25,053 nucleotides of DNA from Promethearchaeota archaeon (lineage in GTDB: Archaea > Asgardarchaeota > Lokiarchaeia > Sigyniarchaeales > SOKP01), in assembly GCA_011364925.1 (NCBI GenBank), contig RDOA01000052.1, positions 1 through 25,053 on the forward strand, read 5' to 3'. How positions within the stretch are numbered: position 1 is the first letter of the stretch; every line of letters begins with the position of its first letter. Under the pieces are notes generated by a model. That model made no database searches. It was not told the DNA's origin and was given only the letters and a program-made list of their open reading frames with translations. The translations under genes and the position numbers were made by a program. Below are positions 1 through 25,053 of the stretch, piece by piece.

Positions 1-1
1 T

Positions 2-994
2 GTATGTGCTGTGAATAGTTCAGATAAAACGCTTTATACATACATGGGTAAATTATTGCCAAGGTTTGGTAACGCTCATTTTGCCGGAGCTGGTGCACTA
101 AGTCCATTAAGTAACGATCCTGACTACGAAACAATTGGTATAGGAACGAGAATTTTCCTTGGAGGAGGGATTGGATATGTTATAGGAGAGGGTACCCAGC
201 ATAGTCCGGGGAGTAGATTTGGAACGTTATTTGTAAAAGGGGATTTAAAGCAAATGTCACCAGAGTACTTGAGAGGAGTAACTTACGAAAAGTACGGTAC
301 TTCTCTCGTTGTAGGCTTGGGAATCGCAATTCCAATATTAAACGAGGGATTAGCGAGAAAAACTGCCGTATCTGATGCAGAGCTTTTCACGGATGTCGTT
401 GATTATAGCGTTCCCAGAAGAGATCGCCCTAAAATTAAACAAGTAAGTTATAAAGAAATGAAAAGTGGGTATATTGAGCTAAACGGGAAAATGGTAAAGT
501 GTTCTCCTATGTCGTCATTTTACCACGCGAATAAGATCGCTGAGACTTTAAAAAAATGGATTCAAGAGGGAAAATTCTTCTTAAATCCACCGGCTGAGAC
601 ACTGGCAACTGATACTGAGTTCAAACCAATGAGAATTACATCGGAATTGAAGTTCGTAAAAGATTTAAAGAAAAAAGCAAAGACCTGCTACGATGATTGC
701 GATATTAAGGTTGTTGCGGAAAGAATTGTACGAAATAATGTAAATCACATAGTCATCATTGATCGAGAAAATACGCTAAAAGGAATTGTCACGAGTTTTG
801 ATATCACTAAAGCTATAGCTGAAGATAAGCATAAATTAGATGAGATCGTTACGACTAGAGTCATCACTACTTCTGATAACGAGCCTCTTGATGTAGCTGC
901 AAGGAGAATGAAAACTAATGAGATATCGGCTTTACCAGTCGTAGATGATCAGAAAAAAGTAGTTGGGATTATCACTTCGGAGGAGTTGATGTGA
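2..994 (+). CDS. L-aspartate semialdehyde sulfurtransferase (DUF39 + CBS pair; homocysteine biosynthesis, MA1821-like), 5'-truncated
   Basis: Frame is open to the window edge (V-C-A before the GTG at 11), so the real start lies upstream. DUF39-type motifs TLYTYMGKLLP, GAGALSPLSNDP, TIGIGTRIFLGG and GEGTQH are followed by two CBS repeats (GIVTSFDI; LPVVD..VVGIITSEE). The next gene is the expected NIL-ferredoxin partner. Confidence 0.9.
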   Translation, partial: VCAVNSSDKTLYTYMGKLLPRFGNAHFAGAGALSPLSNDPDYETIGIGTRIFLGGGIGYVIGEGTQHSPGSRFGTLFVKGDLKQMSPEYLRGVTYEKYGTSLVVGLGIAIPILNEGLARKTAVSDAELFTDVVDYSVPRRDRPKIKQVSYKEMKSGYIELNGKMVKCSPMSSFYHANKIAETLKKWIQEGKFFLNPPAETLATDTEFKPMRITSELKFVKDLKKKAKTCYDDCDIKVVAERIVRNNVNHIVIIDRENTLKGIVTSFDITKAIAEDKHKLDEIVTTRVITTSDNEPLDVAARRMKTNEISALPVVDDQKKVVGIITSEELM

Positions 995-995
995 C

Positions 996-1388
996 GTGAC
1001 GATTATTAATTGTACGATCCCATTTGGAGTTATCCGAGATATTAGTAATTACTCGAAAATAATTAACGAAATTTTAAAATTCGAAATTAGTTTCAACATA
1101 TTAAAGTTTTCGACAGACTCAAATGGTGCAAATATATTATTAGATGTACCTGAAGATAAGATTAAATCCATAACAGAATCTTTAAAGGAAAACAATGTAA
1201 TTGTTAACACGAAAGGACGAGTTATCGTTTTAGACAATTGTATAGATTGTGGAGCGTGTATTTCATTGTGTCCCACCGAAGCGTTACACTTTAACGATGA
1301 GTTCAAGTTAGAATTTGCCTACGAAAAGTGTATTGGTTGTTTACTGTGTTTAGACTCATGTCCGAGATCTGCTATCGAAGAAATGTGA
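996..1388 (+). CDS. NIL domain + 2[4Fe-4S] ferredoxin (MA1822-like partner of the sulfurtransferase)
   Basis: Two CxxCxxCxxxCP motifs (CIDCGACISLCP, CIGCLLCLDSCP) follow an approximately 70-aa NIL-like N-terminus. The GTG start is 1 nt after the upstream stop. Confidence 0.88.
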   Translation: MTIINCTIPFGVIRDISNYSKIINEILKFEISFNILKFSTDSNGANILLDVPEDKIKSITESLKENNVIVNTKGRVIVLDNCIDCGACISLCPTEALHFNDEFKLEFAYEKCIGCLLCLDSCPRSAIEEM

Positions 1389-1411
1389 AATTATTTTTCT
1401 CTTTTTTTAGG

Positions 1412-2425
1412 TTATTGTTGAGTTATAATGTCAAAAATTTCTCCAAGACGGGGTGTTTTTCTTGTCAAGGAAATGCACCGTTCTTCCTCGCATCCTCTAA
1501 GAATAGCGATTAATTCGTTTAAATGGATTGTAGGAATTTCTAGTTTCTCACCAAACCAATTCTTAATATTATCTCTATATTCAGGTTTGCTTAAGGTATA
1601 GAGACAAGTAGGGCAAGGCATCAATATAAAATCCGCACCTACATTTTCCGCGCTTTTTAATTTAGTATATGTTATTTTAAGAGCTTCCCGAGGGTTGATT
1701 AGTAATTGGCTAGCACCCCAGCCACAGCAACTCTCTCTTTCTTGATAATCGACAGGAATTCCTCCAAAAAGCTCGATAAGTTCCTCTAGTTTGGTTTTAC
1801 TCCCTAAATAACTCTCAATTGTCTTTTTATCTCTTGAAAGGTTTAAATAATGGCATCCGTAGTGTACAGCGACTTTAAGGTCTCTCAAATCGAATTTCAA
1901 AGTATTTAGCACATCGTTCCTAATAAGATATAAAAAATCTAAATCGTGTACTAGTTTTATTTTGGGATTTTCCAAAATCTTATATATCCCCGGATATCTC
2001 TCCACTCCAACCTTTTTATGGATCGTATTTAATATTTCTTGAGTTTTTATTCTCACTTCAGGAGTTTTTAGAAAATCTCGCCCTCTCAGAAGTGAATTAT
2101 AGCATCCATTACAACTGAAAAAAGCAATGTCTGCTTGTTGATTCATTTCGCTAAGATTTCTTTCGTTTATAGCGGAAAATTGGGCTCTTGTAATAAGATT
2201 TCTCTGGAAAAAGGTTCCACTACAGCAAGATTGATTTTTGCATGTAGTAACCTCAAGCTGTAATTCTTCTAAGAGATCTTGAAAGCCCCACCTTACTCCT
2301 GGAAAGTATTTTTCTAAACATGCTCTAAATAAACATAATTTCTTTTCTTTAAAATAATCTAAGGGACTTTCGGGAAATTCTTCTTCGATTGCTTGTAAGT
2401 CTAATGCTAGAGTATTAAAATTCAT
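1412..2425 (-). CDS. hdrB: Heterodisulfide reductase subunit B-like protein (two CCG domains)
   Basis: Cys motifs FRAC, QSCCSG, SCNGC, HYGCH, SCCGWG and PCPTC. Lies directly downstream of an HdrC-like gene. Confidence 0.85.
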   Translation of the reverse strand: MNFNTLALDLQAIEEEFPESPLDYFKEKKLCLFRACLEKYFPGVRWGFQDLLEELQLEVTTCKNQSCCSGTFFQRNLITRAQFSAINERNLSEMNQQADIAFFSCNGCYNSLLRGRDFLKTPEVRIKTQEILNTIHKKVGVERYPGIYKILENPKIKLVHDLDFLYLIRNDVLNTLKFDLRDLKVAVHYGCHYLNLSRDKKTIESYLGSKTKLEELIELFGGIPVDYQERESCCGWGASQLLINPREALKITYTKLKSAENVGADFILMPCPTCLYTLSKPEYRDNIKNWFGEKLEIPTIHLNELIAILRGCEEERCISLTRKTPRLGEIFDIITQQ

Positions 2426-2453
2426 TTTTTCATAATAATTATTAAATTATGTC

Positions 2454-2969
2454 TCAGTTCCTCTTTCTTTTCGCTTTTTGTTTCTCGTTACTTGCTTTAA
2501 ACACATACTTTATTCGAGCAAAATCGCATATCGTGTCTAACTCATCAATTCGTTCTTGAGGCAAGTCTTCTCCTAGAGGTTCCTCTAATATTATACCCTG
2601 AGTGAGAAATCTCTCGGACATCTCAACATATTTTCTCAAATCGTTATACCTTGGACCAAAACCCCTCTTAAAAGATTCGTTCCTTAAATTGATGATAAGT
2701 AAGGGAATATTAATATTTTCTTTTGGACATACTCGTTTACACCGTTCACATAAATAACAATGCCAAATATCTGAATCTTTTAACACACTTTTATCTCCGC
2801 GGAGAACTTTCTTAATAATTTTTCTACTATTAAAATTGGAAACTTTTGCGGCTGGACAATCCCCTACACACTTCCCACACGCAATGCATTGTATAATATT
2901 TTTATTTTCCTCAACATCTTCTACGATTTCGTCAAATAATTCCCAATTCCAATCAGTGTGTTCGTCCAT
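2454..2969 (-). CDS. hdrC: Heterodisulfide reductase subunit C-like 2[4Fe-4S] protein
   Basis: CIACGKCVGDCP and IWHCYLCERCKRVCP with HdrC-like spacing. 28 nt upstream of the hdrB-like gene. Confidence 0.85.
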   Translation of the reverse strand: MDEHTDWNWELFDEIVEDVEENKNIIQCIACGKCVGDCPAAKVSNFNSRKIIKKVLRGDKSVLKDSDIWHCYLCERCKRVCPKENINIPLLIINLRNESFKRGFGPRYNDLRKYVEMSERFLTQGIILEEPLGEDLPQERIDELDTICDFARIKYVFKASNEKQKAKRKRN

Positions 2970-3195
2970 TTTGCACGCAATTTATAATATTTATTGGAAT
3001 ATATAAGTTTCTAAGAGAGATCAAATGATTATAATTATCAGTTGTTATAAGATTTATTGATTATGAAATTAATTAGAAGTTCGTAACTTAGTTAATTATA
3101 ATAAATTTAAATTAAGAAATCATATTAGTAATTATTATTAAGAAAGCACATATAAGCAAAAATCAATACACAATATATTTTTTGGGTATAATTTC

Positions 3196-3897
3196 ATGGT
3201 TTTATATAAAGATGGGAAAGTTTATTTAAAGATAGTATACTGGGGAATGGGAGGGTCGGGTAAGACGACCATTCTAAAAACCTTATATCAAATAACCAAA
3301 GAAAGTAAAAAGGACATTATCCCTATTGGTGAATTACAAATTATTGAAAAAGAAAGTGGAGCTACGTTGTATTTCGACCGTGGCCTTTTTCAATCCACTA
3401 AGCAAAAAAAAGTGTTTTACCGCGTTTACACTGTTGCTGGTCAAAAAGGTTTCTCTCCACTAAGGAGAAAAATTTTTGATAAAACTGATGATCAAACCGA
3501 CGCTGTTATTTTAGTAGTTGACTCACAAACTCATTTTTTAGAAGATAACGTTGAATCTTTGTTGGAACTGAAGAATATGGCAAGAGATAGGCTTATCAAC
3601 GAAATTCCCATGATTGTTATGTTAAATAAGCAAGATCTTGATAATGTTATAGGTGTAGAAGATTTTAAGCTAATTTTGAAGGACGAAAAACTATGGTATG
3701 ACCCAGATAATAAATTGTATATTTGGAATCCTTTAATTTACGCTTCATGTGCGCTTTATGAAAAAAAGAAGGAAATTTATCGAAGTTTTCACGAATGTGC
3801 CCGTCGAACAGTGCTTTATCATATTTATGGCGATGGAAAAGCACCATTTGATGGCGATGGCGATAGTTTTCTTGACACATCAATAGTAAACATATAA
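3196..3897 (+). CDS. MglA-like (Arf-related) small GTPase
   Basis: KIVYWGMGGSGKTT (G1), TLYFD (switch I), YTVAGQ (MglA-type G3, TxxGQ), VILVVDS, NKQD (G4). Confidence 0.85.
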   Translation: MVLYKDGKVYLKIVYWGMGGSGKTTILKTLYQITKESKKDIIPIGELQIIEKESGATLYFDRGLFQSTKQKKVFYRVYTVAGQKGFSPLRRKIFDKTDDQTDAVILVVDSQTHFLEDNVESLLELKNMARDRLINEIPMIVMLNKQDLDNVIGVEDFKLILKDEKLWYDPDNKLYIWNPLIYASCALYEKKKEIYRSFHECARRTVLYHIYGDGKAPFDGDGDSFLDTSIVNI

Positions 3898-3958
3898 CTA
3901 CATTAATCTATTTGCTTAGTTTATATTAAATTAACATAAAAGCTACTATTAAAAGTAG

Positions 3959-5041
3959 TCATATTACGATGTAATCTAATAAAGTTGAATTCTCATTAAA
4001 TTGCCCCATTAACAATTCTAAATGGGTTAAGTATTGATCTAATGTTATTTCTTGATTCTTATAGCGAGAGGGTAATATTTTTAGTATGTAATAGGGCGTA
4101 AATTTAATAAATCGAATATCAGTAAATAGATACACCTTTCCCAGCGCTTCGAATATAATATTTTTTTCTTGTAATTCTTCAAACAATTCTTCTCTATTAC
4201 TCAAACAGTTAAGGCAGTCGTTTACAGTTAATACGGTTGTTCTTAAAGTTCTAACTAACTCGTAGACTTCATTGTCATTTAGGAAATTAATTAGCGCTTT
4301 GTTATCTATTTCTTGATTACAATTATAGTTGGAATAGAAGTTCACAAGTTTTTCTTTGAATTTACCCACTACTATTTCCTCGATATTTTCAGTAGTTATC
4401 TTTTTAGGAGGTATTCGCATATAAGTTAAATCCTTAATTAAAAAGTAGCAATCTTTACTCCCAGGGACACTTTTTTTAAGAATTAATTTTTCTCTAAGAA
4501 AAGACACTAATAATAAATCTATATTAATCGTAGAGAACCCGTATTGTTGCCGTAGAATCTTTTTCAACTCGGCTTTAGAAATCACACCATTTCTTAGAAT
4601 TTGTAGGATTGTAGCTTTTATCTTTTCCTGAAAAAAAGCAACTAAATCTTCTCCTTCGAATTTACTATAATCCTTTAAAGTATTAAACGCTTCAGAGATT
4701 GCTCTGGTAATTTTATTGGTATTTATAAGCTCCAGCAGGTTTTTGGTTATAACTGCTAAGATGTCAGAAGAAATAATTTCACTTACTTTACTGTGAGATA
4801 AAAATATTGACACTAAGAAATAAATTTCCCCTTCATACTTTTGTTTGACAGATATAATACTTCTTTCTTCCTCTCCTAACATCAAGTTAAGTTCGATCAG
4901 CGAGTTCTCTTTATTTAATTCGTGTTGGGCCCATATCTTTAGAAAAATATCTTTCGAAGGATAGGCTCCTTCTGGAGGATATTGAATTATTGGACTTGGT
5001 CCAGTACTCTTATTCCAGTGCACGATAATTAAGCGTTCCAT
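3959..5041 (-). CDS. Hypothetical protein: N-terminal longin/uDENN-like domain plus two winged-helix-like segments
   Basis: 360-aa ORF. N-terminal LIIVHWNKSTGPSPIIQYP resembles the beta-hairpin-GP start of longin/uDENN domains. ILQILRNGVISKAEL...LLVSFLREKLILKK and VYELVRTLR...LFEELQEKNIIFE look like wHTH. Domain calls are by pattern only. Confidence 0.6.
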   Translation of the reverse strand: MERLIIVHWNKSTGPSPIIQYPPEGAYPSKDIFLKIWAQHELNKENSLIELNLMLGEEERSIISVKQKYEGEIYFLVSIFLSHSKVSEIISSDILAVITKNLLELINTNKITRAISEAFNTLKDYSKFEGEDLVAFFQEKIKATILQILRNGVISKAELKKILRQQYGFSTINIDLLLVSFLREKLILKKSVPGSKDCYFLIKDLTYMRIPPKKITTENIEEIVVGKFKEKLVNFYSNYNCNQEIDNKALINFLNDNEVYELVRTLRTTVLTVNDCLNCLSNREELFEELQEKNIIFEALGKVYLFTDIRFIKFTPYYILKILPSRYKNQEITLDQYLTHLELLMGQFNENSTLLDYIVI

Positions 5042-5163
5042 TATAGTAAATCCTAACGCATCGATGCTAAAATTATAGGGTTGTTCAATTAGAAACTTGT
5101 TATTTATATAATAATTTAAGGAATTTCAATAATAAATTCTATTGCTAAAAAAAGTCTGATAAA

Positions 5164-5418
5164 TTAAAATAATGAAGAATAAACACTTTTGATCGAGTTT
5201 AATGTATCGATTAATAAATCCCTAAGGTTAATATCTTCAGAGAAATCAACCAATTCAGTTATATCTTTAATCATGTCACGGGCGAGATTTTTCTCGCACT
5301 GAGAATAGTTATGTTTTTGAGAGCTGAAGAGAACGCTGAATTCTTCTTCTAACCAGTTTATTTTTTGAATTAAACTGTCTCTTAACATATTTTCATAATC
5401 CCCGGCCGTTAAAATCAT
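5164..5418 (-). CDS. Small acidic helical hypothetical protein
   Basis: 84-aa ATG-started ORF in an otherwise non-coding gap, with an amphipathic helix pattern. Confidence 0.7.
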   Translation of the reverse strand: MILTAGDYENMLRDSLIQKINWLEEEFSVLFSSQKHNYSQCEKNLARDMIKDITELVDFSEDINLRDLLIDTLNSIKSVYSSLF

Positions 5419-5634
5419 GATATTAAAAAACCCCTTTTTTAATATATAATATATTCTCTAAGAACCTAGTAAGTTTTAGCTTTATATATTTAAGCAAATC
5501 GAAAAGGTATTAGTCGACAAAGTAAACTATTTTTAAATCCTTTAGAAATTTCACAAAAATGAATATTATCGGTTATCAGAAATTAGAGAACTTATAATTT
5601 GGACCTAATTTTCAATGATTTTTATTAAATTTCG

Positions 5635-5799
5635 CTATTCCGAAAAATGGTATCTCGTAATGGTTTTAGAAAGCTCCCATATCGTTTGAATATTATTGGT
5701 ACTAATCGCATTGTTAAGTTCTTTATACAGGTTTGATATAGAAGTAGAATCGGTCTCTAAAAGTTCTTTTCCCATGATTGAATTCTCATGATCTTTCAT
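5635..5799 (-). CDS. Small hypothetical protein, 54 aa (below the ORF-track cutoff)
   Basis: Manual translation: MKDHENSIMGKELLETDSTSISNLYKELNNAISTNNIQTIWELSKTITRYHFSE, stop TAG at 5637-5635. Same strand as both neighbours, and less AT-rich than the flanking spacers. Confidence 0.55.
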   Translation of the reverse strand: MKDHENSIMGKELLETDSTSISNLYKELNNAISTNNIQTIWELSKTITRYHFSE

Positions 5800-5863
5800 A
5801 CCTAAAAATCAAATGATAAAAATTAAAAAATTAAATAATATCACAATCATACGTTTGTATTTT

Positions 5864-6679
5864 TTAAGAGGATACTTCATTTTCCGTTTTCTTCCCGTAA
5901 TACCTACTTATGAGGTAATAGGCTACAAACATTACAACTAAAATTGCTAGTATTATTAATAATACATTATTAAAGAACGCAGATTGTGCTTCAATTTCAG
6001 CTAATGGTAAAGACGCTAAATCAACAGGAGGCGTGATTCCTAATGTTGAGCCTAACCATGAATAAAAAAAAGCTCGAGGGATTGAACCAATAAAAGTCCC
6101 AATCGTATACTTTTTAAGATCCATGTCAACCAAACCAGAAGTGTAGCTAATAGGATCGAACGCTACAAAAGGTAAAAATCTAGCAATAATTATTGCTCCC
6201 ATACCGTATTTATGAATGAAGTTATCTGCTAAATTTATTGCCTTTTCTCCCACAAGCTTTTTAACTACGGGGCGACCTCCTTTTTTACTAATGTAAAAGC
6301 ATAGTAAACCTGCTGCCATGGAGCCAATAATTCCCATTATGCCACCGCCAAATATGCCCCATATTATCCCTGTGGCAAGAAGCACCAGTTCTGAGGGGAT
6401 TGGAACGATAAGTCCTTGAATGGCCATTACTACGATAAATATAAGAATACCGAAAAATCCCAAATACCAAATAGGATTTACAAACCAGTCTATCACAAAA
6501 CGATAAAGAATTGTGCTATCTACAAAATAAATGTAATAAAGCAAAACTAGTGAGAGAATAACTAATACAATAAAGATAATTATATACAAAATTGTTTTAG
6601 CATCATATTGAGAAAAGTTAAGAAGATTTTTGAAGTATTTCCTTAACTTACTTGAATTTGTATCATTAGCATCGCTCAT
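5864..6679 (-). CDS. DedA/VTT superfamily membrane protein (TVP38/TMEM64, SNARE-associated)
   Basis: Multiple TM helices; motifs PIPSE, GGRP and ARFLPFVAFDPISYTSG. ATG at 6679 preferred over TTG at 6688. Confidence 0.88.
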   Translation of the reverse strand: MSDANDTNSSKLRKYFKNLLNFSQYDAKTILYIIIFIVLVILSLVLLYYIYFVDSTILYRFVIDWFVNPIWYLGFFGILIFIVVMAIQGLIVPIPSELVLLATGIIWGIFGGGIMGIIGSMAAGLLCFYISKKGGRPVVKKLVGEKAINLADNFIHKYGMGAIIIARFLPFVAFDPISYTSGLVDMDLKKYTIGTFIGSIPRAFFYSWLGSTLGITPPVDLASLPLAEIEAQSAFFNNVLLIILAILVVMFVAYYLISRYYGKKTENEVSS

Positions 6680-6879
6680 TTTTATCAAATTTTACTAGTC
6701 ATTTAGGATGAATAAATAATTTAAATTTCTATATTAATTATGGTTTTTCAAAATTCAAAAGAAATGTTTTAAGATAAAAATAAAGATAATTCAAAACACG
6801 AGATTTAATAATGAAAAGAAAATAAGTTAATTCTAACTATCAAATTAGTTAAAAGTCAATAATAGTCAAAAAGAATAAG

Positions 6880-7698
6880 GTGTTTAAATTGAAATCTTGG
6901 TCAGAAATTAAGAAACTAACAATTTTTGTTCTTATTACATGGGTAGTTCTCGCTATCTTATTTGGTTTTTTCGATTTAGCCTTATCTATCGCAGTAGTAG
7001 ATGAGGCTTCGGTTTGGGGTCAATTTGGGGCTGATTACGGTGAAACACCGGGATACGCTCTTATCGCCGTTGCATTAGGAACGCTACTTGGGAGTCTTTT
7101 TACAAACTTAAAATTACAAAAAATTCCTGCTTATGTAGGAATAATCGTAGGAATCTTGTTTATTGTATTGATTGGAGACAAATCCTTTACTAAAACGGGA
7201 TGGAGCTTAATTATATCATTAACGATATTTGTAATATTAACCTGGAATAAAGACTGGAAGAACTATAGAAAAATCGCAGGTGTGATTGCACTATTAGCAC
7301 TTATTAATCCCCTCTTATTTGTACAAATTACGAAAATATTAGCCGGGAGGATAAGATTTAGAGATTTAGCTCTAGGTTACACTAACTTTACACCGTGGTT
7401 CTTACCACCTGGTATTTCTGCGGGAGGGAGTTCTTTTCCTTCAGGCCATGCAGCAATGTCATTCATGTTCGTTCCTCTCTTAATCCCTCTAAGTGAAATG
7501 TTAACTAAAGAAAGGAGTAAAAAGATTATTTCAGTCATACTTATGTTTATCGTAATTGGATGGGCGCTATTTGTTGCAGTTTCTAGAGTTGTCATAGGTG
7601 CTCACTATGCATCAGATGTTCTCTTTTCGGGTGGAATGGCTTGTATAATTACTATTTTACTATATAAATGGATTTATAGAACGAAGGGTTCGCAGTGA
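6880..7698 (+). CDS. PAP2 superfamily membrane phosphatase
   Basis: Catalytic motifs KILAGRIR, SFPSGH and SRVVIGAHYASD within a multi-TM protein. Confidence 0.9.
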   Translation: MFKLKSWSEIKKLTIFVLITWVVLAILFGFFDLALSIAVVDEASVWGQFGADYGETPGYALIAVALGTLLGSLFTNLKLQKIPAYVGIIVGILFIVLIGDKSFTKTGWSLIISLTIFVILTWNKDWKNYRKIAGVIALLALINPLLFVQITKILAGRIRFRDLALGYTNFTPWFLPPGISAGGSSFPSGHAAMSFMFVPLLIPLSEMLTKERSKKIISVILMFIVIGWALFVAVSRVVIGAHYASDVLFSGGMACIITILLYKWIYRTKGSQ

Positions 7699-7750
7699 AA
7701 TTTTAAAACCTCGTTTGTCTAACAAAAGGAAATATTAATTGGATTTGATT

Positions 7751-8413
7751 ATGAAAGAAATTATAAAAAATGTGTTTCATGTAGGAGATTCAGGCTGTTC
7801 AGTCTACTTAGTAAACACTAATAGCGAAGATGGGCTTGTTTTGATCGACAGCGGGATGAGTATTGAGATGATAAAGAAAATTAGTACGTATGGATTAAAT
7901 CCAACCAATATTAAGCATTGTATCATTACTCATTTTCACATAGATCATACTGCAGCTTGCTTTGATTTGAAAAGCCTAAACAAACAAGTTAAATTCTACG
8001 CTCACGATTTAGACGCTAATGCCATAGAAGAAAAAGGTCACGATAATAAAACTGCTGCTTCATGGTACGGCATCGATTATAATCCGGTGAAATTAGAGCG
8101 AAAGTTGAGAGGAAACTTGGAAACTCTCCGATTCGGAAATTACGACTTCCAGTGCATTCACACTCCTGGGCACACTCCAGGTTCTATTTCTATTTTGGTA
8201 GAAGTTGAAGGTACTAAAGTTCTTTTTGGTCAAGATATTCATGGACCGTTTTATAAATCCTTTGGGTCGAATCTTAACGATTATCAAAACTCGATGCAAA
8301 AACTCCTAGATGTGAAGCCTGATATTCTATGCGAAGGACATTTTGGTATAATTAAACCTGCAAGTGAAATAGAGCGTTTCATTAAAATGCACATGAGTTT
8401 GAATCGTCCCTAA
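7751..8413 (+). CDS. Metallo-beta-lactamase fold hydrolase (glyoxalase II-like)
   Basis: THFHIDH, HTPGHTPG, GQD and CEGH motifs. ATG at 7751 preferred over TTG at 7739. Confidence 0.9.
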   Translation: MKEIIKNVFHVGDSGCSVYLVNTNSEDGLVLIDSGMSIEMIKKISTYGLNPTNIKHCIITHFHIDHTAACFDLKSLNKQVKFYAHDLDANAIEEKGHDNKTAASWYGIDYNPVKLERKLRGNLETLRFGNYDFQCIHTPGHTPGSISILVEVEGTKVLFGQDIHGPFYKSFGSNLNDYQNSMQKLLDVKPDILCEGHFGIIKPASEIERFIKMHMSLNRP

Positions 8414-8486
8414 AAAAAGGGTGAAAGATTAGATATAACAATTCTAAATTAAAAAGAATTAATGGTTAAAAATTGGTGCTAAAATC

Positions 8487-11400
8487 TTATTTAGATTTGC
8501 TTTTAATAAATCGTATATTACTTTTTAGAACTTTTGTTATGGGAGATTTTTCTAAACCCCCTTGAACGAGTGTATCCAGCGCATCTTCATGATTTTTTAA
8601 AGCTTCCGCATAAGACTTCTGTTCTAAATAAGTTAATCCTAATCTATATTGGCTTTCAGCGATACCTTCAATTTCTTCTAGATCCTCGTATATCTTAAGA
8701 GCTTGGTTACATTTTTTCCAGGCGTCGGTGTATTTTCCTTCATTTAAGAATGCTAAACCTATATTATTCATGTATTTAGCGTTATTATGTCTGTCTTCGT
8801 TCCTCTCTGCGATCTGAGCTGCATCTTCAAAGCGCTTTAGTGCGACTGAATAATTTCCCTCATCCAGATATATCAAACCTATGTTGTTGAGACTTTCTGC
8901 TTTTCGGGTTAAATTCTTTATTTCATCATCGATTTTTATTGCTTCTTCAAAGGTTTTCAATGCATCGAGATTTTGTCCTTGATCTCTATAGATCATAGCA
9001 GTATTAAATAAATTCTCACCCCTCTCTTTCGATGGACCTAGTACCTTAAAGAGTTTTGTTCCACGATCGTACCACTTAAGGGCTTGATTGTATTCGCCTC
9101 GATCTTGATACACTAGCCCTATTTTATTTAGACAGAATGTCTTCCCAATTAAGTCACCAATCTGGTCGTAAATTTCAAGTGCTTCGTTGTAGCGTTTAAA
9201 GGCATCTTTATACACGCCTTGTTTGTGAAAGAGTACGCCAATTCTAGTAAGAATTCTAGCTGTCCTTTCTTCGTCGAAGATTTGTTCTGAAACTTTAAGA
9301 GCTTCATTGTTCCACTTAAGCGCTTCAGAATAATTATCTAATTCTTGATAAATTAAAGCTATACTTTCAAAACAATCAGCATTACCTTCTAAATTCTCAA
9401 TTTCGTCGAAAAGTCTATATGCCTCTTCGTACCACTTTAATGCTTCTTGATAATGATCCTGATCTCTAAAAATATCTCCAATTTTCCGTATAATCGTTGC
9501 TTGGTTGGTAAGATTGCCTATTTTCTCTTCTATTTCTAACGCTTCTTTATATCTGTTCAACACTTCAGTATATTTTTTGCGAACTAAAAAGATGTTACCT
9601 ATACATAAAAGCCGTTGGGCCTTTCCTTTCAAGTTTCCAAGTTGATCGTCAATAGTCATCGCTTCCTCGTACAGTTTTAAGGCTTCGAGAAAATTATCCT
9701 CATCGAAATAGATGTCTCCAATGCTTTGATAGATATCTGCTTTAATTTCCAAATTCCCTAAGCTCTCAGATACATAGATTGCTTCGTTGTATCTCCTTAC
9801 AGCTTCAGGATAATGCTTTTGTGCTTGATATATTTCGCCTATAATGTTAAGAATTTCAACTTGTTCCTCTAGATGTCCTAATTGATCCGCGATAAGTAAA
9901 GCTTCTTCGTAGCGTTTTAAGGCTTCAACGAAATCCCATTGTTCTCGGAAGATCTTACCTGAAATACTTAAACAAACGGACTTTTTGTGTAAATTTCCAA
10001 TTTGTTCAGAAATCTTAATCGCTTCTTCAAATTTCTCTAACGCTAAATCATCATTTCCAGTATAATGATTGTTTTGTCCAAGCAGATAAAGACTCTCTAT
10101 TTTCCCTTCCATATTATTTTCTTTCGTAAAAATTTCAAGGGCTTCTTCGAATCTCTGCATTGCTTGATCGTAATCTCCTTGATCTTGAAATATAACTCCG
10201 ACCATGTTTAGAAGTTCGGCCTTCTTTTCATCGGATCCAACTTTTTTAATAATGTCTAAAGCTTCTTTATATCTCCCTAAAGCGTCAGTTAAATTAGCTT
10301 GTTCAGCGTAATAATTTCCGATATTTTTCAAAGTTTCTGCAGTTCCATCAAGGTTTTCTGTTTCACTAAAAATTCGGAACGCTTCTTCAAAGTTGCTCAG
10401 AGATGCCGCGAAATCTCTTTGATCGAGATATAATTGACCAATAACCGTAAGAGTAGATGCTTGATTGTTTAAATCTTCAAGGTCTTCAAAAATTTCGTAA
10501 GCTTTTTCAAATTGTCTTAAAGCCTTTGGGTACGATCTCTGTTCCTTGTAGATTATGCCCATATTTGTCAATACGTCAACTTTTCCCTTCGTTTCTCCTG
10601 CTTGGTCGTAATATTTTATTGATTCTTCAAACCATTTTAATGCCTCAAAATGTTTATCTTGTTTCTGGAATATTGATCCAATCTGGTTTGAAAACTTAGC
10701 TTGTAGTGACACATTTCCCAATTTTTCAGCAATTTGAAAGCCTTCTTCGAAAAATTCAAACGCTTTAGGATAATTCCATTGATCTCTGTAAATGTTGCCT
10801 ATAGAATTAAGAGATTCAAGTTTACCTTCTACATTTTGTAGCAAGTCGTAAATTCTTAACGCTTCATTACATTTTTCTAAGCCGATTAGTGAATTTCCAG
10901 TCTCGTGAGATATTTGACCAATATAGTTGAGAATTTCGGCTCTATCTTCGAGATCTTCTAAGATCTCATTTATTTCCAGAGCATTTTTAAATTGAATCAA
11001 AGCGTCTTCGTAATTCTTCTTCGAATAGTAAATCTTTCCCTTGAGTTTATAGTTCATCGCTTTTTCGGAGAGATTCTCATACCTCTCGTTAAGTTTAATG
11101 GCTGATTCGAGGAATTTTAAAGCTTCTTCGTATTTTTCTTGATCATAGTGTATTATACCGAGTTGTTTTAGCATTTTAGATTTTTCATTAAAATCCTTTA
11201 GTTTTTCGTTCTCTTTAATGGCAAATTCGAAATTTTTAATCGCTTCTGTATAATTCTTTTGGGCTTGGTATGAAAGTCCTAAATACTTGAAAATTGATAC
11301 TACATGCGAAAATTTCTTGATTTTAATTTGAGCTGTTAAAGCTTTCCGTAGCCAATCAACTGCTGCTTTGTAATCCGATTGACTATAGTTGATAATGCCC

Positions 11401-12554
11401 ATTTCCATAAGAGCAATCGCTTTCCACTTATTATCGCTTGCTTCTTCGCTCAATCGAAAGATCCGCTCCAAACATCGCAACGCTTCAGTAAATTGTTTTG
11501 TTTCGTAATAAATTTTACTGGAAATATATAATTTAGTTAATTCGGATGGTTCACTAATGTTTGTTTTAAGCCAATCCATTAAATTAAATTCAAATTTCTC
11601 CTTAGCTGACTCTTCCTTAGGCTCTAAGAGTTTTTCAAGAAATTTAGGAGTGTTGATGTTCAGCCTGTAAACGTTAATCCTTTCGTTTAATCTCTTAATT
11701 TCAGAGAGCTGCTGATCCAATTCGTCTAGATCGCTTAGATCACTTGCTCTTGTTTTTTCAAATTCAAATAAATCTTCTTTAGTCTTACTATCTGACACAT
11801 GATTTATCCATATGAGATTTTTCAAGTCCTTCATAACTTTCATAGTCGACATCAGGTCATAATCATTCCTACCTGAGTATCCCAAAACTACCAAGGTCCT
11901 TTCCGCTGATGTTTTTTCTAAGAATTGGGCCTTATGAGGTTCCAATTGGATAATATTATTCCTTGATTGGTTTAATCCTATTAACTTTAAAGTATTTGCA
12001 AATGATTCTTTAGTATTTTCTCCTGTGATTATGTTTACTGGAGAACCGTGAATTTTATAAACAGGGAATTTACCGCTTCTATATAACTTTTCTGGATCGC
12101 TAAACTTCTCGTAATCCTTTTCCGTAATAACTGGTATAATTTTTTTTTTAGGGACATCAGATTGCAATAGAGCATACTCCAGGAGGAGATCGAAATTAGT
12201 TGTAATTAGAAAGTGCCCTTTTTTAATCATTTCAGCTAATACAAAATGCGCTAAGTTGGGTTTGTCACTTTCTTGATAAAAATCCAAAAATTTCACATCA
12301 TCTAATGATTCAAGAATAATCCCAGCTAAAATTTCAAACGGTAATTCCTGTACTTTCAAGATGTTATCTATTTCTGATTTAGAACAAGAAAATTTAATAA
12401 GAGCTTGAATCGTTTCGCTTGCAGCTGGTAATAGCGAAGGAGATTCGACCGAAGCTCCCGCACCTACTAAGAATGTAAGTTTTTCTTCTTCTGATATTAA
12501 TTCATTAATATTTAGATTAGATTTTTTAATAGAACTCAATTTATTCTCACCCAC
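8487..12554 (-). CDS. SIR2-like (SIR2_2) domain + long TPR array protein
   Basis: N-terminal FLVGAGAS, PNLAH, ITTNFD, KIHGS and VVLGYSG motifs of the SIR2_2 family. Residues 345-1344 are 25 consecutive 40-aa TPR-like units. Confidence 0.88.
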   Translation of the reverse strand: MGENKLSSIKKSNLNINELISEEEKLTFLVGAGASVESPSLLPAASETIQALIKFSCSKSEIDNILKVQELPFEILAGIILESLDDVKFLDFYQESDKPNLAHFVLAEMIKKGHFLITTNFDLLLEYALLQSDVPKKKIIPVITEKDYEKFSDPEKLYRSGKFPVYKIHGSPVNIITGENTKESFANTLKLIGLNQSRNNIIQLEPHKAQFLEKTSAERTLVVLGYSGRNDYDLMSTMKVMKDLKNLIWINHVSDSKTKEDLFEFEKTRASDLSDLDELDQQLSEIKRLNERINVYRLNINTPKFLEKLLEPKEESAKEKFEFNLMDWLKTNISEPSELTKLYISSKIYYETKQFTEALRCLERIFRLSEEASDNKWKAIALMEMGIINYSQSDYKAAVDWLRKALTAQIKIKKFSHVVSIFKYLGLSYQAQKNYTEAIKNFEFAIKENEKLKDFNEKSKMLKQLGIIHYDQEKYEEALKFLESAIKLNERYENLSEKAMNYKLKGKIYYSKKNYEDALIQFKNALEINEILEDLEDRAEILNYIGQISHETGNSLIGLEKCNEALRIYDLLQNVEGKLESLNSIGNIYRDQWNYPKAFEFFEEGFQIAEKLGNVSLQAKFSNQIGSIFQKQDKHFEALKWFEESIKYYDQAGETKGKVDVLTNMGIIYKEQRSYPKALRQFEKAYEIFEDLEDLNNQASTLTVIGQLYLDQRDFAASLSNFEEAFRIFSETENLDGTAETLKNIGNYYAEQANLTDALGRYKEALDIIKKVGSDEKKAELLNMVGVIFQDQGDYDQAMQRFEEALEIFTKENNMEGKIESLYLLGQNNHYTGNDDLALEKFEEAIKISEQIGNLHKKSVCLSISGKIFREQWDFVEALKRYEEALLIADQLGHLEEQVEILNIIGEIYQAQKHYPEAVRRYNEAIYVSESLGNLEIKADIYQSIGDIYFDEDNFLEALKLYEEAMTIDDQLGNLKGKAQRLLCIGNIFLVRKKYTEVLNRYKEALEIEEKIGNLTNQATIIRKIGDIFRDQDHYQEALKWYEEAYRLFDEIENLEGNADCFESIALIYQELDNYSEALKWNNEALKVSEQIFDEERTARILTRIGVLFHKQGVYKDAFKRYNEALEIYDQIGDLIGKTFCLNKIGLVYQDRGEYNQALKWYDRGTKLFKVLGPSKERGENLFNTAMIYRDQGQNLDALKTFEEAIKIDDEIKNLTRKAESLNNIGLIYLDEGNYSVALKRFEDAAQIAERNEDRHNNAKYMNNIGLAFLNEGKYTDAWKKCNQALKIYEDLEEIEGIAESQYRLGLTYLEQKSYAEALKNHEDALDTLVQGGLEKSPITKVLKSNIRFIKSKSK
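8523..11522 (-). repeat. 25 x 120-nt (40-aa) degenerate TPR coding repeats
   Basis: Consensus approximately IGxIYxxQxxYxEALKxYEEALxIxExLGNLxGKAxxLNx. Counted by hand: 25 units with no indels. Confidence 0.9.
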
Positions 12555-12650
12555 ACTAAAAAATGTCTGTAGTAAGATTATTATTTCTTGATCGTTTTAA
12601 AAAATTTTGCCTTATTAAAAATATAATTTAAGATAAATCCACTAATAATT

Positions 12651-13460
12651 TCAAAAGAAAAATTTCTCCATTTCCTCGTTCATTTTTTCAGCGTAATCCT
12701 CTTGTAAAGAATCGTGAGTCATGTTTTCAATAACTGCGAGATCTAAATATTCTACTTTTTTTTGAATGAAGTTTTTGATTTCGTCAATAGGAGTAAGTTT
12801 GTCCTTATCTCCAATTATGATTTTTAGCTTTTTAAAGTTCAGTTTAGTGATTATCTTTCTAATTTGATATTCTTCATTTTTTAACTCGTTAACTGTCAGT
12901 TCAACGAAACTATCAACATTTTCTATGCCATTTACATATCCTGGAAGAAAACGATTAAGGTATTGCAACGATCTCTTGAAATCGATGTGATTTACATGCC
13001 GTTCTAAATCAACAATCGGACTTAACAATAATAACCGGTTAATAATTTTGATTTTTGAACAAAGGATAAACGCAATATAAGCCCCAAAATCATGAGCTAT
13101 AATGTTTATGTTAGTTAAATCGAATACATTCTTCTGCGACATTAAATATACAAATTCTATAACTTTAACAGAATCTGCTACTTGGGACGAGATTGATATT
13201 CTACCCTCGGTAAAACGATATCCTCTGAAATTGAAAGCTAAAAACGCGTAACCGTTATCTAAAAAAAATTGGTATGGTTTTATGATTTCTTCTAAAGGGT
13301 TTATTTGGGGAAAGTCGTGGAAAAAAATTACTAATGAGTATGGTTCTTGAAAGGGCTTGGGTGGAAAATAAAGTATACCTCTAAAAATTTGATTTTCGAT
13401 ATTAAACTCGACCTCAGAGACCTCGTACGATCCATCATATTGCTTTTCTTTAAATTCCAT
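12651..13460 (-). CDS. Alpha/beta hydrolase fold protein with atypical Asp at the nucleophile elbow
   Basis: LVIFFHDFP, AFNFRG, elbow AHDFGAY, acid GDKDKLTP and His in NMTHD. Confidence 0.8.
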   Translation of the reverse strand: MEFKEKQYDGSYEVSEVEFNIENQIFRGILYFPPKPFQEPYSLVIFFHDFPQINPLEEIIKPYQFFLDNGYAFLAFNFRGYRFTEGRISISSQVADSVKVIEFVYLMSQKNVFDLTNINIIAHDFGAYIAFILCSKIKIINRLLLLSPIVDLERHVNHIDFKRSLQYLNRFLPGYVNGIENVDSFVELTVNELKNEEYQIRKIITKLNFKKLKIIIGDKDKLTPIDEIKNFIQKKVEYLDLAVIENMTHDSLQEDYAEKMNEEMEKFFF

Positions 13461-13560
13461 CGATTATTTCTCTTAAGATGATTCAATAAGAAATTTTATC
13501 TAATTTAATTAATTCAATCAGATATTAGAATAATATCATTCACAAGAAGCTTAAACTAAA

Positions 13561-14421
13561 ATGCGATACGAAGATTGGCACACTCATAACTCGTTATGCA
13601 AACACGCAATTGGTTCCATTGAAGATTATGTCAAACAAGCTATCAAATTTAAGTTAAATGTTATAGGAATTAGCGATCATTTCCCCTACGAATATTTAGC
13701 TTCGTATATTCCTTCACTTGATCAAATTCCTTACGAACGTTACGCAATGTCCTTAAACGAATTGAATATTTATGTTACCCAGCTAAACCAAGTTCGAAAT
13801 AAGTACGAAAATCAGATAAAAGTTAGATTTGGTTTCGAACTTGATTATTTCAAAGACATGGATGAGGTTCTTAACAACTATCTTGATAGTTTTAAAGAAA
13901 AGATGGATTATCTCTATGGTTCTGTTCATGTTTTATTTGGGAAAGCGGGAATCTTTGCTTTTGATGATAGTCGCTTTTTAAATAAGTACGAGGAATACAC
14001 CGTTAACGACGAGGTATACTTAGAATTCTATACTGCTCTTCAAAATATGATAGCTTCTCCAGCTTTTGATTTTGACATTATAACTCACTTCGATCTTCCG
14101 AAAAAATTTGATAAAAGAGTTGAAGATAAAACCCTTGTGTTGGACAAAGTGATTGAAACCTTGGAATTAGCAAAGAAAAGCGACCTAACGATCGAAATTA
14201 ATACAAGCGGTTTAAGAAAACAAGCAAAAGAACAATACCCTAGCGAAGATATCATTAAAGAAATGTATGCTCTAGACATTCCCATTCTTTTAGGTTCAGA
14301 CGCTCACAATCCAGAAGAGATAGCTTTCAAATTCAAAGAAATTACTGCTTTAGTAAAGAGTATTGGGTATAATCAACTTGCTCATTTTAAGGAAAGAAAA
14401 AGGTCGTTTATTGAAATTTAG
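13561..14421 (+). CDS. hisK: PHP-family histidinol-phosphatase (HisJ/HisK type)
   Basis: DWHTH..LCKHA, ISDH, GFELD, GSVH, THFDLPKK, EINTSGLRK and GSDAH motifs. Confidence 0.85.
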   Translation: MRYEDWHTHNSLCKHAIGSIEDYVKQAIKFKLNVIGISDHFPYEYLASYIPSLDQIPYERYAMSLNELNIYVTQLNQVRNKYENQIKVRFGFELDYFKDMDEVLNNYLDSFKEKMDYLYGSVHVLFGKAGIFAFDDSRFLNKYEEYTVNDEVYLEFYTALQNMIASPAFDFDIITHFDLPKKFDKRVEDKTLVLDKVIETLELAKKSDLTIEINTSGLRKQAKEQYPSEDIIKEMYALDIPILLGSDAHNPEEIAFKFKEITALVKSIGYNQLAHFKERKRSFIEI

Positions 14422-14448
14422 CCTAAGAATGAAAATAGAAGAACTTGC

Positions 14449-15330
14449 TCAATCTAATTTTCGAGCGCGTAGCCACCCTTCCATAACTAAACTTCGCAAC
14501 AGTCGCATGTGCTTTGGGTCCTTTGTATAAAGCACTAAGTTATTGTTCTCTCTACTTCCGACGATCGCAAACAATAATTCTTCTCCGTCCCGTTCTATTA
14601 AGAAGCGATCGCGATCTTCGTAGAGTCGAATCGTAATGTTGTCCAAGCTTTCTAATTCTTCTAGAAGTTCTGCATCTTCTTCAAGGCTTGGATCAATATT
14701 ACACATTATCTTCATATTAACAGCAGCTCTTACCTCGTAGAGATGCAAATCTTGTAGATCATTAATGTCAAGAACTGCTATTGTAACGTTATGAATAGCA
14801 TTTCCTAAGATTTCTCTGATCTTTTTCAAAATCTCTTCCTTAGGGATTTCTCTAAATGTAGAATCAATAATTTTTGCTTCAGACTGGGAAGCAAGGTTAT
14901 TCCGTAGCTTCTCATTTTCATCCATTAACGCGTCGAGATCTTCATCAGCTTTTTCCAATTCTCCAGTTAACAATGCGAGTTTCTTTTGACATTCTTCCAA
15001 TTCTTCTTCTATTTCCTCTAAACGTTTTTTATTGACTGTAGAAGCTTTCAATTCTTTTAGTTCTTCTTCTATCAAGCTAATAGAAGTCTCTAACGCATTA
15101 ATTTTCTGGTCTTTGATTTCTAATGACTTGTTTAGCGTGTCAATTGTTTGCTCTTTTAAATTCATTGAATCAATCAATGTTTCAATTTGATCATCTTTCA
15201 GTTTTAGAGATGTGGTTAAATTATTTATTAATTCCTCTTTAGTAGTCACTATAAGACGTAAATTCTCAATTTCTTTGATAGCTTTTGTTAATTCCTCTCG
15301 CACCTGTTGAATCAGTTCCTCGTCTCCCAT
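14449..15330 (-). CDS. Coiled-coil protein with C-terminal globular (PLD/TrmB-like, no HKD motif) domain
   Basis: About 150-aa heptad region including four 14-aa repeats, followed by an alpha/beta domain ending EGWLRARKL. ATG at 15330 preferred over TTG at 15345. The fold call is tentative. Confidence 0.65.
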   Translation of the reverse strand: MGDEELIQQVREELTKAIKEIENLRLIVTTKEELINNLTTSLKLKDDQIETLIDSMNLKEQTIDTLNKSLEIKDQKINALETSISLIEEELKELKASTVNKKRLEEIEEELEECQKKLALLTGELEKADEDLDALMDENEKLRNNLASQSEAKIIDSTFREIPKEEILKKIREILGNAIHNVTIAVLDINDLQDLHLYEVRAAVNMKIMCNIDPSLEEDAELLEELESLDNITIRLYEDRDRFLIERDGEELLFAIVGSRENNNLVLYTKDPKHMRLLRSLVMEGWLRARKLD

Positions 15331-15463
15331 CTTACATTCTCTCAAACAATTAGAATTTCTAATATATTTTATGAATAATAATAAAAGAAGTTCTTTATAA
15401 TTTTAAGGTAAAAAACGATCTAAAGATGGAATCTTTAAATTATAGTAGTATTATTATATTCTC

Positions 15464-16201
15464 ATGTCTAAAGAAGACGATTTGAAACAGGTAAACCTTG
15501 AGCTAGCAGAACTATTAAATAAAGAAATTAAAGACCAGAATTGCATTCTTGGCATCTCCATCTCGACTCACGGCGGAACGCACATCGTAAGCGAGTTAAA
15601 GGAGGACATCAAAATGACAAAAACAGAAATCGCCGCTGCGAGTAGTAGTTTAGTGTTTCTCTCGTCTAAAATGCTAAACGATTCGTTACAACAAAAAAGT
15701 TCGTATACATTAATTACCGGGAAAAAACGGATTATTCTCACTATCCTAACAGATTACATGGCCCTTATCTCCTACCTAGACAGGGAATTAGCAGAACTTG
15801 AAGGAGTAGACTATTACATCCGCACATTAAGAAAGCTCGCTATAAAAATGTCAGCAATCATAGAAACGAGCGACCTTATCAAAGAAGAGATTTTTGTGGC
15901 GTTAAAAAGAGCAATCCCTAACGCTCTAGTAATCGCTATTATTACAAAAGACGGATTACCCATCAAAGTCCAATCAACTATGCCGGAGCCTATTTTATCG
16001 GCAATGACCTCTGCGATTTATAATTTAGCAAGTGTTTTATTAGACGGAGGTTTAGAATTCTCTATAATTGGAGGAGAGCATGGTTCAATTATTATCCACG
16101 AACTAGACGAAAGCAGGATACTTGCAATCGCTGTCTCCGAAGGCGACGAAAAGATTCTTAGAAGCCACATCGCTAAAATCAAATCCATCATAAAACAATA
16201 G
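15464..16201 (+). CDS. Tandem Roadblock/LC7 (MglB-like) domain protein
   Basis: Two Roadblock units: ILGISISTHGGTHI...EIAAASSSL and LVIAIITKDGLPI...ILSAMTSAI...IIGGEHGSIII. Confidence 0.85.
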   Translation: MSKEDDLKQVNLELAELLNKEIKDQNCILGISISTHGGTHIVSELKEDIKMTKTEIAAASSSLVFLSSKMLNDSLQQKSSYTLITGKKRIILTILTDYMALISYLDRELAELEGVDYYIRTLRKLAIKMSAIIETSDLIKEEIFVALKRAIPNALVIAIITKDGLPIKVQSTMPEPILSAMTSAIYNLASVLLDGGLEFSIIGGEHGSIIIHELDESRILAIAVSEGDEKILRSHIAKIKSIIKQ

Positions 16202-16209
16202 GTTTTTGC

Positions 16210-17457
16210 TTAATCTATTAACCTGTTTATTTTTTCTACTACTTCTAAAGCACCTAGATACGATTTAGAAGAAGTCGCTGCCTTAAATAAAACTGTGCAT
16301 ACTGGTTCGCTTTTAGCAATATTTTTTACTGGCTCTGACTTATCGTGAACATGTTCCAGAGCGTTTATATCGTTTATTAAGGATTGATGGATTTCTTTTG
16401 GAGCGAAATAAATCATTTTAGTAGCGAATCCATCGAACTTTGCATTCTTTAGAGTTTCTCTCACATAGTCCCATCCTTCTTTCGAAAAACTCTTTACATG
16501 TAAATCTAACAAGTTAAGGTTCATTGCCTCTTCAGAGACCCTAATCGATCCAGGAATGCGGGGATTAATCTCCATTAAATATGGATATTCGTCTTTCACC
16601 ACAAAATCAAACCCGTTAATTCCCTTTAAACTCAACTCTGTTGATAACATCAACGATATATCTATTATTAACCTCTGTACTTCTTCGGTTAGGTTCGCAG
16701 GAACTATGTTACCACAATACATAAACTCTTTCGGAGAATTGAGAGCCTTCTCTCCAACTAGTTGGTTATTTATCGATATCACTTCGCTTTCAATTCCGTT
16801 AGATATCGTCGTGCAACTAACCGGATTACCCTTGATGTATTCTTGCATAAGCCAGTTATTTGGATCGAAGGTTTCACTATTAAGTACGTTTAATCTAAAC
16901 GAGAGATCAGATTTATTTTGTATTTTGTAAATATTAATCCCGCCAGAACCGCTCCTCTTCTTTAACACAAATGGATATTCTAACTCATCAGCAATAAATT
17001 GAACTTCTTCGAAAGGAAGCGTTCTCGGAACCTTAAAGCCATTATCCATTAATGTTTTAAAAATATATATAATATTGCGGCTTTTTTTGATCGCTTCTAA
17101 ATTATTGTTTAGGTTAAGAATACTGTACTTATTTCGCTTTATCTCGTTCATTACGTGAGTTCTTTCTTCTAATGCGTCGTCTAAGCCACTTCCAATAACC
17201 AGATATTTGATATCAGGGTATTTCTCTAACAGTTCTAAAATTAGTAAAGGGAGATACTCGCTATAATCAGTTTTGATCAAATCATAGCTGGATTTTAGCT
17301 TTTTAGTAAGGATCAAGCAGTCTTTTACATAAGGATAAAGGTCTAAATCGCCAAAAAAGTCGACAGCATATACCTCGTATCCCGCTCTGGTTAAAGAATA
17401 TGCTAATGGTCGCGTGTTAAAGCCAGCTACTAAAACAGACTCTTCTCTACTATTCAT
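16210..17457 (-). CDS. ATP-grasp family ligase (COG2232-like)
   Basis: N-terminal VAGFNTRPLAYS...AVDFFGDLD; ATP-grasp motifs KKRSGSGG, QEYIKG, GFDF and EINPR. Confidence 0.85.
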   Translation of the reverse strand: MNSREESVLVAGFNTRPLAYSLTRAGYEVYAVDFFGDLDLYPYVKDCLILTKKLKSSYDLIKTDYSEYLPLLILELLEKYPDIKYLVIGSGLDDALEERTHVMNEIKRNKYSILNLNNNLEAIKKSRNIIYIFKTLMDNGFKVPRTLPFEEVQFIADELEYPFVLKKRSGSGGINIYKIQNKSDLSFRLNVLNSETFDPNNWLMQEYIKGNPVSCTTISNGIESEVISINNQLVGEKALNSPKEFMYCGNIVPANLTEEVQRLIIDISLMLSTELSLKGINGFDFVVKDEYPYLMEINPRIPGSIRVSEEAMNLNLLDLHVKSFSKEGWDYVRETLKNAKFDGFATKMIYFAPKEIHQSLINDINALEHVHDKSEPVKNIAKSEPVCTVLFKAATSSKSYLGALEVVEKINRLID

Positions 17458-17487
17458 TAATTAAATGATAAGAAGTTAATTTTGAAC

Positions 17488-19695
17488 TTAAAGTATTTTT
17501 TTCAATTCTAAGATTAAATTTTTTGGATTCACTCGATCAAATTGGAAAACTTCAGCGCTCCCGTAAATCTTAAAGTTCTTTTTTATCTGGTCAGCGGCAA
17601 AAGTATTTACACCTAACGCTCGAGTAGCGTAAGATTTTTTTGGTTCTAAAACGACTAAATGGGCTCCTTTTTTGGATAATTGTTTGGTTAAAGCTTCAAG
17701 TTCGTTAACAATCAATGTGTAATCAGATTGAACTTGAGCTATTAAATCAGGGTATTTGTACGAGATATTAGCACCTAAATCGCTACAAATGAAAACGACT
17801 GGAATTATATTTCGATTTTTTAACTTTTCGGCATCAATTAACTTTAAACATTTTGTCAAAGCGGCTGCCATAGGAGTGTATGACTTTCCTTCGATTTTTT
17901 TGAGTTTGTTCACAGCAGACTTGAAGTATACCGTAGGATTTTGAAGAACCACTGCTTCTTTCGCCCGAAAGATGATTAAGCTAATTTTATCTTTTTTTCT
18001 ATAGCCTTCACGTTGGAGAGAGAGGATAACATCAGTCATCTGCTTAATTACGTAATACATCGAAGCGGAGCTGTCGAGTACGAAAAATAAAACTAATGGA
18101 GCGCGATACTCGTAAATTTTATCCATGAGGTCGTACTTATCGAATTTTAGAGGAAATTCAATATCCGTGTCGTTGTAAATTGTATTTTTTAAGTAATTCC
18201 TGATAGTTGCGTCAAGTGCGATGGTTTTAGGTTGATTAAGTGGTCTTCTATAGGACACATACCTACCTTTTTGAGAAGAAGCGATTTTTATGCGTCTACC
18301 GATTCCTCTGCCTCCATAATCAGAAACTTTCCGGTCTTTTCTGATTGTATCTAACACGGAAGTCATTTTATGTTCCATTTTATATATTAATGGCATAGAT
18401 TCGTTTCTATCGTCAAAAAAATTAAACTCTTGCTCGTCGTATTCTGGAATATCTTTTACTTTCCATCCTCCAGCCGGGGTGGGGTCTCTTTTTTTATTAT
18501 CAGGATATTTAGGTGGTGGGAGTTTCTGCTCTTTAGTTTCTGGAACATCAACTTTTTTGGGATCGACTGATTGACGTTTGAACTCTTTTTGCGGAGTGTC
18601 GTCGTGCTTCAGAGGTCCCTCGGTGTCTTTATTTGGTCTATATGTTTTTGGGTCTTCATGGGCTTTTTGTATTTTTCCGTAAACCTCAACGATTTTTGCT
18701 TTAACTTCTTCTGGGGTCATTTCGTAGTGGAGTGATTTTATCCTGTGCTCAAAAACCAAATCCATTGCTGCATTCAAATCTTCTTCGGTAACTTCGGTTC
18801 TTCCGTTAAAAGCTGCATGGGCACGAGCGCATCGAATAAAAGTAATATCTGCTCTTTGCGAAAATATGTCTAATTCGTTTACTAATTGAGATACAAACTC
18901 ATACACAGAAGCCGGGACTTTTACATCTTTGATCAATTCCCGGGCTCTTACTATTTTTTTTCTTAGTTCTTCTTGTTCTTGTTCGTATTTTTTTATGAAC
19001 GCTTTTGGATTGTCATCAAAATCGATTACTCTTTTAGTAATCTCAGCGCGTAATTTTGCGTCTCGGGGAGCTTTAATTTTTACCTCCAAACCTAATCTGT
19101 CCGCTATCTGAGGTCGGAGATCGCCTTCTTCTGGGTTCATAGACCCTACTAGAATGAATCTTGAAGGATGCATCACGGAAATTCCTTCTCTTTCGATGAT
19201 ATTCACACCAGAAGCAGAAGCATCCAATAAAGTATCAACAATATGGTCTTGGAGCAAATTTATTTCGTCTATGTAGAGGATACCACGATTAGCTTTCGCA
19301 AGAAGGCCAGGGTGGAGACTCCTTATCCCTTGGGTTAAAACTTTATCAATTGATAAGGATCCAGTTACCATGTCTTCAGTAACACCCAAAGGTAGATTAA
19401 CTAATCGCATTTCTTTAAATTCAGTTTCTAACTCTCCCTTTTCTTTTATTACGCGACATTCTTCGCAGAGATCGTCTATGTGAGATTTAGGATCGCATGC
19501 AAATTGACAATCTTTGACTACTTCTATATCCGGCATCACTTCTACGAGAGAGCGCACTCCTGTTGACTTTCCAGTGCCTTGTTGGCCAGTTAGTAAAACT
19601 CCTCCGATTTGAGGGTCAATTACATTTAAAATAAGCCCGAGTTTCATTCTATCTTGTCCTAAAATAGCAACAAATGGGAATTGAACTTTACGCAT
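17488..19695 (-). CDS. ChlI/ChlD-type chelatase subunit (AAA+ ATPase, Pro/charged linker, vWA)
   Basis: FPFVAILGQ, Walker A GQQGTGKS, PGLLAKANRGILYIDEINLL, SMNPEEGDLRPQ and vWA MIDAS DSSAS. Confidence 0.9.
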   Translation of the reverse strand: MRKVQFPFVAILGQDRMKLGLILNVIDPQIGGVLLTGQQGTGKSTGVRSLVEVMPDIEVVKDCQFACDPKSHIDDLCEECRVIKEKGELETEFKEMRLVNLPLGVTEDMVTGSLSIDKVLTQGIRSLHPGLLAKANRGILYIDEINLLQDHIVDTLLDASASGVNIIEREGISVMHPSRFILVGSMNPEEGDLRPQIADRLGLEVKIKAPRDAKLRAEITKRVIDFDDNPKAFIKKYEQEQEELRKKIVRARELIKDVKVPASVYEFVSQLVNELDIFSQRADITFIRCARAHAAFNGRTEVTEEDLNAAMDLVFEHRIKSLHYEMTPEEVKAKIVEVYGKIQKAHEDPKTYRPNKDTEGPLKHDDTPQKEFKRQSVDPKKVDVPETKEQKLPPPKYPDNKKRDPTPAGGWKVKDIPEYDEQEFNFFDDRNESMPLIYKMEHKMTSVLDTIRKDRKVSDYGGRGIGRRIKIASSQKGRYVSYRRPLNQPKTIALDATIRNYLKNTIYNDTDIEFPLKFDKYDLMDKIYEYRAPLVLFFVLDSSASMYYVIKQMTDVILSLQREGYRKKDKISLIIFRAKEAVVLQNPTVYFKSAVNKLKKIEGKSYTPMAAALTKCLKLIDAEKLKNRNIIPVVFICSDLGANISYKYPDLIAQVQSDYTLIVNELEALTKQLSKKGAHLVVLEPKKSYATRALGVNTFAADQIKKNFKIYGSAEVFQFDRVNPKNLILELKKIL

Positions 19696-19951
19696 GATAA
19701 ACTCAATTAGTAACTTTAATTATAAAGTAGGGAAAGCAATAAGCAAAATAAAGATTTTCCCTTAAAACAATAGATTAAAAATAGGATTTCGCTTTAATCA
19801 TTTTTATCGTGATATCCTAAAGGATCTTCTAATTTCCCGATACAATTTTTTAAATTAATAAAAAAAAAGCTTAAACTTTAATTAAGAGAAGTCGACTATA
19901 TATTTAAGTAAACTATAATAGACAAATGGGTCTTAGACAAGGGATATTTCT

Positions 19952-21253
19952 ATGAGCAGATCATCAGATCTACAAAGAATCTTAGATAATTTAGTAGAAG
20001 AAATACCAGAGCTATTAGCAGCGTTAGTCGTAGACTTCAATGGTTTCATTATTGCTAAGAAATCAATAAAGAAATTTGACGATGAATTAATAGGAGGAAT
20101 AATGTCTCTTTTAGACGAAACTCTAAACAGAATAAAAAGTCTTACACAATCAGAATTAGGAAGCGGTTCATTTGATATAGATCAGTTCCGTTTGTTTTAT
20201 ATCCAATTAGGTAAAAATACGGGGGCGCTATTGGTATTGATTGGAGATCAATATTCCCATTTAGATAGATATGTTCCATATTCTTATATTATCGCGGATA
20301 AAATCTCTCTACTGCTGAGTAATTGTGATGTTGCTTGTAAGTTTCCAAGTATAACTGAAGATGCCGATCTTGTCTTAGACTCTAAAAGTAAAAATTTCAT
20401 TATAATAGGATCTGAAGCCGTTGGTAAATCCACTTTATCCAGACGAGTTTGCAACGACTCTTTTATCGAAAATTATCATCCTACGATAGGAGTGTCGGTT
20501 ATCGAAAAAGAATTGGAAACAAGACAAAATAAAACAGTTAAAGTTAACATATTTGACTTGTCCAGCCTAAAAAGTTTTGGAAAAGTACGAAGATATTTTT
20601 ATCAGTACTCAAGTGCTATTTTAATCATGTTTGATTATTCCAAAGAAGAAAGTCTTAACGAGGTTGAGAATTGGATAACAGAAGCAAGGCAATTTGTTAG
20701 TGATAAAGAGGTTCCCTTCTTAATTGTTGGAAATAAAGTCGATCTTGTTAATGATAACAATAATCTTAGAAAAAAAGCAGAAATGATCGCTTTAAATCAC
20801 AATTATCGGTTATTCGAAACATCTATACTAAATAATCAAGGTCTTGATGAAATTTTCGAGTACTTGATAAATGAAAGCTTTCAGGAAAAGGGTGATAAAG
20901 TAGTTGCAACTCCTATTACACCCAATTTTATAAAAAACTTAACTGAAGATGAAAAAATTGTGTTTATCTGTGATTTCGATTTTGAATCGTTAGATCAAAG
21001 CACATTTCCAAATGTGTTAGAGAAAAATATTATTAAAAATATTGCTGATAGTAAAGAAATTAGTTTAGCTATCCTGCACAGCAAGCTGATTCCTTTAGAG
21101 AAAGCTTTAAATCGAAAAATCGATAAAGATACAATTTTAAAAATTACTGATAAATATATTAAAAAAGGAAAAATTAAGCGCCAATTTCTGAAATTTGATG
21201 AAGACTTAGAAACAGTTAATAATTCAAATATTATACAGAAAGGAGATATTTGA
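19952..21253 (+). CDS. Roadblock + Rab/Ras-like small GTPase + C-terminal winged-helix-like domain fusion
   Basis: Roadblock-like N-terminus (AALVVDFNGFII). G1 GSEAVGKST, G2 YHPTIGV, degenerate G3 FDLSSL, G4 GNKVD, G5 ETSI. The C-terminal domain of about 110 aa is paralogous to that of the next gene. Confidence 0.85.
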   Translation: MSRSSDLQRILDNLVEEIPELLAALVVDFNGFIIAKKSIKKFDDELIGGIMSLLDETLNRIKSLTQSELGSGSFDIDQFRLFYIQLGKNTGALLVLIGDQYSHLDRYVPYSYIIADKISLLLSNCDVACKFPSITEDADLVLDSKSKNFIIIGSEAVGKSTLSRRVCNDSFIENYHPTIGVSVIEKELETRQNKTVKVNIFDLSSLKSFGKVRRYFYQYSSAILIMFDYSKEESLNEVENWITEARQFVSDKEVPFLIVGNKVDLVNDNNNLRKKAEMIALNHNYRLFETSILNNQGLDEIFEYLINESFQEKGDKVVATPITPNFIKNLTEDEKIVFICDFDFESLDQSTFPNVLEKNIIKNIADSKEISLAILHSKLIPLEKALNRKIDKDTILKITDKYIKKGKIKRQFLKFDEDLETVNNSNIIQKGDI

Positions 21254-21343
21254 TCTTTTTTATTTTAATAAATTTAAATATAACTTATATTACTATTAAT
21301 TCAAATTTTCACTATTTATTGATTTAATTCAATAAGGGAATTT

Positions 21344-21348
21344 GAGGT
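21344..21348 (+). promoter_or_regulatory. Shine-Dalgarno-like GAGGT ahead of a putative ATT start
   Basis: GAGGT lies 7 nt upstream of ATT-TCA-GAA at 21356, the start of the extended ORF. Confidence 0.5.
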
Positions 21349-21355
21349 AATTTTT

Positions 21356-21937
21356 ATTTCAGAAGTTATAACTGTTAGAAGCAATTGTCCAATTTGTAAC
21401 AAGATTATTGTTTTCGAATTAGAAACGGAATTTATCTTAAATTCAGAACGATTTCCTGTTCAATTTCTTATTGAACACTGTGAAAAATCTTTAATTGCTT
21501 ATATTGATGAGAATTTTGAAGTAAAGGGTATTGAACCCGTAGATAATATAATAAGCAAAAAGGAAAATGTTCAAGAAGATCATATCCGGGGTCAGCCGAT
21601 AACCTCTGAATTTATTCAAAAAATGTCACCAGAAGAAAAATTAGTATTGACCTCTAACTATGATTTTAATGAGTTAAAAACTCAACAATTTCCGAATGTC
21701 ATTGAAAAGCAAGTTTTATTGCAAATTTCTAAACATAATCATATTAGTGTGGCTGTCTTACTACAAAAACTCTCTGTTGTCAGTAAAGCAATTAATAAAC
21801 CTATTGATAAAGATTCCCTTTTAGGGATTGTTGATAAGTATATTGAAAAGGGTATTATAAATAAACATATGGTTAATCTTGAAAAAGAAAAATCTATCTA
21901 TAATAGTGGAATGAATTTGCGAGGGGATGTTATGTGA
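21356..21937 (+). CDS. Zn-binding (CPxC...HC) N-terminal domain + winged-helix-like domain protein, 193 aa; N-terminally extended relative to the ORF track
   Basis: The frame of the 21623 ORF is open back to the TGA at 21320 and reads SEVITVRSNCPICNKIIVFELETEFILNSERFPVQFLIEHCEKSLIAYIDENFEVKGIE.... Homology with the upstream protein's tail begins before Met 21623 (QPITSEFIQKM vs TPITPNFIKNL). Confidence 0.8.
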   Translation: MSEVITVRSNCPICNKIIVFELETEFILNSERFPVQFLIEHCEKSLIAYIDENFEVKGIEPVDNIISKKENVQEDHIRGQPITSEFIQKMSPEEKLVLTSNYDFNELKTQQFPNVIEKQVLLQISKHNHISVAVLLQKLSVVSKAINKPIDKDSLLGIVDKYIEKGIINKHMVNLEKEKSIYNSGMNLRGDVM

Positions 21938-22428
21938 AGATATTTAGAAGAAGAGATAAAGGAATGGATTCTAAATACTTAAATAGAATGATAATTGGAT
22001 TAGGCCATGGTTTGATTAGAACTAGAGATTTTATTTTAAATAAAGAATATGGTGTTTCGACGCAAGATGCGATGGACTCTTTAAGTATTTGGATCGGAAG
22101 AGAATTAATGAAAACAATGCTAGAGAATGGAGTGGTTAATGTTCGGGATTCTGACGAACGTTTAGTTAATGGCTTGATGGGGGTAATAAATTTAGCAGAC
22201 GAATTAGATGTGGAAGTAAAAAACGATCATATAAAACTTGTCGTCCAAAAATGCTTAATTTGCCCAAAAAGGATAGGTGGATATGATCTTGAAGGAAATA
22301 CCGCCTGCCCAGTAGGTGGCGTCCTAACCGGGGCAATTTCGTATGCGAGAGGAATAGATCCCACCGTCACTAAAAACCGACTTCAAACAGCAGAAATTTG
22401 TCATATCGAAATGGAGTATAATACATAA
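21934..22428 (+). CDS. V4R / methanogen-output / Bet3(TRAPP)-like fold protein
   Basis: Pattern IGREL...KLVVQKCLICP...ACPVGGVLTGAI...ICHIEM with V4R-type Cys ligands. The GTG start overlaps the upstream TGA (GTGA) after a GAGGGGA SD. Confidence 0.75.
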   Translation: MKIFRRRDKGMDSKYLNRMIIGLGHGLIRTRDFILNKEYGVSTQDAMDSLSIWIGRELMKTMLENGVVNVRDSDERLVNGLMGVINLADELDVEVKNDHIKLVVQKCLICPKRIGGYDLEGNTACPVGGVLTGAISYARGIDPTVTKNRLQTAEICHIEMEYNT

Positions 22429-22443
22429 TTTTTTTTTATTTTT
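22427..22443 (+). terminator. Oligo-T tract, probable archaeal terminator of the 19952-22428 module
   Basis: A run of 10 T followed by ATTTTT begins right at the V4R stop, in a convergent intergenic gap. Confidence 0.45.
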
Positions 22444-22501
22444 ATTACATTCTTAAAACTTGCCATACATTCTATAGTTTCCCTAGAAATTTTATGGTAA
22501 A

Positions 22502-23500
22502 TCAAAATGCGAACTTCCTGGCAATTTCTGTAAGATTAGAGTTTAGGTGAGCTACAACGCTGTCCCATTTAGCCAAAATTGTATCAATTTTCGGAATGAT
22601 GCCCGATCTTTCTTTATACTCTAAATAATTGGTAAAAGCTCTAATATTTTCTACTTTAATGAAAGTTTCAGCAATGAATTTTCTAATATCTCGAGTTTGA
22701 TTAGTCAATACTTCTTGTATTCTGTGAGATTCTCCCTTGCGAGTAAGAGTTAGTAGGTATTCTTCAACACCTTGTAAAAGTGAATTTAATTCCGTAATCC
22801 TACTCGTAATATATTTATCGTAAAATTCGAACACATTTTCGCCAGAAAAAAAGTTTGCAATATCTATTGCTAACTTTTGACCCATTAGAACCATTTGTTC
22901 AGTATTTTCGAACCCATCAATCCTATAGTTTACTTCATAGAAATTGCTATATCTATCGCTAGGGTCTTCCATTCTAAATATTTTGAAACCAGGATCATCT
23001 CTTAATTGCTTGACGGGATCTCCTGCTTTTTGTGGTAATTCAATTTGTCTTATCAATCTTTCAGGATTAAAAACAAGCGCTATTGCTAACGGATTATATG
23101 CTTGGTAGGAGATAGTAGTTTTCCGATCTCCAAACCCAGAGAGCATTACTTTAAATCCTGGATGACTATGCCACCAGCCAACAGTGAATTCTCCTCTTGC
23201 GAAAGCCTCTTCATCAATCATGGCAAAAGACGCGTGATCCTCGTCGGAATATTCGTAGCCATCAATAATAGTGCGAGGATCGGACTCGTCTACATTTTCA
23301 TCGTTTGGATTAAAAGTATCGTGCATTATAGGATAAGCTGCAGATACATAAAGGTCTTTCTCATTATTATGTTCGATGATCTTTCCCGTAAAGATTCCAC
23401 TTGCCTCTTTCCAATCCTCTTTAGGTCGTTTTTTGTTAGCAAATCTCACGCAAGCTGCTACAACAGTAAAATACACTTCTTTAGGGATAATGACTGTCAT
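22502..23500 (-). CDS. MPN/JAMM domain protein with C-terminal helical region
   Basis: WKEASG (catalytic Glu position) and VGWWHSHPGFKVMLSGFGD, followed by about 130 aa of helical tail. Confidence 0.85.
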   Translation of the reverse strand: MTVIIPKEVYFTVVAACVRFANKKRPKEDWKEASGIFTGKIIEHNNEKDLYVSAAYPIMHDTFNPNDENVDESDPRTIIDGYEYSDEDHASFAMIDEEAFARGEFTVGWWHSHPGFKVMLSGFGDRKTTISYQAYNPLAIALVFNPERLIRQIELPQKAGDPVKQLRDDPGFKIFRMEDPSDRYSNFYEVNYRIDGFENTEQMVLMGQKLAIDIANFFSGENVFEFYDKYITSRITELNSLLQGVEEYLLTLTRKGESHRIQEVLTNQTRDIRKFIAETFIKVENIRAFTNYLEYKERSGIIPKIDTILAKWDSVVAHLNSNLTEIARKFAF

Positions 23501-23752
23501 ACTTTGATTTTTGGCTATAGTATTTAAACAAATAATACCAATTCACATATTTATGTCTTTATTATTGTTAATAACTCGAGGTGTTGTTGGTGAAAGTGCG
23601 TGGAAAAAAACATTACAACAACAAAAAAAATGATTATGCTTGGTTGAATATAAAATTATTTAAAGCCAAAATATATGATAATATTAATATTTCATTAAAT
23701 CAATCTGATATTAGGTTGATTGGAGTTTATATTAAATAGAGTTGAGTAAATT

Positions 23753-24409
23753 ATTTCCGAAAAAGGATTTGAACCCCTAAGTAGCCAGTTGGGAATCCCA
23801 GGTACTTCGTACAGGATCCAATTAGGGCTTATTAACGAGAAATGGGCGTCTCGTTTATTAAAAGGGAATGATATCATAGAGTCTTACGTTTATAAAGAGG
23901 AGGATTTAAGTGCATCTGGCTTTCCAAATCAAAATCTTATCGTAGGTTGGGTGTTAAGGACGGTAGCAATTCCAAATATTAATCCACACCAAATAATGAA
24001 AACCGTGCAAGCCTTAACCAAACAGGCGGTTACAAAGAAAGAAGAAAAGAAGGTTGTTGCCCCGATCTCAGAAGCTAAAAAAATTGAGTTAGAAAAAGTT
24101 CCTCTTGGTGAATTAAAGAGACCGATAGTAAAAGGATGGGTTAAGGAAGAAGGTGTAAAATCAGTTCAAGAGTTAGAGGAAGAAAAACGTCAAGCATTCC
24201 AAGAAAGAATGAAATACAAGAAGGAAGAGGAACGAGTGCGAACTGAAGAACCTGCTGCTACTACTGTCTTAAAAACGGCAAGGGAATTACCACAAATCCC
24301 TATAGGAGGGGGCGTTGATACTCCTACTGCATCAATGTTTTGTCCTAGTTGTGGGAAAGATTTAAGTTGGAAATTCTGTCCCTATTGTGGAAAACCACTC
24401 CCCCATTAA
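23753..24409 (+). CDS. Hypothetical protein with charged linker and C-terminal double zinc ribbon
   Basis: C-terminal CPSCG...FCPYCGKPL. The frame is open from the TAA at 23747. ATT-TCC-GAA at 23753, after GAGTTGA, is a plausible start; the TTG at 23789 is the alternative. Confidence 0.8.
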   Translation: MSEKGFEPLSSQLGIPGTSYRIQLGLINEKWASRLLKGNDIIESYVYKEEDLSASGFPNQNLIVGWVLRTVAIPNINPHQIMKTVQALTKQAVTKKEEKKVVAPISEAKKIELEKVPLGELKRPIVKGWVKEEGVKSVQELEEEKRQAFQERMKYKKEEERVRTEEPAATTVLKTARELPQIPIGGGVDTPTASMFCPSCGKDLSWKFCPYCGKPLPH

Positions 24410-24657
24410 TTAAATTAATTTTATTTTATAATCCCTTTTTAAATTTGCACACAAATGTTATGTATCATAACCTCTTTAAGATTAAACGATCAAAAAATTC
24501 TTTTTAGAATTTAAAGAAGTGAAAAAAAGTTATATATGAAAAGGAAGAATAAATTATCACTTACTATACATTTTTATTAAGTGCTTAAAATATTAATTGT
24601 TAAAAAGATTAGATTACTAGTATCTTTTTACATATCAAAAGGATAAAGTGAGTAAGA

Positions 24658-25053
24658 ATGGGGAAGGATGTCGATATTAGCGTAGTAAGGATCAGACCTA
24701 ACGCTTATTATAAAATAATTCTACACGTTTTACGTTTTGGGAATAAAGCAAGAAATCACTCTCAATGCATCGAAGTCATGGGTGTGCTTATTGGACATCT
24801 GCAAGATGGTGACGATAAAAAATTTAAGGATGTGATCATAGAGGATGTAGTACCTATTTCCCACGGTAGCAGTGTAGAAGTTGAGTTTTCGATTAATGAT
24901 TACATATTTTTTGAAAAAGCTAATAATATGTATTTAGAGAAGGGCTGGTGGGTAGTGGGTTGGTACCATAGTCATCCGGCGCTGTTTCAACACCAAATAT
25001 TCTTTTCACCTACAGATGTAAAGAATCAATTTGGGTGGCAAAACGAATTAAAT
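24658..25053 (+). CDS. MPN+/JAMM metalloprotease (Rpn11/CSN5-like), 3'-truncated; absent from the ORF track
   Basis: Manual translation: MGKDVDISVVRIRPNAYYKIILHVLRFGNKARNHSQCIEVMGVLIG...VVGWYHSHPALFQHQIFFSPTDVKNQFGWQNELN, open to the window end. Confidence 0.9.
   Translation, partial: MGKDVDISVVRIRPNAYYKIILHVLRFGNKARNHSQCIEVMGVLIGHLQDGDDKKFKDVIIEDVVPISHGSSVEVEFSINDYIFFEKANNMYLEKGWWVVGWYHSHPALFQHQIFFSPTDVKNQFGWQNELN

Follow-up and report, generated by a model that had tools for sequence, protein, structure and literature searches.

Do the three neighbouring genes described here encode the parts of one signalling device, and does one of them serve the small GTPase encoded beside it? Asgard small GTPases number dozens per genome (about 60 in the genome studied here, that of a Loki-type Asgard archaeon), and their regulators are essentially unassigned. 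In the window, i.e. the whole stretch of 25,053 nt that was analysed, a sequence-only reading had proposed a three-gene switch, in which two inputs, a GTPase and a metal-binding domain, would converge through a shared domain, X, on the product of gene 3 or on DNA. According to our analysis, the chances are about even that the locus is the form taken in one lineage by a signalling module specific to Asgards, in which the gene 3 protein partners the GTPase via X.

Gene boundaries and transcription signals

The layout read from the sequence was correct: the three open reading frames are co-oriented and end in a T-tract (Table 1). Gene 2 ends in ATG-TGA (21932-21937) and gene 3 starts with the GTG at 21934, which gives the GTGA overlap of 4 nt that had been reported; this start is backed by an MKIF N-terminus conserved among homologues. 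Owing to the T6 tract and the AT-rich spacer of 100 nt that follow gene 1, this gene may be a transcription unit apart from genes 2 and 3.

The start of gene 2 required a separate consideration. Its frame is open from stop to stop at 21323-21937 (+), and, read from 21323, it holds no in-frame ATG, GTG or TTG upstream of 21623. The 89 gene 2 codons upstream of 21623 encode a conserved domain, in the ten homologues inspected an ATG or TTG start stands at the corresponding position, in most cases 8-10 codons ahead of the CxxC motif, and a GAGGT lies 7 nt before the ATT at 21356; this ATT is therefore the likely start. In the MK-D1-type homologues of gene 2, TGAGGT precedes a TTG start.

Table 1. 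Positions of genes, domains and putative signals at the locus, numbered from the first nucleotide of the window.
Feature	Position	Strand	Description
Gene 1	19952..21253	+	ORF, 433 aa: Roadblock + Ras-like GTPase + X (winged helix)
Roadblock/LC7-like domain	19952..20341	+	Gene 1 residues 1-130; hhalign match
Small GTPase domain	20393..20878	+	Gene 1 residues 148-309; Pfam Ras match
Domain X, copy 1	20897..21250	+	Gene 1; winged helix + conserved ..KGDI tail
T6 tract	21256..21261	+	Just 3' of the gene 1 stop; possible internal terminator
GAGGT	21344..21348	+	Shine-Dalgarno-like
Gene 2	21356..21937	+	193 aa if ATT 21356 is the start: zinc domain (CPxC..HC) + X
Zinc N-domain (putative)	21356..21541	+	Gene 2 residues 1-62; five strands; invariant C11 P12 C14 H41 C42
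Domain X, copy 2	21605..21880	+	Gene 2 residues 84-175; extended winged helix
Gene 3	21934..22428	+	164 aa; V4R/Bet3/H-NOX-fold protein by model; Pfam family PF27343 (MJ0207)
T9 tract	22429..22437	+	Nine T directly 3' of the gene 3 TAA; likely archaeal terminator

Domain composition of the three proteins

Some 25 proteins from Asgard MAGs are homologous to gene 1 over its full length. Its N-terminus had been taken for a Roadblock domain, and this stands, though the Pfam model PF03259 has no match to the protein at E<=1 and the gene is absent from the 22 PF03259 matches of the genome at E<=0.01. Comparison with 17 Robl_LC7 proteins of the same genome by hhalign gave a probability of 94.8% (E 5.3e-8, 77 columns), so that the assignment is visible only at the profile-profile level; a 317-aa relative, P0127, carries PF03259. 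The Ras-like GTPase that follows was also recognised correctly (Pfam Ras E 2.8e-32, Roc 5.8e-24; PF00071 112 bits against a cut-off of 21.6, TIGR00231 75 bits against 42.5). Its G1 (GSEAVGKS), G2 (T178) and G4 (NKVD) motifs are intact; G3 reads DLSSL, lacks the DxxG glycine and the catalytic Gln, and leaves the full G1-G5 set incomplete. In the relatives of gene 1, G3 is DLGGL or DLSGL, and the catalytic Gln is absent from every member of the family. Since these two residues are missing, the window GTPase is probably partner-dependent, or else a slow or locked switch.

The C-termini of genes 1 and 2 indeed share domain X, with 48/126 identities (38%, E 1e-28). The profile of X matched only 43 clusters among 1.84 billion representatives, and X sits at or near the C-terminus in every cluster listing a whole protein. 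Searches of Pfam and NCBIfam gave nothing above threshold for gene 2, gene 3 or X (PF24101 matched 9/37 members of X, below threshold), and a profile search of the PDB sequences gave no match for gene 3 or X. The AF2 model of gene 2 has a pLDDT of 84, and above 90 over the second copy of X, where the elements H115-127, E129-131, H132-146, H152-164 and E168-172 follow the H1-b-H2-H3-b topology of a winged helix. A Foldseek search with this model gave no match at E<=0.001, and the winged helix was resolved only by the wide VIA search, in which the best 50 matches of X were all winged helices (Z 8.2-5.8). As modelled, X is thus a winged helix and not a new fold.

The N-terminal domain of gene 2 is predicted to bind metal, as had been suggested, on account of its invariant C, P, C, H and C. 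This CPxC..HC domain is common in Asgards in other proteins and alone matches 204/301 Asgard genomes, which made a co-occurrence scan with the full zinc-X profile uninformative for X. Our analysis delimits two Asgard domains without prior characterisation: the winged helix of X and this widespread zinc domain.

The gene 3 protein evolves slowly and carries four conserved Cys, within the invariant motif C107-x2-C110-PKR-x-GGYDL ... C125-P-x-GG ... C156-H. All four are conserved in 31 gene 3 sequences and H157 is nearly invariant, so this is a candidate Zn site like that of V4R proteins and Thor-TRAPPC3. The model (pLDDT 80) bears out the V4R/Bet3 fold read from the sequence: the top 16 VIA matches all belong to the V4R/Bet3/H-NOX class, and the matches include PoxR (5fru, Z 9.2, 138 aa aligned), DmpR (6iy8, 9.1), TRAPP subunits (9.0-8.2, among them 7b6d_F at 9.0 and 3cue_B at 8.5), Thor-TRAPPC3 (7yh2, 8.2), the V4R protein MJ1460 (2oso, 7.7) and H-NOX (7.3), with Z values of 8-9 being moderate. 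By Foldseek, the TM score to Bet3 is about 0.5, and all the nearest neighbours in language-model space belong to the V4R clan, including the ATC_hydrolase and RdxA_C clusters. The modelled protein thus has the V4R/Bet3/H-NOX fold, to which it is linked by fold, Cys pattern and embedding only.

Indeed, the V4R model PF02830 did not match gene 3 or 31 homologues at E<=10, and a PF02830 scan of the genome returned three loci other than that of gene 3. The TRAPP Bet3 model PF04051 did not match gene 3 or these homologues either, the likeness being at the level of fold and embedding; a genome scan with the MetOD1 model PF18546 did not pick up gene 3 at E<=0.1, nor did that model match the protein or its homologues when they were searched directly, and hhalign found no similarity between the gene 3 profile and two V4R-like proteins of the same genome. 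The family is already present in Pfam as the uncharacterised PF27343 (MJ0207), which is assigned in the precomputed annotation of 85/86 gene 3 homologues, the protein of the window included; no mention of MJ0207 was found in the literature searched. The MK-D1 orthologue of gene 3 is WP_147665075.1. UniRef names this orthologue MetOD1.

Gene neighbourhoods across Asgard archaea

Conserved linkage in related genomes had been set beforehand as a test of the proposed switch, and it was found. Gene 3 occurs in 36/301 Asgard genomes, and at all 26 strong loci, from at least 8 families, an X protein is encoded directly upstream on the same strand; at three loci it consists of X alone (87-98 aa), without the zinc domain. 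A small GTPase is encoded within 1.5 kb, or fused, at 15 of the 26 loci (families f1, f11 and f26), and in family f20 it lies one gene further away. At the remaining 11 loci, among them that of the cultured MK-D1-type genome, no GTPase is encoded within 1.5 kb; two of these loci belong to f20, and the one f20 genome checked over a wider stretch shows the GTPase one gene further. The baseline is far lower, with a GTPase nearby at 1/30 canonical V4R loci; a general adjacency of V4R and GTPase genes was rejected for canonical V4R proteins on this ground. The gene set therefore recurs across Asgard families more often than by chance. Because X stands upstream of gene 3 at every strong locus and the GTPase is linked at only some, X and gene 3 form the invariant core, which a GTPase has joined repeatedly.

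The linked GTPase is usually a separate small protein, and in several families a free gene of about 180 aa lies just upstream of the core. The linked GTPases fall into separate GTPase clades, with one common clade rejected in an AU test at p 1.6e-49; the test was run after the tree had been seen, and a few non-linked paralogues nest within the f11 clade, which inflates the rejection. Orthology of the linked GTPases was rejected, as they are neither reciprocal best hits nor one clade. Of the proposed three-gene switch, the pair of X and gene 3 was thus retained as conserved, but the GTPase is usually a separate protein from different clades, and the zinc domain is dispensable in some lineages.

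One genome (G023) carries two tandem pairs, zinc-X with gene 3 and then Roadblock-GTPase-X with a second gene 3, which points to a 1:1 relation of X and gene 3. Relatives differ in where gene 1 lies with respect to genes 2 and 3, and the module is patchy, being present in 2/24 other genomes of the same genus (first draw). No conserved metabolic genes were found in the neighbourhoods.

Possible mechanism, alternatives and known systems

The core of the module, as we read it, is a winged-helix protein (X, usually after a CPxC..HC zinc domain) with gene 3 directly downstream and often translationally coupled to it. A Ras-superfamily GTPase has been attached to this core repeatedly, and in the family of the window the Roadblock-GTPase has gained its own copy of X. 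In the mechanism that we consider most likely, X would dock gene 3, so that both X-bearing proteins, zinc-X and Roadblock-GTPase-X, would assemble on it. By analogy with the Bet3-fold subunits in TRAPP, the gene 3 protein would then partner the GTPase by binding a ligand or by regulating it, i.e. as an exchange factor, an effector or a sensor. The physical contact between X and gene 3, the direction of regulation and the ligand are what we infer here; the set itself, in which a winged-helix adaptor and a Bet3/V4R-fold protein go with a specific GTPase, is conserved and often translationally coupled, and offers concrete cognate partners for expression and assay.

A more far-reaching version, which we regard as distinctly improbable, sees in gene 3 a minimal "proto-TRAPP", i.e. 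a prokaryotic family of Bet3 fold that regulates small GTPases. A dimer of this V4R/Bet3 fold would dock by a winged helix (and in this lineage by a Roadblock platform in cis) and would catalyse or gate nucleotide exchange on the linked GTPase. If true, this would be the first cognate set of GTPase and regulator identifiable from the layout of an Asgard genome. Assays of the partners in the module would bear on whether the TRAPP-type use of the Bet3 fold with Rab-like GTPases predates eukaryotes.

Several other explanations have to be weighed against a GTPase module. The most serious contender, which we nevertheless think unlikely, is a split ligand-responsive transcription regulator, in which X binds DNA, gene 3 is the sensor of a small molecule, like the V4R domains in PoxR, DmpR and XylR, and the GTPase, where there is one, only modulates. 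Phenol-sensing V4R domains (PoxR and DmpR) are the best matches of gene 3, X resembles the DNA-binding winged helices of Fur, PerR, MecI and MarR (Z 6-7.2) and has a basic core (median pI about 9.6), the zinc domain has paralogues that are joined to winged helices resembling TrmB/HTH_47, and many loci lack an adjacent GTPase. However, X matches best a winged helix that binds protein, from a GATOR1 subunit (8fw5_C, Z 8.2; SEA complex Z 7.0), albeit with a lead of only about 1 Z unit over many winged helices that are unrelated, and those of cullin, ESCRT-II and RPA32 score on a par with the DNA binders. Moreover, the putative recognition helix of X, with the conserved pattern I-D-x3-L-x-I-x-D-K-Y-V-x-K-G, is acidic and hydrophobic, not polar or basic as is typical of DNA readers, and a transcription regulator leaves the recurrent recruitment of different GTPases and the fusion of X to a GTPase unexplained.

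We find it very improbable that gene 3 encodes an enzyme or a metal or cofactor handler (ATC-hydrolase-like C-S chemistry or a redox-active Cys4), with the zinc-X protein and the GTPase as maturation or delivery factors. The known metallocentre GTPases are of the G3E/SIMIBI type and not Ras-like, and the neighbourhoods lack conserved metabolic genes. The conservation of C-I-C-P-K-R-x-G-G-Y-D-L, four Cys and one His far beyond the needs of a purely structural site nevertheless speaks for such a function, as do the ATC_hydrolase and RdxA_C clusters among the nearest embeddings and the enzymatic role suggested for the related MetOD1 (Galperin et al., PMC5847659); yet the equivalent Cys hold structural Zn in PoxR and Thor-TRAPPC3 (PMC10933270). 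That the three genes are unrelated neighbours, their shared domain being a recent local duplication without functional coupling, is scarcely credible: the T6 tract and spacer after gene 1 and the variable placement of this gene would fit, but the adjacency of X and gene 3 at 26/26 loci in at least 8 families contradicts it, as do the GTPase linkage in 4 families against the 1-in-30 baseline and the 4-nt overlap of genes 2 and 3.

The proposed GTPase module shares parts with several known systems. The TRAPP core, a Rab GEF, consists of Bet3-family and longin subunits. In the module of the window, too, a Rab/Ras-like GTPase and a Roadblock/longin-type platform domain accompany a protein of Bet3-type fold (Z 8-9 to TRAPP subunits); in contrast to TRAPP, gene 3 has no PF04051 match and keeps a Cys4-type site like V4R, its partner is a winged-helix protein, and a GEF role is putative. 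The structural matches, Cys cluster and nearest embeddings of gene 3 recall the V4R domains of PoxR, DmpR and MopR and the MetOD1/ATC-hydrolase/H-NOX clan, but it is a stand-alone protein of 164 aa without fusion to AAA+/HTH or REC, matches neither PF02830 nor PF18546, and belongs to a separate Pfam family. As in Rag/Ragulator/GATOR1, a GTPase and a Roadblock domain are joined in gene 1, and X is most similar to a GATOR1 winged helix. Unlike Rag, with its N-terminal GTPase and C-terminal Roadblock, gene 1 has the Roadblock before the GTPase, which by Pfam is Ras/Rab-like and not Rag/Arf-like.

A further comparison is with the same building blocks in the same phylum. Roadblock-GTPase fusions are already known in Asgards: Tran et al. 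(2024, PMC10933270) report both RB-GTPase and GTPase-RB architectures in MK-D1, as well as Zn-binding TRAPPC3/V4R-fold proteins in Thor, MK-D1 and Heimdall. According to the same study, MK-D1 generally does not have its GTPase genes in one operon with those for RB, longin or TRAPPC3, which makes the matching of GTPases with GAPs and GEFs hard. The MK-D1 orthologue of gene 3 is neither of the two MK-D1 V4R/TRAPPC3 proteins of that study, which describes neither X nor the zinc-X protein nor the conserved gene set. The suggestion that the architecture might be new thus holds in part: no description of the module as such was found in the literature searched, but Roadblock-GTPase fusions, V4R/TRAPPC3-like proteins and PF27343 were already known.

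An Asgard operon of a LAMTOR1-like Roadblock protein, a Rab-like GTPase and DENN has also been described (Liu et al., bioRxiv 10.1101/2020.10.19.343400). The gene set of the window is absent from that text, and its partners are a winged helix and a V4R fold instead of DENN and a LAMTOR1-like protein; both belong to the few conserved Asgard neighbourhoods in which a small GTPase gene occurs together with those of candidate regulators. In the genome studied here, two further small V4R-like genes sit just downstream of GTPase genes.

Layout and domain content of the three genes

Three co-oriented open reading frames occupy window 19952-22428. The features claimed for them in the sequence-only reading were all present: a domain X common to the C-termini of genes 1 and 2 (48/126 identities, E 1e-28), a GTG start of gene 3 overlapping the ATG-TGA end of gene 2 (GTGA), and a terminal T-tract (T9, directly 3' of gene 3). 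Two amendments were needed. Gene 1 is followed by a T6 tract and a 100-nt AT-rich spacer, and so it may be transcribed separately from genes 2 and 3. The conserved frame of gene 2 contains no ATG, GTG or TTG before codon 90 (window 21323-21622), and the 10 homologues examined have ATG/TTG starts at an equivalent place, mostly 8-10 codons before CxxC. Since the equivalent codon in the window is an ATT situated 7 nt after GAGGT, initiation at this ATT appears likely; a standard gene caller would shorten the protein to 104 aa.

Coordinates of the module and of related features (C, contigs of the window's genome unless another genome is named)
Feature	Location	Strand	Description
Gene 1	window 19952-21253	+	433 aa; Roadblock-like N-domain, Ras/Roc-type GTPase, X
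Gene 2	window 21356 (ATT, likely start)-21937	+	zinc domain (~62 residues), then X
Gene 3	window 21934-22428	+	164 aa; GTG start
G3 motif of gene 1	window 20555-20569		DLSSL
Conserved tails of X proteins	window 21889-21934, 21206-21250		..(L/Q)(R/K)GD(V/I)x
Robl_LC7 match	window 15914-16129	+	23 bits, at cut-off; inside a 250-aa open frame
JAB/MPN-domain gene	window 22502-23500	-
JAB/MPN-domain gene	window 24658-25053	+
Zinc-domain paralogues	C30:17917-18513, C70:106625-107167, C11:77307-77885, C104:1222-2109, C59:49624-50160, C38:154108-156285, C53:20090-20329
Small V4R-like genes	C20:22630-24018, C29:36182-38029		each behind a small GTPase gene
Tandem locus (L008)	genome G023, C19:6293-9188		ZnX - g3 - Roadblock-GTPase-X - g3'

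The central domain of gene 1 matched Pfam Ras (E 2.8e-32) and NCBIfam small_GTP (E 5e-21). Its N-terminal domain (~130 residues), read earlier as Roadblock, was missed by the Pfam Roadblock model; the reading gained support when a gene 1-family profile was compared with a profile of 17 bona fide Robl_LC7 proteins from the same genome (94.8% probability, E 5e-8). X makes up the last ~115 residues. The catalytic Gln is missing throughout the Roadblock-GTPase(-X) family, and within it the DxxG glycine is lost in the window's clade only. A further, borderline Robl_LC7 match lies a few kb upstream of the module.

Predicted folds of domain X, the zinc domain and gene 3

Domain X, given no fold in the sequence-only reading, is resolved by structure prediction (AF2, pLDDT 84 for gene 2) as a winged helix at residues ~112-172 of the gene 2 model, preceded by a short helical extension; the 50 best structural matches (VIA) were all winged helices. 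The list is headed by a GATOR1 subunit (Z 8.2), with PerR/Fur, cullin WHB and the SEA complex next at Z about 7, ties that fit DNA-binding and protein-binding winged helices alike. The winged-helix core has a basic character (pI about 9.6), and the pattern I-D-x3-L-x-I-x-D-K-Y-V-x-K-G is conserved in its third helix. The X profile retrieved only 43 clusters from 1.84 billion representatives, with X at or near the C-terminus wherever the whole protein was listed. A conserved tail, predicted to be disordered (pLDDT below 50), closes the two X proteins in the window's family and is missing from the MK-D1-type and f11 proteins.

The zinc domain of gene 2, with invariant C-P-x-C ... H-C, is predicted to be five-stranded. 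This domain (CPxC..H(C)..YIDxNxxVRG) has no local Pfam model and is widespread in Asgard archaea (204/301 genomes match). The window's genome has about 8 paralogues: in two the domain is joined to another winged helix (TrmB/HTH_47-like), and one is encoded convergently to a small GTPase gene, with 5 nt between them.

For gene 3, no local Pfam model matched the sequence; precomputed annotation assigns the family to PF27343 (Atlas name MJ0207). The V4R/Bet3 fold proposed earlier is nevertheless backed by its AF2 model (31 homologues, pLDDT 80), whose 16 best VIA matches belong to one fold class: the V4R sensor domains of PoxR (Z 9.2) and DmpR (9.1), TRAPP subunits (9.0-8.2), Thorarchaeal TRAPPC3 (8.2), the V4R protein MJ1460 (7.7), BcsD, YslB and H-NOX. 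Foldseek agreed (TM about 0.5), and the language-model neighbours formed one clan (RdxA_C, MJ0207, TRAPP, V4R, ATC_hydrolase and MetOD1; scores 0.90-0.93). Three blocks of gene 3 are (near-)invariant: C-x2-C-P-K-R-x-G-G-Y-D-L, C-P-x-G-G and a C-terminal C-H. They are reminiscent of the Cys cluster in MetOD1 (PMC5847659) and of the Zn that cysteines bind in PoxR and Thor-TRAPPC3 (PMC10933270).

Pairing of X with gene 3 and recurrent GTPase linkage

The profile search found the gene 3 family in 36/301 Asgard genomes and 18/70 genera; the genomes are draws, and absence means not found among those searched. The MAGs that yielded homologues carry the labels Promethearchaeota, Hermodarchaeota and Thorarchaeota, and a further source was Promethearchaeum syntrophicum MK-D1; identity of gene 3 across families is 55-90%. 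Genome G038 belongs to the same taxonomic order as the window's genome. When the 26 strong gene 3 loci were scanned with HMMs for each part, the linkage proposed in the first reading was borne out most fully for X: a same-strand X-containing ORF stood directly upstream in 26/26, usually abutting or overlapping. It is zinc-X in most loci, X alone (87-98 aa) in three, and has a different N-terminus in a few. X and gene 3 are therefore the invariant pair.

Of these loci, 15 have a small GTPase no more than 1.5 kb away, against a GTPase nearby in 1/30 canonical V4R loci across the phylum. In families f11 (10 loci) and f26 (1 locus) a free GTPase of 170-200 aa directly precedes zinc-X, and in f20 it stands one gene farther off. 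The linked GTPase of f1, to which the window belongs, is the Roadblock-GTPase-X fusion, placed before the pair in the window and in genome G010 and after it in G199 and G250. The fusion in G023 has a second gene 3 paralogue of its own behind it, so that each X protein of the tandem is followed by one, all abutting or overlapping. The f11 GTPases keep DxxGQ. Orthology of the linked GTPases was rejected (no reciprocal best hits), and they form separate supported clades. A tree holding them together was also rejected, with two caveats: the tree had been inspected before the test was run, and the f11 clade includes nested paralogues.

The two JAB/MPN-domain genes are convergent with the module or lie downstream of it, and between them is a 206-aa protein that carries a double zinc ribbon at its C-terminus; they were not conserved beside the module in the related loci inspected.

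Proposed mechanism, alternatives and relation to known systems

Our analysis shows that a winged-helix protein and a V4R/Bet3-fold protein constitute a conserved functional unit, which small GTPases have joined several times, once by fusion of an X copy to the GTPase. Chance adjacency of the three genes is effectively excluded. Translational coupling and the one-to-one tandem pairing seen in G023 suggest that X may be the docking domain for gene 3. Fused to a GTPase, X would provide a covalent tether to a partner that the free GTPases of other lineages would meet non-covalently. Gene 3 could then serve the GTPase as a regulatory or ligand-binding partner, by analogy with V4R sensors and with TRAPP, where the Bet3 fold acts on Rabs together with longin platforms.

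The chief alternative would be a ligand-responsive transcription factor split into subunits, with X bound to DNA; we consider it rather unlikely. That gene 3 is an enzyme or metal-handling protein is improbable, more so than the DNA-bound alternative.

The building blocks are of known kinds. Tran et al. (2024; PMC10933270) described fusions of the RB-GTPase type and, from MK-D1, two V4R/TRAPPC3-like proteins; WP_147665075.1, the gene 3 orthologue in MK-D1, is neither of these. They stated that MK-D1 GTPase genes generally lie outside operons with such proteins. The conserved Asgard neighbourhoods of Liu et al. (ESCRT, LAMTOR1-like/Rab-like/DENN; bioRxiv 10.1101/2020.10.19.343400) do not include the present gene set. 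We found no mention of this set or of MJ0207 in the searched literature, within which there seems to be no description of the conserved module, the X family or the fusion architecture. Elsewhere in the window's genome, two small V4R-like genes each lie directly downstream of a same-strand small GTPase gene; long canonical V4R proteins from the rest of the phylum do not share this arrangement (1/30).
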